Part shown: piece after piece, positions 1 through 64,000 of the stretch | Position numbering within the stretch: the first letter of the stretch is position 1 | How the letters are laid out: each line of letters starts with the position of its first letter | Assembly (NCBI GenBank): GCA_903887415.1 | Contig: CAISPO010000001.1 | Location: forward strand, 48,728 to 112,727 | Length of the DNA stretch: 64,000 nucleotides | Direction of reading: 5' to 3' | Origin: an uncultured Bacteroidota bacterium | Lineage (GTDB): Bacteria > Bacteroidota > Bacteroidia > Chitinophagales > Chitinophagaceae | Made by a program: the position numbers and the translations under genes | Notes under the pieces: model-generated | Database searches by the model: none | The model's input: only the letters and a program-made list of their open reading frames with translations | Told to the model about the DNA's origin: nothing

Positions 1-1
1 A

Positions 2-1129
2 GTGGACATCATTACCCAGCACCACCTCGGTTACCTGGTTACCAAGTCCACACCTGACATTACCTGCTACGGAGTGTATGCGCTGAACCTGGAGAATAAC
101 AACATTGAGAAGATACTCGCCCGCTGCACGCTTATGGCTTCAGGTGGGGTGGGGCAGGTCTATCGCACTACTACTAACCCGCGCATAGCCACCGGCGATG
201 GCATAGCGATGGCCTACCGTGCCAAGGGGCGTATAGAGAATATGGAGTTCATACAGTTTCATCCTACAGCATTGTACGAGGCAGGTATCAGCCCGTCTTT
301 CCTCATCACGGAGGCGGTGCGCGGCGATGGCGGCATACTGCGCAATAAGGATGGCGAGGCCTTCATGCCGGGCTATGATGCCCGTGCCGACCTTGCCCCG
401 CGCGATGTTGTGGCTCGTGCCATAGACAGCGAAATGAAGCGCACCGGTACAGAGCATGTGTACCTGGATTGCCGCGCTATGGACAAAGAAAAGTTCCTGT
501 CGCACTTTCCTAATATTTATGCCAAGTGCAAGGGCATAGGCATAGATGTAATGGAGCAGATGATACCTGTAGCGCCGGCAGCGCACTACTGCTGCGGCGG
601 TATCAAGGTAAATGAAACCGGCCAGTCGTCCGTGATAAACCTGTATGCCTGCGGCGAGTGTTCCAGTACGGGGCTGCATGGGGCCAACCGGCTTGCGTCC
701 AATTCGCTGTTAGAAGCATTGGTTTTCGCGCACCGGTGTGCGGAGGATATGGCGCTGCGCATCAATTATATTGAGCTTAAAGAAGATGTGCCCGACTGGA
801 ACGCATCTGGCACCAACGACCCGAAGGAAATGATCCTCATCACGCAGAGCCTGAAGGAGCTGCAGCAGATAATGAGTGATTATGTAGGTATAGTGCGCAA
901 CGATGTGCGCCTGCACCGTGCCATGAGCCGCATAGACCTGATACACAACGAGACTGAAGAATTGTACAAAACAACCACACTCTCGCCGCAGCTTTGTGAG
1001 CTACGCAACCTCATCACAATCGGCTACCTGATCGTGAAGGGCGCTCAATTCCGCAAAGAGAGCCGTGGCCTGCACTTTAATACTGATTATCCATATAAGA
1101 GTGATATCGTGCAGCAGGTGGTGTTATAG
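2..1129 (+). CDS. nadB: L-aspartate oxidase (5' truncated by window edge)
   Basis: Motifs TTNPRIATGDG, EFIQFHPT, EAVRG, HYCCGG, GLHGANRLASNSLLE and a C-terminal RKESRGLH are typical of NadB. Confidence 0.95.
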   Translation: MDIITQHHLGYLVTKSTPDITCYGVYALNLENNNIEKILARCTLMASGGVGQVYRTTTNPRIATGDGIAMAYRAKGRIENMEFIQFHPTALYEAGISPSFLITEAVRGDGGILRNKDGEAFMPGYDARADLAPRDVVARAIDSEMKRTGTEHVYLDCRAMDKEKFLSHFPNIYAKCKGIGIDVMEQMIPVAPAAHYCCGGIKVNETGQSSVINLYACGECSSTGLHGANRLASNSLLEALVFAHRCAEDMALRINYIELKEDVPDWNASGTNDPKEMILITQSLKELQQIMSDYVGIVRNDVRLHRAMSRIDLIHNETEELYKTTTLSPQLCELRNLITIGYLIVKGAQFRKESRGLHFNTDYPYKSDIVQQVVL

Positions 1130-1132
1130 CTC

Positions 1133-1158
1133 ACCCCCCAACCCCCTAAAGGGGGCTT
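1133..1158. repeat. REP-like palindrome (cccctaaagggg class) after nadB stop
   Basis: caccccccaaccccctaaagggggct; related copies near 15307, 18443, 18542 and 55713. Confidence 0.65.
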
Positions 1159-1284
1159 AGCTTGTGGTTATGCTTTTGTCAGTAGGTTTTCAAGGTTGCG
1201 TTAGCATCAATTTGCTTATTTTTGCACCAGGTAAACGTTTTTTTGAATGATCTGATCAAAATTTCCTGGCAAAAATAAAAGTTT

Positions 1285-1488
1285 ATGCTCACAGTACATC
1301 CGCAATATATTACAGACACGGCAGGCAAGAAGATGGTCATGATTCCTGAAAGTGAATTTAATACAATAATGGAAGAGCTCGAAGCCCTTGATGATGTTCG
1401 TTTATTTGATGAGGCAAAAAAGGAAGATGATGGGGAAAGGATTCTTTTTTCAGACTATCTAAAAGAGCGTAAGGCAAAGAATAGCTAA
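1285..1488 (+). CDS. Type II antitoxin (small acidic protein, partner of RelE-type toxin)
   Basis: 67-aa acidic protein overlapping the downstream RelE-like gene; classic antitoxin-toxin arrangement. Confidence 0.75.
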   Translation: MLTVHPQYITDTAGKKMVMIPESEFNTIMEELEALDDVRLFDEAKKEDDGERILFSDYLKERKAKNS

Positions 1489-1738
1489 ATACGTCGTTTC
1501 AATAACTAAAAAAGCGAAAAAGCAATTGGATAAAATTGCCGATGATTTTGCAGAGCCAATATTTGATGCCATTAATAAACTTGAAGACAATCCAAGGCCG
1601 CATGGCGTTTTGAAACTAAAAGGTCGGAGTGGTTACCGTATACGTGTTGGCGACTATCGCATTATTTACGAAATATTTGATGAAGTGCTCCTCGTTGATA
1701 TCGTTGAACTCGGAAACAGAAAAGATGTGTACCGATAG
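1481..1738 (+). CDS. relE: RelE/ParE family toxin; start is either ATA at 1481 or TTG at 1526
   Basis: Frame open from 1463. Reads (I)AKYVVSITKKAKKQLDK...PRPHGVLKLKGRSGYRIRVGDYRIIYEI...NRKDVYR, the RelE/StbE signature. Confidence 0.85.
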   Translation: MAKYVVSITKKAKKQLDKIADDFAEPIFDAINKLEDNPRPHGVLKLKGRSGYRIRVGDYRIIYEIFDEVLLVDIVELGNRKDVYR

Positions 1739-1821
1739 AGGATATATAATAGTGGTAGGAAGGGTAGCACTATCCCAAATGAGGTGATGCAACGGAAAAC
1801 ATATTCACAAGCTAAGCCCTT

Positions 1822-3159
1822 TTAGGGAGTCGGAGGTGGTTCGTTAATCGTCAGCTTCACCCGTTGGATGCGCATCTTTTCTACGGCCAGCACCGTAAAC
1901 TCGTATTGCTGGTAACGGATGGTTTCATTCACCGCAGCAAACTTGCCGGATATTTCGATGATGAGGCCTGCTAATGAATCACTTTCTCCGCGGGCTGTAT
2001 CGAAGGTGTCGGAGGGTACGCCTATTACCCGGCACACATCATTGATTAGCGTTTTGCCCTCGAAGATGAAATTATGATCGTCTATTTTTTTGTAGTTGAG
2101 GTCTTCCTCGTCAAATTCATCCTTTATATCGCCAATGATCTCTTCCATGATGTCTTCCAGCGTAATGATGCCTGAAGTGCCACCAAACTCATCAACAACG
2201 ATCGCGAAGTGCATGCGCTTTTGCTGGAATTCCTTGAGGAGGTCTTCTATCAGTTTGCCTTCATGCACAAAGTAGGCAGGGCGTATCAGGGTGTGCCAGT
2301 TGAACGTGTCTGATTCTATGTGCGGCAGGAAGTCTTTGGTGTACATGATGCCGGCCACTTTGTCCAAGCTCTCCTTATACACGGGCAGCCGCGAGTATCC
2401 GGCGTCAAGGCAGTAGTTTCGCACTTCCACGAAGTCCATGTCATAGTCAATGGCGCTCACATCCAGGCGGGTACGCATTACCTGGCGGGCGGTGATATTC
2501 CCGAATTTGAGTATGCCCTTAAATATGTTCACCTCCTCTCGGGTCGCAGTGTGACCAACCGTTAGTTCTATGGCATGTTCAAAATCTTCACTGCTGATGT
2601 TTGCCGTTTTAGAGCCAATCTTGCCCTCTATGAAGCTGGTGGAATTTACCAGCATGCGGCTTATGGGGTTAAATACACTTAACAGGACCCGGACAAAAGG
2701 AGCCGAGAACAGCGCCATGCGCAGGTTGTTCTGGCTGGCATAAACTTTGGGAAGCACCTCACCAAAAAGTACCAGCAAAAATGTAACACTCACCACCTGT
2801 ATCAGGAAGGAGACGACATGGTTCAACGGGTGCGGCAATATGGAAACAACAAATACATTGGTAGTAATAACTATGGCGATGTTGATAAAATTATTAGCTA
2901 CAAGTATTGTGGCCAGCAGCATTTTAGGCTGCTCCAGCAACTGCGACGCAATACGGGCACTTTGTTTCTCCTTTGTTTTTAAGAAATAAATATCCTTTGC
3001 CGACAACGAAAAGTAAGCAGTCTCTGCTCCGGCTATGATCGCAGACATCAGCAGGAGGAGGAGAATGGCAATGATGAGTATAGTAGCATTTGACGCATCG
3101 ATTGATGATGCCTGTAGCAATAAAGATGTAAGATGCGTATCGCCTTCGGTACTTTCCAA
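1822..3159 (-). CDS. gldE: Gliding motility-associated protein GldE (CNNM/DUF21 + CBS + CorC domains)
   Basis: AETAYFSL, LLATILVANNFINI, FGEVLPK, CBS pair with VDEFGGTSGIITLEDIMEEIIGDI, CorC C-terminus; located downstream of ssb as in Bacteroidota. Confidence 0.88.
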   Translation of the reverse strand: MESTEGDTHLTSLLLQASSIDASNATILIIAILLLLLMSAIIAGAETAYFSLSAKDIYFLKTKEKQSARIASQLLEQPKMLLATILVANNFINIAIVITTNVFVVSILPHPLNHVVSFLIQVVSVTFLLVLFGEVLPKVYASQNNLRMALFSAPFVRVLLSVFNPISRMLVNSTSFIEGKIGSKTANISSEDFEHAIELTVGHTATREEVNIFKGILKFGNITARQVMRTRLDVSAIDYDMDFVEVRNYCLDAGYSRLPVYKESLDKVAGIMYTKDFLPHIESDTFNWHTLIRPAYFVHEGKLIEDLLKEFQQKRMHFAIVVDEFGGTSGIITLEDIMEEIIGDIKDEFDEEDLNYKKIDDHNFIFEGKTLINDVCRVIGVPSDTFDTARGESDSLAGLIIEISGKFAAVNETIRYQQYEFTVLAVEKMRIQRVKLTINEPPPTP

Positions 3160-3251
3160 AATGCTTTATAGTTTGGTGGGTATCAAAATTAGCAAAAACC
3201 GAGAGATAACCATACTTCTCCCGTTTTTGTTAATAGATAAAAAATAAACCA

Positions 3252-3704
3252 TTAAAATGGGAGATCATCTTTAGTGATGTTGACCGGTATAGTACCATTT
3301 TCGAAATTTACATCGGGAAATACGCTGGCTTCAGGAGTGGTTGTGTCTGCAATTGGCTGGTCGGCATGTTCTTTTCGTTTGTCCAGCATCACCAGGTTGT
3401 CGCCGATTATTTCCGTGCTGAATCGACGGTTTTTATCTTTGTCCTCCCAGTTCCGTGTCCTGATGCGGCCTTCAATGAATACCAGGCTGCCTTTGTGCAG
3501 GTATTTCTGGGCGAGTTCTGCAAGTCCGCGCCAAAGTACCACGGTATGCCATTCGGTCTGTGAAACTAATGCCCCATTTTTGTCTTTATAGGTCTCAGTA
3601 GTGGCCAGCGGAAATTTTGCAACTGCTATATTTCCTTCCAGGTATTGCAGGTCTGGCTCTTTGCCCAGGTTCCCTATCAGTACAACTCGATTTACGCCCC
3701 TCAT
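3252..3704 (-). CDS. ssb: Single-stranded DNA-binding protein
   Basis: VNRVVLIGNLGKEP...TEWHTVVLWRGLAE OB fold; acidic tail DDLPF. Confidence 0.97.
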   Translation of the reverse strand: MRGVNRVVLIGNLGKEPDLQYLEGNIAVAKFPLATTETYKDKNGALVSQTEWHTVVLWRGLAELAQKYLHKGSLVFIEGRIRTRNWEDKDKNRRFSTEIIGDNLVMLDKRKEHADQPIADTTTPEASVFPDVNFENGTIPVNITKDDLPF

Positions 3705-3750
3705 AGTAGTTCCAAATTTTCAAATTGTAAATTTTATAACCGAATGACTA

Positions 3751-4818
3751 TTAAAAGTATAAATTATTTTCTAAAAAAGAAACAAGTGTCTTGGGAAAAG
3801 CGGTTTTTTTTAAGTCGTTAGTAGTCAGCCACATACCATTTAGGCTATTGATAGTTATCTTTTTTACCAGATTTATACTGAAAAAACTCGAATTTATAAG
3901 CTGATGAGTGAGCCGCTGAGTAACCCTGCCTTCATATATTATTTGGCTATACGCAATATTCAGATTTTTAAATTCAGGATTACCGGACAAAGTATTCGCA
4001 GTGAGCGGTTCTGTAGTTTCTATGAGGTAGGGTTCGTGGAGGTTTTCCCAAATGTCATTATCAGTGCGTTTGTGTATCCATATCTTCCCTTCCCACTTTA
4101 ATAACAGGTAGTTGAAATAACGGTTGCGCACAGTTTGCTTTTTACTGCGAACAGGCAGCATATCTACCAACCCACGGTGGTAGGCAACACATTTTTTTTG
4201 CAGCGGGCATTGATCGCAAAGTGGGTTGCGCGGTGTGCAGACGGTGGCCCCGAGGTCCATAATAGCCTGGTTGTAAGGAGCGCTGTTCTTTTTATCCAGG
4301 AGCTCGTGTGCCAATGCAGCAAAGGCCTTTTTCCCCTCGGTAATGTCGAAAGGCGTTTCTATTCCAAAGTAACGTGCCAGCACCCTATAGACATTGCCAT
4401 CCACCACGGCATGAGGCAGCCCGAAGGCGAATGAGGCTATTGCGGCGGCTGTATATGGGCCAATGCCTTTCAGCTCAATAAGCCCTTCATAAGTATCGGG
4501 AAATCGCCCATTGAGGTTATGACTGATGTGACGGGCGGTTGCCAGCATATTTTTACATCGGTTGTAATACCCAAGTCCCTGCCATAGCCGGAATGCCTGC
4601 TCATCGGCAGACGCCGCCATGTCTTTTATAGTAGGGTAGGCTGCTGTAAATGCAAGGTAGTAGGGTAGGCCCTGCAGCGCCCGTGTTTGCTGCAATATCA
4701 CTTCTGATAGCCATATTTTATAAGGATCTTTTTCGCTTTTCCACGGCAGGCTGCGTTGGTTTTCGGTATCATGCCAGGCTGTTAGCTGCGCGGTAAAATA
4801 TTTCTTATTAGCGTCCAT
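3751..4818 (-). CDS. mutY: A/G-specific adenine glycosylase
   Basis: PYKIWLSEVILQQT, WQGLGYY, HhH LKGIGPYTA, VDGNV, FeS cluster CTPRNPLCDQCPLQKKC; ATG at 4818 is the likely start. Confidence 0.95.
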   Translation of the reverse strand: MDANKKYFTAQLTAWHDTENQRSLPWKSEKDPYKIWLSEVILQQTRALQGLPYYLAFTAAYPTIKDMAASADEQAFRLWQGLGYYNRCKNMLATARHISHNLNGRFPDTYEGLIELKGIGPYTAAAIASFAFGLPHAVVDGNVYRVLARYFGIETPFDITEGKKAFAALAHELLDKKNSAPYNQAIMDLGATVCTPRNPLCDQCPLQKKCVAYHRGLVDMLPVRSKKQTVRNRYFNYLLLKWEGKIWIHKRTDNDIWENLHEPYLIETTEPLTANTLSGNPEFKNLNIAYSQIIYEGRVTQRLTHQLINSSFFSINLVKKITINSLNGMWLTTNDLKKTAFPKTLVSFLENNLYF

Positions 4819-4874
4819 TTGTTGTTGCAAATTAAACAACCCATAGCTGTTGTAACTACAGATTTTTGGGCGAT

Positions 4875-5702
4875 TTAAAATAAAGACATCTGCGCCGTTC
4901 CGGCAGGCGAATAATAAACTTCAGCTTCCACACTGCCGGTGGGCATATGGTAAACGGGTGTTTCTTTGTAACGCGATGCGATCACAATATCGGTATCATC
5001 GGCGTGCTCCGCAAATAACTCCAGCGCAATGTGTGGCGAGTTATTGTCCTTAGAAAGATGTGAAAGATAGAGCAGGCTGAGCCCGGGGGGCTTATGTTTT
5101 ATGAATAGTTCCAGTGCCTGCCTGTTCGATAAATGGCCCTTGTCACCGCTTATGCGCCTTTTAAGGTGAGTGGGATAACGGCCATTTTCAAGCATATCCT
5201 CATCATAATTTGCCTCTAAGAAAGCGATCTGACATTGGCTGAAATTATTGACTACGTGACTGCAGGCGCTGCCAATGTCTGTAAACACACCAACATTTAT
5301 GCCATTGTAGCTTATCAAAAAGCTGTGCGGGTCAATGGCATCATGCAGTTTTGGAAACGCAAGAACGGACATATCGCCTATGTTCACCGGAGTGTAAGCA
5401 GCGAAACTATTTACCAGATCCGTGCTGATGCGAAGCCTGCTGTGGGCAAGGGTTGCCGCAGTAATAAACAAGGGCAGTCTATGCTTGTTAGCCAGCGTTT
5501 CAGCACCGTTGATATGGTCGCCATGCTCATGGGATATGAAGATCGCTTTTACCTTGTTTATATCCAGGCCCAGCCGTTTCATTCTTTTTTCTGTCTCCCT
5601 GCAGGATATGCCCGCATCTATCAGCACAGCATCCGTATCATTACCTATGTAATAACAGTTGCCGTTACTGCCAGAATTGAGCGATGCAATGAAAAGAGAC
5701 AT
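4875..5702 (-). CDS. MBL-fold metallo-hydrolase (YycJ/WalJ-like)
   Basis: SGSNGN, IDAG, SHEHGDH metal motif, HDAIDP, TDIG, LEANYD, GHLSN; C-terminal QMSLF. Confidence 0.9.
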   Translation of the reverse strand: MSLFIASLNSGSNGNCYYIGNDTDAVLIDAGISCRETEKRMKRLGLDINKVKAIFISHEHGDHINGAETLANKHRLPLFITAATLAHSRLRISTDLVNSFAAYTPVNIGDMSVLAFPKLHDAIDPHSFLISYNGINVGVFTDIGSACSHVVNNFSQCQIAFLEANYDEDMLENGRYPTHLKRRISGDKGHLSNRQALELFIKHKPPGLSLLYLSHLSKDNNSPHIALELFAEHADDTDIVIASRYKETPVYHMPTGSVEAEVYYSPAGTAQMSLF

Positions 5703-5824
5703 GAACTACAAAAATAACGGAATTGATAACGGCAGTAAATATGATTTTTATTTAAAAGCATATAGGTTTGCTACGTGTGCGATTTTTTATAACTTTATAC
5801 TGTACAACAAACGTACAGCTTGCC

Positions 5825-6022
5825 ATGACTCTGATAGCGATAATATTTCCCTCCCTGTCTTTTTTGCTTCGCGGCAGAATACTCAGATTTATTATATGCT
5901 TGGTCTTGCAATGTACGCTTATCGGTTGGCTGCCTGCGGCAATATGGGCAGTGATAGACCTTCAAAACAGCAGGGCTGACCGAAGGACCCGCCGCATCGT
6001 GAGGGCAATGAGACATGCCTGA
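5825..6022 (+). CDS. YqaE/Pmp3 family small membrane protein
   Basis: MTLIAIIFPSLSFLLRGRILRFIICLVLQCTLIGWLPAAIWA, the Pmp3 pattern (GWxPxxIWA). Confidence 0.85.
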   Translation: MTLIAIIFPSLSFLLRGRILRFIICLVLQCTLIGWLPAAIWAVIDLQNSRADRRTRRIVRAMRHA

Positions 6023-6134
6023 ATAGATAAACACAAGATAACCATCGCCCCTTATTTATATTGTCATTTAGTTGATGCATAGGTTTGTATGCTTCAGTTA
6101 TTTTTTATTACTATTGCGTTTCAAAACTATTCTT

Positions 6135-7016
6135 ATGAAATTCAGAGTTACTTTATTGTCGTTTATTTTTCTTATCCCTGTTTTCTCTTTCGCACAGCCC
6201 GGCCAGCGCTATGAGCAAGGCCGCGGCAGGGACCACGAATCCAGTACCCTTTCTGTTTTTTCAGAAAATGGTGAGCAGTTTTTCCTGGTGCTTAATGGCA
6301 TTAATCAAAATAATGTACCACAATCCAGGATCAGGGTTGAAGGCTTGCCGGAATACGGGAATGATGTGCAGATCGTCTTTGCTGATAACCGCACACCGGC
6401 CATCAGGAAAAATATAAATATTGCAGACCCTGTGGATGGGCGGGAAGTGAATATGACCTTAAAAATTGTAAGAGACAGGGACGGGTATGCAAAATTAAAA
6501 TTTCAGAAGTGTTCGGAAGTAGATCATAACTACCATCCCCCGCATGATGAATATGTAATGAGCTATGGCAAGCCGCAACAGACGAACACAGTAACTGAAA
6601 CTACTTATACCGACCCCAATACAGGGCAGGTGATAACGCAAACTACAACGACTACCACCAACGAAAACGGTTACAACAGGCGTAATGATGCGCCGCCATC
6701 GCCGCCCCCACCGCCTGCTCCTGTCGCCATGGATCCGCAGACTTTTCGCGACGCAAAACAAAGTATTTCCAGTGCGTCTTTCGAGGATACAAAATTGTCC
6801 ACAGCTAAAACAATTGTTGGTAGCAATTTTGTGAATACTGCGCAGGTAATGGAAATTTGCAGGCTCTTCTCATTTGAAGATTCTAAAGTCGCTTTCGCGA
6901 AATTTGCCTACAGCAGAACCGTTGACCAAAACAATTTCTACAAAGTCAGCGGCGTTTTCGATTTCGATTCAAACAAGCAGGCGCTTAATCAGTTCATCAG
7001 TAACGGCGGGCGATAA
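6135..7016 (+). CDS. Secreted DUF4476-domain protein
   Basis: Signal peptide; Thr-rich and Pro-rich linker; C-terminal SFEDTKLSTAK...FSFEDSKVAFAKFAY...VDQNNFY as in DUF4476. Confidence 0.75.
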   Translation: MKFRVTLLSFIFLIPVFSFAQPGQRYEQGRGRDHESSTLSVFSENGEQFFLVLNGINQNNVPQSRIRVEGLPEYGNDVQIVFADNRTPAIRKNINIADPVDGREVNMTLKIVRDRDGYAKLKFQKCSEVDHNYHPPHDEYVMSYGKPQQTNTVTETTYTDPNTGQVITQTTTTTTNENGYNRRNDAPPSPPPPPAPVAMDPQTFRDAKQSISSASFEDTKLSTAKTIVGSNFVNTAQVMEICRLFSFEDSKVAFAKFAYSRTVDQNNFYKVSGVFDFDSNKQALNQFISNGGR

Positions 7017-7172
7017 CCACCAGCCAAAGCCTTTCCACTGCAAACTTACTGAACCTCGTTTTATAGGCTGGCGGCTTATTGTGCCGTGAAAATTCAATTT
7101 TCTGTACTTTTAGCAGGCCTTGGCATATCCGCGGCGAACTGAATTCTATTTTTTCGACTTTTTGATTTTTTA

Positions 7173-7934
7173 ATGTACCCACTTATACAAGAGATAATCA
7201 AGGACCCGCTAGCTACTTTACTGATCATCGGTAACCTTGTACTTATAGAAAGCCTGCTTTCGGTGGATAATGCCGCTGTTCTGGCCACTATGGTTATGGA
7301 TCTTTCTCCGCGCGACAGGAAACGTGCTTTAAAGTATGGGATATTTGGTGCATATTTTTTCAGGGGCGCTTGCCTGGTATTTGCTTCGTTCCTGATCAAG
7401 GTTTGGTGGCTGAAAGCTGTGGGCGGCCTCTACCTTTTATTCCTGGTATGGAAGTGGCTCAGAAGTAAACTGCAGAAAAAAGGGCAGGAGCAGCACGTAA
7501 GCAAGGAAAGAAGCCGGTTATATCAATTAACCGTTGGCAGGCTCGGTATCTTTTGGGCTACTGTTGTTTCCGTAGAGCTGATGGACCTTGCTTTTTCCAT
7601 GGACAATGTATTTGCTGCCGTTGCCTTTTCCAGCAATATACTCATCATCCTTTGCGGTGTATTTATAGGCATACTTGCTATGCGTTTTGTAGCGCAGGGG
7701 TTCGTGAAATTGATGGAACACTATCCGTTCCTCGAGGCTTGCGCATATGCTGTCATCGGTATTCTTGGCATCAAGCTGTCATTATCGCTTTATCAGCACT
7801 TTTATCCGATTTCGCCGCTTAGTGGTGTATTAAACAGCCCTCACATGGATTGGGGTACATCGGCGCTTACGATCTGTATTTTTTTTATACCCGTTATTAC
7901 AAGCCTTTTATTTAATTTCCCTAAGAGAAAGTAA
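7173..7934 (+). CDS. TerC/Alx (YkoY-like) membrane protein
   Basis: ESLLSVDNAAV, DLAFSMDNVFAAVA and GVFIGILAMR motifs. Confidence 0.92.
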   Translation: MYPLIQEIIKDPLATLLIIGNLVLIESLLSVDNAAVLATMVMDLSPRDRKRALKYGIFGAYFFRGACLVFASFLIKVWWLKAVGGLYLLFLVWKWLRSKLQKKGQEQHVSKERSRLYQLTVGRLGIFWATVVSVELMDLAFSMDNVFAAVAFSSNILIILCGVFIGILAMRFVAQGFVKLMEHYPFLEACAYAVIGILGIKLSLSLYQHFYPISPLSGVLNSPHMDWGTSALTICIFFIPVITSLLFNFPKRK

Positions 7935-7948
7935 CACATTGTATTGTT

Positions 7949-8407
7949 TTATACTGTTTTTTTTAAGCCGGTCTGCTCATTTTTGCTTCTTATTGCGACG
8001 GTTAACCTGCTCACGCAAATTAATTTTTCCTGCTCGTTACGTATTTTTATGTCCCATACGTGAGTTGTTGAACCCACATGCAATGGCGTAACGGTGGCAG
8101 TAACAATGCCGCTTTTTTTCGCCCTAACGTGGTTGCAATTTATTTCTATTCCCACACAGATCTGATGGTCCGTGTCAATGACCATCCAGGAGGCCACACT
8201 ACCTATGGTTTCCGCTAGCACAGCGGACGCGCCGCCATGAAGTAGCCCATAGGGCTGATGTGTTTTTGGCCCAACCGGCATTGTTGCTTGCAAAAAATCA
8301 GGGCCAATTTCCGTGAATTTTATGTCAAGAAATTCTGCCATTGTATTAACAGAAATACTGTTAATGATTTCGGTAGAGGCGGCTTTGGCGTTCCATAGTA
8401 CATTCAT
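7949..8407 (-). CDS. Hotdog-fold thioesterase (PaaI/MenI-like)
   Basis: QPYGLLHGGASAVLAETIGS, VGIEINCNH. Confidence 0.9.
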   Translation of the reverse strand: MNVLWNAKAASTEIINSISVNTMAEFLDIKFTEIGPDFLQATMPVGPKTHQPYGLLHGGASAVLAETIGSVASWMVIDTDHQICVGIEINCNHVRAKKSGIVTATVTPLHVGSTTHVWDIKIRNEQEKLICVSRLTVAIRSKNEQTGLKKTV

Positions 8408-8525
8408 TTTATTAAGTATTTAATGAATTGATTAAAAATATAGGTAAAAAGCGTTATGAAATTACTAAGATATACTATTAACTTTGGAAAAGATTACTTT
8501 CTTTTTACATTTTTTTGACATAAGT

Positions 8526-9854
8526 ATGCAAACAATATTGATTGCCGGAGCCGGTAAATCATCAATTTATCTTATTCAATATCTTCTCACACATGCTTCG
8601 CGCAATAAGTGGAAGGTCATCGTAGCAGATGGCGATGAAAATGCTATTGCTGAAAAGATAAAGAAAAGTCCGTATGCTGAGGCTGCGGTAATTGATATTT
8701 CAAAAGCATCAGACAGGGAGCCGCTGGTGAAGCGCGCTGATATTGTCATTTCTTTGATGCCACCGCATCTTCATATCCATCTTGCCAAAGACTGCCTCAA
8801 ACATAAGAAAAATCTTATTACCTCATCTTATATTTCTGATGAGATGAAGGCGATGGATAAGGCTGTAAAAGAAGCAGGGCTTATGTTCATGTGCGAGATG
8901 GGCCTGGACCCGGGAATTGATCACATGACCGCAAATAAAATAATTCATAGCATACATCGTGTTGCTGGGTCCATAATCAGTTTTAAGTCATACTGCGGGG
9001 GGCTGATTGCGCCGGAGAGCGATAATAACCCCTGGCATTATAAATTTAGCTGGAACCCTAAAAATGTGATCACAGCAGGTATTGGCGGTGCCAGGTACCT
9101 GAGTGCAGGCAAGCAGGTGGATGTGCCCTATGAAAAAATGTTTGAGCATAACAAAAAGGTAAAAGTTGGCGACCTGGGTATGCTGGCTTACTATCCTAAT
9201 CGCGATTCGCTTCGCTACCCGGAGATCTATGATGTGCCGGATGTTAAGACATTCCTGCGGGCCACATTGCGCTATCCATCGTTCTGCAAGGGCTGGAATG
9301 CGCTCATAGTGCTGGGCCTTACTGCGCAGGATGATTCATTTGATACGAAGGGGCATACTTATGCGTCCTGGGTAAAAAGTAAAACAGGGCAAAAGGACAA
9401 AACACCAATTCAGCAATTTGTTGCCAAAAAACTGGGTGTGGATGAAGATGATAAAGTAATAGCTATGCTGCAATGGCTGGGCCTTTTTGAAGAAATATCA
9501 TTAAAGCCCGGGAAATATTCCTCCGCGGACATACTGCTGGAATTGCTGCTGGACAAATGGAAGATGGCTTCCATTGAAAAAGATATGGTGGCCATGCAGC
9601 ATGAAATAGAGTACATGCACAAGGATAAAAAGATAAAGCTGACGAGCACTATGGTGATAAAAGGCGAGAACAGGGAATATTCAGCCATGGCGCAGACGGT
9701 TGGCTTGCCCATAGGTATCCTGGCGCGCATGGTGCTGACTAAGAAGGTAAAACCACCAACAGGCGTAGTATTGCCTATTATGGCGTCAATATACCGTCCT
9801 GTGCTTACTGAACTCGCACATCACGGTATTGTTTTTACGGACGAGGTGGAATGA
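8526..9854 (+). CDS. Saccharopine dehydrogenase family protein
   Basis: ILIAGAGKS Rossmann motif, EMGLDPGIDHM, SYCGGL, YKFSWNP, TLRYP, AMAQTVGLP. Confidence 0.9.
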   Translation: MQTILIAGAGKSSIYLIQYLLTHASRNKWKVIVADGDENAIAEKIKKSPYAEAAVIDISKASDREPLVKRADIVISLMPPHLHIHLAKDCLKHKKNLITSSYISDEMKAMDKAVKEAGLMFMCEMGLDPGIDHMTANKIIHSIHRVAGSIISFKSYCGGLIAPESDNNPWHYKFSWNPKNVITAGIGGARYLSAGKQVDVPYEKMFEHNKKVKVGDLGMLAYYPNRDSLRYPEIYDVPDVKTFLRATLRYPSFCKGWNALIVLGLTAQDDSFDTKGHTYASWVKSKTGQKDKTPIQQFVAKKLGVDEDDKVIAMLQWLGLFEEISLKPGKYSSADILLELLLDKWKMASIEKDMVAMQHEIEYMHKDKKIKLTSTMVIKGENREYSAMAQTVGLPIGILARMVLTKKVKPPTGVVLPIMASIYRPVLTELAHHGIVFTDEVE

Positions 9855-9940
9855 GATTAATTTGAAAATATGCAAATTTGAATTTGAAAATGCCCTGGTT
9901 AAATCAGGTATGTGGTCTATTTGCACATTATCCAAATTTT

Positions 9941-10051
9941 CTTCTTTGAAGTGGATATCTTAGCCCACAGGAGCACCCCTTTTCAGCCGAATTGTGCGTC
10001 GGAGAAGGTGGCTATGGATATTAAAACACTACTCGTAGCCCACACAAGAAG
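9941..10051. ncRNA. Candidate structured RNA / long multi-stem element of unknown type
   Basis: Nested complementary segments: cttctt/aagaag, gtgg/ccac, atatc/gatat, tagc/gcta, cacc/ggtg, ccga/tcgg. Confidence 0.35.
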
Positions 10052-10066
10052 CCAACTGAAATAACA

Positions 10067-10354
10067 TTAACGTCCTCCTGACAGCGGAAAATCCCGCTCC
10101 AGGAAATGGTGCAGGCTGGCTCTCCAGTGTGCTCTTCTCTGGCGTTCCTCCGCTCTTTCCTCTTCAGTGCGGCCATGGGCGTTATTGGCATGAACATGAT
10201 GGTGATGATGATGGTGCGCTGCTACAGGGTCGCCGCCTGACAACGGAAAGTCAACATTCAGTTCATCAATAGCGTCTTCTAACCTTTCAAATACGTGTGA
10301 TATCCAGGAGGAATGGTGGGCATGTTCTACATCATGGGAGGTTATATTTTCCAT
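10067..10354 (-). CDS. His-rich small hypothetical protein with duplicated DFPLSGG motif
   Basis: 95 aa, ATG start with A/T-rich leader, 17 His, two DFPLSGG copies encoded with synonymous differences, which suggests protein-level selection. Confidence 0.8.
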   Translation of the reverse strand: MENITSHDVEHAHHSSWISHVFERLEDAIDELNVDFPLSGGDPVAAHHHHHHHVHANNAHGRTEEERAEERQRRAHWRASLHHFLERDFPLSGGR

Positions 10355-10440
10355 AAATCAGTGTTTAACAAGTACATAAAGGTACAATATGTTTGAATAA
10401 CTATAAAAAAACTACCCATCATTATGAATTCCTTAGCAGA

Positions 10441-11922
10441 TCATCGCCTGTTTAGCTGCCATTTACTTATGCTTACATTCGCCAGATGCGCTGTGGTATC
10501 TTGCTTTTTATCTTTGCCCCAGGCCACAGTTGCGAGTATGGCTGCAACCTGCTCGGCACCCTCATCATACTGTAGCAGGTATTCAGGTTTAAAGTGCTTT
10601 TCAATGAATTTTGTATCAAACTTGCCTGTTCTGAATGGCTCGGTCTGCACGGCCCATTTTCCAAATTCAAGCGTGGTTTTTATTCCTTTTATGTAATACT
10701 CATCAATAGCCCGGCAGAGGCGGTCTATCGCTTCATCGCGGGTGGCGGCATAAGCCACCAGCTTAGCTATCATAGAGTCGTAAAATATAGGGATGTCCAT
10801 GCCTTCTTCATAGCCGTCGTCCACCCGCACTCCCGGGCCCTTTGGCGGCTGATATATCTCCAGCCTTCCGGTATCCGGCAGAAAGTTGTTCATCGGGTCT
10901 TCAGTGCATACGCGCAGCTCTATTGCATGGCCGGATATTTTCAGCTCGTCTTGTGTAAATGATAGTTTATTCCCCCTCGCCACATTTATCTGTTCTTTCA
11001 CCAGGTCTATACCCGTTATCATTTCCGTCACGCAATGCTCCACCTGCAGGCGGGTATTCATTTCCAGGAAGTAAAAATTAAGGTTTTCATCCACAAGGAA
11101 CTCCACCGTTCCTGCGCCATAATAGTTGCACGACCTCGCCGCAGCAACTGCACACTCGCCCATTGCCTTGCGTATATCCGGCGTCAGGCAGCTCGATGGT
11201 GCTTCTTCTATCAGTTTCTGGTGCCTGCGCTGTATGCTACATTCGCGCTCAAAAAGATATACATAGTTACCGTGCTGATCGCCCATTAATTGTATCTCTA
11301 TATGGCGGGGTGAGCCCACATACTTTTCTATAAAAACATCATCATTGCTGAACGCGCCCAATGCTTCCCGTTTAGCAGTAAGCACCTGTTCTTCAAACTC
11401 TTCGTCATTATTCACCACACGCATGCCTTTGCCGCCACCGCCTGCCGAGGCTTTTACCAGGATAGGGTAACCTATTTTATTGGCGATCTTGCGGGCCTCG
11501 TTCATATCGCTCACCGGCTCCTCGGTGCCAGGTACCATGGGTACGTTAAACTTCTTTGCAGCCTGCTTGGCGCCTATCTTGCTGCCCATGATCTCTATCG
11601 AGTGTGCCGATGGGCCAATGAATATCAGTCCCGCATCGCTTACCGCCTTTGAAAAAGAAGCATTCTCACTAAGGAAACCATAACCCGGATGTATTGCGTC
11701 AGCACCAGTTTTTTTAGCAGCTTCTATAATTTTCTCTGCGCGGAGATACGACTGTGAAGAGAGTGCCGGGCCTATACAAACCGCCTCATCGGCATAGCGC
11801 ACAAACGGCATATGCCTGTCTGCCTCTGAAAATACTGCTACAGTCTTTATACCCATTTCCCTTGCCGTGCGCATCACCCGCATAGCTATTTCGCCACGAT
11901 TGGCGATAAGAATTTTTTGCAT
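10441..11922 (-). CDS. accC: Acetyl/propionyl-CoA carboxylase biotin carboxylase subunit
   Basis: KILIANRGEIA, HPGYGFLSEN, GGGGKGMR, RECSIQRRHQK, EMNTRLQVEH. Confidence 0.93.
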   Translation of the reverse strand: MQKILIANRGEIAMRVMRTAREMGIKTVAVFSEADRHMPFVRYADEAVCIGPALSSQSYLRAEKIIEAAKKTGADAIHPGYGFLSENASFSKAVSDAGLIFIGPSAHSIEIMGSKIGAKQAAKKFNVPMVPGTEEPVSDMNEARKIANKIGYPILVKASAGGGGKGMRVVNNDEEFEEQVLTAKREALGAFSNDDVFIEKYVGSPRHIEIQLMGDQHGNYVYLFERECSIQRRHQKLIEEAPSSCLTPDIRKAMGECAVAAARSCNYYGAGTVEFLVDENLNFYFLEMNTRLQVEHCVTEMITGIDLVKEQINVARGNKLSFTQDELKISGHAIELRVCTEDPMNNFLPDTGRLEIYQPPKGPGVRVDDGYEEGMDIPIFYDSMIAKLVAYAATRDEAIDRLCRAIDEYYIKGIKTTLEFGKWAVQTEPFRTGKFDTKFIEKHFKPEYLLQYDEGAEQVAAILATVAWGKDKKQDTTAHLANVSISKWQLNRR

Positions 11923-12107
11923 AGGGCGCTAAGTTAGTATGGAATCGGGAATTTGTGGTTTGGAATTTGTCGCGAATAAAATATGCTACTATGGTAATTA
12001 AAACTCAGATATGTATTCAAAACATTGATGCCTTAATAACATAAACCCATTTGCTCACAAATTGCTTCCCCTTATCTTTGTTCCTCATTCAAAAAAAACA
12101 AGCACAC

Positions 12108-12521
12108 ATGAAACGTAACGCAACCGCCGTGTGGAACGGCACAGGAAAAGAAGGCAATGGTAACCTTACCACGCAAAGCACAACACTCAACAAGACACAA
12201 TATTCCTACAAGAGCCGTTTTGAAGAAGGCGTAGGCACTAATCCCGAAGAGCTGATAGCGGCAGCACACGCTGGTTGCTATACTATGAAATTATCTTTCG
12301 TGCTGGGAAGTAAAAACTTCATCCCGGAGCAGATCGAAACCAAGTGCGATATAACTCTTGATAACGGTGTTATTACTAAGAGCGAATTGTATGTGACTGG
12401 CAAAGTAACAGGAATCTCCGCTGAAGACTTTAAGAAAGCCGCTGAAGAAGCGCACGAAGGCTGCCTCGTTGGCAAGGCCCTAAATTGCGAAAAAACGCTC
12501 GTTTCTGTAACATTAGGATAA
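12108..12521 (+). CDS. osmC: OsmC family peroxiredoxin
   Basis: SRFEEGVGTNPEELIAAAHAGCY, second Cys in GCLVGKAL. Confidence 0.93.
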   Translation: MKRNATAVWNGTGKEGNGNLTTQSTTLNKTQYSYKSRFEEGVGTNPEELIAAAHAGCYTMKLSFVLGSKNFIPEQIETKCDITLDNGVITKSELYVTGKVTGISAEDFKKAAEEAHEGCLVGKALNCEKTLVSVTLG

Positions 12522-12548
12522 GGCCATCTATATACACATTCATGCTGC

Positions 12549-13442
12549 TCACACGACCTCATCCTCTCCTTTGTCATCCTGAGCTTGTTGAAGGGGGGAT
12601 GGGGCCGTGTCTTGAACGCTCGTCTCATGCAATGCCACTATGGGAATATGGCTTTTGTGAGCCATAGCCGTAGAGTGGCTCTTGTGAAATAATCCTTCAA
12701 AAAAAGAATGTTTACGGGGTATCATGATCAGCCAGTCCACATTATTTTTATCTACAAAATCCGTTATTGCGTTTTCAATATTATTTACATCGTAGATGAT
12801 ATGAAAATGCGGATTTGCCGGGGCCAGGATATTTATTGCTGCCTCATCAATGTCGGTCATATTATCCCGGTTAAAAACATCGATCTGTAGATTCAGCACT
12901 TCCAGTTCAGCGCTGAAAGCCATCGCTATATCCTTTAGCTGGGTGAGGGCTTTTGCATTTCCTTCATGCTTGTTATCAAAGGCCAGGCAGATCTTCTTTA
13001 CAGGCTTAAATACCGCGCCCGGAGGAATAGCCAATACTGGGTATTTCATTAGCCGGAAAGCAGAGATCACAATACTGTCTATCGACGATGCATGTTCAGC
13101 TGCCATGCTGTTGCCCAGCACCACCAGCCAGGGTTCCTGGTTCTGCTCAGAATATTTCTCCAGTGCGCTGATAATATCCCCATCTATTACCGTGCCTTGT
13201 ATATCCAGCGCGGGGTAAGCCTGCTGCAAGTTGTGTACCGTTATTTTCATTTGCCCTTCCGAGTCAGTTTCCACGTCGCTGATGAGGCTCGATGGCATGG
13301 GCACATCGCTGAACATTACCGGGAACAGGAAGGAATGAATAATAACGAGCCGTGCATTTTGAGCTACGGCGAGCTGGCATGCGTAGTGGGTGGCATTTTC
13401 AGCCACTTCCGAAAAATCAGTTGCTGTGACTATCAGTTTCAT
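12549..13442 (-). CDS. Universal stress protein (tandem Usp domains)
   Basis: IVTATDFSEVAENATHYA; PVLAIP; C-terminal PRKHSFFEGLFHKSHS...IPIVALH. Confidence 0.9.
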   Translation of the reverse strand: MKLIVTATDFSEVAENATHYACQLAVAQNARLVIIHSFLFPVMFSDVPMPSSLISDVETDSEGQMKITVHNLQQAYPALDIQGTVIDGDIISALEKYSEQNQEPWLVVLGNSMAAEHASSIDSIVISAFRLMKYPVLAIPPGAVFKPVKKICLAFDNKHEGNAKALTQLKDIAMAFSAELEVLNLQIDVFNRDNMTDIDEAAINILAPANPHFHIIYDVNNIENAITDFVDKNNVDWLIMIPRKHSFFEGLFHKSHSTAMAHKSHIPIVALHETSVQDTAPSPLQQAQDDKGEDEVV

Positions 13443-13574
13443 AAACAGTGTTTTTGTGAAAGATATAAAAAGAATGCCGGTAAACGTAAATACGTGTAAA
13501 TGCCGGGCATATCGTTTATATTTTCCGAAAAAGGGCCGTGAACGAGGAGTAACGGATGCCTAATAATCAACCTT

Positions 13575-13707
13575 TCATTTGGCTTCCCTCTTGAAATTAG
13601 GAAGCACCTGGAGTTTATAGTTCATTGAGGAAGTTATTCAAAGAAGTCGCTTCGCTATCGCCCAAAATTAAATAAATATGCCAAAACCGATTAATTGCTT
13701 TACCCAT
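13575..13707 (-). pseudogene. Remnant of an antitoxin/toxin gene junction
   Basis: ...SLNNFLNEL* overlapping MNYKLQVLPNFKREAK*, resembling the Bacteroidota antitoxin end plus RelE-like toxin start. Confidence 0.45.
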
Positions 13708-13791
13708 GCGGTTTCCGGGCATTTCGACTTATATTCTGCCATTAAGCGATTTTAATAATTCCAATAAATTTGACAAAATATTCCTACCTTA

Positions 13792-15318
13792 GTGTCGTTG
13801 AAGCATAAAAACGACATATTTCAGAACTCAAGTAAGGCTATTAATGGGTCTTTTGTCATGTTTCTGGACATGAACAGTTATTTTGCCAGTTGCGAGCAGC
13901 AGCGGCATCCGGAGCTGCGGGGCAAGCCTTTGGGGGTGCTTACTTACGATAGTCCTAACGCCGCAGTGATCGCTGCATCTAAAGAAGCCAAAATATTTGG
14001 AATTAAGAGCGGCATGCGGCTGGGCGATTGCCGGGCGCTGTGCCCCCAGCTCATCACTACCACAACGCACCCGGCCTGGTACCGGCAGATACATGTGGAT
14101 GTAATGGCCATCCTACGCAGCTACTGTGACGATGTAATACCGAAGAGCATAGACGAGGCGGTAGCCAATTTCAACTCTTACCGGTTGGTGTATGATGATC
14201 TGACGGAAGTGGCCAGTCAGATAAAGGCAGACATAACCGCAAAATATGACTACCTCACTTGCTCCATAGGCATAGCGCCAAATTCTTTCCTGGCCAAGCT
14301 GGGCACAGGGCTGCAGAAAATAGATGGCCTCATCGTGATAACCCCTGAAAATATAGATGGCTACCTGGCTACCCTGAAGCTCACCGACCTGCCGGGTATA
14401 GCCACCAACAATGAGCGCCGCCTGAAAATGATTGGCATCAATAACCCTTTGCAGATGCGGCATTCCTCACCCGCATTGCTGCGCAAGGCGTTTGGCGGGG
14501 TGGTGGGCGACTACTGGCACCGCAGGCTGAATTTTGCCGAGGTAGATATGTATAGCCGTGCAGAGAACCGCACCATGAGCGCCACGCGTACCCTTAGCCG
14601 CCAGCAGAGCCAGAATAGGCAAGTGCTGGAGTCTATGCTCATATCACTGTGCACAAGGCTGGAGCAGCGCATGGTAAAGAGCGAAATGTTTTGCAGGGAG
14701 GTATCTTTCTCCATCAGGTATAAAGATGGTACAAGCTGGGATACGACAGTGAAGCTGGCAGAACCGGTGCAGGATGCTATGGAGCTGATCAGCTATATAA
14801 AGGAGCGGATAGCTGATTATGAGCGCTCACATCATTTGCAGGCCCTGTTCAATGAGCGCGTTACAAATCTTACCGTGGCTATTGCCTCCTTTATGAATGG
14901 CAGGGTGATGCAATACAGCCTGTTTGATAATCGCATGAAAAAAGATACGGTGCGCAAAGTGATGTATGACATAAAGGAGGTGTATGAACAAAATAATATA
15001 GTAAGAAAGGGCTGTGAGCTGATCATCCCGAATGTAATGAAAGATGCCGTAGGCTTCGGCTCTGTAAAAGATATGATAGTGAAGAAAAACGGCGAAGTAA
15101 AAAACAGGCACCTGCTGGAAGAAGACAAACCCGGCCAGCGCAGGATGGCGGCGCTGAAGAAGAAGCCGGTGGTGGAGCAAAAAGAACCCGACTACAACGA
15201 CATTCTCCCAAATGATGAATGGGAAGGAGTGTCATTATTGCAAGGGTTACAACAGCAGAAAAGCAAAGCTGCTCTGGTAGCTAAAGATGAGTATTATTCA
15301 CAAAGCACTCCCCTTTAG
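13792..15318 (+). CDS. dinB: Y-family DNA polymerase (DinB/Pol IV-like); true start may be ATG at 13858
   Basis: FLDMNSYFASCE, SKEAKIFGIKSGM, SIDEA catalytic motif, SIGIAPNSFLAKL, LTDLPGI. Confidence 0.9.
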   Translation: MSLKHKNDIFQNSSKAINGSFVMFLDMNSYFASCEQQRHPELRGKPLGVLTYDSPNAAVIAASKEAKIFGIKSGMRLGDCRALCPQLITTTTHPAWYRQIHVDVMAILRSYCDDVIPKSIDEAVANFNSYRLVYDDLTEVASQIKADITAKYDYLTCSIGIAPNSFLAKLGTGLQKIDGLIVITPENIDGYLATLKLTDLPGIATNNERRLKMIGINNPLQMRHSSPALLRKAFGGVVGDYWHRRLNFAEVDMYSRAENRTMSATRTLSRQQSQNRQVLESMLISLCTRLEQRMVKSEMFCREVSFSIRYKDGTSWDTTVKLAEPVQDAMELISYIKERIADYERSHHLQALFNERVTNLTVAIASFMNGRVMQYSLFDNRMKKDTVRKVMYDIKEVYEQNNIVRKGCELIIPNVMKDAVGFGSVKDMIVKKNGEVKNRHLLEEDKPGQRRMAALKKKPVVEQKEPDYNDILPNDEWEGVSLLQGLQQQKSKAALVAKDEYYSQSTPL

Positions 15319-15339
15319 GGGCAGGGGGTAAACTAACAT

Positions 15340-16413
15340 ATGATCAACCAACTAGCAAACGACAGATTTGAAAAGGGCAGGGGTGCACAGTACAACCCGA
15401 AGAATAAATTTCTGAAGGGGGAGTATGTACAGGAGCATGTGGAGGGCATAGACGACTGGGAGCAGGAAGCGCGTAAGACGGAATATATCATAGATGACAG
15501 CAAGACGCTGGTAAACACCGTTACCAGCCCGGATGTAGGCATGATGTACTCCGCTAATCCTTACCAGGGTTGTGAGCACGGCTGCATTTATTGTTATGCA
15601 CGAAACAGCCATGAGTACTGGGGCTACAGCGCCGGGGTGGACTTTGAGAGTCGCATAGTGGTGAAGAAAAATGCACCCGCCCTGCTGCGCAAGTATTTTG
15701 ATAATAAGAACTGGGTGCCTGCTACGATATCGCTAAGCGGCAATACAGACTGCTACCAGCCTATAGAGCGCAAAATGCGAATAACGCGCCAACTGCTGGA
15801 GATATGCCTCGACTACCGCAACCCCGTGGGCATACTCACCAAGAATGCGCTGGTGCTCCGCGACCTGGACATAATACAGGAGCTGAACAAGCTGAACCTG
15901 GTGCGGGTGATGAGCTCTATAACCTCGCTGGATGAAGACCTGCGCAAGGTGATGGAGCCGCGGACTGCCTCCTACCGGAGCAGGTTGAAGGTGGTGGAAA
16001 CACTCAGTAAGGCGGGCGTACCCACAGGCATTATGAATGCGCCATTGATACCAGGGCTCAATGATATGCACATGCATGATGTGCTGAAAGCCGCCAGTGA
16101 AGCAGGCGCTAAATGGGCGGGCTACACAGTGGTGCGGCTGAATGGCGCTATAGGGGGCATATTCAAAGACTGGCTCTGGAAGGCCTTCCCTGACCGTGCC
16201 GAAAAAGTGTGGCACCAGATAAGCGAGTGCCACGAAGGCCATGTGAATGACAGCCGCTGGGGCAACCGCATGGTGGGCGACGGCAAATTTGCCGAGCTGA
16301 TAAAAACACAGTTCCAGATATACTGCAAAAAATACCACCTCAACGAAACCGAAAGAACGCTAAACACAAAGGAATTCAGAAGGCCGGTGGCGGGGCAGGG
16401 TAGGTTGTTTTAG
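15340..16413 (+). CDS. PA0069 family radical SAM protein (spore photoproduct lyase-like)
   Basis: NPYQGCEHGCIYCYAR CxxxCxxC motif, SGNTDCYQP, MEPRTAS, APLIPGLND. Confidence 0.92.
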   Translation: MINQLANDRFEKGRGAQYNPKNKFLKGEYVQEHVEGIDDWEQEARKTEYIIDDSKTLVNTVTSPDVGMMYSANPYQGCEHGCIYCYARNSHEYWGYSAGVDFESRIVVKKNAPALLRKYFDNKNWVPATISLSGNTDCYQPIERKMRITRQLLEICLDYRNPVGILTKNALVLRDLDIIQELNKLNLVRVMSSITSLDEDLRKVMEPRTASYRSRLKVVETLSKAGVPTGIMNAPLIPGLNDMHMHDVLKAASEAGAKWAGYTVVRLNGAIGGIFKDWLWKAFPDRAEKVWHQISECHEGHVNDSRWGNRMVGDGKFAELIKTQFQIYCKKYHLNETERTLNTKEFRRPVAGQGRLF

Positions 16414-16488
16414 TCCCGATAGCCATCGGGATGGAACCTGTCTGCCGATAGGCAGGTTGGGAATTTGGATTGTGGAATTTGGATTGAT
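16413..16488. repeat. REP cluster: cccgat-atcggga palindrome, cctgtctgccgataggcagg palindrome and heptamer repeats
   Basis: tcccgatagccatcggga; aacctgtctgccgataggcaggtt; gggaatttggattgtggaatttggattg. Confidence 0.65.
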
Positions 16489-16516
16489 AACCCTTAAATT
16501 TGCGTAAACAGATTTC

Positions 16517-17095
16517 ATGAAATTTGCCGACCTTGATCTAAATAAAACATATACCTATGCCGATTACTTCAAATGGAAGTTTGAGGAGCGCGTAGAACTG
16601 ATAAAGGGGCGCATCTTTAAAATGGCGCCTGCACCCAGCAGTAATCATCAGGGGCTATCGGGCGATATTCATGGCCAATTATGGAACTTTTTAAGAGGGA
16701 AAAAATGTAAAGTGTTTTCTGCACCTTTTGATGTCAGACTGCCCCGAAAATCTAAGGATGACAAAGATATTATTACGGTTGTGCAGCCGGATATTTGTGT
16801 GATTTGTGATCTTAACAAGATTGATGCGAAGGGATGTATCGGAGCACCTGATATTGTTGTTGAGATTTTGTCGCCAGGAAATAACAGCAAAGAACTCAAA
16901 AACAAGTATGAAGTTTACGAAGAAGCCGGAGTGAGGGAATACTGGGTAGTATCGCCGCAAGACAACACTTTTGTTGTTTATACGCTGGTAAATGGTAAGT
17001 ACGAGCCATCAAGGCTTATGGTAGCTGGCGATGTTATCACTTCATCTGTGCTGGATGGGTTCTCACTTGACCTTACAGAGTTATTTGGCGAGTGA
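16517..17095 (+). CDS. Uma2 family endonuclease (DUF820)
   Basis: VELIKG...MAPAP, APFDVRL, VQPDICVICD, GAPDIVVEILSPG, YEEAGVREYW. Confidence 0.93.
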   Translation: MKFADLDLNKTYTYADYFKWKFEERVELIKGRIFKMAPAPSSNHQGLSGDIHGQLWNFLRGKKCKVFSAPFDVRLPRKSKDDKDIITVVQPDICVICDLNKIDAKGCIGAPDIVVEILSPGNNSKELKNKYEVYEEAGVREYWVVSPQDNTFVVYTLVNGKYEPSRLMVAGDVITSSVLDGFSLDLTELFGE

Positions 17096-17148
17096 TCTTT
17101 TTTTCTGTGAAGCCAAAGAAGTTTAATGTTATTTTTTGAATTTTCTAC

Positions 17149-18453
17149 ATGCTATTCAACCCAAAATTAGCCTTTGAGCCGTTACATAACCAGGATGCCT
17201 GGCAGGCTGAGGCGTTGAAACAACTGCTGGTGTACCTGCAAGCACATTCGCCGTTTTATAAAAAACTGTTTGCGCGGCACCATATTGATATCCACAACAT
17301 CCATTCCCTCCAGGATCTGCGCTTTCTGCCTACAACCTCCAAGAGCGATATGCAGGAACACAACTGGGAGTTTTTGTGCGTGTCGGATCATGAGGTGAAA
17401 GAATATACCGCTACATCAGGCACTATGGGCAAGCCTGTAGAGATAGCGCTTACCGAAAACGACCTGCAACGCCTGGCCTATAACGAGCACCAGTCTTTTC
17501 TATGCGCCGATGGTAAACCTACCGATACCTACCAGCTCATGCTCACGCTGGACAGGCAGTTTATGGCCGGCATTGCCTACTACATGGGCATCCGGCAGTT
17601 GGGGGCTACACTCATTCGTACCGGCCCAGGGTTGCCATCTATGCAGTGGGATACGATAAACAGGCTGCAGCCCACGAGCATTGTAGGTGTTCCTTCCTTT
17701 ATGCTAAAGCTGGCCGAGTGGGCACAAGAACATAAGATAGACCTGAAGAATACACCGGTGCAAAAAGCCATTTGCATAGGTGAAAGCCTGCGCGGTGCTG
17801 ACTTTGAACTTAATGCGCTTGGGCAGAAAATACACAGTGACTGGCCAATAAAACTCTATAGCACCTATGCGTCAACTGAAATGCAAACAGCATTTACGGA
17901 GTGCGGCGCGGGCATGGGCGGCCATCAGCAGCCAGACTTGATAATATTGGAAATACTTAACGAACATGGCGATGTGCTGAAATCGGGCGAGTACGGCGAG
18001 GTTACGATTACCACGTTGGGCGTAGGAGGTATGCCGTTGCTCCGTTACCGTACAGGAGATATTTGCACCTTCTATGATTCTGTTTGCAGTTGCGGCAGGC
18101 ATTCCCGCAGGCTTAGCCCGGTGCTGGGCCGCACGCAGCAAATGATAAAATACAAAGGAACTACCATATATCCGCCTGCCATCTTTGATATGCTCAACGA
18201 CATTGCGTTCATCAAAGAATACGTAGTGGAGGTGTTCACCAACGATCTGGCCCTCGACGAGATCCGCCTGCATATCAATACGCCACTACCCATAGACGAA
18301 TGTGAAGCAAAACTGCGACCCGTTCTGCAATCTAAGCTACGGGTGATACCATTGCTCCAGTTTCACCCGGCGGCTGTAATACAGCAGATGCAGTTCCCGG
18401 CCAATAGCCGTAAGCAGGTGAAGTTTATCGACAAAAGAACCCCCGGCCCCTGA
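17149..18453 (+). CDS. Phenylacetate-CoA ligase family (ANL adenylate-forming) enzyme
   Basis: TSGTMGKP P-loop, YASTE, PLLRYRTGD, KYKGTTIYP. Confidence 0.88.
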   Translation: MLFNPKLAFEPLHNQDAWQAEALKQLLVYLQAHSPFYKKLFARHHIDIHNIHSLQDLRFLPTTSKSDMQEHNWEFLCVSDHEVKEYTATSGTMGKPVEIALTENDLQRLAYNEHQSFLCADGKPTDTYQLMLTLDRQFMAGIAYYMGIRQLGATLIRTGPGLPSMQWDTINRLQPTSIVGVPSFMLKLAEWAQEHKIDLKNTPVQKAICIGESLRGADFELNALGQKIHSDWPIKLYSTYASTEMQTAFTECGAGMGGHQQPDLIILEILNEHGDVLKSGEYGEVTITTLGVGGMPLLRYRTGDICTFYDSVCSCGRHSRRLSPVLGRTQQMIKYKGTTIYPPAIFDMLNDIAFIKEYVVEVFTNDLALDEIRLHINTPLPIDECEAKLRPVLQSKLRVIPLLQFHPAAVIQQMQFPANSRKQVKFIDKRTPGP

Positions 18454-18612
18454 AGGGGAGTACTCTGATTAAGGTCATTTGGCGTTTTTCTCTTTTTTGA
18501 AGCTTTATCTGGATCAAAAGCTAAATGTTTTATTCATAAAGCACCCCCCTTTAGGGGTAGAGGGTTGTAGTTCGCGTATTTTTTTCTATTTTCACCGCCC
18601 AAGTTTTAAATT

Positions 18613-19275
18613 ATGCACTATTTTATTGACATGTTCCATAACCTTACCAATCCAGATTGGATAAGCGCCCATTATGGATTGTACTTAGTTGTATTTATCA
18701 TATTTGCAGAAACCGGTTTATTTGTTGGTTTCTTTCTGCCCGGCGACTCCTTATTGTTTGTGAGCGGTATGATGATATCAAGAATGAACACCCCGTTCTC
18801 GTCACCGATGCTGAACCTAGTTTACTGGATCCTTATTATATCTGTGGCAGGGATATTGGGTAACATGGCCGGGTATTGGTTTGGCAATAAATCTGGTCAT
18901 GCATTGATGAAGCGGCCCGATTCTTTTTTGTTCAAGAAAAAGCACTTGCACCAGGCACACGATTTCTACGAGAAAAAAGGCGGTATGGCTATCCTGCTTG
19001 CACGCTTTCTCCCCATTGTCCGTACGTTTGCACCTATAGTGGGCGGTATGGTGGATATGAATTACAAAACATTCATCAAGTACAACATCCTCGGTTGCCT
19101 TGCCTGGGTCATCAGCATGACCGCAATAGGGTACATCCTCGGTGAAAACGAATGGGTAAAAAATAACCTCGACAAAATAGTGATCGTTGTTATTCTCGTT
19201 ACCACGGGTCCAGTGTTACTGAAGATGTTCTTTGGGAAGAGGAAAGAAACGCCCGCTGATAACGGGACTGCGTAG
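18613..19275 (+). CDS. DedA/VTT family membrane protein
   Basis: IIFAETGLFVGFFLPGDSLLF, ARFLPIVRTFAPIVGG. Confidence 0.93.
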   Translation: MHYFIDMFHNLTNPDWISAHYGLYLVVFIIFAETGLFVGFFLPGDSLLFVSGMMISRMNTPFSSPMLNLVYWILIISVAGILGNMAGYWFGNKSGHALMKRPDSFLFKKKHLHQAHDFYEKKGGMAILLARFLPIVRTFAPIVGGMVDMNYKTFIKYNILGCLAWVISMTAIGYILGENEWVKNNLDKIVIVVILVTTGPVLLKMFFGKRKETPADNGTA

Positions 19276-19278
19276 TTT

Positions 19279-20508
19279 ATGAAGAAAGATCATTCCATTG
19301 CTATACTGAGTATTCCTGTTCTGGTAGCCGCGCTCGGCTATTTCGTAGATATTTATGACCTGTTACTGTTCGGCATGATCCGCAACAACAGCCTGCTCAG
19401 CATGGGTTTGACAGGCGATGAGGCCATTAAAACCGGCCTGCAGATAATGAGTGTGCAGATGTACGGGATGCTCATAGGCGGTGTGATATGGGGCGTAATG
19501 GGCGATAAAAAGGGCAGGCTTAGTGTGCTTTTCGGTTCTATAATAATGTACTCCCTTGCGAACATTGCTAACGGAATGGTACATACGGTGGACCAATACA
19601 AGATTTGCCGCTTCATCGCTGGCGTGGGCCTTGCTGGGGAACTTGGCGCTGGTATCACATTGGTGAGTGAACTTATTTCCAAAGAAAAAAGGGGTATTGC
19701 TACGTCTATTGTAGCAGGTGTGGGCCTCACAGGCGCCGTTGTCGCCTACTTTATTTCCCGTGCTTTCGACTGGAGGGTGTGTTTTTATATAGGCGGCGCA
19801 CTCGGCTTGCTGCTTCTGTTGCTTCGCGTTAGTGTTTTTGAGTCAGGCATGTACCACGGGCTGAAGGAAAAACCGGTGCAGCGGGGAAACATCCTTATGT
19901 TTTTTACTAACGGCAAACGTTTCAAAACATACCTGCTAGCTATTCTCATAGGGCTGCCTACCTGGTACGTGATCGGGCTGCTGATACAAGTGTCCGATAA
20001 ATTCGGCAAGGAGTTCGGGATACAGGAAAAGATAAATCCCGGTAAGGCGGTTATGTACGCCTATATCGCCATTTCCATTGCTGATCTGCTGGTGGGGCTG
20101 GTGAGCCAGGTTTTGAAGAGCCGGAAGAAAGCGCTCTACATCTTTTATGCGATCACGATAGTGGGCATCATTATGTATTTTAACCAGCGGAACGGCACTG
20201 CCGCGGGCATGTACGCTATATGCGCGCTTATGGGCTTCGGTACTGGTTTCTGGGCGCTGTTTGTGACAATGGCTGCAGAGCATTTCGGTACCAACCTGCG
20301 TGCCACTGCTGCAACTACTACGCCTAATATGGTTCGCGGGTCGCTGCCTTTGATTCTTTCTTTATTCGGATACCTGCAAAGTGGGTTCAGTTATAGCTTT
20401 ATCACGGCTGCCGCCATTACTGGCGTGGTGGTTATGACTATCAGCACCATAGCCGTCTTTATGACGGAAGAGACCTTTGGGAGAGACCTGAACTTTATTG
20501 AGGAATAG
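19279..20508 (+). CDS. MFS transporter
   Basis: 12 hydrophobic segments, GDKKGRLSV, RFIAGVGLAGELG, EHFGTNLRAT. Confidence 0.92.
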   Translation: MKKDHSIAILSIPVLVAALGYFVDIYDLLLFGMIRNNSLLSMGLTGDEAIKTGLQIMSVQMYGMLIGGVIWGVMGDKKGRLSVLFGSIIMYSLANIANGMVHTVDQYKICRFIAGVGLAGELGAGITLVSELISKEKRGIATSIVAGVGLTGAVVAYFISRAFDWRVCFYIGGALGLLLLLLRVSVFESGMYHGLKEKPVQRGNILMFFTNGKRFKTYLLAILIGLPTWYVIGLLIQVSDKFGKEFGIQEKINPGKAVMYAYIAISIADLLVGLVSQVLKSRKKALYIFYAITIVGIIMYFNQRNGTAAGMYAICALMGFGTGFWALFVTMAAEHFGTNLRATAATTTPNMVRGSLPLILSLFGYLQSGFSYSFITAAAITGVVVMTISTIAVFMTEETFGRDLNFIEE

Positions 20509-20537
20509 GTTAAAGCGATTATTCAAACCAGGGCCAA

Positions 20538-21428
20538 TTGGATACCAGACTTATTTTCAACAAGACAAGAATAGCGCCTACCCCAAGTGGCTTCCTGCAC
20601 CTGGGCAATGTATTTTCGTTTGTTATCACCGCTGGCCTGGCAAAGAAAACCGGTGCAAAGACCTTTCTCCGTATAGACGATGCAGACCGTGAGCGGACAA
20701 ATAAGCTCTATGTGCAGGATATTTTTGATACGCTCGATTTCCTCGGCATACCGTGGCATGAAGGCCCGCGGAATCTGAAGGAATATGAACAGGAATATTC
20801 ACAGGTACACCGTATGCACATGTATAATGATGCCTTGCTTCAACTGAGAGAAAACGGCGATCTGTTTGCCTGCCGCTGCACGCGGACGCAGGTAGTGGTG
20901 CGGGGCGAGGACAGCGTTTACCCTGGTACCTGTCGGAATTTGAATATTCCGCTTGATGCGAAAAATGTGAGCTGGCGGCTGCGCACAAATACAGAAAAGA
21001 TACTGGAAGTAAACACATGGCCCAGGACGACCGTCCAGGCAACTCTACCGCCTTCAATGTCCGAATTTATTGTACGAAAAAAAGACGGGTTTCCCGCATA
21101 TCAGCTTACATCTGTAATCGATGATGCTTTCTTCGGTATAGACCTTATAGTAAGGGGCAAGGACCTCTGGAATTCCACTTTGGCGCAGCTATATCTTTCG
21201 TCCCTGATCGGCAAAAGCTCCTTTGCGGAGGCAACTTTTTATCATCATCCGCTGCTAAATGGTGCAGACGGGAACAAACTTTCCAAATCTGCTGGAGATA
21301 CTTCCGTTCAATATCTGCGGAAAGATGGGAAGACCGCCGCTGATATTTATTCTCTTATAGCCGGGATAATGAACGTAGAAGCGCGGGTGGAAACCTGGGA
21401 AGACTTGTTTGCCCTGATAGCTCTATAA
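20538..21428 (+). CDS. Glutamyl-Q tRNA(Asp) synthetase-like protein (GluRS catalytic domain only)
   Basis: RIAPTPSGFLHLGN (HIGH-like), LRIDD, AYQL, VRGKDL, KLSKS; no anticodon-binding domain. Confidence 0.85.
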   Translation: MDTRLIFNKTRIAPTPSGFLHLGNVFSFVITAGLAKKTGAKTFLRIDDADRERTNKLYVQDIFDTLDFLGIPWHEGPRNLKEYEQEYSQVHRMHMYNDALLQLRENGDLFACRCTRTQVVVRGEDSVYPGTCRNLNIPLDAKNVSWRLRTNTEKILEVNTWPRTTVQATLPPSMSEFIVRKKDGFPAYQLTSVIDDAFFGIDLIVRGKDLWNSTLAQLYLSSLIGKSSFAEATFYHHPLLNGADGNKLSKSAGDTSVQYLRKDGKTAADIYSLIAGIMNVEARVETWEDLFALIAL

Positions 21429-21492
21429 GAATCCTTTATCGTGCATTGATCTGTTAATCCCGACATTTGCCCCTCAAACAGAAAACATCAAA

Positions 21493-22227
21493 ATGAACAT
21501 AACTGGCAATAAAATTCTTATCACCGGCGGTGCAACCGGCATCGGCCTTGGGCTTACAGAAAGATTCATTAATGAAGGTAATACGGTAATTATTTGCGGG
21601 AGGCGGGAGTCTGCACTGAAAGAAGTATCAGATAAATACCCCTCTGTTATTACAAAGGTATGCGATCTGTCGGTTGAGGCGGAGCGTGTTGCGCTATATA
21701 ACTGGGTTGCAGACAATCATCGTGATGTGAATGTGCTGGTAAATAATGCAGGTATCCAGCAATGGATGGCCGTTACTGATGCAGATTTTTTTCAGCGGGC
21801 ACAGGTGGAGATCACCACTAATATCGTTGCCCCGGTTCACTTAACATCACTATTCATCAACTTAAAGTCACTGAATACGATAATAAACGTGACTTCCGGC
21901 TTGTCCTTTGTTCCGCTTACCAAGACGCCGGTATATTCAGGCACGAAGGCTTTTTTTCATTCGTTTACGCTTTCGCTGCAATACCTGCTGAAAGCGAAAA
22001 ATATAGAAGTGATAGAAATGATACCTCCGGCATTGAATACAGACCTCGGTGGAAAAGGTTTGCATGATACCGCACCACCTGTGAGCGCGTTTATAGATGC
22101 TGTCTTTCAACAAATGAAAGACGGAAAAACCGAGCTGACGTTCGGGTTTAGTGAAATGATGGCAAGAGCCAGCCAGGAAGATCTGAAACAAGCGTTTAAT
22201 AGGTTAAACCCTGCTCCAGTAGCTTAA
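21493..22227 (+). CDS. Short-chain dehydrogenase/reductase (DltE-like)
   Basis: TGGATGIG, NNAG, YSGTK (YxxxK). Confidence 0.92.
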   Translation: MNITGNKILITGGATGIGLGLTERFINEGNTVIICGRRESALKEVSDKYPSVITKVCDLSVEAERVALYNWVADNHRDVNVLVNNAGIQQWMAVTDADFFQRAQVEITTNIVAPVHLTSLFINLKSLNTIINVTSGLSFVPLTKTPVYSGTKAFFHSFTLSLQYLLKAKNIEVIEMIPPALNTDLGGKGLHDTAPPVSAFIDAVFQQMKDGKTELTFGFSEMMARASQEDLKQAFNRLNPAPVA

Positions 22228-22242
22228 ATAATAAAATGCCAA

Positions 22243-22770
22243 ATGAATCTTCATGTAATTGCCTATCCTGAACTTGCACCTGCTGATCACGACCGCATAC
22301 AGCAGTGCCGTAAGGAGCATAATAGCCTTTATACAGTGATAGCGCCGCATTTTACTGTTGTGTTTTCTGTACCGGATATGTCAATGAGCGATTTTGTAGG
22401 GGAAATAAAGAAGCAGGTTGATGGTGTGACCGCTATTCCGTTCTGCCTGCGGTGCGCAGTGATCAACAAAGATTCATTCAGCAATAATTATGATGCCTTC
22501 TTAGTGCCGGATGAAGGTTTCGGAAGGATGAGCAAACTACATGACCGGCTGTATAGCGGTAAGCTCTCCACTTACCACCGGCTGGACATTAGCTACATAC
22601 CGCACATCAGCATTGCTAATTCTGTGGATGCCTCAGCTATCAAAAATATAGTTGACGAATGGAACAGAAGAGAGTTTGCGATAAGCGGAACCATTTCTGC
22701 CCTTGACATTATTAACTACGAGAATAGGGTAATAACTACAGTCGAAAAAATAGAGTTGCCAGTTAAATAA
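22243..22770 (+). CDS. 2H phosphoesterase (2'-5' RNA ligase family)
   Basis: Two HxT/S motifs: PHFT and PHIS. Confidence 0.82.
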   Translation: MNLHVIAYPELAPADHDRIQQCRKEHNSLYTVIAPHFTVVFSVPDMSMSDFVGEIKKQVDGVTAIPFCLRCAVINKDSFSNNYDAFLVPDEGFGRMSKLHDRLYSGKLSTYHRLDISYIPHISIANSVDASAIKNIVDEWNRREFAISGTISALDIINYENRVITTVEKIELPVK

Positions 22771-22797
22771 CCAAACCCGCCACGGGAGCGGGTTTGG
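22771..22797. terminator. Bidirectional intrinsic terminator-like hairpin between convergent genes
   Basis: ccaaacccgc-cacggga-gcgggtttgg, perfect 10-bp stem. Confidence 0.7.
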
Positions 22798-22825
22798 AGC
22801 ATGAAATTTCAACTGCAAACTATCC

Positions 22826-24259
22826 TCACATCACCTTTGTTATTTTCAGCATATTGGTAGGCAGATGGTCTTGCACAGGTGTGCTACCGGTATTTACTAC
22901 TACATCGCCTGCTTTAAGCAGCCCTTTTTCTTTAAGAAAAGAAACCTGGTCAGCGATGATACCATCAATACTCTCTTCTTTATCGTAGTAAAACGCCTGT
23001 ACACCCCAGCTAAGGCTGAGCTGGTTTACCAGTGCATGTGTTTTTGTAAACACAAAAATAGGCGAGTGCGGCCGGAAGCTCGACAGCATAAACCCTGTAT
23101 AACCGGACTGCGTCATGCCGATCAACGCATTCGCGCTTATGTCTTTTGCTATTCCGCAGGCATTATAACAAAGCGCATCGCTCAGGAACGAGGGCGAGTG
23201 CGGTTTTGGCGTCAGGTTACGGTTATATACATCTTCTTCTTTTTCCACTTCCTTTATGATGCTCACCATAGTACGCACTACCAGCTCGGGATATTGGCCC
23301 ATAGCGGTCTCTCCGCTCAGCATCACCGCATCTGCACCTTCCATCACCGCGTTGGCCACATCCGTTATCTCACTCCGGTTTGGGCGGGTACGGTCTATCA
23401 TGCTCTCCATCATTTGCGTAGCTATGATCACCGGCTTGGCACGGTGAATACATTTGCGCACGATGTTCTTTTGTATCATAGGTACCTGCTCCAGGGGCAG
23501 TTCTACGCCCAGGTCACCGCGTGCCACCATTATGGCGTCAGATGCGAGTATCACTTCCCGCAGATGTTCCAGCGCTTCGGGTTTTTCAATTTTTGATATG
23601 ATTTTTGCCTTGCTGTTCTTGCTTACCAGTATTTCGCGTAGCTGGGTAACATCTTCCGGACGGCGCACAAATGAAAGCGCCACCCAGTCCACATTTTGGC
23701 CGATGATGAAGTCCAGGTCGTCCAGGTCTTTTTCTGATAAAGAAGGAAGGGATATTTTGGTATCAGGCAGGTTCACTCCTTTCTTAGATGATAGCAGGCC
23801 GCCTGCTGTTACTTCTACTTTTACCCGGTTGTCTGCGCCTATTTCTTTTACAACGACTTCTATTTTTCCGTCATCCAGCAATATTTTTTCACCCACACGC
23901 ACGTCATCATGAAAAGCAGGGTAGGATATATAAATATGCTCCAGTGTGCCTATGCATTTTTCATTCGTGAAATAAAATTCATCGCCTTTGTTTAAGTAGA
24001 GCGCATTGCCCTCTATTTCGCCTACGCGCAACTTTGGGCCCTGCAGATCGGTCAGTATGGCTATGTTCAGGCTTTCATTTTTGTTTATGGCCTTAATATG
24101 GTTCATCACTTCAAGATGCTGGTCGTGCGTACCGTGCGAGAAATTGAGCCGGAAAACGTTTACGCCTTCATGTACAAGCGCCAGCAGCTTATCATAAGTG
24201 TTGCAGGCAGGGCCTACTGTTGCTATTATTTTGGTTTTATGAGTCATATTGTTAGTCAA
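22826..24259 (-). CDS. pyk: Pyruvate kinase
   Basis: KTKIIATVGPA, RLNFSHG, DLQGPKLR, KIEKPEA, MVARGDLG, ATQMMESM, MLSGETA. Confidence 0.97.
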   Translation of the reverse strand: MTNNMTHKTKIIATVGPACNTYDKLLALVHEGVNVFRLNFSHGTHDQHLEVMNHIKAINKNESLNIAILTDLQGPKLRVGEIEGNALYLNKGDEFYFTNEKCIGTLEHIYISYPAFHDDVRVGEKILLDDGKIEVVVKEIGADNRVKVEVTAGGLLSSKKGVNLPDTKISLPSLSEKDLDDLDFIIGQNVDWVALSFVRRPEDVTQLREILVSKNSKAKIISKIEKPEALEHLREVILASDAIMVARGDLGVELPLEQVPMIQKNIVRKCIHRAKPVIIATQMMESMIDRTRPNRSEITDVANAVMEGADAVMLSGETAMGQYPELVVRTMVSIIKEVEKEEDVYNRNLTPKPHSPSFLSDALCYNACGIAKDISANALIGMTQSGYTGFMLSSFRPHSPIFVFTKTHALVNQLSLSWGVQAFYYDKEESIDGIIADQVSFLKEKGLLKAGDVVVNTGSTPVQDHLPTNMLKITKVM

Positions 24260-24379
24260 AAAGTTAGTAAAAGCCTTTGTAAAGGCCGCACAAATTTCAA
24301 TATTTTCTGCGTTGAATATTTATCGCGAAAGTTAAGAGTTTGCTATGTATTCTGCAATGATAGGCTAAAATTGAGTACG

Positions 24380-25087
24380 TCATTCAATTGGTTTTCTACT
24401 TGCTTTAACAAGTGAGAAAATGTGCATAAATACAGCCAGTGGCATGAATAAACCGGCAAGAAAGGTGTACGGGAAATCACCAAAGCCCCTTCTGAGCATG
24501 CTGAGGACCTCATTGGGCATAAAATAGGAGTGCCGCATCAATATAAAAACTACAATAGCTAATGTTGCCAGTCCTGCAAAGTTCCATAGTATGAATAATG
24601 ATTTGCCGATCTTAGGCTTTACAAACGTGAAGAACGCGATCAGTGGTGCAGTAAGCCCAATAAGAATATCAAAATTATGCCCTTCAAATGTTGCGGACTT
24701 TGGCGTAATACCGGCCATAAACATCCCCCATATGAGTAATTCTACAACGATCCTGAAGCTCTGAAAGAACACCGGCCATGAGTGTGGCGTATGGTCAATG
24801 ATTGTCTTGAATTTCTTATTGGTAAAGAAATAAAAAAAGAAAAGAAAAGCCGGAAGCACCAGCAATAGCGGTATGCGCGGCGGAAAAGAAACCTGCTCAA
24901 AAATCCCGGTAACTGAAATCGCGCTTATGTACACAAACCAACCTAAGAGCAACAGTGCTGTTCCTCTGATAAAGCGCTTCTGCTGCCGGGCATCCTTCAT
25001 AGCCCTTAACGACACATTCACCGCCATGAGGTAAACTATGATGATAAGCGCCAGCGCCAGAAATACAAAGCATGCCTGTAACATCAT
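24380..25087 (-). CDS. Hypothetical multi-pass membrane protein
   Basis: About 7 hydrophobic segments, QSFRIVVE motif; no family recognised. Confidence 0.75.
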   Translation of the reverse strand: MMLQACFVFLALALIIIVYLMAVNVSLRAMKDARQQKRFIRGTALLLLGWFVYISAISVTGIFEQVSFPPRIPLLLVLPAFLFFFYFFTNKKFKTIIDHTPHSWPVFFQSFRIVVELLIWGMFMAGITPKSATFEGHNFDILIGLTAPLIAFFTFVKPKIGKSLFILWNFAGLATLAIVVFILMRHSYFMPNEVLSMLRRGFGDFPYTFLAGLFMPLAVFMHIFSLVKASRKPIE

Positions 25088-25098
25088 AATTTTTTTCT

Positions 25099-26232
25099 TT
25101 AAACCAGTTCCTTCAGTTTCTCTATCACGGTGTCTATCTCTTCTTTTTTATTATGCCGTGAGAAAGAGAAACGAATAGGAACCATATCCGCTGCCTGCCC
25201 GTTGTAAATGGCCTTGATAACGTGGCTTACGGAATTTGCCCCGCTGGTACAGGCGCTGCCGCCGCTTACACAGATGCCCGCCATGTCCAGGTTAAAGAGC
25301 AGCATATCAGAGCGCTCCGTCATCGGGAAAGATACATTCAGCACGGTATAAAGGCTGCTGCCATTGGTGTCTCCGTTAAAAATTATACCGGGGAAATTTG
25401 CCACCAGTTGTTCCGCCATATAAGTTTTCAAACCTTTTATATACTGGCTGTCTTCATCATATCGGGCAGTCGCTATTTCCAGCGCTTTTGCAAAGCCTAC
25501 TATGCCGTACATATTCTCTGTTCCGGCGCGCATGTTTCGCTCCTGGGCGCCGCCATTTATGTAGGGCTTTATGGTTATGTTCTCATTTACATAAAGAATG
25601 CCCACGCCCTTGGGGCCATGAAATTTATGCCCTGCGCCATTGATAAAGTGTATATGTAGCTTTTTGAGGTCGAAGGGATAGTGGCCTACTGTCTGCACGG
25701 TGTCGCTGTGGAAGATGGCATCATACTTTTTACACAATTCGCCCACTGCTTTTATTTTCAGCAGGTTGCCTATTTCATTGTTGGCGTGCATCAGGGTTAC
25801 CAGTGAGCGTTCCTTGCTGCCCGCAAGCAATTCTTCGAGGTGGTTAAGGTCAATATGGCCTTTATCTGTCAGCTTCACAAAGCTCAGTGTAGCAAGCCCG
25901 AAATGAGCCATATGCTCTACGGTGTGCAGGGTAGCATGATGTTCCAGCGGAGAGGTGATAATATGCTTGCAGCCCAGGTCGCGGATAGCCGCTGTAACTG
26001 CGGTATTAGTACTCTCTGTGCCACCGGAAGTAAAAAATATCTCACCGGGGCTTGCATTGAGCAGCTTGGCTACACTTTTGCGTGCATTCTCTATGGCCAT
26101 TTTGGTCTCCCTGCCGTAAGAGTATATCGAAGATGGGTTGCCGAATTTTTCGGTGAGAAATGGCATCATTGCTTCCAGTACTACCGAATCAAGTGAAGTA
26201 GTAGCGGCATTGTCTAAATAAATACGGTCCAT
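25099..26232 (-). CDS. iscS: Cysteine desulfurase (IscS/NifS class)
   Basis: IYLDNAATT, GNPSS, HANNEIG, GHKFHGPKG (PLP Lys), SGGSACTSG. Confidence 0.93.
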   Translation of the reverse strand: MDRIYLDNAATTSLDSVVLEAMMPFLTEKFGNPSSIYSYGRETKMAIENARKSVAKLLNASPGEIFFTSGGTESTNTAVTAAIRDLGCKHIITSPLEHHATLHTVEHMAHFGLATLSFVKLTDKGHIDLNHLEELLAGSKERSLVTLMHANNEIGNLLKIKAVGELCKKYDAIFHSDTVQTVGHYPFDLKKLHIHFINGAGHKFHGPKGVGILYVNENITIKPYINGGAQERNMRAGTENMYGIVGFAKALEIATARYDEDSQYIKGLKTYMAEQLVANFPGIIFNGDTNGSSLYTVLNVSFPMTERSDMLLFNLDMAGICVSGGSACTSGANSVSHVIKAIYNGQAADMVPIRFSFSRHNKKEEIDTVIEKLKELV

Positions 26233-26327
26233 TACCTGTGATTGTATTAAAGCACAAAGTTAACTATTAAATAATCAACCCCAAACGAGCGCTATAGAGA
26301 TTAACTATTCGTGCTTATGCAGTGTGT

Positions 26328-26537
26328 TTAGCTGTTGTGGCTCGCAGTATCACCAACATCTTCAAAATGCCCGGAAAGGTCATCAGCTATTTGTTGCTCA
26401 TGAAGTGCCTTTCTTCTTTTTACATATTTAATAGTGAAATCGACGGAATAGGCAACGGCTACGATCACAACCAATGGAAAGATCAGCGGCAGCCAGTTAG
26501 TGCTCCCACCAACACCAGATAATAACAGTGCTTTCAT
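26328..26537 (-). CDS. Small single-pass membrane protein
   Basis: 69 aa; hydrophobic segment followed by KRRK and an acidic tail; ATG with A-rich leader. Confidence 0.6.
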   Translation of the reverse strand: MKALLLSGVGGSTNWLPLIFPLVVIVAVAYSVDFTIKYVKRRKALHEQQIADDLSGHFEDVGDTASHNS

Positions 26538-26733
26538 AATTACAGATTTTGTTACTGTAATTTACAAAATATTTACTGGCATTATAGTTTTTTAACATTA
26601 ATTAACCCAATGTGTATGGAATTAGGGGTTGAGAATTTGCAATTTGGATTGCTTTTTGGGCTGGAGTTTTTCAAGTTGCAATGGTATTCGCAACGATCCA
26701 AATTCCCGATAACCAATTCCAAATTCCAAAAAA

Positions 26734-28395
26734 CTAAAACGGTACGTCATCATTCGATGGAGGGGGAGCCTTGAACGGCGCTCCGCCGCCCAGGTCATCA
26801 TCATCCCAGTTGGCATCGTTTACTTTCGATTGCAGCGTCTGGAAACCACCGGCAGGTATATATAACTTCGATCCGCCAAAGTCGCTGGTATCGCGGCGTA
26901 TGCCCGCCTGCGGGTTGTCCTTTGGCCCGCCGCCTCCCGGGTTTCCGCCGCCACCAAAATTACCGCCGCCTGCGTTGAAACGATTGTCTTCCATATCCAC
27001 AAACCGCTGGTACTCTTTTATGAAGCGCACCTTTTCCATGCCGGTGCTGCCGTTACGGTGTTTGGCTATGTGTATCTGTGTCTCACCTTCTATGGTCTCG
27101 CCCATGGCATCGTTGTTGATGCCATGGTATTCTGGCCGATACAGGAACATAACGAGGTCAGCATCCTGCTCTATCGCACCCGATTCACGCAGGTCACTCA
27201 ACTGCGGCACTTTGGATTCCTTTCTTGTTTCTACCGAACGGTTGAGCTGCGAAAGGGCTATAATAGGCACTTCCAGCTCTTTTGCCAGGGCTTTAAGGTC
27301 GCGCGATATTTTGCTGATCTCTTGCTCGCGGTTGCCACTCTTGTCCACATTGGCCTGCATCAACTGCAGGTAGTCAATGATGATCAGTTGTATATCGTGT
27401 TTCTGTTTCAGTCTGCGGGCCTTGGCACGCAGCTCGAATATATTCAGCGCCGCCTGGTCATCAAGATATATCTTGGCCTGCGCCAGCTTGCTCATGCGCT
27501 GGGACATCTGTACAAACTCATGCTCCGCCATTTTGCCGCGCGTTATCGACTCCATGCTCACATCGGTCACTGCGCTGAGCATCCTTTTTACGATCTGCCC
27601 TGCACCCATTTCCAGCGAGAAAACAGCTACCGGAAACTGCTTGCCGGCATTCATGGCTGCATTCATGGCCAGGTTCAGCGCAAATGCCGTTTTACCCACT
27701 GATGGGCGGGCTGCCAGGATGATGAGATCTGTTTTTTGCCATCCGGCGGTAAGCCGGTCGAGGGCTGCGAAGCCAGATGGTACGCCTGTAATATCGTCGG
27801 TCTTTTTCCGGTTTTCCTCTATTTCGTTTACCGTTTTTATCAGTACTTCATTGAGGCTCTTAAAGTTCTTGCGGAGGTGCTTATCTGTGATCTCATAAAG
27901 TCCTGATTCTGCTTTGTCCAGCAGGTCAAAAACATCTGTACTGTCTTCATACGCATCGCCTATTACCGCACCACTGATGCGTATCAGCTCACGCTGTATG
28001 AATTTCTCCATCACAATTCGGGCATGTGCTTCTACGTGCGCGCTCGATAGTACGCTCATGGTGAGGCGTGTCAGGTAGTAAGCCCCGCCCACGATGTCGA
28101 GTTCGTTTGTTTTCCGTAATTCTTCGGTAATGGTCAGGAGGTCAACTGGCGTGCCCTTGTCAAACAAACGGCGCATAGCCGCGTATATTTTCTGGTGAGC
28201 GTCCATGTAAAAACACTCCTCGCTCTGGATGATCTCCAGCACTTGCGCAAAAGTGTCTTTCTCCAGCATAGCCGCCCCAAGAACTGCTTCTTCGAGTTCG
28301 GGGGCCTGTGGTGGTACTTTACCGTAAACTAGGGTGGTGAGGTCGGGTTTGCGGCTTCTTGTACTACCAAAATCTTTTTTAATATTTACTGCCAT
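26734..28395 (-). CDS. dnaB: Replicative DNA helicase
   Basis: PPQAPELEEAVLG, AARPSVGKT, IIDYLQLM, LSQLNR, SDLRESGAIEQDAD, AKHRNG. Confidence 0.97.
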   Translation of the reverse strand: MAVNIKKDFGSTRSRKPDLTTLVYGKVPPQAPELEEAVLGAAMLEKDTFAQVLEIIQSEECFYMDAHQKIYAAMRRLFDKGTPVDLLTITEELRKTNELDIVGGAYYLTRLTMSVLSSAHVEAHARIVMEKFIQRELIRISGAVIGDAYEDSTDVFDLLDKAESGLYEITDKHLRKNFKSLNEVLIKTVNEIEENRKKTDDITGVPSGFAALDRLTAGWQKTDLIILAARPSVGKTAFALNLAMNAAMNAGKQFPVAVFSLEMGAGQIVKRMLSAVTDVSMESITRGKMAEHEFVQMSQRMSKLAQAKIYLDDQAALNIFELRAKARRLKQKHDIQLIIIDYLQLMQANVDKSGNREQEISKISRDLKALAKELEVPIIALSQLNRSVETRKESKVPQLSDLRESGAIEQDADLVMFLYRPEYHGINNDAMGETIEGETQIHIAKHRNGSTGMEKVRFIKEYQRFVDMEDNRFNAGGGNFGGGGNPGGGGPKDNPQAGIRRDTSDFGGSKLYIPAGGFQTLQSKVNDANWDDDDLGGGAPFKAPPPSNDDVPF

Positions 28396-28597
28396 TGTCT
28401 TATATAGAGAGTTGTGATATTTATTGTTTCTTTTCCTATGATTTTTTATTTTTTCCTATATTTCCTGCTATATTTCAGCGAATCACAATGTTGATTTACT
28501 GTTAAGCCATCATTAAGCCGGGGTTAAAAACCTTTCGGGGAGGACGAATGTAAACGGAAATTTGAGGCGCAAACCTTTTTTTAATTCTTTAGTTTTC

Positions 28598-28694
28598 CTA
28601 TTCACAAGATGCCTTATCCACGTGTTATTACCATGTTTCTAACATAAAGTTCGGCTTTTCCACAGGAATCCACAAAGAATAATGTTTATCAACT
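28598..28694 (+). promoter_or_regulatory. Cluster of DnaA-box-like 9-mers
   Basis: CTATTCACA 28598, TTATCCACG 28614, TTTTCCACA 28656, GAATCCACA 28666, TTATCAACT 28686, compared with consensus TTWTNCACA. Confidence 0.5.
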
Positions 28695-28753
28695 GTAAAA
28701 ATGGTTTTGTTAATGGTTTTTACCGGAACTTAGTTTTTGCTATTATCAGGAGT

Positions 28754-28761
28754 TATCTTTG
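28754..28761 (+). promoter_or_regulatory. Bacteroidota -7 promoter box for pheT
   Basis: TATCTTTG matches TAnnTTTG, 19 bp before the ATG. Confidence 0.65.
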
Positions 28762-28779
28762 CCGAAATTTAGTTTTTAA

Positions 28780-31212
28780 ATGATCATTTCATACCAATGG
28801 CTGCTCGAGTACCTGCCCGGAACGCCGGAACCCTTGCCAGTAAACGAATTAAGTAAAATACTCACTTCTATAGGCCTTGAGGTTGAGGCCGTTGAACCTG
28901 TGGAAAGCGTTCGTGGCGGCCTTGAAGGGCTGGTAATAGGCGAAGTGCTTACTTGCGAAAAACACCCTAATGCCGATAAACTCAGCGTTACAACAGTCAA
29001 TATCGGCGGCACAGAACCACTGCATATAGTTTGTGGTGCGCCAAATGTAGCCGCAGGCCAGAAAGTAGTTGTAGCCCCTGTGGGCGCCACTGTTCATCCA
29101 ACAGAGGGCGAGCCTTTCCCGATAAAAAAAGCGAAAATACGTGGTGAAGAAAGCGCTGGCATGATTTGTGCAGAAGATGAGATCGGCCTAGGCAAGAGCC
29201 ATGCTGGTATTATGATATTGCCGGAAGGCGCTGTGGTAGGCACTTTAGCAAAAAACTATTTTAATATACCGGAAACAGATTTTGAGATACATATTGGCTT
29301 AACGCCCAACCGCTCTGATGCGAACAGCCACATAGGTGTGGCCAGGGACGTATGTGCTTATCTCACGCATCACAAGGGAAAACGCTTTTCCGTAAATACC
29401 CCTGTAGGGGTTGAGAATTTTCAACCAACTCACGCGAAGGACCCCATCAAAATCTATATCTCAGCCAGCGATGCATGCCCTAGGTACACCGGCATCAGCC
29501 TGCGAAATATAAAGGTGGGCCCATCGCCGGAATGGCTGATACAACGCTTGCAAACAGTAGGTGTACGCAGCATTAATAACATTGTGGACATCACCAATTA
29601 TGTGCTGCACGAATACGGGCAGCCGCTTCATGCATTCGATGCGGATAAGATCAAAGGCGGTGAGATCAATGTGCGCTTCATGCCGGAAGGGAGTGTATTT
29701 AAGGCACTCGATGACAAAGAAAGAAAGCTGCTGGCCGATGATCTGATGATATGCGATGCCAAGGGGCCGCTGGCTATTGGCGGTGTTTTCGGTGGAGCGG
29801 AAAGTGGTATTACTGAAACGACCACTAAAGTATTTATAGAGAGCGCTTACTTTGATCCGAAGCATATACGCCGCACATCTTTGCACCATGGCCTGCGCAC
29901 TGATGCAGCCACGCATTTTGAAAAAGGAGTGGACATAAATAATGTGCTGCCTGCGCTGAAACGTGCCGCTGGCCTGATGGTAGAAATAGCTGGCGCTGAA
30001 ATAGCAACAGGTATTACAGATGAATACCCAAAGCCATTGCTGCCCGTTACGGTTGCTGTGTCTTATAGCTATATACAAACGCTTAGCGGTAAGGCTTATC
30101 TGCACGAAGCAATAAAGGAAATACTGCTGGCGTCAGGCTTTGAAATTGAGCAGGAAACCAGCGAGGGGCTGACGCTGAAAGTGCCGTCGAACAAAACGGA
30201 TGTAAGCCAGCCGGCGGATATTGTAGAAGAGATACTGAGAATAGACGGGCTGGATAATATACAGATACCCGGCAGGCTGAATATAGCGCTTACGAAGGGT
30301 TTGCAGAGTGACAGGGCAGAGCGGGAGCGCATGGCCGAATTACTCTGCGGCATGGGGCTGCAGGAAATTGTGACCAACTCTATTGTAAACAGTAAATTCT
30401 ATCCGGAGCGAACTGACCTGGTGCGCATGATAAACAGCCTCAGCAGCGAGTTGGACGTGATGCGGCCATCTATGCTGGAAGGTGGTCTTGAGGTGATACA
30501 ATATAACTGCAACAGGAAAAGCACCGACTTGCAATTATTTGAATTTGGCAATGTATATGCGCATCCAGAGGCGGGCAACAATTACATAGAGAACCCTTGC
30601 CTGGCATTGTGGGTGACCGGTAACACGGCAACCGTACACTGGGACCGGAAAGAAAAGAGTGCGGACATCTTTTATCTCAAAGGTATGATGAACAACATGC
30701 TCCGCTACAGCGGCATAGCAGGCACATCAGAATCTTATACGGACAGTAACGGGGATCAGGAAATAGTATGGAAATGGAAAAACCAGCCGATATGCACGGC
30801 AAAGCAGGTACCGGCAAAAAGATGCGCAGAGTTTGACATAAAGCAGCCGGTTTATTATGCAGAGATCTATTGGGAAAAGTGGCTGAAGGCAATGGCCGCA
30901 GGCAAGATCACTTATAAGGAGGTAGCCAAGTTCCCCGCTGTGCAAAGAGACCTGGCTATTATCCTGGAGAACAATATTACTTACAAACAAGTGCAGGATG
31001 TGACAGAGCAACTGAGGCTGGAGGCCTTGCAATCGTTCGGTTTGTTCGATGTTTTTGAAAGCGAGAAACTGGGCAAAGGAAAAAAATCTTACGCTTTAAG
31101 TTATATTTTTCAGCTACAAGACCGTACTTTGACAGATACAGAGACCGAGCAACTGATGAAGCGGCTCATGGATGTGTATAAAAACAAACTAAGTGCACAA
31201 ATAAGAGAATAA
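28780..31212 (+). CDS. pheT: Phenylalanine-tRNA ligase beta subunit
   Basis: HPNADKL, VCGAPNV, TPNRSD, NNIVDITNY, GQPLHAFD, KFPAVQRDLA. Confidence 0.97.
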   Translation: MIISYQWLLEYLPGTPEPLPVNELSKILTSIGLEVEAVEPVESVRGGLEGLVIGEVLTCEKHPNADKLSVTTVNIGGTEPLHIVCGAPNVAAGQKVVVAPVGATVHPTEGEPFPIKKAKIRGEESAGMICAEDEIGLGKSHAGIMILPEGAVVGTLAKNYFNIPETDFEIHIGLTPNRSDANSHIGVARDVCAYLTHHKGKRFSVNTPVGVENFQPTHAKDPIKIYISASDACPRYTGISLRNIKVGPSPEWLIQRLQTVGVRSINNIVDITNYVLHEYGQPLHAFDADKIKGGEINVRFMPEGSVFKALDDKERKLLADDLMICDAKGPLAIGGVFGGAESGITETTTKVFIESAYFDPKHIRRTSLHHGLRTDAATHFEKGVDINNVLPALKRAAGLMVEIAGAEIATGITDEYPKPLLPVTVAVSYSYIQTLSGKAYLHEAIKEILLASGFEIEQETSEGLTLKVPSNKTDVSQPADIVEEILRIDGLDNIQIPGRLNIALTKGLQSDRAERERMAELLCGMGLQEIVTNSIVNSKFYPERTDLVRMINSLSSELDVMRPSMLEGGLEVIQYNCNRKSTDLQLFEFGNVYAHPEAGNNYIENPCLALWVTGNTATVHWDRKEKSADIFYLKGMMNNMLRYSGIAGTSESYTDSNGDQEIVWKWKNQPICTAKQVPAKRCAEFDIKQPVYYAEIYWEKWLKAMAAGKITYKEVAKFPAVQRDLAIILENNITYKQVQDVTEQLRLEALQSFGLFDVFESEKLGKGKKSYALSYIFQLQDRTLTDTETEQLMKRLMDVYKNKLSAQIRE

Positions 31213-31487
31213 TGGAAGCACTGGACCAACTGGGTAAAAAACTGGATATGCTGCTGAAAAAATACACGGCGCTCGAAGCGGAGAATAAGCGCCTGAAACA
31301 AACAGTAGCTACGCAAAATAAAACAGTGGAGTCACTCACGAAAAAGCTGGCCTCGCTGGAAAAGGGCATGGTAAGTGTGCGCATTGGTTCGGAAACGGAG
31401 AATGAAGAAGAAAAAGACAATATGCGCAGGCAGTTGGACAGTGTGATAACAGAAATAGACAAAATACTCAATACGCTTAATGACTAG
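31212..31487 (+). CDS. Coiled-coil protein, ZapB-like
   Basis: Heptad pattern; C-terminal ITEIDKILNTL; directly after pheT. Confidence 0.7.
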   Translation: MEALDQLGKKLDMLLKKYTALEAENKRLKQTVATQNKTVESLTKKLASLEKGMVSVRIGSETENEEEKDNMRRQLDSVITEIDKILNTLND

Positions 31488-31989
31488 GGCTGGTAAATAT
31501 TTTCCTTTTATTTTATTTGCCTTCAGCGGCTTGTGGCTGGCTTGCACGCAAACACGTGATCCCTGCCTTACCCCGAAAATAGCGAGTTTCAACGTAGAGA
31601 CAATGCATCTGCTGACGGACACCTCAACCGTATTTGCAGACACTGCGCTGCCGGCAGCCGTATTTATTCCACTGGCAAGGGTGGACAGCAACGCGGGAAC
31701 CATTTTTCCGCAGCAGTCTGATTTTACTATTTCCCTTTCCCCTGATTCAAATGTTTGCCGCTGGCAATTCACTACTGATTCTTTCGCATTTGCTTTTGAT
31801 ACACTTACATTTTATTATCAGCGTAACCAGCAATTCATCTCGAATGCCTGCGGCTTTACTTACTTTTACACGCTCGACTCGGTACACACAACAAAACATA
31901 ACATTGACTCAGCCCATATTACAAACACCAGTGTAACTAATAATGTCAATACAAAGCAACTGCAGATATTTATTCATCCTGATTTTTAG
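31480..31989 (+). CDS. Lipoprotein, DUF6452-like
   Basis: Lipobox WLAC; DTLTFYYQR..QFISNACGF..FYTLDSV pattern. Confidence 0.7.
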   Translation: MTRAGKYFPFILFAFSGLWLACTQTRDPCLTPKIASFNVETMHLLTDTSTVFADTALPAAVFIPLARVDSNAGTIFPQQSDFTISLSPDSNVCRWQFTTDSFAFAFDTLTFYYQRNQQFISNACGFTYFYTLDSVHTTKHNIDSAHITNTSVTNNVNTKQLQIFIHPDF

Positions 31990-32710
31990 TGTGTTGCTAA
32001 TATCAGGCGCCAATGATGTATTTGCACAGGCAGCCGATACTGTTGCCACCGACACTACAGCCGCGCCAAAAACAAAAAAGAAAGAGCTTGCAGGCCACCA
32101 GCTAGCTATTGGCATTGACCTCGTTCACCCGGTATTGAATTCTTTGGTCAGTGATCGTTTCGGTTATGAATTTGCGCTGGATTATTATACGCACAACGAT
32201 CTTTATTTAATTGCAGAAGGCGGGTGGGGCGGATCTACGGTCGATTACAGCGATCTCAAGTACAGTACAACAAATAATTTTCTCAGGTTCGGATTTAACC
32301 GCAGCCTGCTCACCCGCGACAGGCCCACCGATTGGGATATGATGTTCATTGGTTTCAGGGCCGGCTTTGCTGATGTGAGCCGTAGCCCTGCGACCTTCAC
32401 TGTACTCGACAGTGTTTGGGGTAGCAGGCCGGGAATAGCAGCAGGCAAGACATTCCAGGCCTATTGGGCGGAGCTTAACGCCGGTATGCGTGTGGAATTT
32501 GTGCGCGGCCTTTTTGGCGGCTGGACGGCCAGGGGCAAAATATTATTCAATGGCAAGTCATTCAATGACCTCGCACCATTATATATAGCAGGGTATGGAA
32601 AGGGCGATAAAAACGTGGCCTTTGATTTTAATGTGTATGTGAGTTATGGCATCCGCTGGAAGCGTAAAAATGTTGCCGATACCACAGCAGTTGCACAAAA
32701 AACGGATTGA
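31943..32710 (+). CDS. Outer-membrane beta-barrel protein, DUF6048-like
   Basis: Signal peptide, alternating beta-strand pattern, YIAGYGKG, C-terminal FNVYVSYGI. Confidence 0.7.
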   Translation: MSIQSNCRYLFILIFSVLLISGANDVFAQAADTVATDTTAAPKTKKKELAGHQLAIGIDLVHPVLNSLVSDRFGYEFALDYYTHNDLYLIAEGGWGGSTVDYSDLKYSTTNNFLRFGFNRSLLTRDRPTDWDMMFIGFRAGFADVSRSPATFTVLDSVWGSRPGIAAGKTFQAYWAELNAGMRVEFVRGLFGGWTARGKILFNGKSFNDLAPLYIAGYGKGDKNVAFDFNVYVSYGIRWKRKNVADTTAVAQKTD

Positions 32711-32725
32711 GGAGAAAATAGCTCG

Positions 32726-33514
32726 TCATTCGCATTCATAACTGATAACCCTTGACGATATATCATTGCCAGGGTATATTTCCTTTATACTGGTGATATT
32801 GCCATTTGAATCGGTTGTATAGGAATAGTTGATCGTATCAACACTGTCCATGACTGCCATTGCATACAAGTGATGCGGTGCGTATATCCCTCTTCCATAA
32901 TTTTCAAGGTCAGAAATACGGGCGCTGATATTACCCACTTTATACAAACTTGTGTCGTAAATATAAGTATAGTAATCCGTGCCAGACGTGCTCCACACTA
33001 TATCGCCATTTGCCCACTGGAAATTTTGGGAAGATACCGTTGAATAGTAATGCGAAGTGATCGCTGTCAGATTTCCCGAGCTATCGTAGCAGTATTGATC
33101 ATAGACCCCATTAGGAGACCCGCCATTGAAATCAAAATGATAGATATAAACAACTCTGTTTTGGGTGTCCAGCAGCAGCGAATCGATTGAGTAAGGATAT
33201 GAATTATCGGTAGTGCTTACGATGATGCGATTGCTTTTGTAGGTGATCGTTCTCAAATAAGAATCCCCTGATGTCGGATGCAACTTGATCGTTGATACTG
33301 TGCCATCATCGTTGTAGCTGAATGTATAGGTAGTGCTGTACGTGGCAGATCCACCTTCCACCACCTGTGTTACCCTGCAGCCGGTAAAATTTGCGGCTTT
33401 GGGCGATGTCGTATTATTACTTTTCTTGTGACAACCGGGGAGCAGAATGGCCGCGATGATTGCAATGATTGTGCCAATAAACAGGGGCAAATGTTTTTGC
33501 GATTTATTTTTCAT
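32726..33514 (-). CDS. Hypothetical lipoprotein (Y/D-rich beta repeats)
   Basis: Lipobox LPGC; YNDDG, YDSSGNL and YTTDSNGNI YD-like segments. Confidence 0.75.
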   Translation of the reverse strand: MKNKSQKHLPLFIGTIIAIIAAILLPGCHKKSNNTTSPKAANFTGCRVTQVVEGGSATYSTTYTFSYNDDGTVSTIKLHPTSGDSYLRTITYKSNRIIVSTTDNSYPYSIDSLLLDTQNRVVYIYHFDFNGGSPNGVYDQYCYDSSGNLTAITSHYYSTVSSQNFQWANGDIVWSTSGTDYYTYIYDTSLYKVGNISARISDLENYGRGIYAPHHLYAMAVMDSVDTINYSYTTDSNGNITSIKEIYPGNDISSRVISYECE

Positions 33515-33518
33515 GAGC

Positions 33519-34259
33519 TCATTCCTGGGTTAGCGTTACAGTGCATGGATAGGTGCTTGCAGCCGTTGTAAACGTTCTGTTCAGGATCACCTGGCTATAA
33601 GGGGATTCTTCTCCGTTGAAAGAGCCGCTGCCGGATATTGTTACCCCTTGCACATTCTGGGATGGGATCATAAAGGTATTACTGCAGCAATCTACTGTGC
33701 CGTAACAGGTGTCGAATGTACAGTAGGTAGAAGAGCTCTGCGCCGTGCGGTCTATCAGCATGATGCCATTCGGCACGCCGGGCAGGCTGTCTATCTCGCA
33801 CGAAACATAAATATTAGCCCCGCAACTGTTTGACGGATAATAATAGCCTGCCACTTTAGCTACTCTGTCTATAGGCGCAGTAACAATAAGATTAAAGTTG
33901 TAAGTTTTAGTGCCTGCAGACGCATTGCTGAAAACCGCTTGCATGGCATAAGTTCCAGGTGTGGCATTCCTTGCGCCAAACGAGTCCCGCATGGTATAGT
34001 TGAGCAGGAAAGAGTAGTTGTTTTTTTGAATGATTACATTGGCCGGGGCGCCGGATAAAGTAACGGAAACCGGTTGGCTTTCGGCAAAACCGGAAATGAC
34101 ATTTATAGACGGGCTGAACCAAACAAGATCATTAGCAGGCACAGATACATCGGTGATGCCGGTCACGGAAAAATCGAATGGCTGCTTTGAATAATCGGGC
34201 AAAGGTTTATTGCAGCCCGCTGCACACAACAACAATAAGACAGCTATTTTTTTTCTCAT
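33519..34259 (-). CDS. Hypothetical lipoprotein
   Basis: Lipobox AAGC; beta-rich; several Cys in the C-terminal half. Confidence 0.75.
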   Translation of the reverse strand: MRKKIAVLLLLCAAGCNKPLPDYSKQPFDFSVTGITDVSVPANDLVWFSPSINVISGFAESQPVSVTLSGAPANVIIQKNNYSFLLNYTMRDSFGARNATPGTYAMQAVFSNASAGTKTYNFNLIVTAPIDRVAKVAGYYYPSNSCGANIYVSCEIDSLPGVPNGIMLIDRTAQSSSTYCTFDTCYGTVDCCSNTFMIPSQNVQGVTISGSGSFNGEESPYSQVILNRTFTTAASTYPCTVTLTQE

Positions 34260-34954
34260 TTTTTTCCGGTATTAAATCCATAAGCAAGCCCGGTATTCAC
34301 AACTCCCCGGTAACCAAACCCCAGCTCGAAAAAATAGCGCAATTTTCGGCCCACACTTAGCCCGAGTGGCGAAGCGTACATATTCACGTGCGACTTCACA
34401 TGGCTGCTCCTCATAGGGCCGTATTCATTAACTCCCTGCCGGTAACCCTGATCGTAAAAAGAAGGGTTGTATTGGTCTGTTTCAAATTCGTAAGTAAACC
34501 CAAGTCCGGCAACCAGGTACAATCGCACAAGGCTTGTTGCTACATAATCATAGGTTAAGTCGGCGCCAAGCGTATAGCAGGTCCTCACAAATGCGCCTTT
34601 CACCGTAGTCTGCAGATCAAATACATTTCCATCTGGTATTTCATTGTCCAGCCAGTCACCATACTGTTGCTCTATAGTGGCGGTCACACCTACAGCGATC
34701 CGTTTCTTCAACATATACTTGTAGGTGATGCAAAGCGCACCCGGCGTGCCTCTATTAGCATAGCTAAATTCCGTTGGCCTGCCCGGTTGGTAGCCATCGA
34801 GTAAGTAGTCAGCCGTCAACGAGGCGTAACTAACCGAAAAAAAGCTCCTGGCTGTTTTAGCGGGCTTATCGCGCACGCTGGAGTCCTCTTGCGAAAAAGC
34901 CGCAGACGAAAAAAACAGGCAGCAGATCAATAGGCAAAATAGAGTGCGTTGCAT
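34256..34954 (-). CDS. Outer-membrane beta-barrel protein
   Basis: Signal peptide; C-terminal FFELGFGYRGVVNTGLAYGF, typical of a small OMP barrel. Confidence 0.75.
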   Translation of the reverse strand: MQRTLFCLLICCLFFSSAAFSQEDSSVRDKPAKTARSFFSVSYASLTADYLLDGYQPGRPTEFSYANRGTPGALCITYKYMLKKRIAVGVTATIEQQYGDWLDNEIPDGNVFDLQTTVKGAFVRTCYTLGADLTYDYVATSLVRLYLVAGLGFTYEFETDQYNPSFYDQGYRQGVNEYGPMRSSHVKSHVNMYASPLGLSVGRKLRYFFELGFGYRGVVNTGLAYGFNTGKK

Positions 34955-35074
34955 GAATGAAGTTACTAATTAATACCAGGTGTATAGTCCTGGGCGATTA
35001 GAAACAATAACTGATATATGGTATAAATATTGTGATGAGAAGAAAAAAGAAAGGAATGCATAGTAACAATGCTG

Positions 35075-35728
35075 TTACGGCGCAAGCCGCGATCTCATCC
35101 AATCCCCGGTATCATCTTTCGTAAAAAGTATCCGGTCGTGCATACGGCTGCTGCGGCCCTGCCAGTACTCTATGTGGTTAGGTATCACTTTATAGCCGCC
35201 CCAATGCGGCGGGCGGGGTATCTCAACTTGGGAAAACTCGTTTTCGTATTTAGTGTAATTAAGGTCGAGGATATTTCTATCTGTTATTTCCTGGCTTTGC
35301 GGTGATGCCCATGCTCCTATGCGGCTGCCCACCGGGCGCGAATTGAAATAGGCATCGCTTTCTGCAGCAGGTATTTTTTCAATTTTTCCTTCTATACGCA
35401 CCTGCCGCTCCAGCTCTTTCCAGAAAAAAACAAGTGCTGCAAACGGGTTTGAATTTATTTCCTTGCCCTTACTGCTGTTGTAGTTGGTGAAGAAAATGAA
35501 ATCATCCTTATCGAGCCCCTTGAGCAGAACTATCCTGGCATGCGGGATGCCGTTGTAATCGGCAGTAGCCAGCGTCATCGCATTAATTTCCGTGATCTGG
35601 GCCGCTTCAGCCTCGGCAAACCATTTTTTAAAAAAAAGAATTGGTTCTGAGCCTACAGCATGCTCATCGAGGGCAGAAAGCCTGTAATCCTGGCGGATGT
35701 CAGCAATATTTAGGTTTTTCCCGCTCAC
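35075..35728 (-). CDS. pdxH: Pyridoxamine 5'-phosphate oxidase
   Basis: ARIVLLK, FFTNYNSSKG, ERQVRIEG, SRIGAWASPQS, RPPHWGG, RMHDR, RLAP; GTG start. Confidence 0.96.
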   Translation of the reverse strand: MSGKNLNIADIRQDYRLSALDEHAVGSEPILFFKKWFAEAEAAQITEINAMTLATADYNGIPHARIVLLKGLDKDDFIFFTNYNSSKGKEINSNPFAALVFFWKELERQVRIEGKIEKIPAAESDAYFNSRPVGSRIGAWASPQSQEITDRNILDLNYTKYENEFSQVEIPRPPHWGGYKVIPNHIEYWQGRSSRMHDRILFTKDDTGDWMRSRLAP

Positions 35729-35872
35729 TTAGGTTCTGTCGTGAGAATCCAGGTATTTTACCATAACATAAAGAAGCTCAATGATCATCAGCAGGAAGAA
35801 TACCCACATCAGGGTAGGGCCTATATTTTTATTTACGTTGTCGTAAAATGCGCTCAGCAGGAGGTGGTTCAT
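35729..35872 (-). CDS. Small membrane protein (47 aa) abutting pdxH; not in the supplied ORF track
   Basis: MNHLLLSAFYDNVNKNIGPTLMWVFFLLMIIELLYVMVKYLDSHDRT*; its TAA directly precedes the pdxH GTG. Confidence 0.6.
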   Translation of the reverse strand: MNHLLLSAFYDNVNKNIGPTLMWVFFLLMIIELLYVMVKYLDSHDRT

Positions 35873-36063
35873 GAATGTGAATTTGCGCTGCAAGATAGTG
35901 AAATAGTTGAAAAGTTGAAAGGTTTCAGCAGGCTTTTGATATTGATTTTTTATGTTTTATCCAAGTCTGGCGTTGGTTTTTATAATTTGGAATTTGTTAT
36001 TTGCGGTTTGCCATTTGGATTTTGCCCATCCGGGCTCTATCTTCATTCCAAATTCACCTGCGG

Positions 36064-37302
36064 ATGCTCCTGAGGCATGTACCATTTTTGAAGGCGGTGT
36101 TCCTTTACTCCTTTACGGCTTTTGGCGGGCCGCAGGGGCATATGGGGATGATGGTGCGTACCTTTGTGCAGAAGAGAAAAGACCTTACCGAGGACGAATT
36201 GCTGGAGTACAACTCCTTTTGTATGATGCTTCCCGGCCCGTCTTCTACCCAAACGGTGATGCTGATAGCTATGAAGCGTGGCGGTGTGCCGTTGGCTATC
36301 CTTACCTTGTTGTTGTGGGTATTTCCGGCTGCTTTGCTGATGGGTGCATTCTCCTTTGTTATTTATTATTTCAGTGGTGAGGCGCAGGTGGGCAATAAAA
36401 TGATTCCGCTCAATTTATTCAAGTTTATTATACCCATGTCGGTAGGGTTTGTATTTTTTGCTGCAGCCAAGATGATGCTGACCAGCATAAAGTATATAGC
36501 CACTGCAGCTATAATGGTTGGCAGCCTGGTGGTTACTTTGTTTGTCCGTTCCCCCTGGGTGTTTCCTGCACTGATGATAGTCTCTGGCACCATAAGTAAC
36601 TTCAGTAATAAGCGTATCCCCACACCGCAGCAAAAGCCCAAAAAGATCAATTGGATGCACCTGTGGCTGTTCGCTTTGCTCTTCATAATAGCAGGAGTAA
36701 TGAGTGAGGTGGCCAAAAACCGGCCTGACTGGAACCACGGCCGGATATTTCATCTTTGTGAGAATTTTTACCGTTTCGGCTCGATAGTATTTGGCGGCGG
36801 GCAGGCGCTGCTGCCTATGATGCTGTACCAGTTTGTGAGCAGGTCCAGCTCCCATTACCTGGATGCCAGCCAACTGCTCACCGGTTACGGAATGGTGCAG
36901 GCTGTGCCGGGCCCGGTATTTTCTATTTGTTCCTTTGTGGGTGGCGTGGCTATGAGCCAGTATGGAGGTATGTGGCAGGTAATAGGGTGCGTAGTAGCTA
37001 CTGTTGCGGTATTTCTTCCCAGCACTCTGTTGTTATTCTTCTTATTCCCGGTATATGAAAACCTCAAGCACCATGTTATCATCTTCCGCGCGCTTGAGGG
37101 TATTAACGCAGCCGTTGTGGGTATAATATTGGCATCGGGAATAGTTTTGTTCGAATCAATAGCTTTCGACAAAACTGATCTTTCCTTTGAATGGAGCAAG
37201 CTGGTGGTAGTGTTCATTACGTTCTGCCTGCTATATTTTACCAAGATACCGGCCCCGCTTATAGTATTGGGCTGGCTCCTCCTTGGCTGGACGACGTTAT
37301 AG
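36064..37302 (+). CDS. chrA: Chromate efflux transporter (long-chain CHR family)
   Basis: TAFGGPQ..H, LPGPSSTQ, IVFGGGQ, QAVPGP, two homologous halves. Confidence 0.9.
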   Translation: MLLRHVPFLKAVFLYSFTAFGGPQGHMGMMVRTFVQKRKDLTEDELLEYNSFCMMLPGPSSTQTVMLIAMKRGGVPLAILTLLLWVFPAALLMGAFSFVIYYFSGEAQVGNKMIPLNLFKFIIPMSVGFVFFAAAKMMLTSIKYIATAAIMVGSLVVTLFVRSPWVFPALMIVSGTISNFSNKRIPTPQQKPKKINWMHLWLFALLFIIAGVMSEVAKNRPDWNHGRIFHLCENFYRFGSIVFGGGQALLPMMLYQFVSRSSSHYLDASQLLTGYGMVQAVPGPVFSICSFVGGVAMSQYGGMWQVIGCVVATVAVFLPSTLLLFFLFPVYENLKHHVIIFRALEGINAAVVGIILASGIVLFESIAFDKTDLSFEWSKLVVVFITFCLLYFTKIPAPLIVLGWLLLGWTTL

Positions 37303-37443
37303 TTCGTTTTCCCTCTTTCAAATATGTTTCTGCGAATGCATCACACATATTCTCTCGCTTTGCGGCTCTTATGTTTGGGCAATAGGCTGCACATAGCTCA
37401 TTCTACTTTACCCGCTCCTTCGGAGAGGGTGGGGAGAGGCCTC

Positions 37444-39348
37444 CTACATGTGGTCAATATCCCTGCGCATCACCACCACTCTTCCCAATGCAACAATGTA
37501 TTCAAAATCTATATCTGGTTTCGTTTTGCTTTCGTGGGTGGAGTAGTGCCCGTTTATTTTCACCTCGCCGTCCAGGGCGTGGGCCTGCACATTCTGTACA
37601 TTTATTATCTCATCGCCCAGCACCATCAGCCCCTGCACATTCTTTATTTTCACATGGTCGTATTCTATTTCGTCTATCTGGGCATTAAAGGAGATGTTCA
37701 TGCCGGATGGGGCAATGAACGGCTCTTCAGCAGGCGCCGGGGTCACTGGTTTTGTCTTCGGCTTGGTGAATGTCTCCTTCCATTTATTTCCGTCTATACG
37801 GTCGGCCGTTAAGTTTATGGCGCCGCTGAGAATGCCTTTATGCAGGTAATAGCCCAGCAGGTTATTGATGCTTCCCTCGCCTGTAAACTGTGTGTTCAGG
37901 TACTTTGCTTTCAGGTTGCTCACCGTTATGTTTTCCGGGCTGAAGGTGAGCGCCATGCTGTTCAGTTGCGCCATCTCCGGAAATTCTTTTGAGCTGTAGC
38001 CAAGGTTATCAATGGTTATGGTGCCAGTCGCATCCAGCGAATCAAATTGCCGTTTTTCAGCATCAGCTATTGCCCCTTTTACTGCTACGTTGGCGTGGAT
38101 CGTTCCGGTCAGCTTTGTGCCTTCAGCCAGCTTCACAAAACTATTAATTTGCGAGAGGTCGATCTTTCCCCTGGCCGATGCTTCTACCCACTTGTTCGAG
38201 ACGGGCGTTTTCATCATTATGCTGAAATCAAATGGCTCCGGACCTATATCCACATGGCCTTTTTCCAGGTTTATTACGGTATGATCGGGTATGCCATCCG
38301 GGTTGCTGGCCACTAGCTTTAATTGCACGTTGCTTATTTTTTGTGCCAGCCCTGCATACTGCAGTGAGCCATCCTGTATGCCTACTGTGATATTAAAAGC
38401 AGGTATCCGCTCTTTATTGAATACCCCTTTTATGGTGCCAGACATACTCGCTTTGCCTGTTGTTTTAATGTCCTTAAAATTGTCGTCATATACACCCGGT
38501 ATCAGCGAAAAAAGGTCTTTAAAATCGTCCGATGGCATATTGAAAGTAATGTCCACATCAGTGTTCGCTGTGTCGCGCATTTGTACAAACCCTTTGGCGG
38601 TTACATCCAGCCCATTCAGTTTTATGCCCTTGGTGTCGAAACTGTATTTGTTGTTTCTGCGCTCTACTTGTATATCAAAACTGATATTTGTTTTCACTTT
38701 AGACAGGTAGGGTATCTTACCGGATACAACCGTCAATGCGGCGCATGACGTCTGCGTACTCAGTGTAAACAGATCATTTTTAAACTCCCCGGATCCTTCA
38801 TGAACAAGATCGTCAACTGTTGCATGTATATTCTTCTGTTCATCCCGGTATTCGATAAAGGCATGTTCTATGGCATATTTGCGCAGGCTGACGGTAAAAT
38901 GTTTTGGTTTGCCGGCGTCGGTGGTTTTTTCTCCGGAAGCTTTTACAATGTTCCAGTTAGCCACGCCATTTTTGCGCACGATTGCATGTATGCGCGGCTT
39001 TATAACACTGACTTTCAGTATATCGTAATCTCCCTTTATTGCCTTCTTTATATCAAGTATAAGGTCTGTCTCCTGCGCAGCAATGAGTGTGTCTTTGCTG
39101 AATGTTTCTTTACCGGTGATGCATAATCCGTGTATCCTTACAGAGAGGTGTGGGAAATGGCGGAAAAGCGAGATCGAAATATCTTTAAAATCAGTCCGTG
39201 CATCCAGGTTGTCATTTAGCCCGGCCTTGACTTCTGCCAGTATCTTATCCTTATAAAAAACAGGGATAATAATAGCTGCCCCTAAAAACAGCACAAACAA
39301 CAGGCCAATAAAAATAAATAGGAATCGAAAAGTTTTTTTGATAGACAT
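37444..39348 (-). CDS. AsmA-like protein, apparently C-terminally truncated
   Basis: N-terminal TM anchor, FKDISISLFRHFP, repeated beta-taco segments; ends abruptly after KPDIDFEY. Confidence 0.75.
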   Translation of the reverse strand: MSIKKTFRFLFIFIGLLFVLFLGAAIIIPVFYKDKILAEVKAGLNDNLDARTDFKDISISLFRHFPHLSVRIHGLCITGKETFSKDTLIAAQETDLILDIKKAIKGDYDILKVSVIKPRIHAIVRKNGVANWNIVKASGEKTTDAGKPKHFTVSLRKYAIEHAFIEYRDEQKNIHATVDDLVHEGSGEFKNDLFTLSTQTSCAALTVVSGKIPYLSKVKTNISFDIQVERRNNKYSFDTKGIKLNGLDVTAKGFVQMRDTANTDVDITFNMPSDDFKDLFSLIPGVYDDNFKDIKTTGKASMSGTIKGVFNKERIPAFNITVGIQDGSLQYAGLAQKISNVQLKLVASNPDGIPDHTVINLEKGHVDIGPEPFDFSIMMKTPVSNKWVEASARGKIDLSQINSFVKLAEGTKLTGTIHANVAVKGAIADAEKRQFDSLDATGTITIDNLGYSSKEFPEMAQLNSMALTFSPENITVSNLKAKYLNTQFTGEGSINNLLGYYLHKGILSGAINLTADRIDGNKWKETFTKPKTKPVTPAPAEEPFIAPSGMNISFNAQIDEIEYDHVKIKNVQGLMVLGDEIINVQNVQAHALDGEVKINGHYSTHESKTKPDIDFEYIVALGRVVVMRRDIDHM

Positions 39349-39487
39349 AAGAATATATAGAGTGCTGAAAATAAGTATAGTACAAGTTTGGGCAAAGGTA
39401 TTATTTGTCCCTAAAAAACGATTAGCGAAAAATAAAATTGCCGAAAAAATATCCCAGAGATAAAATACAACATCAAATCCAATAGAG

Positions 39488-39523
39488 GGTTCCCCGGAAC
39501 AAGGTCCCGATTTTTCATCGGGA
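39488..39523. repeat. 36-bp dispersed repeat, copy 1
   Basis: ggttccccggaacaaggtcccgatttttcatcggga. Confidence 0.85.
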
Positions 39524-39539
39524 AGAGACAGGAGCAGCG

Positions 39540-40178
39540 TTACGGGGTTTCCTTCAGCAACGCATTTATATCCCCTATCATCTTGTTCACATCGCCCGGA
39601 TTAAGGCCGTCATAAAAGCCGCGCACACGGCCATAACCGTCCACAAGTGTATAGTGCTTGTCGTGAATAAAATCTTTGTCTATACTCACACCGGTGGTGT
39701 CATCTTCAGCGCTGATGAGGTAGCTGTAGCGCGCCATATCATAGAGTTTTTTCTTGTCGCCGGTCAGGAACATCCACTGTGCAGGGTCTGCATCAAAACG
39801 CAGGCTGTATTCTTTAAGCGCCTTTACAGTGTCCTTTATTGGGTCCACCGTGTGGGATAGAATCAGCACATTTTTATTTCCCTTGAACGCTTTGGAAACC
39901 GTCACCATATTCTCATTCATCTTAGGGCACATACCCTTGCAGGTAGCAAAGAAAAACTCCACCACGCATATTTTGCCTTTTACGTCCTCATTGGTGATCA
40001 CTTTTCCATCCTGGTTCATAAACGAAAAGGGTGCTATGTGGTGGTTTTGGTCATTGCCAACAATAGGCAAAGCCAGCGTTTTTTGTTCGTGCATTACCTT
40101 GTAAGCATACCCCAGGAAGGCAACACCTAACAACATAAAAAAGGAAATGAGAAAAATAGTCGTCTTTTTATTGTTCAT
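39540..40178 (-). CDS. SCO1/SenC family copper chaperone
   Basis: FFFATCKGMCP (CxxxC), DPIKDT, WMFLTG, conserved His in FIHDKH. Confidence 0.93.
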   Translation of the reverse strand: MNNKKTTIFLISFFMLLGVAFLGYAYKVMHEQKTLALPIVGNDQNHHIAPFSFMNQDGKVITNEDVKGKICVVEFFFATCKGMCPKMNENMVTVSKAFKGNKNVLILSHTVDPIKDTVKALKEYSLRFDADPAQWMFLTGDKKKLYDMARYSYLISAEDDTTGVSIDKDFIHDKHYTLVDGYGRVRGFYDGLNPGDVNKMIGDINALLKETP

Positions 40179-40340
40179 GCAGCAAAGGTATTTACAAATA
40201 CCGATTGCCGATGTCAGTATATGCCAATTTCCCCTTAAAAACGCATATATTCATCTTCTGCATATTTTTACCAATCATCCAAAATAAAAATGCTAAATTA
40301 TTTCCCTAAGCCCAATGGTCTAAACCAAAGATTAATATAT

Positions 40341-40376
40341 GGTTCCCCGGAACAAGGTCCCGATTTTTCATCGGGA
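40341..40376. repeat. 36-bp dispersed repeat, copy 2
   Basis: Identical to copy 1. Confidence 0.85.
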
Positions 40377-40385
40377 GGGGAGGGG

Positions 40386-42554
40386 TTATTTCAGATTCTG
40401 GTCAAAGTAATCCGTTATCTTCTGCATCAGGTGCACCCGGTCTTTACCGCGCACATTGTGTTCATAGCCGGGATATACAAAGTAATCCACCTGCACCCCT
40501 TCATCAACAGCCTTTTTCAGAAAGGCGAGGCTCTGCTGCCATACTACCGTATTGTCATTAGTGCCATGAATAAGGAGCAGCTTACCTTTCAGGTTCTTTA
40601 CCTTGTCCAGCAGGTTGGCATGTTCATAACCATCCGGGTTGTCCTGCGGCCGGTCCATGTAGCGCTCGGTGTACATCACTTCATACATTCTCCAGTCCAT
40701 TACCGGGCCGCCCGCTACCGCGCATTTAAATACTCCTGGATGCTTTAGCATCAGAGATGTGGTCATGAAGCCGCCATAGCTCCAGCCGTGAACGCCCATC
40801 CTGTTCCCGGCTACGTAAGGTAACGATTTCAGGTAATCCGCACCCCGCATCTGGTCTTCCATTTCCACCTCACCCAGTTGGCGAAATGTGGCCTGCTCGA
40901 ACGCCAGCCCACGGTTCCAACTGCCCCTGCCATCCATGGTGAACACGATGTACCCATGCTGCGCCATATATTCATACCAAAGATTGCCGCTCTCCGGGAA
41001 CGAATTGTGTATGAGTTGCACGTTCGGGCCATTGTACAGGTACATTATTGCAGGGTATAGTTTTGTGCTGTCAAAATCTGGTGGTAGTATCAGTTTGCCG
41101 TAGAGCGGTATTGCGCCATCGGCGGTATTTACATTGATCGTTACATTCCTTATTTGCGCGCGGTTGTACGTATCAAGCGGATCCGGTGCTGCCAAAAGTT
41201 TTTCTGTAAAGGAGCCATTCGTGGAATAAATAACGCAGTTTCTGGGAATGCCAGGCCCAGTGTAGGTGTCATAGATATACTTACCATCTTCGCTGGCGAG
41301 CGCGCTATGCATGCCTGGGTCTTTATCTATCCGGTTCACCTTCCCGTTCTCCAGACCCACTGTATAGATGTGTTTCTCCAGCGGCGATTCTTTTGAGGCG
41401 GTGATAATAGCTTCCTTGCTTTTCATATTGAATCCTGCCAGTTCATTCACCACCCAGTTTCCTTTCGTGAGTTGGCGCACCAGTGTACCATCTGTTTTGT
41501 ATAAGTACAGATGGTCATACCCATCGCGCTCGCTCCACCAGATGAACTCATCATTTTTGCCGGGGATAAAAGTGAGGTTGTGCATGGGGTGCACGTACTT
41601 CGGATTGGTTTCTTCAAACAGAGTTTTTACCATTTCGCCTGTTTTGGCGTCATACTCATTCAACCAGAGGTGGTTCTGGTCGCGGTTCAGGATGGCGATG
41701 AACATATAGGCTTCATCCGGGCTCCAGGTCACGCTGGTCAGGTAGTGGTCTTTTTCATCGGTGCCGGTTTTCATAACGACCGTTTTTTTCGCAGCCGGGT
41801 CATATACGCAAAGTGTTACCTGGTGCGAAGGGCCGCCGGCCATAGGGTATTTTATTAGATCCACTGTAGCCGGAATAGTGTCCCAATGCGGGATAGGGTA
41901 GTCCCTTACCATCGTCTGGTCCATGCGGTAGTAAGCGAGATAAGTGCCCCTGGGCGAGAAAAATATACCATGGTCTATCCCAAATTCATCGCGGTGTACC
42001 GATTTGCCGCACACAATGTTTTTATCACTTTCATTGGTCACCTGCACAGGTGTGCTCTCGTACAGCCAGAGATTGTTGTCAATGGTATAAGCAATTTTGC
42101 GGCTTTTATCAATGGTCACATTATCAGCATTGTCGGGCAGGGCAGTCCACTTGTTCCAGCTCCATTTGTTGGCATCCAGTTTGCCGGTTATTATATCCTT
42201 CCCATTCATAAAGTAAGCATCATCCTTATCCAGCCATTTTAGGACAGGAAGGCTGCTTTTGGCCGTCTTCCCGGGATAATCGCCAGCCTCCACTATTGCA
42301 GTTATGGTCGCACCCTTTATTTCAAAATCCATGTAACTCCATACATCGGTGCTGTCCTTTTTATCCGCTTTCCAGAAGTGGTCTGTGCCCGGCTGCCACG
42401 AAGCGCCCTTAATGTTTTTAGGGGCCAGGGTAGTCGTCATGCCGTTGGTGGCCTCTGCCATGGTAAACATCTTTTTCTGTGCAGGGGTCTGTACAGAAAT
42501 GATCACAGCGCCCGCCAGCAGCAGGCATACTTTCTTATTGAAATTCATAAACAT
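40386..42554 (-). CDS. S9 family dipeptidyl peptidase IV
   Basis: GWSYGG nucleophile elbow, YTERYM, HGTNDNTV, YPGYEH. Confidence 0.95.
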   Translation of the reverse strand: MFMNFNKKVCLLLAGAVIISVQTPAQKKMFTMAEATNGMTTTLAPKNIKGASWQPGTDHFWKADKKDSTDVWSYMDFEIKGATITAIVEAGDYPGKTAKSSLPVLKWLDKDDAYFMNGKDIITGKLDANKWSWNKWTALPDNADNVTIDKSRKIAYTIDNNLWLYESTPVQVTNESDKNIVCGKSVHRDEFGIDHGIFFSPRGTYLAYYRMDQTMVRDYPIPHWDTIPATVDLIKYPMAGGPSHQVTLCVYDPAAKKTVVMKTGTDEKDHYLTSVTWSPDEAYMFIAILNRDQNHLWLNEYDAKTGEMVKTLFEETNPKYVHPMHNLTFIPGKNDEFIWWSERDGYDHLYLYKTDGTLVRQLTKGNWVVNELAGFNMKSKEAIITASKESPLEKHIYTVGLENGKVNRIDKDPGMHSALASEDGKYIYDTYTGPGIPRNCVIYSTNGSFTEKLLAAPDPLDTYNRAQIRNVTINVNTADGAIPLYGKLILPPDFDSTKLYPAIMYLYNGPNVQLIHNSFPESGNLWYEYMAQHGYIVFTMDGRGSWNRGLAFEQATFRQLGEVEMEDQMRGADYLKSLPYVAGNRMGVHGWSYGGFMTTSLMLKHPGVFKCAVAGGPVMDWRMYEVMYTERYMDRPQDNPDGYEHANLLDKVKNLKGKLLLIHGTNDNTVVWQQSLAFLKKAVDEGVQVDYFVYPGYEHNVRGKDRVHLMQKITDYFDQNLK

Positions 42555-42769
42555 TGATTAGTGGGGCAAACTTAGGGAATATTCATTGATTGCCCCTGCG
42601 TCATTGCTGCACAGAAAAATAGTGGTTACACAATGTGTGCACGCAAGGTGGAAAATTCCCACTTTAACGAAGGTGTGTGGGAGGGCGAAAGAAGCCAGGG
42701 GTATCTTAACTCACGCAAAACACTAAACAATCCAAATTCCAAACTACCAATTCCCAATTCCACCTCCGC

Positions 42770-43399
42770 TCACTTCATCACCCCGATATTATTCCGGAAA
42801 ATCTTTACAGCAATAGCCAACAGTATTACGCCGAAGAACTTACGCACTACCGCGATACCTGATGGCCCAAGTATGCGCTCCAGGAAATTCACAGAGCGCA
42901 ATGTGATGTAAATAATCACCAGGTTGATGAGAATAGCAATAAGGATATTATAATACTCATAAGCGGCTTTAAGCGACATAACCGTAGTAAGCGTACCGGA
43001 GCCCGCTATCAGCGGAAAAGCAACCGGTGCCAATGTACTGGAGCCTGCACCTTCTTTATCGGGCTTGAAGAACTCCAGCCCCAGTATCATTTCCAATCCC
43101 AGGATGAAGATAACGATGGAGCCCGCAATGGCAAACGACTTAATATCCAGCCCCATGAACTCCAGCATCTGCTCCCCAATAAAAAAGAATAGCAGCATCA
43201 GACCGCCGGATACCAGTGTGGCGAGTGCGGCATTAATATCGCCCATTTTCTTCTTTATAGATATGATCACTGGCAGTGAGCCAAGCACATCGATTACCGC
43301 GAAAAGAGTAAAGGTAACCGTGATGATCTGGGATATATCTGTTTTACTGAGTACAAATCCTTTCATAGTATAGCTAAGATAGCTATTTTTGCCGCTCAA
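42770..43399 (-). CDS. MarC family membrane protein
   Basis: FAVIDVLGSLP, FAIAGSIVIF, PVAFPLIAGSG. Confidence 0.92.
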   Translation of the reverse strand: MSGKNSYLSYTMKGFVLSKTDISQIITVTFTLFAVIDVLGSLPVIISIKKKMGDINAALATLVSGGLMLLFFFIGEQMLEFMGLDIKSFAIAGSIVIFILGLEMILGLEFFKPDKEGAGSSTLAPVAFPLIAGSGTLTTVMSLKAAYEYYNILIAILINLVIIYITLRSVNFLERILGPSGIAVVRKFFGVILLAIAVKIFRNNIGVMK

Positions 43400-43408
43400 T
43401 TAAAATAA

Positions 43409-44662
43409 ATGGCATTACTTAATTACACCCATACAGCCGCAGACCGGTTTATGCGCTATGTGCAGATAGACACACAAAGCGATCCCACATCGCCTTCACA
43501 GCCGTCAACAGAAAAACAAAAAGACCTGAGCCGCATACTGGTAAAAGACCTGCTCGAAATAGGCATCACCGACGCGGCGCTGGATGAACATGGGTATGTC
43601 TATGCAACCATACCGGCTACTAGCGATAAGAGTGTACCCGTGCTATGCTATTGCTCTCATGTGGACACTGCGCCCGATTGCAGCGGCGCAGGTGTGAAGC
43701 CAATACTGCACAGGAAATATGACGGTAAGGACATTGTACTGCCGGATGATACCTCTGTTGTTATCAGTGCCGAAAACCATACTTATCTTAAAGAGCGGAT
43801 AGGAGATGATATCATCACGGCATCAGGCCTCACGCTGCTTGGCGCAGATGACAAAGCAGGTGTAGCCATTATTATGGACCTGGCTAATTACCTGGTGCAG
43901 CACCCGGAGATAAAACATGGTAAGATACGCATCCTGTTTACCCCCGATGAGGAAGTGGGGCGTGGAGTAGCGGCCGTAGATATGAAGAAACTGGGCGCAC
44001 AATATGGCTATACGCTGGATGGCGGCGAGCGCGGCCACCTGGAAGGGGAGACCTTCTCGGCTGATGCCGCCATTGTTACGTTCCATGGCATCAGCGCCCA
44101 TCCTGGCTATGCCAAGGGCAAAATGGTACATGCGATAAAGGCGGCATCGGCTTTTGTGGCCATGCTGCCAAAAGACGAGTGGTGTCCTGAAGCCACCGAA
44201 GGGATGCAGGGTTTTGTACACCCCACGAGTATAGATGGCGGGCTGGAAACAGCCACTGTGCAGTTCATAGTCAGGGATTTTGATACCGTAAAGTTGGAGC
44301 AGCATGAGCAGCGGCTGAAAGGGCTGGCAGACCAGGCTGCGGCGCAGTTTCCCGGCGTTACGGTCAATTTTACTGTGAAAGAGCAGTATCGCAATATGAA
44401 AGAGGTGCTGGACAAACACTCCTACGTGATGGACTATGCCGAAGAAGCATACAAGCGCGCAGGAATGACTGCACAGCGCATGAGCATACGCGGCGGCACC
44501 GATGGGTCAAGGCTATCATTTATGGGGCTTCCCTGCCCGAATCTATTTACAGGGGAGATGGGTATCCACTCAAAACAGGAGTATGTGAGTGTTCAGGATA
44601 TGGAGAAAGCGGTGGAAACTTTAGTGCATTTGGCACAGATCTGGGAAGAAAGGACTAACTGA
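43409..44662 (+). CDS. pepT: Peptidase T (tripeptidase)
   Basis: SHVDTAPD, LGADDKAG, FTPDEEVG, IRGGTDG, PNLFTG..HS. Confidence 0.96.
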   Translation: MALLNYTHTAADRFMRYVQIDTQSDPTSPSQPSTEKQKDLSRILVKDLLEIGITDAALDEHGYVYATIPATSDKSVPVLCYCSHVDTAPDCSGAGVKPILHRKYDGKDIVLPDDTSVVISAENHTYLKERIGDDIITASGLTLLGADDKAGVAIIMDLANYLVQHPEIKHGKIRILFTPDEEVGRGVAAVDMKKLGAQYGYTLDGGERGHLEGETFSADAAIVTFHGISAHPGYAKGKMVHAIKAASAFVAMLPKDEWCPEATEGMQGFVHPTSIDGGLETATVQFIVRDFDTVKLEQHEQRLKGLADQAAAQFPGVTVNFTVKEQYRNMKEVLDKHSYVMDYAEEAYKRAGMTAQRMSIRGGTDGSRLSFMGLPCPNLFTGEMGIHSKQEYVSVQDMEKAVETLVHLAQIWEERTN

Positions 44663-44706
44663 TTTAAATTGAATCTTTTAGTGTCATGTCAACCGGATAT
44701 TTTTAA

Positions 44707-44760
44707 TAGCCCCGACCTTCAGTTTGGGTGTAGGAACTACATATGAGCGGCTTTAGCCGA
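44707..44760. repeat. REP-like composite (agcccc...gggt / ggctttagcc)
   Basis: Similar to the element at 52170-52230. Confidence 0.55.
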
Positions 44761-44844
44761 AATAAGTTAAAATGCATTTGACACGACACTAGATATACGT
44801 GGAATTTGTTTTAACGGTATCTTTGCAAAAATGACTCTGATATA

Positions 44845-45351
44845 ATGGACCGGAACTATAAGGCTATTTTACTTACTATATTGTCGTTGTCGGTTTTTGT
44901 AATTGCCATTTGCGAGTTGGTCAGGTTCAGCCACAGGGGCGGAGATGGTATTTTTGAAACAGGCAGGGCAGGCGAATCTTACCGGGGTGAAATATATCCG
45001 GTGCAGACCATAACCCGTACACAGCGGGCCGCGGAATTACCAAAAACAACGATGCAGTTTTACGAAACCAAGTACAACTTCGGCAGCATTCCTGAAGATC
45101 AGGTAGTGAAACATGCCTTCCGGTTTAAGAATACAGGAATGAACCCGTTATACATCGCGAAAACAGACGTTACCTGTGGTTGCACAGTGCCCACCTTTCC
45201 GCAGGAAATGATAGCGCCTGATGGCGAAGGTGAGATCACGGTTGAATTCAATCCCGCGGGCAAATCAGGGGTAGAGCAGAAAAATATCATTGTACACTCA
45301 AATGCCTTACCAGAGGCGGTATCCATATCTATAGAGGCGGATGTGAAGTAA
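44845..45351 (+). CDS. DUF1573 domain protein
   Basis: YNFGSI, FRFKNTG, CGCTVP, IAPDGEG..V.FN motifs. Confidence 0.88.
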   Translation: MDRNYKAILLTILSLSVFVIAICELVRFSHRGGDGIFETGRAGESYRGEIYPVQTITRTQRAAELPKTTMQFYETKYNFGSIPEDQVVKHAFRFKNTGMNPLYIAKTDVTCGCTVPTFPQEMIAPDGEGEITVEFNPAGKSGVEQKNIIVHSNALPEAVSISIEADVK

Positions 45352-45353
45352 AT

Positions 45354-46229
45354 ATGAGCGTCTTTAAAAAGTTTACAAATTATCTCTCGCTGATCAAGTT
45401 CAGTCACACAGTTTTTGCATTGCCCTTTGCCTTCATTGGCTTCACGCTGGCTGTAGTTTATTTTCATAATCTTTTTCGCTGGCAATTGCTGATAGAGATG
45501 CTGCTGTGCATGGTATTCGCCCGCAGCGCAGCCATGTCTTTCAATCGCTACCTCGACCGCCATTTTGATGCCCTGAACCCCCGCACCGCAAAACGGGAAG
45601 TACCCGCCGGTATTATAAAACCGCAACATGCGCTCCGGTTCACGATCATCAATTCAGTATTGTTTATAGCCACTACCTGGTTTATCAACCCGGACACCCA
45701 TATTTGTTTTTACCTGTCCTTTGTGGCGCTGTTCGTGATCCTGTTCTATAGTTATACTAAGCGGTTTACAGCGCTTTGCCACATCGTTTTAGGTATTGGG
45801 CTTTCCTTATCACCTATAGGGGCATTTATCGCTGTTACGGGCCACTTTGCTTTACTGCCGCTATTTTTCTCTTTTGCCGTACTGACCTGGGTAGCCGGTT
45901 TCGACATAATATACGCGCTTCAGGATGAGGCTTTCGACCGCGACAACAAACTCCATTCCATTCCTGCCGCATTAGGCGTAAAAAATGCCTTGATCGTCTC
46001 CACTATGCTACATGTATTATCGGCGTCCTTTGTGATAGGCGCAGGTATCATTGGCCATTTCAACTGGATATACTGGATAGGCGCAGTGTTCTACGCTGCC
46101 ATGCTCACCTACCAGCACCTGCTAGTAAAGCCCAACGACCTCAGCAAAGTGGGCATCGCCTTTGCCAATACTAATGGCTTTGCAAGTGTGGTGTTTGCGG
46201 TGTTTACGATTGCTTCGTTACTGGTGTAA
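45354..46229 (+). CDS. UbiA family prenyltransferase (MqnP/4-hydroxybenzoate polyprenyltransferase-like)
   Basis: LIKFSHTVFALPFA, NRYLDRHFDALNPRT, YSYTKRFT, FDIIYALQD. Confidence 0.9.
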   Translation: MSVFKKFTNYLSLIKFSHTVFALPFAFIGFTLAVVYFHNLFRWQLLIEMLLCMVFARSAAMSFNRYLDRHFDALNPRTAKREVPAGIIKPQHALRFTIINSVLFIATTWFINPDTHICFYLSFVALFVILFYSYTKRFTALCHIVLGIGLSLSPIGAFIAVTGHFALLPLFFSFAVLTWVAGFDIIYALQDEAFDRDNKLHSIPAALGVKNALIVSTMLHVLSASFVIGAGIIGHFNWIYWIGAVFYAAMLTYQHLLVKPNDLSKVGIAFANTNGFASVVFAVFTIASLLV

Positions 46230-46244
46230 ATAGTAAACGCACTT

Positions 46245-46871
46245 TTATTTGCTGTTTCTGAGTTTTTCAATATCTCGTTTTGTCAATAAGGAGATTGTAT
46301 TTAAGGAACCTTCTCTATGTTGGTCAATTGCTTTCAGAACAGAGTTTAATGGGAAGTTCAAAAAATCTACTCCATCAATTTTCGTTGCATATTCTTTTCC
46401 TTCTTCGTCTGTAACTATTGTCCAGTACATGTGGTATTCTTTTACGAGATATTGACCGAAAGCAAACCCAACTATGTTGACAAAATGTTCTTTTTCACAC
46501 TGAAATTTTGTGCTATCTACGTTCCATTCGTCAATCAACTTGTCTAACGTTTTTGGTGTATAATTGTTGATGTTTACACCATGTATGTATGACCGAATTA
46601 ATGAATCTGCACTCGTGAGACAATCCTTAATAAAAATTTCTTGCTGGACGTTTAACTTATTGAAAGCCTGATGTTCATCCGCGATTTCTGCTGTTTTAAA
46701 ATAGACTGTATCTCCGCTGATTGTATCATTTTCGTGCTTGTAGTCATTATCGGTTAGTTCACTGTATTTCTTATGTTGCATATCATTACAGGACAGGCAT
46801 ATCAAGACTGACAGCAACAATGACAAAGCCGTAACCAATCGATTATAGGATGACTTCTGCTTAGTTTTCAT
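46245..46871 (-). CDS. Lipoprotein with DUF3806-like C-terminal domain
   Basis: Lipobox CLSC; GFAFGQYL...W..VTDEEGKEYA...FP pattern; AT-rich. Confidence 0.65.
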   Translation of the reverse strand: MKTKQKSSYNRLVTALSLLLSVLICLSCNDMQHKKYSELTDNDYKHENDTISGDTVYFKTAEIADEHQAFNKLNVQQEIFIKDCLTSADSLIRSYIHGVNINNYTPKTLDKLIDEWNVDSTKFQCEKEHFVNIVGFAFGQYLVKEYHMYWTIVTDEEGKEYATKIDGVDFLNFPLNSVLKAIDQHREGSLNTISLLTKRDIEKLRNSK

Positions 46872-46898
46872 CGATAATGTGTTAAACGATACCTTTTC

Positions 46899-47912
46899 TC
46901 ACACCCTTACCGCCCCTTTATACATCTGCTCAATGATCCGCACCACCTCACGCCCTTCTTCCGCGCTGGTCATTACGGACTGATTGTACAGCAGCACGTC
47001 CACTACGTTTTGTATCACCTTGTCGTGGTTGCTCATAGAGCCCTGGTACAGGCCGTAATCGTTGGCTTTGGCCGTAATATTTATTGGGGGCAGGGTAGCA
47101 GTGGCTAGCTGCTGGTATTCTATAGTGTTCAGGTATTGGCCGCCTATTTTCACCGTTCCTTTTTCTGCAAATATGGTAATAGACCCTTCCATATTACGCT
47201 CATAAGCGCAGGTAGTAAAGTTGAAATTGATTATGGCATCATTCACCGCCTTCAGCACAAAACTACCCGTATCCTCTACTTCGGTATTATGTCTATGCGC
47301 GAAATTGTGTATCCACCCCTCTGCCTCTTTTACCGGGCCGTTGAGGTAGTACAATATGTCCACAAAGTGGCTGAACTGTGTGAAGAGGCAACCGCCGTCT
47401 TTATTCTTCTTTCCGCGCCAGTCGCTGCCAGCGTAGTAGCTGTCGCCACGGTTCCAGAAACAGTTCACTTGAATCATAAAGATATTACCCAGCTCATGGT
47501 TTGCCATTAACTTTTTCACTTCCCGTACCGGCGGGTTGTAGCGGTTTTGTTTTACCGCGAATATGGTCTTGCCTGTTTCATCTGCGGCTGCTATCATCCG
47601 GTCGCACTCTGCCACGCTCATGGCCATTGGCTTTTCTACTACAGTATGCAGGGCCGCCTTTAGTCCTGAAATGGTATGCGGTTCGTGCAGGTAGTTGGGT
47701 GTACATACACAAAGTACATCTGCTGTTGACTTTCCCAGCATTTCATCCACATTTGTATAAAAGGCAATGCCCTCTGGCACATGCGCCTTCGCTGCTGGAT
47801 CAATATCACAAACAGCAACCAGATCCGTATCGGGGTTTTGCAGTATTTGACCGGCATGGCGGCGGCCTATATTGCCAAAGCCAACAATGGAAAAACGAAT
47901 TTTATCGGGCAT
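46899..47912 (-). CDS. Gfo/Idh/MocA oxidoreductase (WbpB/WlbA-like)
   Basis: VGFGNIG, CTPNYLH, EKPMA, KQNRYNPP, QFSHFVD. Confidence 0.9.
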   Translation of the reverse strand: MPDKIRFSIVGFGNIGRRHAGQILQNPDTDLVAVCDIDPAAKAHVPEGIAFYTNVDEMLGKSTADVLCVCTPNYLHEPHTISGLKAALHTVVEKPMAMSVAECDRMIAAADETGKTIFAVKQNRYNPPVREVKKLMANHELGNIFMIQVNCFWNRGDSYYAGSDWRGKKNKDGGCLFTQFSHFVDILYYLNGPVKEAEGWIHNFAHRHNTEVEDTGSFVLKAVNDAIINFNFTTCAYERNMEGSITIFAEKGTVKIGGQYLNTIEYQQLATATLPPINITAKANDYGLYQGSMSNHDKVIQNVVDVLLYNQSVMTSAEEGREVVRIIEQMYKGAVRV

Positions 47913-48016
47913 AAACTTTCAAAAGTAAAAAACCTAAACGTAATAATTATCGTTTATTGTATAGGTATTTGTAAATTTACAGTAATAGGAGTTAGTTCGT
48001 TGATAAACAATGGCAC

Positions 48017-48757
48017 ATGCAGGACTTAATAGAAATAGAAGCGGCAAGGCTCAAATCGGTAGCACGATTCAAAGAGTTCGATTTCGACCTGGATAAAAAC
48101 CTGGACGGCATATTAAAACTTGCCGCAGATATTTATGAAACGCCGGTTGCGTTCATTACCCTTATTGATGAGCATGACCAGTGGTTTAAGGTAAAAAGGG
48201 GGTTTGATGTATCACAGATGCCCCGCGCTATATCCTTTTGTACGCACGCAATAATGCATGACGATGTAATGATCGTTCCCGATGCCAGCTTGGACAATCG
48301 CTTTACAAATAATCCGTTAGTGGCAAACGTTCCCAATGTTCGTTTTTATGCAGGCGCTCCGCTTGCAGCCCACGACGGTAATAATATTGGTACCTTATGT
48401 GTGATGGATACCGAGGTAAAGGAGATATCTGAAAATAAAAAAGTGCTGCTGGGAATACTCGCGAAACAAGCCATTCACCTCATGGAACTGGAGCTGACCT
48501 ACAAGATGCTGAATGTGAAAATGCAGCAGGTAGAAACGCAAAATAAAGCCCTCATGGATATAGCCCACATACAGTCGCATGAGTTCAGGGCGCCGCTGTG
48601 CAGCATTATGGGCCTGATGAACATTATTAAGGAAGACAAATACCGTGAGCCATACACCTACCTGGAAATGATGGACGAAGCCATAAGAACGCTGGATGAC
48701 CGGATCCATGCAGTAGTAAGGGGTACAGAAATTGCTAAGAATGCTTACGTTGCTTAG
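48017..48757 (+). CDS. GAF domain protein with HisKA (DHp) but no HATPase domain
   Basis: SFCTHAI, RFYAGAPL, GTLCV GAF motifs; SHEFRAPL H-box; stop shortly afterwards. Confidence 0.85.
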   Translation: MQDLIEIEAARLKSVARFKEFDFDLDKNLDGILKLAADIYETPVAFITLIDEHDQWFKVKRGFDVSQMPRAISFCTHAIMHDDVMIVPDASLDNRFTNNPLVANVPNVRFYAGAPLAAHDGNNIGTLCVMDTEVKEISENKKVLLGILAKQAIHLMELELTYKMLNVKMQQVETQNKALMDIAHIQSHEFRAPLCSIMGLMNIIKEDKYREPYTYLEMMDEAIRTLDDRIHAVVRGTEIAKNAYVA

Positions 48758-48760
48758 CCG

Positions 48761-49531
48761 CTATGATTTGAAAATCTGCTCTAAGACAGATGATAGCCTG
48801 ATACCAGCGATCAGCAATTGCATTTCCACAACTTTTTTGTTCTTGTCTATATATGCCTGGTCTATGGTATCGTCTTTAAAGGCATACACATTAGTGAGCA
48901 GTGAACGCGGTTCATGCGTCCAGTTCTCAACATCTATCTTTTTGAGCCCGTCTATTTCGCTTTTATTGAAATTTTTCAATTGGGCTAAGCAATCGTTCGG
49001 AGTTATTTTTTCGCTTTCAATGATCTCTGTATCCCAAACCCGGTGCAGGTTTGTAGGTTTCCCCAGGTATTTTACATGTATGTCGTTGCCGCCTTTGTCT
49101 TCCTCATAGCCTACGTGCAGCGGCATGTGCAGGTCGCCGGTGAGGTGAAAAATGATCATCAGGTCTTTTTTGATGTCATCCTTGCTCATATTGTCCCTAT
49201 GTTCCAGTTCGGTAATAGCTTTATTGAGGGCATTGATAACGTTGCCATCCTTTGTTTCTGTATATGCCTGGCCTTTTTCAATATTTACATAATGCCACGA
49301 TTTCATATAATCGTAACTGTGGTCGCTGCGCATATCGTCCATCCAGGTGCTTGCTTCTTCTATAGTTGTACTCCCTAGATATTTATGTACTGCATCCTTT
49401 GTGCTGCTATCCAGGAAATGAAAGGCGATCTCAGCTACAATACCATGTCCGATTTTGCCCCAGGCAAAAGAACGTTGGGGCACAGAAATGATGAGCGATA
49501 ACACTACGGCTAATGACAATATTTTTTTCAT
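48761..49531 (-). CDS. S1/P1 nuclease (secreted)
   Basis: Signal peptide then WGKIGH; WMDD; HLTGDLHMPLH; NLHRVWD. Confidence 0.95.
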   Translation of the reverse strand: MKKILSLAVVLSLIISVPQRSFAWGKIGHGIVAEIAFHFLDSSTKDAVHKYLGSTTIEEASTWMDDMRSDHSYDYMKSWHYVNIEKGQAYTETKDGNVINALNKAITELEHRDNMSKDDIKKDLMIIFHLTGDLHMPLHVGYEEDKGGNDIHVKYLGKPTNLHRVWDTEIIESEKITPNDCLAQLKNFNKSEIDGLKKIDVENWTHEPRSLLTNVYAFKDDTIDQAYIDKNKKVVEMQLLIAGIRLSSVLEQIFKS

Positions 49532-49572
49532 GGTTGTAAAACTATATTATACCGCTCATTCGCAATACAGTA

Positions 49573-49591
49573 TAATGTTAATTTATCATTA
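49573..49591 (-). promoter_or_regulatory. 11-bp-spaced direct repeat (TAACATTA-like) upstream of the S1/P1 nuclease gene
   Basis: Plus-strand TAATGTTA 49573 and TATCATTA 49584. Confidence 0.45.
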
Positions 49592-49618
49592 CCGTAAGAC
49601 AGAGCCAAAAGAAAATGA

Positions 49619-49646
49619 AAACCGCCCGGGCTTTACCAGGCGGTTT
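49619..49646 (-). terminator. Intrinsic terminator of the 49667-50590 gene
   Basis: aaaccgcc...ggcggttt stem; A-run on the plus strand gives a U-tract on the minus strand. Confidence 0.7.
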
Positions 49647-49666
49647 ATGTAAACATTATAGGATCT

Positions 49667-50590
49667 TTATTGTTTTACAAATTTCAGCGGGGTTACCTGC
49701 CCGGTATTTTTTTCCCTAATATTAATATAGTAATTCCCTGTTGCAAATGACGCCGTATTTATCGAGAACTGCTTGCCTGACTGTATTCCTTTGTACACAG
49801 TCTGTCCAGCGGCATCGGTTATATTAACCCACTTGGTGCCTTCTGCAGTTCCGGTAATATCAATGTTGTTGACAACCGGATTAGGGAATAATGTATATAC
49901 TGTTGTTACTTGCGAAACTGATGCAATAGCAGTGGTGCTGTGGCTGGTGTCTGTAACGCTGTCAGCATAAACAGTTATGTTATCATAACGGTCATTGCCG
50001 GAAGTGCCGGTATCGCCAATGGCAAAGTTGATCTGCACCTTGAAGTGGGGGTTATTGTTAGTCAGCGTGTCAGAAGAAAAATTAAAAGTCTCTAATTGAA
50101 AAGCATTGCTAACAGTATCCGTAGAATCAACATAATAAGTCGCAGAAGCGCTGATCGCAGTATTTATCCAGGTAGTGCCATCAACTGTATAAGTAACAAT
50201 ATTCTGCTGCGAGCCTTTTTTAGTACGCTCTACAGCGTAGGCAAGCACTATATTTTTATACCCTGTAGTTGGTATAGTGATCGTAAACGGGCCGGATGCA
50301 GGGTTGCGCAGGCGCAGAGCGGCTGCACCTGCACCTAAAGTGGTGCCATCGGCCCCAACTCCGTTAAGTGTTGTGCCTGATTGTACGGTGTCATAGTATG
50401 CGCCGGAATAGGAAAGGCCCGCGCCAGCTACTAATGAAGATGTTGGTGTCAGTGCGTCTGCAGAATCAACATTAAAATTCCAATAGTGTATCAGTGTCTG
50501 GGCTCCACTTTCCGATTTGAAAGCCAGCATTGCTCCAATGCAAAATAATAGAGTAAGTACATTTTTTTTCATAAAAGATATTTTGTGCAA
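49667..50590 (-). CDS. T9SS type A sorting domain-containing surface protein
   Basis: Signal peptide; C-terminal LFPNPV...ITDAAGQ...GNYYINI...FVKQ. Confidence 0.88.
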   Translation of the reverse strand: MHKISFMKKNVLTLLFCIGAMLAFKSESGAQTLIHYWNFNVDSADALTPTSSLVAGAGLSYSGAYYDTVQSGTTLNGVGADGTTLGAGAAALRLRNPASGPFTITIPTTGYKNIVLAYAVERTKKGSQQNIVTYTVDGTTWINTAISASATYYVDSTDTVSNAFQLETFNFSSDTLTNNNPHFKVQINFAIGDTGTSGNDRYDNITVYADSVTDTSHSTTAIASVSQVTTVYTLFPNPVVNNIDITGTAEGTKWVNITDAAGQTVYKGIQSGKQFSINTASFATGNYYINIREKNTGQVTPLKFVKQ

Positions 50591-50601
50591 AGGAATATCT
50601 C

Positions 50602-50710
50602 TAATGTTATGAGAATATTACGTAAACGTTAAGGAAAGATTGTGTAACAGCCCGCATAAAATGCAAAATGGCACAGAAGATAACACTATCTTAATGTTAA
50701 GGTAACATTG
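50602..50710. promoter_or_regulatory. Two arrays of 11-bp periodic repeats in the divergent promoter region
   Basis: TAATGTTA/GAATATTA/AAACGTTA at 50602/50613/50624; TAACACTA/TAATGTTA/TAACATTG at 50681/50692/50703. Confidence 0.5.
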
Positions 50711-50810
50711 GGTGCAGACTTTTTCGCTCGTTTGCCAATGTATCTTTACGGCTTCATTATTATTTTGACCCGGCTCCCAAGCGAAGCCTTTCAATACACT
50801 TTTCTATAAA

Positions 50811-52157
50811 ATGACTATAAAACTACCTGGATATAAAGCGCTGCTGCTCACTAGCGCCTTATTCATCGCTAACTATTGTTTTGCACAGCAAGATACACTT
50901 CGCCTCCTGTCTTATAATGTCCTTTACCTCGGCGACAACCCGCCATGCCAGGCCGCGCACAGCACAATGGAGGGATACCTGGAGACTGTTGTAGCCTATG
51001 CTAATCCTGATATTGCTGGGTTTGTAAAAATGGAGGCGATGGATGCGTCTGGAACAGCGCCTGCCCAATTTGCTGATTCGATATTGCAGGACATTTTTAA
51101 TGCCGCATACCCGGGGCGATATGCCTATTGCCCGTCCACCAATGTATCGTCTGCAGACAATATATCCATGTTATTTTACGACCAGCAGAAACTCGGTTTT
51201 GTAAATGTGCTCTGCACGTATTCCTATATTACCGACTTCGACACTTACAAGCTCTATTACAAGACGGCTAACCTCGCCACAACCCACGACAGTATCTTTT
51301 TATATGTAACCCTGAACCATACAGAATCAGGGAGTGGAAGCAGTGATGCGGCTACCAGGGGTGTGCAAATAGGAGGAGAGATGGCACAAATAGAAACACA
51401 TTTCACAACCCTGCCAAATATGGTGAATATGGGCGATTTCAATGTGCACAACAGCACGGAGGCCTGTTACCAGGCTCTTGTAGCGCCAACTAATCTTAAC
51501 TATCGCTATTATGATCCTCCCTTTTATCCCGATGCTCTTTTTTCTTACCCGGCAGACTGGGACAATAACCCTGGTGATTACGCTTATTATCTTACAACAA
51601 GCACAAGAACGGGTAGTTCACCAAATGAGTGCAGCAATGATTTTGGTGGCGGAAAATCATGGTACGACCATATTTTCCTGTCTTCAAATATCATCAATAA
51701 ATCAGACCATATCAGCTATCTGCCACATTCTTTCCATGTAATCGGCAATGACGGCGACAGGCTAGGGGTACCAGTGATAGGCCCGCCGGCTAATGTATCT
51801 GCGCCCGCAGCAGTGATCAATAGCATTTACCAGATATCGCAGCACTACCCGGTGACATTAGACCTGCTTGTAGATACTTCTGCTGTCACCTCTGCAAATA
51901 TGGTTAGCAAGGAAGAGAAAGTAACCGTAACTAACCCGGTTGAAAAGGAACTTACAATGAGATTCCCCACCAGCCTGGTGGGCAAAACCATAACTGTTCA
52001 ATGCATGGATATGTTAGGTCGTATGCAGATGAAAAGCACATTTGTGTTAACCGGTGAACTGGAACGAATACCCTGCACATTGATGCCCGGTATCTATTAC
52101 TTAGCTATATCTGCAGATGGTGAGCAGGTTTCAAAAAGGATCGTCACAAAGGAATAG
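50811..52157 (+). CDS. T9SS-secreted endonuclease/exonuclease/phosphatase (EEP) fold protein
   Basis: LLSYNV, NHT, MGDFN, YDHIF; C-terminal NPV...DMLGR...PGIYYL...KRIVTK T9SS domain. Confidence 0.8.
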   Translation: MTIKLPGYKALLLTSALFIANYCFAQQDTLRLLSYNVLYLGDNPPCQAAHSTMEGYLETVVAYANPDIAGFVKMEAMDASGTAPAQFADSILQDIFNAAYPGRYAYCPSTNVSSADNISMLFYDQQKLGFVNVLCTYSYITDFDTYKLYYKTANLATTHDSIFLYVTLNHTESGSGSSDAATRGVQIGGEMAQIETHFTTLPNMVNMGDFNVHNSTEACYQALVAPTNLNYRYYDPPFYPDALFSYPADWDNNPGDYAYYLTTSTRTGSSPNECSNDFGGGKSWYDHIFLSSNIINKSDHISYLPHSFHVIGNDGDRLGVPVIGPPANVSAPAAVINSIYQISQHYPVTLDLLVDTSAVTSANMVSKEEKVTVTNPVEKELTMRFPTSLVGKTITVQCMDMLGRMQMKSTFVLTGELERIPCTLMPGIYYLAISADGEQVSKRIVTKE

Positions 52158-52169
52158 ATCAGGCTTTAT

Positions 52170-52230
52170 AGTAGCCCCAGCCTTCAGGCTGGGGTATAGG
52201 AGTAAAATAATGGGCTGGCTTTAGCCCAGA
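52170..52230. repeat. REP-like composite
   Basis: agccccagccttcaggctgggg ... ggctttagccc. Confidence 0.55.
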
Positions 52231-52296
52231 TGCTTGCGATAGATTTAATTATCTAAAGGGACGACATTCAAAACTTGATACAGAGCGGAAAAATTC

Positions 52297-53322
52297 CTAC
52301 TGCTGGTAAGTTTCCTTATAGAATTTCTGCTCTGCAGGTGAAGGGTAAAACGGTTTTTGTGAGCGGGAGAAACGGTTCCTGTGCGAAAAGAAAAAATCGG
52401 TTATATCTCCTCCGTTTGTTTGCACAAGCACCAGGTCTGGCTCGGAGTATTTCGCTTTTTCATTCCATAATGTCACATAATCTTCTATGGTGTAAAGTAT
52501 GATCCCCGAATTCATTATTTCCGCATCAGGGAACATTTTCTCCAGCACTGCGCTGATAGTAAATTCATTATTCAGGAAAGGGCAGAAGAAAGCCGAATCA
52601 CCCATAAGCAGGATGTGTTTTTTCTTCTTGGGAAATTTTACATCATGCGTCATGCGCAGGCCCTGTGAATTAGCTACAACATGGTAAGGCATATCTTTTT
52701 CCCCATCGCGGATCTCATCGCTGCTCGGCGGCAGGTCGCCAAATGTTTCGGGGCGTTCTGAATCTTTGTAGGTTACTGTGCTTTTTACATTATAATACTT
52801 TCTGATGATCGGAGCCAGGTGGTCTGCAACAAATACAGCCCCTGCTTTGGACAAGTGTCCATCTTTGGGCACCTGTGTGAATGTATGAGGGTCCATACCT
52901 GCCAGCAGCGGCGTAAAGTCGAAGCACTCGATGCCCAGCTCGGCACAGGTGGATCTGATAAATGGCAGGCCATACCGGTTAGTATTCTGCATCCCCTTTC
53001 CCACTTCGGGCGTTAGTATCACATACACCATTTTAGCGCCTGTCCCTTCCACCAGCTTTTGCAGTTCGGCGGTTTTGTCGTGGTATCGTTGTTTCAGCTC
53101 AGCATAAACGGGTGAGCCATCTCCATTGTCCAGGATGCGCTCATCCGGTACTTTGGGGTACTGGTGGTTCAGGTCATCTATTTTTTTCTTGTTATCCTCC
53201 CGTTGTTTTTCCTGCCTGGCCTCCTGGGCATTTTCTTTCCTGGGCGCTTCCTGGGTAGTGCAACTATTCAGAAAAGGTGCAGATATTACGAGGGCAAAGG
53301 CAAATAGTTTTATCCGGTTCAT
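52297..53322 (-). CDS. Lipoprotein with circularly permuted SGNH-like domain (AlgJ/AlgX-like order)
   Basis: Lipobox LNSC; DGH (block V) precedes GDS (block I), NSG (II) and NGGD (III). Confidence 0.75.
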   Translation of the reverse strand: MNRIKLFAFALVISAPFLNSCTTQEAPRKENAQEARQEKQREDNKKKIDDLNHQYPKVPDERILDNGDGSPVYAELKQRYHDKTAELQKLVEGTGAKMVYVILTPEVGKGMQNTNRYGLPFIRSTCAELGIECFDFTPLLAGMDPHTFTQVPKDGHLSKAGAVFVADHLAPIIRKYYNVKSTVTYKDSERPETFGDLPPSSDEIRDGEKDMPYHVVANSQGLRMTHDVKFPKKKKHILLMGDSAFFCPFLNNEFTISAVLEKMFPDAEIMNSGIILYTIEDYVTLWNEKAKYSEPDLVLVQTNGGDITDFFFSHRNRFSRSQKPFYPSPAEQKFYKETYQQ

Positions 53323-53325
53323 CAG

Positions 53326-54780
53326 TTAAAATTTAAAGTAGTAATATTCTGCCGAGTTTTGTTTCTTGCTTAAATAACAAATGGAAACGCACAAAAGTAA
53401 GTATAAGCAGCTTTTTATGGCTATGTTTATTTGTTTTGCTCTTGCGGGGGATATGCATGCTCCTATATGCCATTGTCGTATATCCATAATATAAGTACCT
53501 TTTCTTTGTATCCATTCTACAGCGAACAATGGAATGCACCAAACCGCATACTTGGTTACATAGCTTTCTGGGGCGGTGAATAGGCCGGGAGATAATATAC
53601 GGCGCAGCATGGACACTGCGTCCGGTACGCTGTTTGCCCGGAAAAATACCCATCCTAGCGCAAGGAACAGAATTACAAACAGCCAGCTAACCAAGTTATA
53701 GATAACCAGTGGTATTTTCTCAGACAGCCGCTTACGCTGCTCTACGGTCAGGTATTCATATACCATTGCCACTCCATGCAGCATACCCCATACTACAAAT
53801 TGCCACCCGGCCCCATGCCAGAAGCTGCTTATGAAAAACGTTACCAGCAGGCTAACGACAATCGCCCACCTCCTCCATGTGCGGAGTGCGTAAACCATAG
53901 GGTTAAAGATGTAGCCATACAGCCAGTTGGTAAGCGATATGTGCCATCGCCGCCAGTATTCGGTAATGCTGGTGCTGTGGAACGGGACAATGAAGTTCTG
54001 TACCAGGTTGATGCCCAGCAGGCCTGCAATGCCCCGTGCCATGCTGGAATACCCCGAGAAATCGGCATAGAGCTGTATGCCGAAAAGGAAAACACCTATA
54101 GCTATTGTGCTGCCATTTAGTTCGCTATACTGGCTGAAACAATAGCTCACAGCCTTGGATATATTGTCGGCAACCACCATTTTTTTAAACAGCCCCCATA
54201 ATATTTCTCCAATAGATTCGTCTATATGGGTAAAAGTGGCATTTGCTCTGGTCTTAAACTGCGGCAATATGGTTGTTGCTGAAGGAATAGGCCCGGACAG
54301 CAGGTGAGGAAAAAAACTGATATAGGACGCATAGGTAAGGATGTTTCTCTCTGCTGGTATTTTCTCCCAGTACACATCTATTAGGTAACCGAGAATAGCG
54401 AATGTGTAAAAACTGATGCCTACCGGGACAAGCAGCGACCATGAACCGGGTAACCAGTCTCTCGATGCGTGCAATTGATTGAAAAGCGCTATAATGTATT
54501 TGGTGTATATTAACCCTGCGCTGATGATACATAGACCAATTGTCAGCAGCGCTTTTCTTTGCCTCGGTTTTTTATTCTTTTCTATGGCTGCGGCAAAACA
54601 ATAGCTGATGATAACGAGTGCCGATAAATAAATAGGAAATGAAAAATGAAGCTGGGAGTAGAAATACATGCTGGCTCCAAGCAGTAATATATTCTGAAGC
54701 GTTCGCCACTTAAAAAGCAGCCAGTACACCGCAAGCACTACAGCAAAAAATAAGGCAAACTCCTTTGTATTAAATAGCAT
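53326..54780 (-). CDS. MBOAT family O-acyltransferase (AlgI/PatA-like)
   Basis: PVGISFYTF, FFPHLLSGPI, GLFKKMVVAD, YADFSGYS, WRRWHISL, FWHGA. Confidence 0.94.
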   Translation of the reverse strand: MLFNTKEFALFFAVVLAVYWLLFKWRTLQNILLLGASMYFYSQLHFSFPIYLSALVIISYCFAAAIEKNKKPRQRKALLTIGLCIISAGLIYTKYIIALFNQLHASRDWLPGSWSLLVPVGISFYTFAILGYLIDVYWEKIPAERNILTYASYISFFPHLLSGPIPSATTILPQFKTRANATFTHIDESIGEILWGLFKKMVVADNISKAVSYCFSQYSELNGSTIAIGVFLFGIQLYADFSGYSSMARGIAGLLGINLVQNFIVPFHSTSITEYWRRWHISLTNWLYGYIFNPMVYALRTWRRWAIVVSLLVTFFISSFWHGAGWQFVVWGMLHGVAMVYEYLTVEQRKRLSEKIPLVIYNLVSWLFVILFLALGWVFFRANSVPDAVSMLRRILSPGLFTAPESYVTKYAVWCIPLFAVEWIQRKGTYIMDIRQWHIGACISPARAKQINIAIKSCLYLLLCVSICYLSKKQNSAEYYYFKF

Positions 54781-54925
54781 GCAATGGGTTGTAGCTACAA
54801 TAATACAATAAAATATTTACTGATTTTACCAGCCTTATTGCAGCAAGGCAATTCAAATCCTCGGATAAAAATATCGTTATCTTAAGCCCGAATTGGCTTA
54901 AATATAAATAGCCGTGGGTGTAACC

Positions 54926-55488
54926 CACTAGTGTTCGAAACCTTATGTTGAATTAAGCAGGTGCGGCGCCCTTGCGGGGTCACCCCCGCACAGTGACAAT
55001 TGCCTTTATTATTTCATTTTCCAATTCTAATTCAAACTTTAGTTTAGCGATTTTGAACCCTCTTTATTCGAAGAGTTTGGCAGCTATTGAAATGCTAGTG
55101 CTGTCCGCTTTGGACAAAGCTTTTTCCTCTTTGAGCTCTTTGTTGTAGATAGAATATATGCTAAACAGCTTTTCAAAATAGTCAACATCAATTGTACAAA
55201 TGCGATCTCGAATTGAGTTATACTTACCATCTAAAATGTCAAATTGAGAGAAAGACTTGAATTGCGCTGACTGCAGAAAAGTTTCCATCACACGTAAACT
55301 GAGTTTCTCAGAATTAAGCATAGAAAACAATAGCAGCTTAAATATGATTTCTCCTGACAGTTTCTTCACTTGGGAGTCAATCTTGTTTTCAATGGCTAAA
55401 TCTCTAAACATGTTGGATGGAATAAGCCTAAGAAGATCATTCGTAGTCATATGCAAATTTGACACCTGCAAGGTTTCAAACACTAGTG
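54926..55488 (-). mobile_element. 563-bp internally deleted IS4-family element
   Basis: 19-bp terminal inverted repeats CACTAGTGTT(C/T)GAAACCTT; 9-bp flanking direct repeats ggtgtaacc / ggtgaaacc. Confidence 0.85.
54943..55450 (-). pseudogene. IS4 transposase remnant (N-terminus through the first DST motif joined to a degraded C-terminus)
   Basis: MTTNDLLRLIP...KLSGEIIFKLLLFS...KADSTS..KLFE*, then in-frame RGFKIAKLKFELELENEIIKAIV and frameshifted CGGDPARAPHLLNST*. Confidence 0.8.
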
Positions 55489-55625
55489 GGTGAAACCCAC
55501 GGAAAAAAGTAAAAAACCATCACAACCCAGAAAGGGTTGAATATGAAATACGCAAGCGCAAATTTGAAACGCGGGAGCGAACACATTGGTCAGCCCCTAC
55601 GGAATAATTATCCTATCTTTGTGCC

Positions 55626-55707
55626 GGTGCCAAACCTCGGGCTGCAACGGGTAAGCAATTACCAGGCTTGCAGCACCAACAAAGCCTCTGTGAAAACGGA
55701 GGCTTTT
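55626..55707 (+). ncRNA. Small RNA with its own promoter and terminator (Flavo-1-like motif, tentative)
   Basis: TATCTTTG -7 box at 55614; GCCAAA...GCUGCAA/UUGCAGC stem enclosing a GGUAA-GCAA-UUACC hairpin; terminator aaagcctc...gaggctttt. Confidence 0.6.
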
Positions 55708-55859
55708 GTGTACCCCAACCCCCTGAAGGGGGCTTCACTTATGAATATATCTTCAACGTAGATACATAACACCAGCTAAAGTGGTAGAGTTACAAACGAC
55801 AGAAACAATATTGCCCAATTATTATTCTGTGATGAAATTACAACCATAGCTAAATGCAT

Positions 55860-55894
55860 GGTTCCCCGGAACAAGGTCCCGATTTTTATCGGGA
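55860..55894. repeat. 36-bp dispersed repeat, copy 3 (1-nt deletion)
   Basis: ggttccccggaacaaggtcccgatttttatcggga. Confidence 0.85.
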
Positions 55895-55898
55895 GGGG

Positions 55899-56942
55899 TC
55901 AGGGGTTTGCATGATCCACATTCGCCAACTGCCCGCAAGCCGCATCTATATCCTTACCCCGGCTTCTTCTCAGGTGTGCATTCACTTTGTTTGCTTTCAG
56001 ATACTCCATGAATTCATCAACCCTGTCCTCATCGGGTTTCTCAAAACGGGCATTGTCTATCGGGTTGTACTCTATGATGTTGATAAGATCGGCGGGTACT
56101 TTGCGGTATATCTTTATCAGGTCATCGGCATCTTTCTGGCTGTCGTTGAAATCTTTAAAGAGTATATATTCAAAAGTGATCTCGTTGCCAGTCGCCCTGT
56201 AAAAGTAGTTGAGGGCCTCTACCAGCGCAGCAAGGTTGTTGCTCTCGTTGATGGGCATGATCTCGTTCCGCTTATGGTCGGTAGCGGCATGCAGGGACAG
56301 CGCCAGTTTAAAACGTACCTTGTCATCTGCCAGTTGCTTGATCATCTTTGCCACACCGGCTGTTGATACGGTAATGCGCCGTGGGCTCATGCCCAGCCCT
56401 TCCGGCGAGGTAATGCGCTCTATGGCCTTCATCATATTCTTGTAGTTGAGCAGTGGTTCTCCCATACCCATGAATACAATGTTGGAAAGGTTCTTATTGT
56501 AGTGTTTTTGTGCCAGTTCATTCAGCAGCGTCACCTCATCTACTATCTCGTCAAAGTCCAGGTTACGCTTGCGGTCCATATAGCCGGTTGCGCAGAATTT
56601 GCAGCTCAGCGAGCAGCCCACCTGCGATGACACGCAGGCTGTCATGCGTTTTTCTGTAGGTATCAGTACACTTTCCACATAAAAGCCATCATGCAGTTGC
56701 AGGCGGTTCTTTATGGTGCCATCGCTACTGTACTGGCTGTGGTGCATTTTCACTTTAGGTATGAAAAATTCCTGGGAGAGCTTTTCCCGCAGGGCTTTTG
56801 ATAGATTGGTCATATCATTAATGTCCGCAGCAAACTTTTGCCATACCCATTCATGCACCTGTTTTGCCCTGAATTTTGGTTCACCAATTGCTGCCATCAT
56901 CACCTCAAGGTCCGGCAGCGTTATTTCACGCAGATTTTTCAT
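55899..56942 (-). CDS. rlmN: 23S rRNA (adenine2503-C2) methyltransferase
   Basis: CVSSQVGCSLSCKFCATG, VFMGMGEPL, SLHA, GKDIDAACGQL. Confidence 0.96.
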   Translation of the reverse strand: MKNLREITLPDLEVMMAAIGEPKFRAKQVHEWVWQKFAADINDMTNLSKALREKLSQEFFIPKVKMHHSQYSSDGTIKNRLQLHDGFYVESVLIPTEKRMTACVSSQVGCSLSCKFCATGYMDRKRNLDFDEIVDEVTLLNELAQKHYNKNLSNIVFMGMGEPLLNYKNMMKAIERITSPEGLGMSPRRITVSTAGVAKMIKQLADDKVRFKLALSLHAATDHKRNEIMPINESNNLAALVEALNYFYRATGNEITFEYILFKDFNDSQKDADDLIKIYRKVPADLINIIEYNPIDNARFEKPDEDRVDEFMEYLKANKVNAHLRRSRGKDIDAACGQLANVDHANP

Positions 56943-57005
56943 GGCGCAAAGGTAGGTGAATAAGGTAAAAGGTTGATATGTTAATATGTTAAAACGAAGA
57001 AGGCC

Positions 57006-58214
57006 TTATAACACCTGGTTCTTCAACAGATCTTCAAAATTATCCCTTCGTCTTATCAGCACAGGTTTCCCATCTTTTACCATTACCTCCGCAGGCTTCA
57101 GTCTCGAATTGAAGTTGCTGCTCATTTCAAAGCCATACGCCCCCGCATTGTGGAATACCAGGTAATCACCCTCCCTTATTTCACTGAGCACTCTGTCCCA
57201 CGCAAAGGTGTCGGTCTCACAAATGTTACCAACCACGGTATATATGCGTTTTGCCCCCGTGGAATTGGATATGTTAGTGATTCGGTGATATGCGTCATAG
57301 AACATGGGCCGTATGAGGTGGTTAAAACCAGAGTTCACCCCCACAAAAACGGTAGCTGTCGTTTGCTTGATCACATTCGCCTTTACTACAAAGTAGCCAC
57401 AATCGCTTACCAGGTATTTACCCGGCTCAAACCATAGCTCCAGTTTGCGGTGATAGCCCTCTTCAAATTTCTTTGCCGCCTCTGCAACCTTTGCGCCCAG
57501 CAGTTGCACATCAGTATCGTGTTCATCGTCCTTATAGGCTACTTTAAATCCGCTGCCAAGATCTATAAAATCAAGTGCGTCAAAATGGGTCGCTACATCA
57601 AACAATACATCAAGTCCCTGCAAAAATACTTCGATGTCCTTTATCTCACTGCCTGTGTGCATATGCAGCCCCGCTATGTGCAGGCCTGTTGTCTTTACTA
57701 TTCGCTCTATATGCCGCAACTGGTGGATAGAGATACCGAACTTGCTATCTATATGCCCGGTAGATATTTTATAATTGCCACCGGCAATAATATGCGGATT
57801 GATGCGGATGCATACCGGATAACTACCGCCATACTTATGCCCAAACTGTTCCAGTATAGATATGCTATCAATATTGATCCGAACACCAAGTTCCACGCCC
57901 TCCATATATTCACTGAGGTCCACACTGTTTGGCGTAAAAAGAATCTCCTCAGGCTTGTACCCGGCCAGCAGGCCCAACTTCACTTCGTTGATGCTCACAC
58001 AATCCAACAACGCACCAAGGCTGTGCATATACTTAAGTATGTTCACATTGCTCAGCGCCTTGCAGGCATAGAAAAACCGGGTTGGATACTGCTTAAAAGC
58101 ATCCGTTAGTTTGCTGTACTGTTCAGCTATTTTTTTCGCATGATATACATACACAGGTGTGCCAAATTCATCGGCAATAGCAACAAGCTGCTCATTGGTG
58201 AGTTGTTCGTTCAT
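57006..58214 (-). CDS. lysA: Diaminopimelate decarboxylase
   Basis: FYACKA (PLP Lys), SKFGI, HMHTGS, EPGKY, GNICETD, GAYG..MSSNFN. Confidence 0.95.
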   Translation of the reverse strand: MNEQLTNEQLVAIADEFGTPVYVYHAKKIAEQYSKLTDAFKQYPTRFFYACKALSNVNILKYMHSLGALLDCVSINEVKLGLLAGYKPEEILFTPNSVDLSEYMEGVELGVRINIDSISILEQFGHKYGGSYPVCIRINPHIIAGGNYKISTGHIDSKFGISIHQLRHIERIVKTTGLHIAGLHMHTGSEIKDIEVFLQGLDVLFDVATHFDALDFIDLGSGFKVAYKDDEHDTDVQLLGAKVAEAAKKFEEGYHRKLELWFEPGKYLVSDCGYFVVKANVIKQTTATVFVGVNSGFNHLIRPMFYDAYHRITNISNSTGAKRIYTVVGNICETDTFAWDRVLSEIREGDYLVFHNAGAYGFEMSSNFNSRLKPAEVMVKDGKPVLIRRRDNFEDLLKNQVL

Positions 58215-58288
58215 GGCGCAAAAGTATGTTGTTAGTTGATTGGTTAAACGGGCAAATGGTTAAAACCATAATAAGATTTCCCAGGTCT

Positions 58289-59305
58289 TCAGTTCTTGCG
58301 CGCGAGAAAATCCCTCGCAGCATCTGCTCCGTTGGTAAATAGCAATTTTTTCTGCTCCAGGGTTATATGCCGCACACGTGGGCTCAGATTGCTGGTGCTT
58401 ATATAAATGGAATGTTTCGCCTCTTCATCGTGCGCAATATTTTTATTCAGTTGCTCTATAGTGAGATTGTACAGAGCGGCTAAATAGCCGGGAAGCGAAT
58501 GAATATTATAAGGTGCGATACCAGTATTTGTTTTGCCATATGCTATCTGCTCCGGCCGCTCCAGTTTTAGGCCAAGGGTATGTTCGTTTATGGTGTTGGT
58601 GGCATTGTCATGGGCGTTATTAAACAGAGTAATGGGATAATTAGCCAGCAGTCCGCCATCTACATATACGTTGTAATGCCCCTCTTTTTCCGGATGTTCA
58701 ATAACGTTATCCGTGCTGTCCAGGAACACTGCCCCGTAATACAGCGGCACCGAGGCACTGGCCCTCACGGCTATTTTTATAGGCATATCGGGATGTGTTT
58801 CCCAACTAAAGACTTCAAGGCTTTGTTTGGTTAAGTTGGTGGCCGGAATGTACAGGTCTTTGAATTTCTTATCTGTTTCTGTCAACATGTGCAATTGCAG
58901 GAACGTAGTGTTTTCGCTTCCTGTTTGTTTGGCTATCTGCTTGCCCATCCACTGCTCCAGCTTTTCTCCTTTATACCAGCCAAAGTTTTTCCTCAACCTT
59001 CTTTGCCCGCCAATGAAGAACCACTCCCCGTCATTAAAGGTTGCAATGTCGAGGTGCAGCATAATGTCTTCCATCTCGTTTGCCGTATAGCCCATGCATA
59101 ACAGGGTTCCTGTTATAGCGCCAACCGAGGTACCCGCCACTTTTTCTATAGTTTGGGTTATTTTTTGTTCTTCCAATACTTTCAATGCGCCTGTATATGC
59201 GATACCGCGAATTCCACCGCCCTTTAAAACCAGGTATTTATATTCCTGCGAGTGAGACAATGAAGGCAACAGGAACAAGGAAAGAATAAACAGTATATAG
59301 CGCAT
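58289..59305 (-). CDS. Patatin-like phospholipase
   Basis: GGGIRG oxyanion loop, GTSVG nucleophile, DGG; signal peptide. Confidence 0.92.
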   Translation of the reverse strand: MRYILFILSLFLLPSLSHSQEYKYLVLKGGGIRGIAYTGALKVLEEQKITQTIEKVAGTSVGAITGTLLCMGYTANEMEDIMLHLDIATFNDGEWFFIGGQRRLRKNFGWYKGEKLEQWMGKQIAKQTGSENTTFLQLHMLTETDKKFKDLYIPATNLTKQSLEVFSWETHPDMPIKIAVRASASVPLYYGAVFLDSTDNVIEHPEKEGHYNVYVDGGLLANYPITLFNNAHDNATNTINEHTLGLKLERPEQIAYGKTNTGIAPYNIHSLPGYLAALYNLTIEQLNKNIAHDEEAKHSIYISTSNLSPRVRHITLEQKKLLFTNGADAARDFLARKN

Positions 59306-59327
59306 CGATGTGGTAATTTTAAGGTTT

Positions 59328-60413
59328 CTACTTCACCTGCCTCCGGTACATCAAAAACGCCACACCCGCGAATATCACATTGGGTATCCATACTGCGGCA
59401 AGCGGGCTCAGGTTGGCCTTGGTAGAGAATGTGGTAGATAGCTGCATGAACATGATATACACTGCGCTGATCACTATGCCCAGCGCCAGGTGCAGGCCGC
59501 TGCCGCCGCGTATCTTGCGGCTGGCAATGCAGGCGCCTATAATGATAAGCACCAGCGCGGCAAACGGCTGTGCCGACCTGCGCTCTTTTTCAATATAATA
59601 CAGGTTCAGGTTTTCGCGCCCGCGCAGTTGCTCTTGCGAGATGTAGCGGTTGAGCTGCGGCGTCGTAAGCGCTTCTTTTATGGCATCCGTCTTGCTGAGA
59701 TCTAGTGGTACAAACGGATACTTAATATTCGTGTCCATTACCTTCTGCAACCGTTCAGCTATGGTGTCGTTGCCGCGGATCACTACATTGTGCAGGTGCC
59801 ACACTTTCTTAGTGGTATCGTAAGATGCATAGTCAGCCATCAGCTTCTCCTTTAGCATGGTGCCATTCACTTTCTCGCAGGTAAACCGGTTGCCAGAAAG
59901 GGTGCTGAAGTTGAAATTCTGAAAGTATATATAGGTGTCTTTGGATATCCCCAGGTGGATGTTCTCTCCAGCGTAGGCATAGTTGCCTTCGTTAATGTAG
60001 GTATCCTCAAAATGTATGCGCTGTTTGTTGGCTATCGGTATGATCCAGTGGTTGGCGATCAGGGAAATGATGCAAAGAAACCCGCCGCCAATAACATAAG
60101 GCCGTAAAAAACGCTGAAAAGATACGCCGGACGAAAGTATGGCAATGATCTCCGACTTATAAGCGATCTTGGAGGTGAAAAAAATGGTAGCAATAAAAAT
60201 GAATAAAGGAAACAGAAGGGCCGTAATATGCGGCACAAAATTCTTATAGTAGTTCATCACCTCGGCCAGTGGCACCTTCTTGGAAACAATATTATCAACC
60301 TTTTCTGAATAGTCGATAACGCACGATATTACGGCAAACACCATAATGGCGAAGAAAAAGGTGCTGAACAACTTTTTGATAATGTACCAATCCAGTTTCT
60401 TAATTAGCCCCAT
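59328..60413 (-). CDS. LptF/LptG family LPS export permease
   Basis: KKLDWYIIKK, KSEIIAILSSGVSFQR, RKIRGGSG, AVWIPNVIF. Confidence 0.92.
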   Translation of the reverse strand: MGLIKKLDWYIIKKLFSTFFFAIMVFAVISCVIDYSEKVDNIVSKKVPLAEVMNYYKNFVPHITALLFPLFIFIATIFFTSKIAYKSEIIAILSSGVSFQRFLRPYVIGGGFLCIISLIANHWIIPIANKQRIHFEDTYINEGNYAYAGENIHLGISKDTYIYFQNFNFSTLSGNRFTCEKVNGTMLKEKLMADYASYDTTKKVWHLHNVVIRGNDTIAERLQKVMDTNIKYPFVPLDLSKTDAIKEALTTPQLNRYISQEQLRGRENLNLYYIEKERRSAQPFAALVLIIIGACIASRKIRGGSGLHLALGIVISAVYIMFMQLSTTFSTKANLSPLAAVWIPNVIFAGVAFLMYRRQVK

Positions 60414-60499
60414 GCAGATTCAAAAGTCAAAAATTAAAAGTTAAAAGAGGCATAAAGTAAAACCATTCCCTTGGAATTTGGAATTTAGTTATTGGAATT

Positions 60500-61630
60500 T
60501 CATAGCCGTTGTTTCAGCCTCGGTATCATTTCTAGTTTCCATGCATTAAAATCCCCGGCCAAAATATGCGTCCGGGCCTCTTTCACCAGGTGAAGATAAA
60601 AGGCTAAGTTATGGATACTTGCTATTTGCAGCGCCAATATCTCCGACGATACAAACAGGTGCCGCAAATAGGCTTTTGTATAGAACCGGCTGGTATGGCA
60701 ATCCAGCCCCTCATCTATACAGCTAAAGTCTTTCTCCCACTTTTTGTTTTTGATATTTATAACGCCGTTTGTCGTAAACAACATGCCATTTCGGCCATTG
60801 CGGGTAGGCATCACACAGTCAAACATATCTATCCCCAGTGATATATTCTCCAGTATATTCCACGGATTGCCCACGCCCATCAGGTAGCGGGGCTTGTCTG
60901 CCGGCAGGTAGTCACAGCATAGCGCAGAGAATTCATACATCATTTCTTCCGGTTCACCCACAGAGAGGCCGCCTATTGCGTTACCATCACACTCCAAGCT
61001 TGCCACAAACTCTGCAGAGGCCTGCCGCAGGTCCTTGTAAGTGCTGCCCTGTACTATCGGGAACAATGATTGATCGTAACCGTATTTTGCCTCTGTATTG
61101 GCCATTTGGGTTACGCACCGTGCCAGCCAGCGGTGCGTCAGCTCCATCGATTTTTTAGCATAGTCATATTCAGAAGGGTAGGGCGGGCACTCATCGAAAG
61201 CCATGATAATGTCTGCACCTATGCTCCGCTCGGTATCTATCACACTTTCTGGTGTAAACAGGTGCCGCGAGCCATCTATGTGCGACTGGAACACCACACC
61301 TTCTTCCTTTATCTTTCGGTTTGCAGCCAGCGAGAACACCTGGTAACCCCCGCTGTCCGTAAGTATAGGCCGGTCCCAGCCGTTGAATTTGTGCAAACCG
61401 CCCGCCTGCTCCAGTATGCTGGTGCCGGGGCGCAGGTACAGGTGGTAAGTATTGCCAAGTATTACTTGTGCTTTTACTTCTTCTTTAAGCTGGTCTTGCG
61501 TCACAGCCTTCACACTGCCCGCTGTGCCCACAGGCATAAAAATAGGGGTCTCAATAAGCCCGTGATCTGTGGAGATAACTCCTGCCCGGGCTTTTGATGC
61601 GATATCTGTAGCTTGTAGTTCGAATGTCAA
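60500..61630 (-). CDS. tgt: tRNA-guanine transglycosylase
   Basis: TPIFMPVGT, NTYHLYLRPG, TDSGGYQV, DCVMPTRNGRNG. Confidence 0.97.
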   Translation of the reverse strand: MTFELQATDIASKARAGVISTDHGLIETPIFMPVGTAGSVKAVTQDQLKEEVKAQVILGNTYHLYLRPGTSILEQAGGLHKFNGWDRPILTDSGGYQVFSLAANRKIKEEGVVFQSHIDGSRHLFTPESVIDTERSIGADIIMAFDECPPYPSEYDYAKKSMELTHRWLARCVTQMANTEAKYGYDQSLFPIVQGSTYKDLRQASAEFVASLECDGNAIGGLSVGEPEEMMYEFSALCCDYLPADKPRYLMGVGNPWNILENISLGIDMFDCVMPTRNGRNGMLFTTNGVINIKNKKWEKDFSCIDEGLDCHTSRFYTKAYLRHLFVSSEILALQIASIHNLAFYLHLVKEARTHILAGDFNAWKLEMIPRLKQRL

Positions 61631-61667
61631 GCGAAATGGTTTATTAGTTTAAAATTATCTTTACAAT

Positions 61668-62798
61668 ATGGTAGCTTTTTACCTTTTCGCCGTTTTCGCA
61701 GTTATTCAATGCATATACGCAATGTACTTCTTTATGCGTGTGTTTCGGTTACCTCCTGCTACTCATTTGCCGGTAAAAGACCGCCAGCCTGTCAGTGTCA
61801 TCATCTGCGCAAAGAACGAAGCCGCCAACCTCAAAGAAAATCTGCCTTCAATTTTGTCGCAAAGATATAATAATGGCAGCGATAAGGATGGCGGAGCTTT
61901 GTACGAGGTTATTGTGGTGAACGATGCCTCTGGAGATAACACAGCACATGTTTTAATGGAAATGGAGCAGTGGTACGGGAACTTGTGGGATATAGTCATT
62001 CTGCCGGATGTTGTTCGTGATCTGAAAGGAAAGAAATACGCCTTGAGCAAGGGGGTAGAAGCCGCCAGCTACGATTGGCTGGTGTTAATAGATGCCGACT
62101 GTGTGCCCTCCAGCCACGACTGGCTGGAAAAAATGGTGGCGCCACTGGCTGCGGGAAAGCAAATAGTGGCAGGCTATGGCGCTTATCATACAGGTAGCGG
62201 CCTATTGAATGCCTTTGTGCAATGGGAAACCATGCACACCTTCCTGCAATACAGCAGTTATGCGCTGGCCGGATTGCCCTATATGGCGGTTGGCAGGAAT
62301 ATGGCCTGCACCCGACAGGCTTTTCAGGAAGCGGCTGCCTCACCAACTTGGAATGCTCTGCCATCGGGGGATGATGACCTGCTGGTAAGTATTGTTGGTA
62401 ATGAGGGCAATACCGCTATCGTAGTTGACGAGGAAGCGTTTACAACGACTACAGCAAAAGCCACCTGGGCCGAGTGGCGAAAGCAAAAGCAACGGCACTT
62501 ATCCACCGGTAAATATTATAAACCACGTGTAAAATTGCTGCTTGGTTTGTACGGCGCATCCCATGCTTGCTTGTGGTTGTGCTTTTTTACATTGTTATTT
62601 TTCCATCATCCAGTGTTGGCAATTATAGTCATGACGATACGCTGCCTTATATATTGGGTAATATGGGCTGTCACCACTATTAAGCTGGGAAGAAAGAAAA
62701 TGATTTATTTCTTCCCTTTCTTCGATATAGGCTGGATGGTGTATAACTTTGCGTTTTTCCCATACATCACCCGCAAAGACGAAATAAATTGGAAATAG
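61668..62798 (+). CDS. Glycosyltransferase family 2 (inner membrane)
   Basis: SVIICAKNE, VVNDAS, GKKYAL, DADC, GRNMA, SGDDDL, QKQRH. Confidence 0.9.
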   Translation: MVAFYLFAVFAVIQCIYAMYFFMRVFRLPPATHLPVKDRQPVSVIICAKNEAANLKENLPSILSQRYNNGSDKDGGALYEVIVVNDASGDNTAHVLMEMEQWYGNLWDIVILPDVVRDLKGKKYALSKGVEAASYDWLVLIDADCVPSSHDWLEKMVAPLAAGKQIVAGYGAYHTGSGLLNAFVQWETMHTFLQYSSYALAGLPYMAVGRNMACTRQAFQEAAASPTWNALPSGDDDLLVSIVGNEGNTAIVVDEEAFTTTTAKATWAEWRKQKQRHLSTGKYYKPRVKLLLGLYGASHACLWLCFFTLLFFHHPVLAIIVMTIRCLIYWVIWAVTTIKLGRKKMIYFFPFFDIGWMVYNFAFFPYITRKDEINWK

Positions 62799-63427
62799 TT
62801 TTAAAATACTTCGCCGACTTTACAGAGCACCAGCTTACCCAGCTACAGCAATTGGAAGGCCTGTATAAAGAGTGGAACGAAAAAATAAATGTCATCTCCC
62901 GCAAAGACATAGATGCACTGTATGAGAAGCATGTGCTACACTCGCTTGCCATTGCCGCACTTTGCTCGTTCGACGATGGCGCGCAGGTCGTGGACATAGG
63001 CACCGGTGGCGGATTCCCGGGCATCCCGCTGGCTATTTTTTTCCCCAAAGTGAATTTCTTATTAGCAGACAGCATAGGCAAAAAGATAAAAGTGGTGCAG
63101 GAAGTTGCCGATGCAATTGGCCTTAAGAATGTGACAGCGGTACATGGAAGGGTGGAGGAAATCAAAGGCAGGACGTTTGATTTTGCAGTATCCCGCGCAG
63201 TAGCGCCCCTCGGCGACTTATGGAAATGGATAAACCCATTGATACGCCTCGGTCAAAGAAGCGATGAATTCCCCAACGGCTTGATATGCCTGAAAGGAGG
63301 CGACCTCACCAATGAGATCAAGGAATCAGGCCTGCAAAAAATAGCCCAGGCATGGCGTATCAACGATATATTCCCGGAACCGGCATTTGAAGAGAAGTTT
63401 GTGATATATGTGCCTAAATTAATTTAA
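62789..63427 (+). CDS. rsmG: 16S rRNA (guanine527-N7) methyltransferase
   Basis: WNEKINVISR, HVLHSL, DIGTGGGFPGIP, SRAVA, LKGG; TTG start overlapping the GT2 end. Confidence 0.96.
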   Translation: MEIVLKYFADFTEHQLTQLQQLEGLYKEWNEKINVISRKDIDALYEKHVLHSLAIAALCSFDDGAQVVDIGTGGGFPGIPLAIFFPKVNFLLADSIGKKIKVVQEVADAIGLKNVTAVHGRVEEIKGRTFDFAVSRAVAPLGDLWKWINPLIRLGQRSDEFPNGLICLKGGDLTNEIKESGLQKIAQAWRINDIFPEPAFEEKFVIYVPKLI

Positions 63428-63568
63428 AATTCAAAAGTCAAAATTCAAAAATGAATGTAGGAAAATGTTGTTCTCCGCAATTGAAGTGCTAATGAAACTC
63501 CAAATTTAAAAATAACAGCCATTTACCTTACTTTTGCCGCCTGATTCTAAATGCACTAACGATATAAT

Positions 63569-64000
63569 ATGGGTAGGATATTTGAAGTACGTAAGTCGTC
63601 GATGTTTGCACGTTACGACCGCATGGCCAAGCAGTTTAGCCGTGTAGGTAAGGAAATAGCAATAGCAGTAAAGAAGGGCGGCCCTGAGCCGGACACTAAC
63701 CCTATGCTGCGCCGTGTGATGCAGAATGCCAAGGGGTTCAACATGCCGAAGGACCGCATTGAGGCGGCCATAAAGAATGCCATGGGCAAAGACACCAGCA
63801 ACTATGATGAGGTGCTGTATGAAGGCTATGCACCCCATGGCATTGCCCTGCTTGTAGTTACAGCAACAGATAACACCACCCGCACAGTTGCAAATGTTCG
63901 TTCGCACTTCAATAAAGGCGGAGGCACGCTCGGCAATAGCGGATCAGTAGCCTTTTTGTTTAAACATCTCGGTGTTTTTAAGCTAAAATCTGATGGCCTG
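63569..64000 (+). CDS. YebC/PmpR family regulator (runs off the window)
   Basis: MGRIFEVRK...[11 protein letters not shown]...NMPKDRIE...YEGYAPHG...DNTTRT...GGTLG. Confidence 0.93.

Follow-up and report, generated by a model that had tools for sequence, protein, structure and literature searches.

The gene examined here, which encodes the protein P0001, is an open reading frame on the minus strand of a 64-kb stretch of DNA (the whole stretch analysed, hereafter the window). It lies 86 nt downstream of accC, on the same strand, and its product is MENITSHDVEHAHHSSWISHVFERLEDAIDELNVDFPLSGGDPVAAHHHHHHHVHANNAHGRTEEERAEERQRRAHWRASLHHFLERDFPLSGGR. On the far side of accC is a divergent gene for an OsmC-family peroxiredoxin, after which comes a tandem-Usp gene. 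The features of the locus are the following.

10067–10354, minus strand: gene for P0001, a His-rich protein of 95 residues with twin FPLSGG motifs (open reading frame list, translation, orthologues and dN/dS).
10304–10324, minus strand: N-terminal His cluster and Trp (H11-A-H-H-S-S-W17), the opening of module 1 (family conservation).
10262–10318, minus strand: amphipathic helix 1, predicted, residues 13–31 (AlphaFold, DSSP helix H13–31).
10232–10252, minus strand: first copy of DFPLSGG, residues 35–41 (translation and degenerate DNA pattern).
10190–10216, minus strand: His tract of the linker, H47–H53, followed by V54 and H55 (translation).
10100–10165, minus strand: charged helix 2, predicted, residues 64–85, with W77 and H82-H83 of module 2 (AlphaFold, pLDDT 74–83).
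10073–10093, minus strand: second copy of DFPLSGG, residues 88–94, one residue before the C terminus (translation and degenerate DNA pattern).
10377–10384, minus strand: Bacteroidetes-type −7 box TACCTTTA, a putative promoter 22 nt before the ATG (consensus TAnnTTTG).
10441–11922, minus strand: accC, encoding a biotin carboxylase of 493 residues (TIGR00514, 650.7 bits against a cut-off of 626.5).
12108–12521, plus strand: gene for the OsmC-family peroxiredoxin, divergent from accC (TIGR03562, E = 4e-48).

Seventeen of the 95 residues of P0001 are His (17.9%; H7, 11, 13, 14, 20, 47–53, 55, 60, 76, 82 and 83) and none is Cys. Residues 47–53 form an uninterrupted His7 run, and a Trp-bearing, helix-forming stretch precedes each copy of the motif (W17..., W77...). 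The length of the protein, its 17 His residues, the His7 run and the duplicated DFPLSGG are thus all present as the initial annotation described them. When FPLSGG is searched for as a degenerate DNA pattern, the 64 kb contain two matches, both in this gene (0.01 expected from shuffles). The codons of the two copies in the window gene are GAC TTT CCG TTG TCA GGC GGC and GAT TTT CCG CTG TCA GGA GGA, and between orthologues the motif codons likewise differ synonymously while the peptide is unchanged. In a comparison of orthologues (n = 3), dN is 0.14–0.21 and dS is saturated. Low dN with saturated dS, together with the synonymous changes in the motif codons, establishes 10067–10354 as a genuine gene under purifying selection, and so upholds the earlier suggestion that selection acts on the peptide. 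Three further open reading frames overlap it (10021–10197, minus; 10106–10240 and 10129–10272, plus); we take them to be by-products of the open reading frame scan, since the pattern of selection matches the 95-residue frame. The sequencing runs that hold the window sequence are lake-water metagenome DNA, with no RNA-seq run among them.

The first search returned five close relatives (67–71% identity), all unnamed and all from metagenome-assembled genomes of uncultured Bacteroidetes. Profile searches extended the family to 30 clusters at E < 1e-3 among 1.84 billion representatives and to 221 clusters in a set of 5.8 billion sequences, the family size of at least 221 clusters being a lower bound. 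Members are 62–150 residues long, with shorter single-module copies of 48–51 residues in phages. Those that carry a name are called hypothetical, except for one JGI label, 'ferritin-like protein' (P0019), to which the Pfam, NCBIfam and PDB results give no backing. One member belongs to a Flavipsychrobacter genome (Chitinophagaceae), and the range of the family is freshwater and soil Bacteroidota, which is phylogenetically narrow. Scans of P0001 against Pfam, NCBIfam and PHROGs returned noise only (for NCBIfam at E ≤ 10, a sole GvpU match), and 30 members scanned with Pfam and NCBIfam fared no better. Matches from a profile search of the PDB were at chance level (E ~1), Foldseek with the low-confidence model found no match, and a full-text literature search for DFPLSGG, FPLSGGE and FPLSGG found no paper. 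The family is therefore undescribed, with no described family, structure or paper corresponding to it, as the initial annotation had supposed. Twin helix-FPLSGG modules with His flanks are an architecture unlike every family tested against, and we regard them as defining a categorically new protein family.

The unit of conservation is the module, and 120 of the 127 members collected have two, with one module in five members and three in two. Its consensus is H-[HK]-[ST]-W-φ-x-x-φ-φ-[ED]-[KR]-φ-[QE]-[DN]-φ-[DN]-[TV]-[DE]-F-P-L-S-G-G-[ED]. The motif is indeed conserved in homologues, as had been anticipated: FPLSGG is essentially invariant over approximately 250 instances from the 127 proteins. 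In the first module (127 members) no substitution occurs at F, P, L, S or the first G, and 95% retain the second G; in the last module (122 instances) the same holds for P, L, S and the first G, with both F and the second G at 98%. Beyond the motif, identity drops to 25–30% family-wide. At the opening of the module, the Trp-bearing members (n = 108) have His at W−3 in 79% and Ser or Thr at W−1 in 94%; His at W−2 stands at 42%, and at positions 2–11 past the second Gly of the motif His reaches 17–35%. The distance from the Trp of module 1 to the Phe of FPLSGG is 15, 19, 12 or 23 residues in almost all members. These distances are whole helical turns, so that the Trp, the Ile/Leu stripe and the Phe share one face of the helix. 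Module 2 is often shortened to S-F-x-x-D-L-D-T-E-FPLSGGE. The linker between the modules is His7-rich in the subfamily of the window protein and Asp/Glu-rich elsewhere; the length of the His tract varies between close orthologues, and the tract is not conserved in distant members. As it is conserved only near the window protein, and as the His content of the family ranges from 1 to 21% (median 7.9%; 15–20%, near the top, in the window subfamily), the His7 tract is a subfamily trait, and the FPLSGG module is the core of the family.

The residue after GG is Glu in about 80% of instances; Gln accounts for about 3% of all instances and for 7% of those in the last module. The last GG lies 0–5 residues from the C terminus in 93 of the 127 members; 17 end in GG plus one residue and three in GG exactly, and the exact ends of the closest relatives are GGQ, GGE, GGR or GG. 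An amphipathic helix followed by GG is also the arrangement at the GG site of class II bacteriocin and RiPP double-glycine leaders, and the initial annotation had suggested that LSGG might be such a site and the His7 segment a released core peptide. P0001 would then be a leader-bearing precursor that releases its His-rich middle segment, and the hypervariability of the region between the motifs agrees with this. However, a C39-ABC transporter, a peptidase or a modifying enzyme is absent from about 35 contexts; Peptidase_C39 and ABC_tran do not figure in the Pfam lists, which cover about 14 of them, nor do these lists place radical SAM, YcaO or LanM beside the gene. None of the annotated neighbours in the window is a modifying enzyme or peptidase either, a point that had been made correctly at the outset. 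LSGGQ/E and a strict GxxGxGK[ST] P-loop are absent from the stop-to-stop open reading frame segments of at least 80 residues in the window. NCBIfam, which is expected to include models of bacteriocin double-glycine, NHLP, Nif11 and Bacteroidetes GG-motif leaders, gave no leader-family match for P0001 (E ≤ 10) or for 30 members (E ≤ 0.1). Unlike the known leaders, the family has no PCAT and no Cys-containing core (Cys being absent altogether from the window protein), and its second GG stands at the extreme C terminus, so that the putative core would itself hold a second conserved leader-like helix. With the second GG so placed in most members, and with His7 specific to one subfamily, release of a His-rich core is very improbable, and that part of the initial annotation is not supported.

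Three kinds of mimicry were also considered and set aside. Mimicry of the ABC signature (LSGGQ) disagrees with the residue after GG, which is mostly Glu and seldom Gln. SSB tails need a free C-terminal carboxylate, and mimicry of such a tail (DDDIPF) was dismissed for a motif that is internal or trailed by SGG, where that carboxylate is absent. As to an N-terminal mimic of BCCP (AccB), hhalign against Escherichia coli AccB gave a probability of 0.07%, which speaks against homology, and P0001 contains no MKM, the motif around the biotinyl lysine (AMKM).

A second reading of the GG ends is that the protein serves as a carrier or modifier, either through a covalent modification of the invariant Ser or as a polyprotein of two Pup- or ubiquitin-like units, cut after GG(E/Q) and ligated to targets. 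The proteins are small, acidic and disordered and present a helix, then GG, then Glu, Gln or Asp, as Pup does; the resemblance to Pup runs from a helix-forming segment (IDDVLEENAEDF versus IEDAIDELNVDF) through DF to a C-terminal GGQ or GGE, and is superficial. The exact ends of the closest relatives, the invariance of the Ser and the short C-terminal extras on the repeat units, as in polyubiquitin, would also be in keeping with a tag. Homology to Pup was nevertheless rejected, with an hhalign probability of 0.36%, and PF05639 matches no member, whereas a control Pup sequence is matched at 3e-22. No PafA/Dop-like, E1-like or phosphopantetheinyl-type enzyme was found in any context, and the family contexts hold no ligase or proteasome genes; the 442-residue gene downstream in the window, considered as a PafA-like ligase, encodes a saccharopine dehydrogenase. 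The family differs from Pup also in its internal second copy of the motif and in that most members extend 2–5 residues past GG, only 20 of 127 ending at GG or at GG plus one residue. We consider a carrier or modifier role very unlikely. A particular form of it, in which the helix-FPLSGG(E/Q) unit is a protein tag made from a two-unit precursor, attached by an unrecognised ligase and subverted by phages with single-unit decoys, seems to us very unlikely as well.

Family medians are pI 4.7, 25% Asp plus Glu and GRAVY −1.18, and the family is essentially without Cys. AlphaFold models of the window protein (64 sequences; pLDDT 62.8, pTM 0.27) and of a long member (49 sequences; pLDDT 55.6, pTM 0.21) both contain one helix ahead of each motif and no tertiary fold, and the protein is predicted to be mostly disordered. 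The hydrophobic moment of helix 1 (W17–F36) is 0.50, a value equalled by 18 of 2,000 shuffles.

Such a chain could also protect against stress in the manner of a hydrophilin or dehydrin: abundant and disordered, it would fold its amphipathic segments on membranes or client proteins, and its His residues would quench metal-catalysed radicals. Hydrophilins are defined by more than 6% Gly and a hydrophilicity index above 1; the family medians (6.45% Gly, with the GRAVY given above) lie within these limits, and the window protein falls narrowly under the first (5.3% Gly; GRAVY −1.06). The predicted disorder, the presence of OsmC and Usp among the neighbours, and promoter-like and A-rich start signals, which suggest high expression, point the same way. 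The repeated conserved segments, moreover, resemble the His-flanked K-segments of KS-type dehydrins (PMC3617826, PMC4215689), which share with the family its disorder and high hydrophilicity; in one of these, Arabidopsis AtHIRD11, His residues bind Cu/Zn and lower radical formation (PMC3617826). However, dehydrins are plant proteins with Lys-rich K-segments, whereas the helices of the present family are acidic and end in FPLSGG, whose absolute invariance over six residues is stricter than that of K-segments. No Pfam match to Dehydrin, LEA or KGG was obtained (none to PF00257 for P0001 at E ≤ 10 or for 30 members at E ≤ 1), and the single-module phage copies are hard to explain by protection. 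A protectant role is, in our judgement, unlikely.

The position of the gene next to accC, pointed out in the initial annotation, is not peculiar to the window. In about 25 of 33 informative contexts (non-redundant, with enough upstream DNA), accC lies upstream on the same strand, directly so except in two contexts where another gene, or about 1 kb, intervenes. It is retained where the remaining neighbours differ (L007, L008 and L010, for example), and in L008 the wider neighbourhood differs as well. The OsmC gene adjoins accC in most loci. Downstream there is no fixed neighbour: GNAT, an RND pump and unknown genes occur there and, in the window, saccharopine dehydrogenase. The accC genes of the carrier genomes are 78–95% identical to each other; since these genomes are fairly close, the linkage may be inherited synteny. 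Eight contexts are without accC, namely L009, L014, L018, L029, L033 (a phage), L043 and two records without DNA. In L009, acetyl-CoA synthetase is encoded upstream, with a gene for 135 residues between it and the family gene. In L014 (1–755), a biotin carboxylase domain of the pyruvate carboxylase kind, with 45% identity to the window AccC, is encoded divergently from the family member, its N terminus about 200 nt away; this is another type of association with a biotin-dependent carboxylase, but one seen only once. In L029 and L043, the convergent downstream gene is one that, from reading the sequence, we take to be formimidoyltransferase-cyclodeaminase-like. L043 also carries (1–516) what we read as a cation-diffusion-facilitator transporter with a very His-rich N terminus (MHSHDHGHNEGQSHDHNHEHDHKH...), about 4 kb from its accC-unlinked family member; this is again a single case and probably coincidental.

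The box upstream of the window gene recurs: of the family genes inspected on their upstream side, nearly all have TAnnTTTG or a near variant 20–30 nt ahead of the ATG. By its likeness to Bacteroidetes promoters it is a putative promoter element. Many members, in addition, have an A-rich start region and an N terminus of the form MANENE... To judge from these signals, expression is independent and probably strong; the family gene carries a promoter-like box of its own, and there is no obvious sign of co-transcription with accC. Inspection of the family upstream regions by eye revealed this box only, with no evident conserved palindrome of the kind that a metal regulator uses as an operator. An Rfam and tRNA search of the whole window returned no RNA family, riboswitch or tRNA. 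Elsewhere in the window, a gene at 7173–7934 encodes a TerC/YkoY-family membrane protein of the 'riboswitch-switched' subfamily (TIGR03716), for which Rfam found no yybP-ykoY riboswitch, and within 13858–17095 a Pol IV-like DNA polymerase of the Y family, which has a long extension at its C terminus, is encoded ahead of a radical SAM protein (15340–16413) and a Uma2-family nuclease (16517–17095), all three on one strand.

Four loci carry tandem family paralogues, as arrays of two or three genes downstream of accC (L016, L023, L041 and L046, the last at 4249–5285). The third gene of L046 belongs to a sister family (P0036, P0129–P0141) that has the same HHxSW helix, with [DG]EF[PS][VA][LI]GNGHIN.VHDHHH in place of DFPLSGG; further sister-family members lie on contigs equal in length to those of FPLSGG genes. 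Single modules occur in phage-like contigs, as homologues of 51 and 48 residues (...GIDTDFPLSGGDEPALH[NS]H). The 51-residue copy (L033, 4959–5114, which is the same as L044, 3413–3568) sits between dUTPase and dCMP deaminase/thymidylate synthase; the 48-residue copy is at L042, 2–148, and one single-module phage-like copy is also present in IMG/VR. The GGDEPALH tail of the phage copies matches one host subfamily (P0008, L012 and L013), which suggests that the phage copies are an N-terminal module captured from a host.

The His residues raise the question of metal. According to one explanation, P0001 is a cytoplasmic buffer, store or chaperone for divalent Zn, Ni, Co or Cu. Clusters of His ahead of the helices and behind the FPLSGG turns would coordinate metal together with Asp and Glu, and helix and turn would bring the chain back on itself so that two His clusters meet. 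The 17.9% His and the His7 run of the window protein, the family medians for His and for Asp plus Glu, the positional conservation of His before the Trp (W−3 and W−2) and past the motif, and the replacement of the motif in the sister family by a His-rich sequence all accord with this, and the His7 tract, judged from the run itself, is very likely to bind Zn, Ni, Co or Cu in vitro. Metal binding, however, leaves the invariance of the motif unexplained, as F, P, L, S and G are not ligands; nor does it explain the phage copies or members with only one or two His residues (P0025, P0027). Genes for metal transport, metalloregulation or the maturation of metalloenzymes do not recur consistently among the neighbours, and the upstream regions have, as noted, no evident operator-like palindrome. 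The initial annotation had proposed an Hpn-like store. Hpn and Hpn-like, the nickel-binding proteins of Helicobacter, are likewise small, cytoplasmic and endowed with poly-His runs, and as a loose analogy the comparison stands. It does not extend to sequence: Hpn is about 47% His with Cys pairs, whereas Cys is absent here and many members are His-poor, the FPLSGG module is absent from Hpn, and a BLASTP comparison with Hpn gave E = 17 and nothing alignable. We regard a metal buffer as conceivable but rather unlikely.

The most economical reading of DFPLSGG, and one that the initial annotation had raised, is that of a short linear docking motif. Six invariant residues that are not ligands, in a fast-evolving, disordered, acidic chain, suggest that a conserved pocket recognises a short linear motif, and so do the near-universal duplication of the module and the capture of single modules by phages. 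That these residues do not bind metal fits recognition by such a pocket, and single-module phage copies among genes of nucleotide metabolism are what would be expected of a module that binds a host target alone. Supporting observations are the two-module architecture of 120 of the 127 members, the Trp-to-Phe spacing in whole helical turns, the recurrence of accC upstream, the significant amphipathicity of helix 1, the AlphaFold models without a tertiary fold and, in one member (L014), a position beside a pyruvate-carboxylase-like biotin carboxylase domain.

We therefore offer a tentative model. It builds on what the analysis shows, namely the gene and its family, the invariant and duplicated motif, the predicted disorder, the promoter-like box, the linkage to accC and the phage copies; that the protein binds a partner, which partner this would be and whether metal plays a part are what we infer. 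P0001 would be a cytoplasmic, acidic, largely disordered protein made of two docking modules, each with an H-H-S/T-W start, an amphipathic helix and an invariant cap D-x-D/E-F-P-L-S-G-G-E/D. Each module would act as a short linear motif, folding as it docks in a pocket on some conserved partner in the cell, and the presence of two would make binding bivalent, either across both sites of a dimer or between two partners. AccC is a homodimer. The AccC encoded just upstream is the leading candidate for the partner because it is the only recurrent neighbour, because it is homodimeric and because there is a precedent in RfaA/YqhY; the family protein would then act as a regulator or adaptor of a biotin-dependent carboxylase, as RfaA/YqhY does in Bacillus subtilis, without kinship to it. 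The variable linker would adjust spacing or affinity, either by binding a divalent metal or by titrating with pH.

In B. subtilis, the gene that follows accC encodes RfaA (YqhY), a small protein that binds AccC and, as an adaptor to ClpE, hands it over to the protease ClpEP (bioRxiv 10.1101/2024.02.19.580884; PMC5437119). The likeness lies in the position of the gene, directly downstream of accC both there and in the window and about 25 of the 33 contexts. The proteins themselves differ: RfaA/YqhY is a folded domain of the Asp23 family, whereas here we find a disordered twin-motif protein whose gene has its own promoter-like box, and neither P0001 nor any of 30 members gave an Asp23/DUF322 match in Pfam.

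Several observations stand against docking. The length of the helix between Trp and Phe varies, so that the Trp and FPL cannot both touch fixed points on a rigid partner, and the conserved His positions are left unexplained by docking alone. With regard to AccC, the gene has its own promoter-like box, eight contexts are without accC, and the linkage may be synteny. The promoter-like and A-rich start signals and the tandem paralogues would suit a bulk protein made in quantity no less than a regulator. On balance, we propose bivalent docking, or service as an adaptor, as a possible role and not a probable one, with AccC the foremost candidate for the partner and with a His/acidic linker that would bind metal; a metal buffer and a hydrophilin-like protectant are its serious rivals.

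What the family means for its hosts depends on which reading is true. A metal buffer or stress protectant would be a lineage-specific and probably abundant component of the metal or stress physiology of freshwater and soil Chitinophagaceae-like bacteria, and a poly-tag would amount to a protein-tagging system in Bacteroidota. Should the modules dock on AccC or on a different conserved enzyme, no regulator or adaptor of a biotin-dependent carboxylase would have been described in Bacteroidota before this one. Docking would also make the family a clear case, in bacteria, of a protein that works through two short linear motifs, the single-module phage versions being natural competitors. A six-residue motif that is invariant over at least 221 unnamed clusters offers a sharp and cheap experimental handle.

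Follow-up and report, generated by a model that had tools for sequence, protein, structure and literature searches.

Putative Pho boxes at three neighbouring genes for secreted proteins, two of them from undescribed families, in an uncultured Bacteroidota bacterium

Three neighbouring genes for secreted proteins

Three neighbouring genes lie side by side in the window, that is, the whole 64-kb stretch of DNA analysed here, from a lake-dwelling member of the Chitinophagales. The first (48761..49531, reverse strand) encodes a secreted S1/P1 nuclease of 256 aa, with a signal peptide and, right after it, Trp-Gly at the start predicted for the mature protein. The protein matches PF02265 over the entire profile (positions 1-258 of 258; E 2.4e-55; 188.6 bits, cut-off 29.5), which bears out the identity given in the first-pass annotation. 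It has 796 homologues at E <= 1e-20, the closest of which come from Chitinophagales MAGs.

The second gene (49667..50572, reverse strand) encodes a T9SS-secreted protein of 301 aa (P0002), composed of a signal peptide, an unnamed beta-sandwich (approximately residues 26-205), and a T9SS type A C-terminal domain (residues 228-301). The C-terminal domain scored above the cut-off for both TIGR04183 (35.6 bits vs 23) and PF18962 (38.2 vs 27), in agreement with the earlier description of the protein as a T9SS surface protein. With the AlphaFold model (pLDDT 89.2), Foldseek weakly matched sugar-binding jelly-roll domains in GH2 and ENGase enzymes, indicating a generic jelly-roll only. We found 146 homologues in four architectures. 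The gene ends in an intrinsic-terminator-like hairpin (49619..49646, reverse strand; a stem of 11 base pairs including 7 G-C; tail TCATTTTCTT), and the nuclease gene therefore has its own promoter.

The third gene (50811..52157, forward strand) encodes a protein of 448 aa (P0001) with a signal peptide, an EEP domain (approximately residues 28-355), and a predicted C-terminal beta-sandwich (residues 375-447). Sequence searches of Pfam, NCBIfam, and PDB with the 301-aa and 448-aa proteins gave nothing besides the T9SS tail, and the 448-aa protein matched neither PF03372 nor PF19580. Its AlphaFold model (pLDDT 87.6) had 104 Foldseek matches in PDB at E <= 0.001. The top matches were EEP enzymes, with a TM score normalised to target length of about 0.7, and the structural matches included 4ruw (E 2e-15), DNase I, TDP2, and nocturnin. 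At the level of the predicted structure, this confirms the EEP fold, a four-layer alpha/beta sandwich as in DNase I and TDP2. Among residues that may correspond to the EEP catalytic set (Asn, Glu, His, Asp/Asn, and Asp/His), N169/H170, D209/N211, and D286/H287 are invariant, and N36 is found in 61 of 64 sequences. At the position after strand 2 that the usual EEP motif would assign to the metal-binding Glu, 47 of 64 relatives have Glu; the protein of the window has V72 and carries E75 instead. The T9SS C-terminal domain is borderline (TIGR04183, 22.7 bits vs 23; PF18962, 20.2 vs 27), and many of the more than 500 homologues, all unnamed, carry PF18962. Thus, of the earlier proposal of a T9SS protein with an EEP fold, the fold stands by structure prediction only and the T9SS assignment is borderline.

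Arrays of 8-bp units in the three promoters

Units of the form TAAyrTTn spaced exactly 11 bp apart were found at 49573-49591, 50602-50631, and 50681-50710, and nowhere else in the window. These arrays lie in the promoters of the nuclease, 301-aa, and 448-aa genes, respectively. The entire 64 kb was searched for pairs of TAAnnTTA with spacings from 8 to 15 bp. Four pairs were present at spacing 11, all within the three promoters, with one at 14 and none at the other spacings. First-order Markov simulations gave a mean of 0.34 such dimers and a maximum of 3, and 0 of 1000 reached the observed four; the 19-bp version of the pattern had four matches in the window vs 0.62 expected. The boxes listed in the first-pass annotation agree with ours in position and sequence. 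A chance origin in AT-rich promoter DNA, with no regulatory role for the repeats, would suit the AT-rich units but not the outcome of the simulations.

The candidate Pho box array of the 301-aa gene (50602..50642, reverse strand; triple score 31.8) comprises three strong units and a weak distal fourth. On the forward strand, the strong units are TAATGTTA at 50602, GAATATTA at 50613, and AAACGTTA at 50624. In gene orientation, the array reads (CAATCTTT)-cct-TAACGTTT-acg-TAATATTC-tca-TAACATTA, with the weak distal unit in brackets. The -7 element of this gene is TTCCTTTG (50588..50595, reverse strand), and its TTTG begins 10 nt past the last unit. The array of the 448-aa gene (50681..50710, forward strand; triple score 30.2) has TAACACTA at 50681, TAATGTTA at 50692, and TAACATTG at 50703, arranged as TAACACTA-tct-TAATGTTA-agg-TAACATTG. 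After 10 nt it is followed by the TTTT of a -7-like GACTTTTT (50717-50724), so the distance to the downstream element is the same in both promoters, with TTTT here in the place of TTTG.

Both arrays were compared with those of the closest relative (L006), whose nuclease is 72% identical. Two triples occur in the same divergent region of this relative, with conserved units and changed linkers. The site of the orthologous T9SS gene is TAACATCT-ggg-TAATATTC-cct-TAACATTA, in which the units are the same and the spacers differ. The homologue of the 448-aa promoter, TAACCTTG-agg-TAATATTC-cgg-TAACATTG ... GACTTTCG, drives an operon for a phytase-like protein, Porin_O_P, a 214-aa protein, and a 467-aa protein. 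The sites of 301-aa orthologues at two other loci (L180 and L211) match the exact pattern described below. Such retention of sites with changed linkers in L006, L180, and L211, and their phasing with the -7 box, argue further against chance.

The nuclease promoter has two strong units (49573..49591, reverse strand; dimer score 18.6; phasing read from the sequence), namely TAATGTTA at 49573 and TATCATTA at 49584 on the forward strand, or, in gene orientation, TAATGATA-aat-TAACATTA. Next come two degenerate units in the same phase and, after a further 10 nt, the TTTA of a -7-like TAGTTTTA (49536-49543). This is the weakest of the three sites. It has just two good units, lacks a -7 box at the canonical distance of 10 nt, and fits the fixed distance to -7 only via the two degenerate units. 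The site is poorly conserved in L006, where the TAAC/TAAT heads alone remain. Scanning with a PWM built from the units of the window and L006 found no Pho boxes at the nuclease loci of more distant relatives (L007-L009), which have a different TAAC motif. Pho control of the nuclease would therefore be specific to this lineage.

The unit pattern beside phosphate-related genes in other genomes

We derived an exact three-unit pattern of 29 bp from the window sites, TAAC-N7-TAATRTT-N4-TAACATT, and scanned about 185,000 species genomes with it. There were at least 119 matches, and 8 of 120 sites fell within a long ORF. In Bacteroidota, Ignavibacteriota, and Nitrospirota, the pattern was intergenic and mostly just upstream of phosphate-related genes. 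Phosphorus-related genes adjoined 49 of the 119 matches (among them 31/56 in Bacteroidota, 6/6 in Ignavibacteriota, 6/6 in Nitrospirota, and 1/30 in Bacillota). They lay on the side to which the motif points at 44 loci and exclusively on the other side at 5. Bacteroidota arrays stop 10 nt short of the TTTG in the -7 box; among 38 TTTG occurrences in this phylum, 27 were at offsets 11, 22, 33, or 44 past the pattern.

The flanking genes included 15 TonB receptors with CarbopepD_reg_2, Plug, and OMP_b-brl_3 domains, nine PstS loci in two clusters (one representative of each scored: TIGR00975, 360 bits vs 205; TIGR02136, 320 vs 207), and 16 porin loci, of which six were Porin_O_P and ten belonged to a divergent porin-like family. 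Also present were two PhoU_div, PhoA, Metallophos, endonuclease I with a T9SS tail, a PhoB-like regulator, and OlsF (705 bits, cut-off 620). An independent scan of metagenomes recovered the same gene families, and there orthologues of the 301-aa protein were paired with a phytase-like gene, with one triple on each strand. The same motif stands upstream of pstS, porin, phoA, and phoB genes in other genomes, and ahead of the phytase-like/Porin_O_P operon in L006. The first-pass annotation had read the boxes as operators of a PhoB/OmpR-type regulator under a phosphate signal, judging by the enzyme types alone, and had proposed looking for the motif at phosphorus-acquisition genes; the enrichment found across genomes supports that reading.

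The low-GC Bacillota matches, many with T-rich linkers and 29 of 30 with no phosphate gene nearby, speak for chance. One Bacillota match (L037) precedes an alkaline phosphatase gene. Against chance overall stands the strong enrichment of phosphate genes beside the pattern, and we regard a chance origin as refuted as far as sequence analysis goes.

Comparison with other genomes also established the direction of the arrays. Each TAAyrTTn unit is nearly its own reverse complement, so the window alone cannot show a direct repeat. In the earlier description of the boxes as direct repeats with an 11-bp period, the period was thus readable from the window, while the direction came from other genomes. 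With that direction, each promoter has at least two direct repeats at an 11-bp period, with about 8 conserved bp and a 3-bp linker. The near self-complementarity would also suit palindromic operators (TAATGTTA-N3-TAACATTA) for a dimeric repressor of the Zur/Fur/DeoR type, with 11 bp as the centre-to-centre distance of half-sites. In its favour, 50692-50710 forms an almost perfect inverted repeat of 19 bp, nucleases of the S1/P1 type are zinc enzymes, and the half-site AATGTTA is similar to the Zur box of enterobacteria and to TGTTA...TAACA in the DeoR operator. We dropped this reading as very unlikely, because the arrays hold three or four units rather than two, the order TAAC/TAAT/TAAC is constant in every array read toward the gene, and the pattern is found at phosphate genes rather than at genes for zinc or deoxynucleosides. 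The 44 loci on the pointed-to side vs 5 likewise speak for head-to-tail arrays.

The first-pass annotation had suggested the 301-aa protein as a candidate binder of nucleic acids or phosphoesters. Its domain family is consistently linked to phosphate-porin (OprP) operons and Pho boxes. Stand-alone proteins of 214 aa with this domain occur within OprP operons, a 386-aa form is encoded first in phytase-like/OprP operons, and genes of the family head phytase-like/Porin_O_P operons in Fulvivirga and Pedobacter. Chitinophagaceae MMS25-I14 and Taibaiella soli both have homologues of the 301-aa and 448-aa proteins next to each other within a TonB-receptor cluster. In the homologous clusters L129-L132, the PWM scan found no strong triple, and TAACA units there were weaker or oppositely oriented; in L129 and L130, TAACAC units face the other way. 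Either the PWM is too narrow or regulation differs in these clusters.

In L129 and L130, the TonB receptor/448-aa/301-aa cluster is followed by a two-component pair, a PorY-family kinase (404 bits, cut-off 350) and an OmpR-type regulator whose best match is PhoB (181 bits, under the cut-off of 296). This raises the possibility that the arrays in the window are bound by a PhoB paralogue responding to another signal, for example the state of the envelope or of secretion, or how much substrate is available, and an 11-bp tandem binding mode is common to OmpR-family paralogues. We consider this improbable. In several phyla, the identical 29-bp pattern is found ahead of pstS, Porin_O_P, phoA, olsF, and PhoU-like genes, a signature of the phosphate regulator itself; in L129 and L130, which have no strong triple, the local regulator may use other sites.

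A putative phosphate-starvation response and its relation to known systems

From the sequence evidence, we put the probability at roughly 0.85 that the three promoters carry Pho boxes of PhoB and that the nuclease, the 448-aa protein, and the 301-aa protein are induced under phosphate starvation for phosphorus. Very probably, the three genes are induced jointly so that the cell can obtain phosphorus from nucleic acids outside it. In the search for transcript evidence, the region was found only in four DNA runs, from lake-water metagenomes. We infer that the arrays are bound by PhoB, that this binding turns transcription up and not down, and that low Pi is the signal in this organism, and we likewise infer the substrates of both undescribed families.

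In the proposed mechanism, the Pho box would consist of 8-bp units in tandem (consensus TAAC/T-A/G-TT-n), separated by 3-bp linkers, with one unit per DNA turn, pointing toward the gene. Upon phosphate starvation, a phosphorylated PhoB orthologue, an OmpR-family winged-helix response regulator, would bind head-to-tail along the array. The array would take the place of the Bacteroidota -33 element, ending 10 nt before the TTTG of -7, and array-bound PhoB would recruit RNA polymerase. The induced S1/P1 nuclease, T9SS-exported EEP-fold phosphodiesterase, and T9SS-exported beta-sandwich protein, the latter two from undescribed families, would together degrade extracellular nucleic acids or other phosphodiesters for phosphorus.

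A Pho-type switch is well known and its mechanism is textbook; here it would tie two undescribed protein families to phosphorus scavenging, and the gain is one of annotation rather than of principle. Bacteroidota play a major part in mineralising organic phosphorus in soil, rhizosphere, and lake habitats, and their phosphate-starvation regulon has been defined to date by omics alone. With a usable Pho-box pattern whose place relative to the -7 box is fixed, Pho regulons could be identified directly in MAG sequences, and the arrays could serve as phosphate-responsive promoter parts for Bacteroidota. The pattern assigns three uncharacterised families to phosphorus acquisition, namely the EEP-fold T9SS family, the beta-sandwich family of T9SS proteins and OprP operons, and the divergent porin-like family of about 430 aa.

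A more far-reaching reading is tentative, and we think it rather doubtful. The beta-sandwich of the 301-aa protein may be a new module that captures substrate at the cell surface for phosphorus scavenging, in concert with phytase-like proteins, phosphate-selective porins, and phosphodiesterases secreted by the cell. In the same reading, the 448-aa protein would found a large family of EEP proteins (more than 500 members) missed by sequence profiles, for extracellular phosphodiester breakdown under PhoB. In a broader form, the TAAC-type Pho box may be one operator code shared by Bacteroidota, Ignavibacteriota, Nitrospirota, some Desulfobacterota, Bacillota, and cyanobacteria.

The core site of B. 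subtilis PhoP consists of TT(A/T/C)ACA direct repeats with an 11-bp period. The arrays resemble it in the core word (T)TAACA, in the tandem direct repeats of one helical turn, and in the proposed OmpR-family phosphate-starvation regulator, but differ in the 8-bp unit (TAAyrTTn), the alternating TAAC/TAAT heads, and the Bacteroidota -33/-7 promoter. The cyanobacterial SphR box has at least three 8-bp CTTAACCT repeats with 3-bp linkers, and four of them precede phoA-nucH, which includes an extracellular nuclease (PMC1906773). It shares with our arrays the 8+3 bp geometry, the three to four units, the TTAAC core, and an extracellular nuclease placed under the same control as phosphate uptake genes, whereas TAAC is followed by ATT in the window and by CT in SphR, and the phylum and promoter type differ. 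The E. coli Pho box also has 8-bp repeats with 3-bp linkers, 10 bp upstream of -10 (PMC1906773). There, too, tandem repeats with an 11-bp period stand in for the upstream promoter element and keep a constant distance of 10 bp to the downstream one, but the sequence of its CTGTCAT-type units is unrelated.

For Bacteroidota, we found no published Pho box or operator sequence in the searchable literature. In B. fragilis, expression of pstC at low Pi needs PhoB (PMC3547664). Extracellular nucleases and T9SS proteins of unknown function take part in the response of Flavobacterium johnsoniae to Pi depletion (PMC8115612); that paper contains no operator sequence, and the terms 'Pho box' and 'promoter' occur 0 times in it. 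The nuclease there is endonuclease I with LTD/fn3 domains, unlike the S1/P1 nuclease of the window. The TonB receptor Fjoh_0545, which is strongly induced by Pi depletion (PMC8115612), has the same three Pfam domains as the TonB receptors beside the motif, which are its commonest target.

Phased units in three promoters of the cluster

The cluster lies in a Chitinophagales MAG from lake-water metagenomes, and the runs containing the window sequence are DNA runs only. It comprises an S1/P1 nuclease gene encoding a signal peptide (48761-49531, minus strand; PF02265, E 2.4e-55), the T9SS gene (49667-50572, minus strand), whose 301-aa product ends in a T9SS type A C-terminal domain, and a divergent gene for a 448-aa protein (50811-52157, plus strand). 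The T9SS and nuclease genes are kept apart by a strong terminator-like hairpin (49646-49619). The cluster therefore has three promoters: the nuclease has its own, and the other two share the 236-bp gap (50573-50810), facing away from each other. A 246-aa ORF (48017-48757) runs convergently with the nuclease gene; it has a GAF domain, matches HisKA only in part and lacks an ATPase domain. In relatives this position is occupied by a PPK2 polyphosphate kinase gene.

The repeat units that the first-pass annotation had placed at 11-bp intervals in these promoters were confirmed at exactly the positions claimed. When TAAnnTTA pairs set 8-15 bp apart were scored across the whole 64 kb, four were found at spacing 11, all within the three promoters, and the remaining spacings gave a single pair, at 14. 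The mean expectation for spacing 11 was 0.34, and none of 1000 Markov simulations reached four. Read towards its gene, the array is TAATGATA-aat-TAACATTA for the nuclease, TAACGTTT-acg-TAATATTC-tca-TAACATTA for the T9SS gene, and TAACACTA-tct-TAATGTTA-agg-TAACATTG for the 448-aa gene.

All Pho boxes share this architecture, and Bacillus subtilis PhoP sites also have TAACA as their core word. TAACA is close to the cyanobacterial sequence CTTAACCT (PMC1906773). No published Pho box sequence for Bacteroidota was found in the literature searched; genetic evidence from B. fragilis shows that pstC needs PhoB to be expressed at low Pi (PMC3547664).

Conservation in relatives and promoter geometry

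The closest relative found (L006) has the layout of the cluster, with a 72% identical nuclease followed by a PPK2 gene. The divergent region upstream of its orthologous T9SS gene carries two triples, TAACATCT-ggg-TAATATTC-cct-TAACATTA and TAACCTTG-agg-TAATATTC-cgg-TAACATTG, in which the 8-bp units are kept and the 3-bp linkers are changed. The second triple would drive an operon of four genes, for a phytase-like/SdiA-regulated protein, a phosphate porin (Porin_O_P), a 214-aa homologue of the window 301-aa protein's N-terminal domain, and a 467-aa T9SS protein.

Of the three sites, that of the nuclease is weakest; it is poorly conserved in L006, and the 11-bp array is absent from the nuclease loci of three more distant relatives (L007-L009). 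There, the nuclease sits in larger nucleic-acid utilisation loci with PLD-like and EEP nucleases, a TonB receptor, DUF5689, a nucleoside transporter and cytidine deaminase, and these loci carry a different motif, TAAC-N2-TAAC-N1-TAAY. Such closely packed TAAC/TAAT words (TTAAC-ga-TAAC-a-TAAY) are common to the promoters of the S1/P1 nuclease, the PLD-like nuclease and the EEP/TonB receptor/DUF5689 genes (L007 11887-12070; L008 12317-12495 and 9877-10003; L009 16841-17020 and 9889-10003). A second regulator for these loci seems likely from the shared motif.

Every unit nearly equals its own reverse complement, and a palindromic site bound by a dimeric repressor was therefore considered at first. 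Many arrays contain a fourth unit, and in 27 of 38 occurrences in Bacteroidota the -7 element TTTG stands at an offset of 11, 22, 33 or 44 past the 29-mer, which places TTTG 10 nt beyond the end of the last unit. The window T9SS promoter fits this rule exactly (TAACATTA, gagatattcc, TTTG); the 448-aa promoter has TTTT where TTTG would stand, and the nuclease promoter obeys the rule only when two degenerate units ahead of TAGTTTTA are included. At this distance the array stands in for the -33 element, which disfavours repression by a symmetric dimer. In E. coli, too, 10 bp separate the Pho boxes from the -10 element downstream, and cyanobacterial SphR sites are comparably placed (PMC1906773). 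By this analogy, the geometry argues for a tandemly bound OmpR-family protein that would activate transcription.

Phosphate genes beside the pattern across genomes

All four triples of the window and L006 conform to the pattern TAAC-N7-TAATRTT-N4-TAACATT; an exact search for it in a set of about 185,000 genomes, one for each species, matched at least 119 loci. Among the matches listed, only 8 of 120 sites fell inside a long ORF, and the loci included 56 Bacteroidota, 6 Ignavibacteriota, 6 Nitrospirota, 4 Desulfobacterota and 30 Bacillota. The adjoining genes, named by Pfam and NCBIfam, group into few families. A TonB receptor (CarbopepD_reg_2, Plug and OMP_b-brl_3) adjoined at least 15 loci; its three domains are those of Fjoh_0545, which is among the proteins of Flavobacterium johnsoniae most strongly induced by Pi depletion (PMC8115612). 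PstS was found at nine or more loci (one representative per cluster scored: TIGR00975, 360 bits vs 205; TIGR02136, 320 vs 207), a divergent ~430-aa family, tied to Porin_O_P via one member, at ten or more, Porin_O_P itself at six or more and PhoU_div at two or more. At least one locus each had alkaline phosphatase, the ornithine-lipid synthase OlsF (705 bits vs 620), endonuclease I with a T9SS tail, a metallophosphoesterase, a PhoB-like regulator, a homologue of the 301-aa protein, and an ABC ATPase (candidate PstB).

Among the matches listed, a phosphorus gene adjoined the site in 49 of 119 loci (Bacteroidota 31/56, Ignavibacteriota 6/6, Nitrospirota 6/6, Bacillota 1/30), lying on the side to which the motif points in 44 and solely on the opposite side in 5. 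Linkers are T-rich in most Bacillota matches, which look fortuitous. Metagenome contigs, scanned separately, yielded the same gene families and three more orthologues or homologues of the 301-aa protein, each facing a phytase-like gene; two of these pairs (L180, L211) have an exact triple on either strand.

The phosphate signal that had been proposed from enzyme types is thus supported by the PstS, porin, TonB and PhoA neighbours, and the Pho-box regulon interpretation appears right from the phasing, the relatives and this cross-genome association. On these sequence comparisons, the three genes are very probably members of a real, conserved Pho-box regulon, and the arrays yield a usable operator pattern for Bacteroidota.

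The divergent family (~430-450 aa; L026, L031, L060, L068, L105, L106, L115, and L009 12700-13992) is among the commonest downstream of the pattern in the matches listed and has no Pfam or NCBIfam match. Its gene often faces a PhoU_div (DUF47) gene, and BLAST connects it to one member with a weak Porin_O_P match; it is probably a divergent phosphate porin. In Sediminibacterium and Chitinophagaceae MAGs (L073, L056, L093, L204), an identical match is followed after 30 bp by the gene for a 270-aa PhyH-family dioxygenase; the labels of two of these records, Caulobacter and Rhizobium, probably stem from binning errors. In the window, dnaB is preceded at ~100 nt by four 11-bp-phased units directed towards it, TAACCCCG-gct-TAATGATG-gct-TAACAGTA-aat-CAACATTG (28486-28526, minus strand), and the homologous promoter of a Taibaiella MAG (L108) matches the pattern exactly (TAACCTTC-cag-TAATATTT-gaa-TAACATT). 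From this pair of arrays, the replicative helicase may be under phosphate control.

Protein families of the cluster and the regulator

The main value of the cluster lies in the annotation of two or three undescribed protein families and in the operator pattern that it supplies. The more than 500 homologues of the 448-aa protein have no domain call beyond the T9SS tail. Its predicted structure (pLDDT 87.6), with the EEP domain at about residues 28-355, matches the EEP enzymes 4ruw (E 2e-15), DNase I, TDP2 and nocturnin, and so bears out the earlier fold assignment, which no sequence profile detects. N169/H170, D209/N211 and D286/H287 are invariant. Of 64 relatives, 47 have Glu at position 72, after strand 2, and this is presumably the metal-binding Glu; the window protein has Val there and its Glu at 75.

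The 301-aa protein is modelled (pLDDT 89.2) as a beta-sandwich over residues 26-205, only loosely resembling sugar-binding jelly-rolls. Its family has four forms: ~300 aa with a T9SS tail, ~215 aa alone, ~386 aa, and ~490 aa with He_PIG. The 386-aa form heads a phytase-like/Porin_O_P operon in Fulvivirga and Pedobacter.

Both families neighbour each other in one cluster of Chitinophagaceae MMS25-I14 and Taibaiella soli (L129 and L130), in the order TonB receptor, 457-aa protein, EEP protein, T9SS protein, propeller, OmpR-type regulator and kinase. That the arrays are served by a paralogous regulator instead of PhoB remains a rival to the PhoB reading, because these two loci have no strong triple, their kinase belongs to the PorY family and their regulator scores below the PhoB cut-offs. 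The PorY-family histidine kinase (404 bits vs the 350 cut-off) and the OmpR-type regulator (L129 13482-15406; L130 13673-15603) may form a dedicated two-component system for this cluster.

Follow-up and report, generated by a model that had tools for sequence, protein, structure and literature searches.

To our knowledge, what has been learned about regulatory RNAs in the Bacteroidota comes almost entirely from gut Bacteroides and a single Flavobacterium, and we know of no characterised sRNA from Chitinophagia, a class abundant in lakes and soils. In enterobacteria, RybB and OmrA/B are short primary transcripts that open directly with an invariant seed, much more strongly conserved than the remainder, and continue into a structured body and a terminator; these RNAs depend on Hfq and target outer-membrane-protein mRNAs. 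In Bacteroides, the conserved single-stranded 5′ seed of GibS pairs with translation start regions (PMC7366714), and FopS RNAs, acting with the RRM protein RbpB, pair close to start codons and so repress translation (PMC11697453). Flavobacterial sigmaA promoters have a TAnnTTTG box at -12 to -5 (PMC9723704).

The locus described here lies on contig C1 of an uncultured Chitinophagaceae genome (G000), within the 64,000-nt stretch of DNA that was analysed as a whole (the window). A sequence-only reading had proposed a stand-alone small RNA gene at this position, with a promoter, a capped stem and a terminator. The perfect -7 box, the stem and the terminator are all present at 55614-55707, and comparison with related genomes strongly backs the gene (Table 1). 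On the comparative evidence, this is a genuine RNA gene family, absent from Rfam and limited to one branch of the Chitinophagaceae.

Table 1 Features of the small RNA locus (window coordinates).
Feature	Position	Strand	Basis
-7 promoter box of the primary sigma factor, TATCTTTG (consensus TAnnTTTG)	55614..55621	+	exact sequence and conservation in homologues
Predicted primary transcript, ~82 nt	55626..55707	+	start set by box position (-12/-5), end by terminator U-run
Invariant 5′-terminal block GGUGCCAAACCUCG, presumed seed	55626..55639	+	identity across homologues; pairing with mRNA inferred
Two-tier hairpin, P1 (GCUGCAA/UUGCAGC)	55641-55647/55668-55674	+	covariation
Two-tier hairpin, P2 (GGUAA-GCAA-UUACC unit, 55650-55663)	pairs 55650-55654/55659-55663	+	covariation
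GCAA loop of P2	55655-55658	+	sequence varies in homologues
Asymmetric internal loop of two-tier hairpin	within 55641..55674	+	sequence varies in homologues
A/C-rich single-stranded linker ACCAAC, continuing into AAA of terminator stem	55675..55680	+	composition kept
Intrinsic terminator (11-bp hairpin, GAAA loop, U-run)	55681..55707	+	covariation
Terminator hairpin AAAGCCUCUGU-GAAA-ACGGAGGCUUU	55681-55706	+	sequence
Terminator U-run	55704-55707	+	sequence

Promoter, predicted start and fold

Taken alone, the -7 box occurs at chance level in the window (57 matches to TANNTTTG versus 56.5 expected), and the terminator hairpin is absent from the output of a simple terminator scan; the case therefore rests on comparison with relatives. 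The feature stands above chance because it is conserved, with 41 distinct copies, sharp boundaries and covarying stems. In 37 of the 41 distinct copies, the first G of GGUGCC is preceded, at a distance of exactly 4 nt, by a perfect TAnnTTTG, and a version with one mismatch is found at the equivalent position in three more, leaving only the second, tandem copy of one genome without a box. Upstream of the box, A-richness is the sole conserved trait, and no conserved regulator site was seen there. Since the sigmaA box spans -12 to -5 in Flavobacterium, +1 is predicted at 55626, the first invariant base.

By the same geometry, the mRNAs of two other genes in the window are predicted to be leaderless: rlmN, where the -7 box TACCTTTG (56947-56954, - strand) ends exactly 4 nt before the ATG (56942), and an Orn/DAP decarboxylase gene, where TACTTTTG (58219-58226, - strand) likewise ends exactly 4 nt before the ATG (58214).

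The 89-nt stretch carrying the gene folds at -39.4 kcal/mol (z = -4.34), with none of 200 shuffles equally good, and the reverse strand folds slightly less well (z = -3.51). A coding function for the unit was ruled out, as the sequence-only reading had anticipated in finding no credible ORF: the sequence contains no AUG, and no reading frame survives the 1-nt indels that separate homologues.

Homologues and taxonomic range

BLAST gave a single match for the sRNA in its own genome and, among 36 sampled genomes of the genus, detected it in 23, at 75-98% identity. Covariance models were then built, the first from 24 copies and the second from 62 matches (39 distinct). By covariance-model search, 32 of the 52 genomes available for the genus have the RNA, including 28 of 40 good-quality ones; the sRNA is dispensable, as about 30% of the good-quality genomes of the genus are without it. 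Strong scores were also obtained in seven of 150 other Chitinophagaceae genera, and no homologue was found with the covariance model in ~140 genomes representing 25 further families within the order. Matches of up to 32 bits outside the family were rejected as terminator look-alikes lacking the 5′ block. The 41 distinct copies come from eight genera, and nearly every carrier genome has just one copy of the sRNA. According to a pattern scan of named genomes, the carriers are Flavipsychrobacter/Taibaiella-type MAGs of Chitinophagaceae, mostly from fresh water; the records carrying it include the cultivable Flavipsychrobacter stenotrophus.

The boundaries of the gene are sharp. In alignments that include 40-nt flanks, similarity begins abruptly at the -7 box and ends right after the U-run, with flanks that differ between genomes, and in all homologues the covariance-model match spans exactly the predicted transcript unit.

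Two records with other labels, an ‘Asaia bogorensis’ MAG (L040, CALRKH020000059.1) and a ‘Candidatus Babeliales’ MAG (L043, JBIOKB010000071.1), also carry the sRNA, the former with the typical amidase and small-membrane-protein neighbours; both are probably mis-binned or mislabelled. Genome G006 has two tandem copies ~700 nt apart (L005:353-440 and 1048-1135). The downstream one has no -7 box and begins AAGUGCC, not CGGUGCC; it may be a pseudo-copy or be read from another promoter.

Covarying stems and an invariant 5′ block

Covarying homologues, whose absence the sequence-only reading had counted among the grounds for refutation, exist in number. Among 39 distinct sequences, double (compensatory) changes occur at least once at 20 of the 23 proposed pairs, and the proportion of paired cells is 97.7%, compared with 29-48% after the 3′ partners are shifted by 1-3 columns; none of 500 shuffles reached the observed values. 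Compensatory changes affect six of seven pairs in P1 (99.3% of cells paired), four of five in P2 (100% paired) and 10 of 11 in the terminator stem. Two stems had been offered for the lower part of the hairpin, and the alignment separates them: GCUGCAA/UUGCAGC is the helix that covaries (P1), while in the GGUGC/GCACC version 13 of 21 sequences disrupt the central pair and covariation is absent. A pseudoknot between the unpaired GCC and GGC, also suggested earlier, fails in the same way, with a central pair broken in 15 of 22 sequences that never covaries. The GNRA cap held up in part: GCAA is common, but UUGA, GUAAAA, CUAG or GAAA takes its place in some copies. Judging by this replacement, the GCAA cap is a stabiliser and not a conserved contact. 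In the linker, A/C-richness is retained among homologues (e.g. AACAACAA, UACAACAC).

At the 5′ end, GGUGCCAAACCUC is identical in all 41 distinct copies from the eight genera, while the stems drift. In the structure backed by covariation this block is single-stranded, with no part of it in a covarying helix, and none of its alternative pairings is conserved. An invariant block amid drifting stems is, on this alignment, the signature of a sequence-specific, single-stranded functional segment. The same 14 nt could in principle be conserved as DNA, as an operator or an initial-transcribed-sequence signal, and +1 to +14 is a typical position for a repressor operator. However, the block is not palindromic, is more conserved than the promoter box and is attached to stems whose covariation proves selection on RNA, making a DNA-level element the least probable of the readings considered here.

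Known RNA families

Rfam 15 (4227 models, including SRP, 6S, tmRNA and Bacteroides sRNAs) gave no gathering-score match in the 64-kb window. A search of 551 nt at E ≤ 10 returned only RNAI and Phe leader, chance-level matches (E above 1) in which cmscan had aligned the sRNA terminator to the terminators of these families. A resemblance to Flavo-1 (RF01705), raised in the sequence-only reading, was not borne out: the model has no match at the locus even at E ≤ 10, and no family, Flavo-1 included, matches there at its gathering score. The best Flavo-1 score of the genome (24.1 bits, E 0.019, against a cut-off of 42) falls elsewhere in the window, at 24789-24860 (+ strand); this match is probably noise and unrelated to the sRNA. 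SRP RNA (RF00169) was also rejected, the genome's copy being located at C7:39848-39946 (42.2 bits).

The guide RNA of dCas12f-sigmaE has a 3′ guide and a gene adjoining that of its effector (PMC13472631). A guide RNA of this kind, or a TnpB-like one, was rejected for the present locus, where the 3′ end is a terminator, the invariant part is at the 5′ end and the neighbours are an amidase, a small membrane protein, and an MFS protein or rlmN.

Genomic context and relocation

The usual order in the genus is a penicillin-amidase-family gene, a gene for a 116-aa membrane protein (no Pfam family) and the RNA, in many cases followed by an EmrB-like MFS gene in convergent orientation. Four other genera likewise retain the MFS neighbour, with its stop codon 13-30 nt from the 3′ end of the RNA, and the sRNA terminator is therefore probably bidirectional; read on the opposite strand, the A/C-rich linker would provide the U-run that this calls for. 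In most genomes no co-directional gene lies downstream of the sRNA.

These arrangements bear on two explanations in which the RNA would act only in cis. One is a leader or riboswitch controlling the downstream gene through the terminator: the order of promoter, conserved element and terminator resembles an attenuator, and a same-strand gene follows in G002 and G022. Synteny largely refutes this reading, because the next gene is convergent in most genomes (the MFS gene, or rlmN in G000) and differs between genomes where it is co-directional; no alternative antiterminator pairing and no Rfam match were found either, and we regard such a leader as highly improbable.

The other would make the locus mainly a 3′-end module, a bidirectional terminator between the small membrane protein gene and the convergent MFS gene, its short transcript having a local role only (transcriptional interference, or antisense to MFS read-through) or being a by-product. 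Across genera, only the MFS gene persists as a neighbour, ending 13-160 nt from the RNA 3′ end; members of the genus without the RNA have a plain terminator hairpin alone at that spot, and the A-rich tract before the hairpin is a potential U-run on the other strand. But a terminator needs no conserved promoter, invariant 14-nt 5′ block or covarying upstream hairpin, and the sRNA gene is intact and unchanged in G000 and G022, where it is no longer beside the MFS gene. A purely cis-acting module is thus unlikely, if less remote than a leader.

In G000 the usual locus is broken up: contig C74 carries the amidase and small protein genes, C72 ends with the MFS gene, and the sRNA is on C1 between an IS4-like remnant (DUF4372 fragment) and the 3′ end of rlmN. 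Nevertheless, the G000 sRNA is 100% identical to the copy in G017, while neighbouring proteins of the two genomes are 63-87% identical; the identity of the RNA despite relocation and diverged neighbours speaks for selection acting on the RNA itself and for a mode of action independent of its neighbours.

A REP-like palindrome, ACCCCAACCCCCTGAAGGGGGCTTC, is found directly after the sRNA terminator (window 55712-55736), with relatives (GAAGCCCCUUYAGGGGUUUGGGGUU) in 5′ regions on contigs C20 and C72 and in a related genome (L054), and a mini-IS4 remnant occupies 54911-55502. The palindrome and the remnant suggest that the sRNA gene was relocated via repeats. In G022, the sRNA terminator recurs 4227 nt downstream as a 35-nt copy of 97% identity (L039:831-865 and 5058-5092); the two terminator copies flank an insert of two genes, encoding a TPR/PMT_2 glycosyltransferase-like protein and a 571-aa protein (no Pfam family), located between the sRNA and the rlmN neighbourhood.

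Proposed mechanism and search for targets

With its own promoter and its own intrinsic terminator, separate from any mRNA, and a conserved, accessible candidate seed region, the gene has the features of a base-pairing sRNA, and its layout matches that of GibS (PMC7366714). We therefore favour, with measured confidence, an independently transcribed, trans-acting regulatory sRNA of ~82 nt with a 5′-terminal seed; of the mechanisms considered, pairing in trans through nt 1-14 is on balance the likeliest. The housekeeping sigma factor would initiate at G55626, 5 nt after the -7 box, and the first 13-14 nt (GGUGCCAAACCUCG) would remain single-stranded and base-pair with target RNAs as a seed, the two-tier hairpin and intrinsic terminator supplying stability and the 3′ end. 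Hfq was not found in the G000 genome, so any chaperone would be of another kind; the genome does encode one RRM_1 protein, at C3:35145-35354. It is from the architecture and its conservation that we infer expression, seed function, action in trans and an effect on targets.

In G000, seed-complement k-mers were not enriched genome-wide, duplex-energy ranking gave no outlier, exact seed matches close to starts occurred at chance level and no sponge-like multi-site cluster was present; the neighbouring loci of 39 genomes held no conserved seed site. The seed has no anti-start-codon (CAU) motif. Orthologues were compared between G000 and G138, a carrier from another genus, in 1109 reciprocal-best pairs, a low-power comparison that took in about a quarter of genes and a single distant genome covered over 2.4 of 3.56 Mb. 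Only secDF (codons 4-7) shared a start-proximal match of at least 8 nt among these pairs. Across 29 genomes, non-carriers have the secDF match and many carriers have lost it through synonymous changes; as the match does not track the presence of the sRNA, it reflects the K-G-L-V codons, and secDF was rejected as a target. The null result weakens the seed model but does not refute it.

Three other candidates were discarded. In a PagL-like gene the supposed ‘start’ proved to be internal, with conservation limited to the GFG codons, and at an internal site of the MFS gene synonymous positions vary; coding constraint alone explains both sites. The rpsU leader has no match to the seed. This rpsU (bS21) gene (L143:179-220, on C42 of G000) is preceded by a TACCTTTG promoter, and its short leader, CCCCAAAGACAAAAAGGGAAUCCUAAU-AUG, contains no canonical GGAGG Shine-Dalgarno sequence. 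The seed-complementary decamer GGTTTGGCAC occurs 20 times in the G000 genome against ~9 expected, an excess due mostly to several large repeat proteins encoded outside the window (contigs C49, C12, C34 and C42), in which it is found in frame every 126 nt or at multiples of this distance and encodes W-F-G-T; these look like putative two-component-regulator propeller repeats.

Protein binding is the reading that competes with base pairing for the invariant block. The RNA would then be a decoy, sponge or cofactor, with the 5′ block, perhaps together with the A/C-rich linker, as the recognition site of, for example, the single RRM_1 protein encoded in G000. A stretch of 13-14 nt that is invariant across eight genera, with no conserved target detected, is compatible with this, and in Bacteroides RbpB binds many sRNAs (PMC11697453). 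Each RNA here has a single copy of the motif, however, and lacks the repeated units typical of protein sponges. Invariant 5′ seeds are, moreover, also the rule among multi-target pairing sRNAs such as RybB and OmrA/B. We consider protein binding as the main function improbable, though less so than the other alternatives to pairing.

A different kind of address is raised by GAGGUUUGGCAC, the complement of the seed, which is 7/8 identical to a frequent -7 box variant of this lineage with its extension, TAGGTTTG(G)CA. Seven start-region matches of at least 7 nt fall at corresponding places in the two genomes; five are TAGGTTTG -7 boxes and a sixth overlaps a TACCTTTG box, because GAGGUUUGGCAC resembles the lineage -7 box plus its usual GCA extension. 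By a rough estimate, such resemblance is expected by chance in a few per cent of 14-mers, and we treat it as coincidence. That the 5′ block is addressed to promoter sequence, pairing with the non-template strand of open promoters or with read-through transcripts carrying internal promoters, seems very unlikely; if true, it would be a promoter-directed sRNA, an RNA recognising promoter elements.

Comparison with described small RNAs

The family, with its covariation-backed structure, predicted start, presumed seed and terminator, is fit for an Rfam entry. As a seed-type sRNA it would offer a test case for such action in bacteria without Hfq and without Shine-Dalgarno-led translation, and its patchy presence within one genus provides natural plus/minus strains for comparison.

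Among described RNAs, Flavo-1 (RF01705) is likewise a small structured RNA motif of Bacteroidota, differing in that its model has no match at this locus. The newly described Rfp18 and other ‘indep’ sRNAs of Flavobacterium psychrophilum come from outside Bacteroidales, as does the present RNA, and are similarly genus-conserved and strongly folded with sigmaA TAnnTTTG promoters (PMC9723704); they are from another class, Flavobacteriia, no sequence relationship is expected, and Rfp18 pairs via its third stem-loop, not its 5′ end (PMC9723704). FopS of Bacteroides is also a conserved Bacteroidota sRNA family in an Hfq-less background with an RRM-type RNA-binding protein (PMC11697453), but it is multicopy (14 paralogues) and targets susC-like start regions, whereas the present RNA is single-copy in nearly all genomes, and FopS-type seeds are reported to contain an anti-AUG motif that is missing here, as is any Rfam match. 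With RybB and OmrA/B the RNA shares the 5′-end block followed by a structured body, but no homology, and Hfq is absent here. GibS of Bacteroides thetaiotaomicron is alike in being intergenic and Hfq-free, with a TAnnTTTG promoter, a conserved single-stranded 5′ part, hairpins and a Rho-independent terminator (PMC7366714). The two have no sequence similarity, and GibS, restricted to Bacteroides, is ~145 nt long with an unstructured seed of 30-50 nt, compared with ~82 nt and a presumed 14-nt seed in the Chitinophagaceae RNA.
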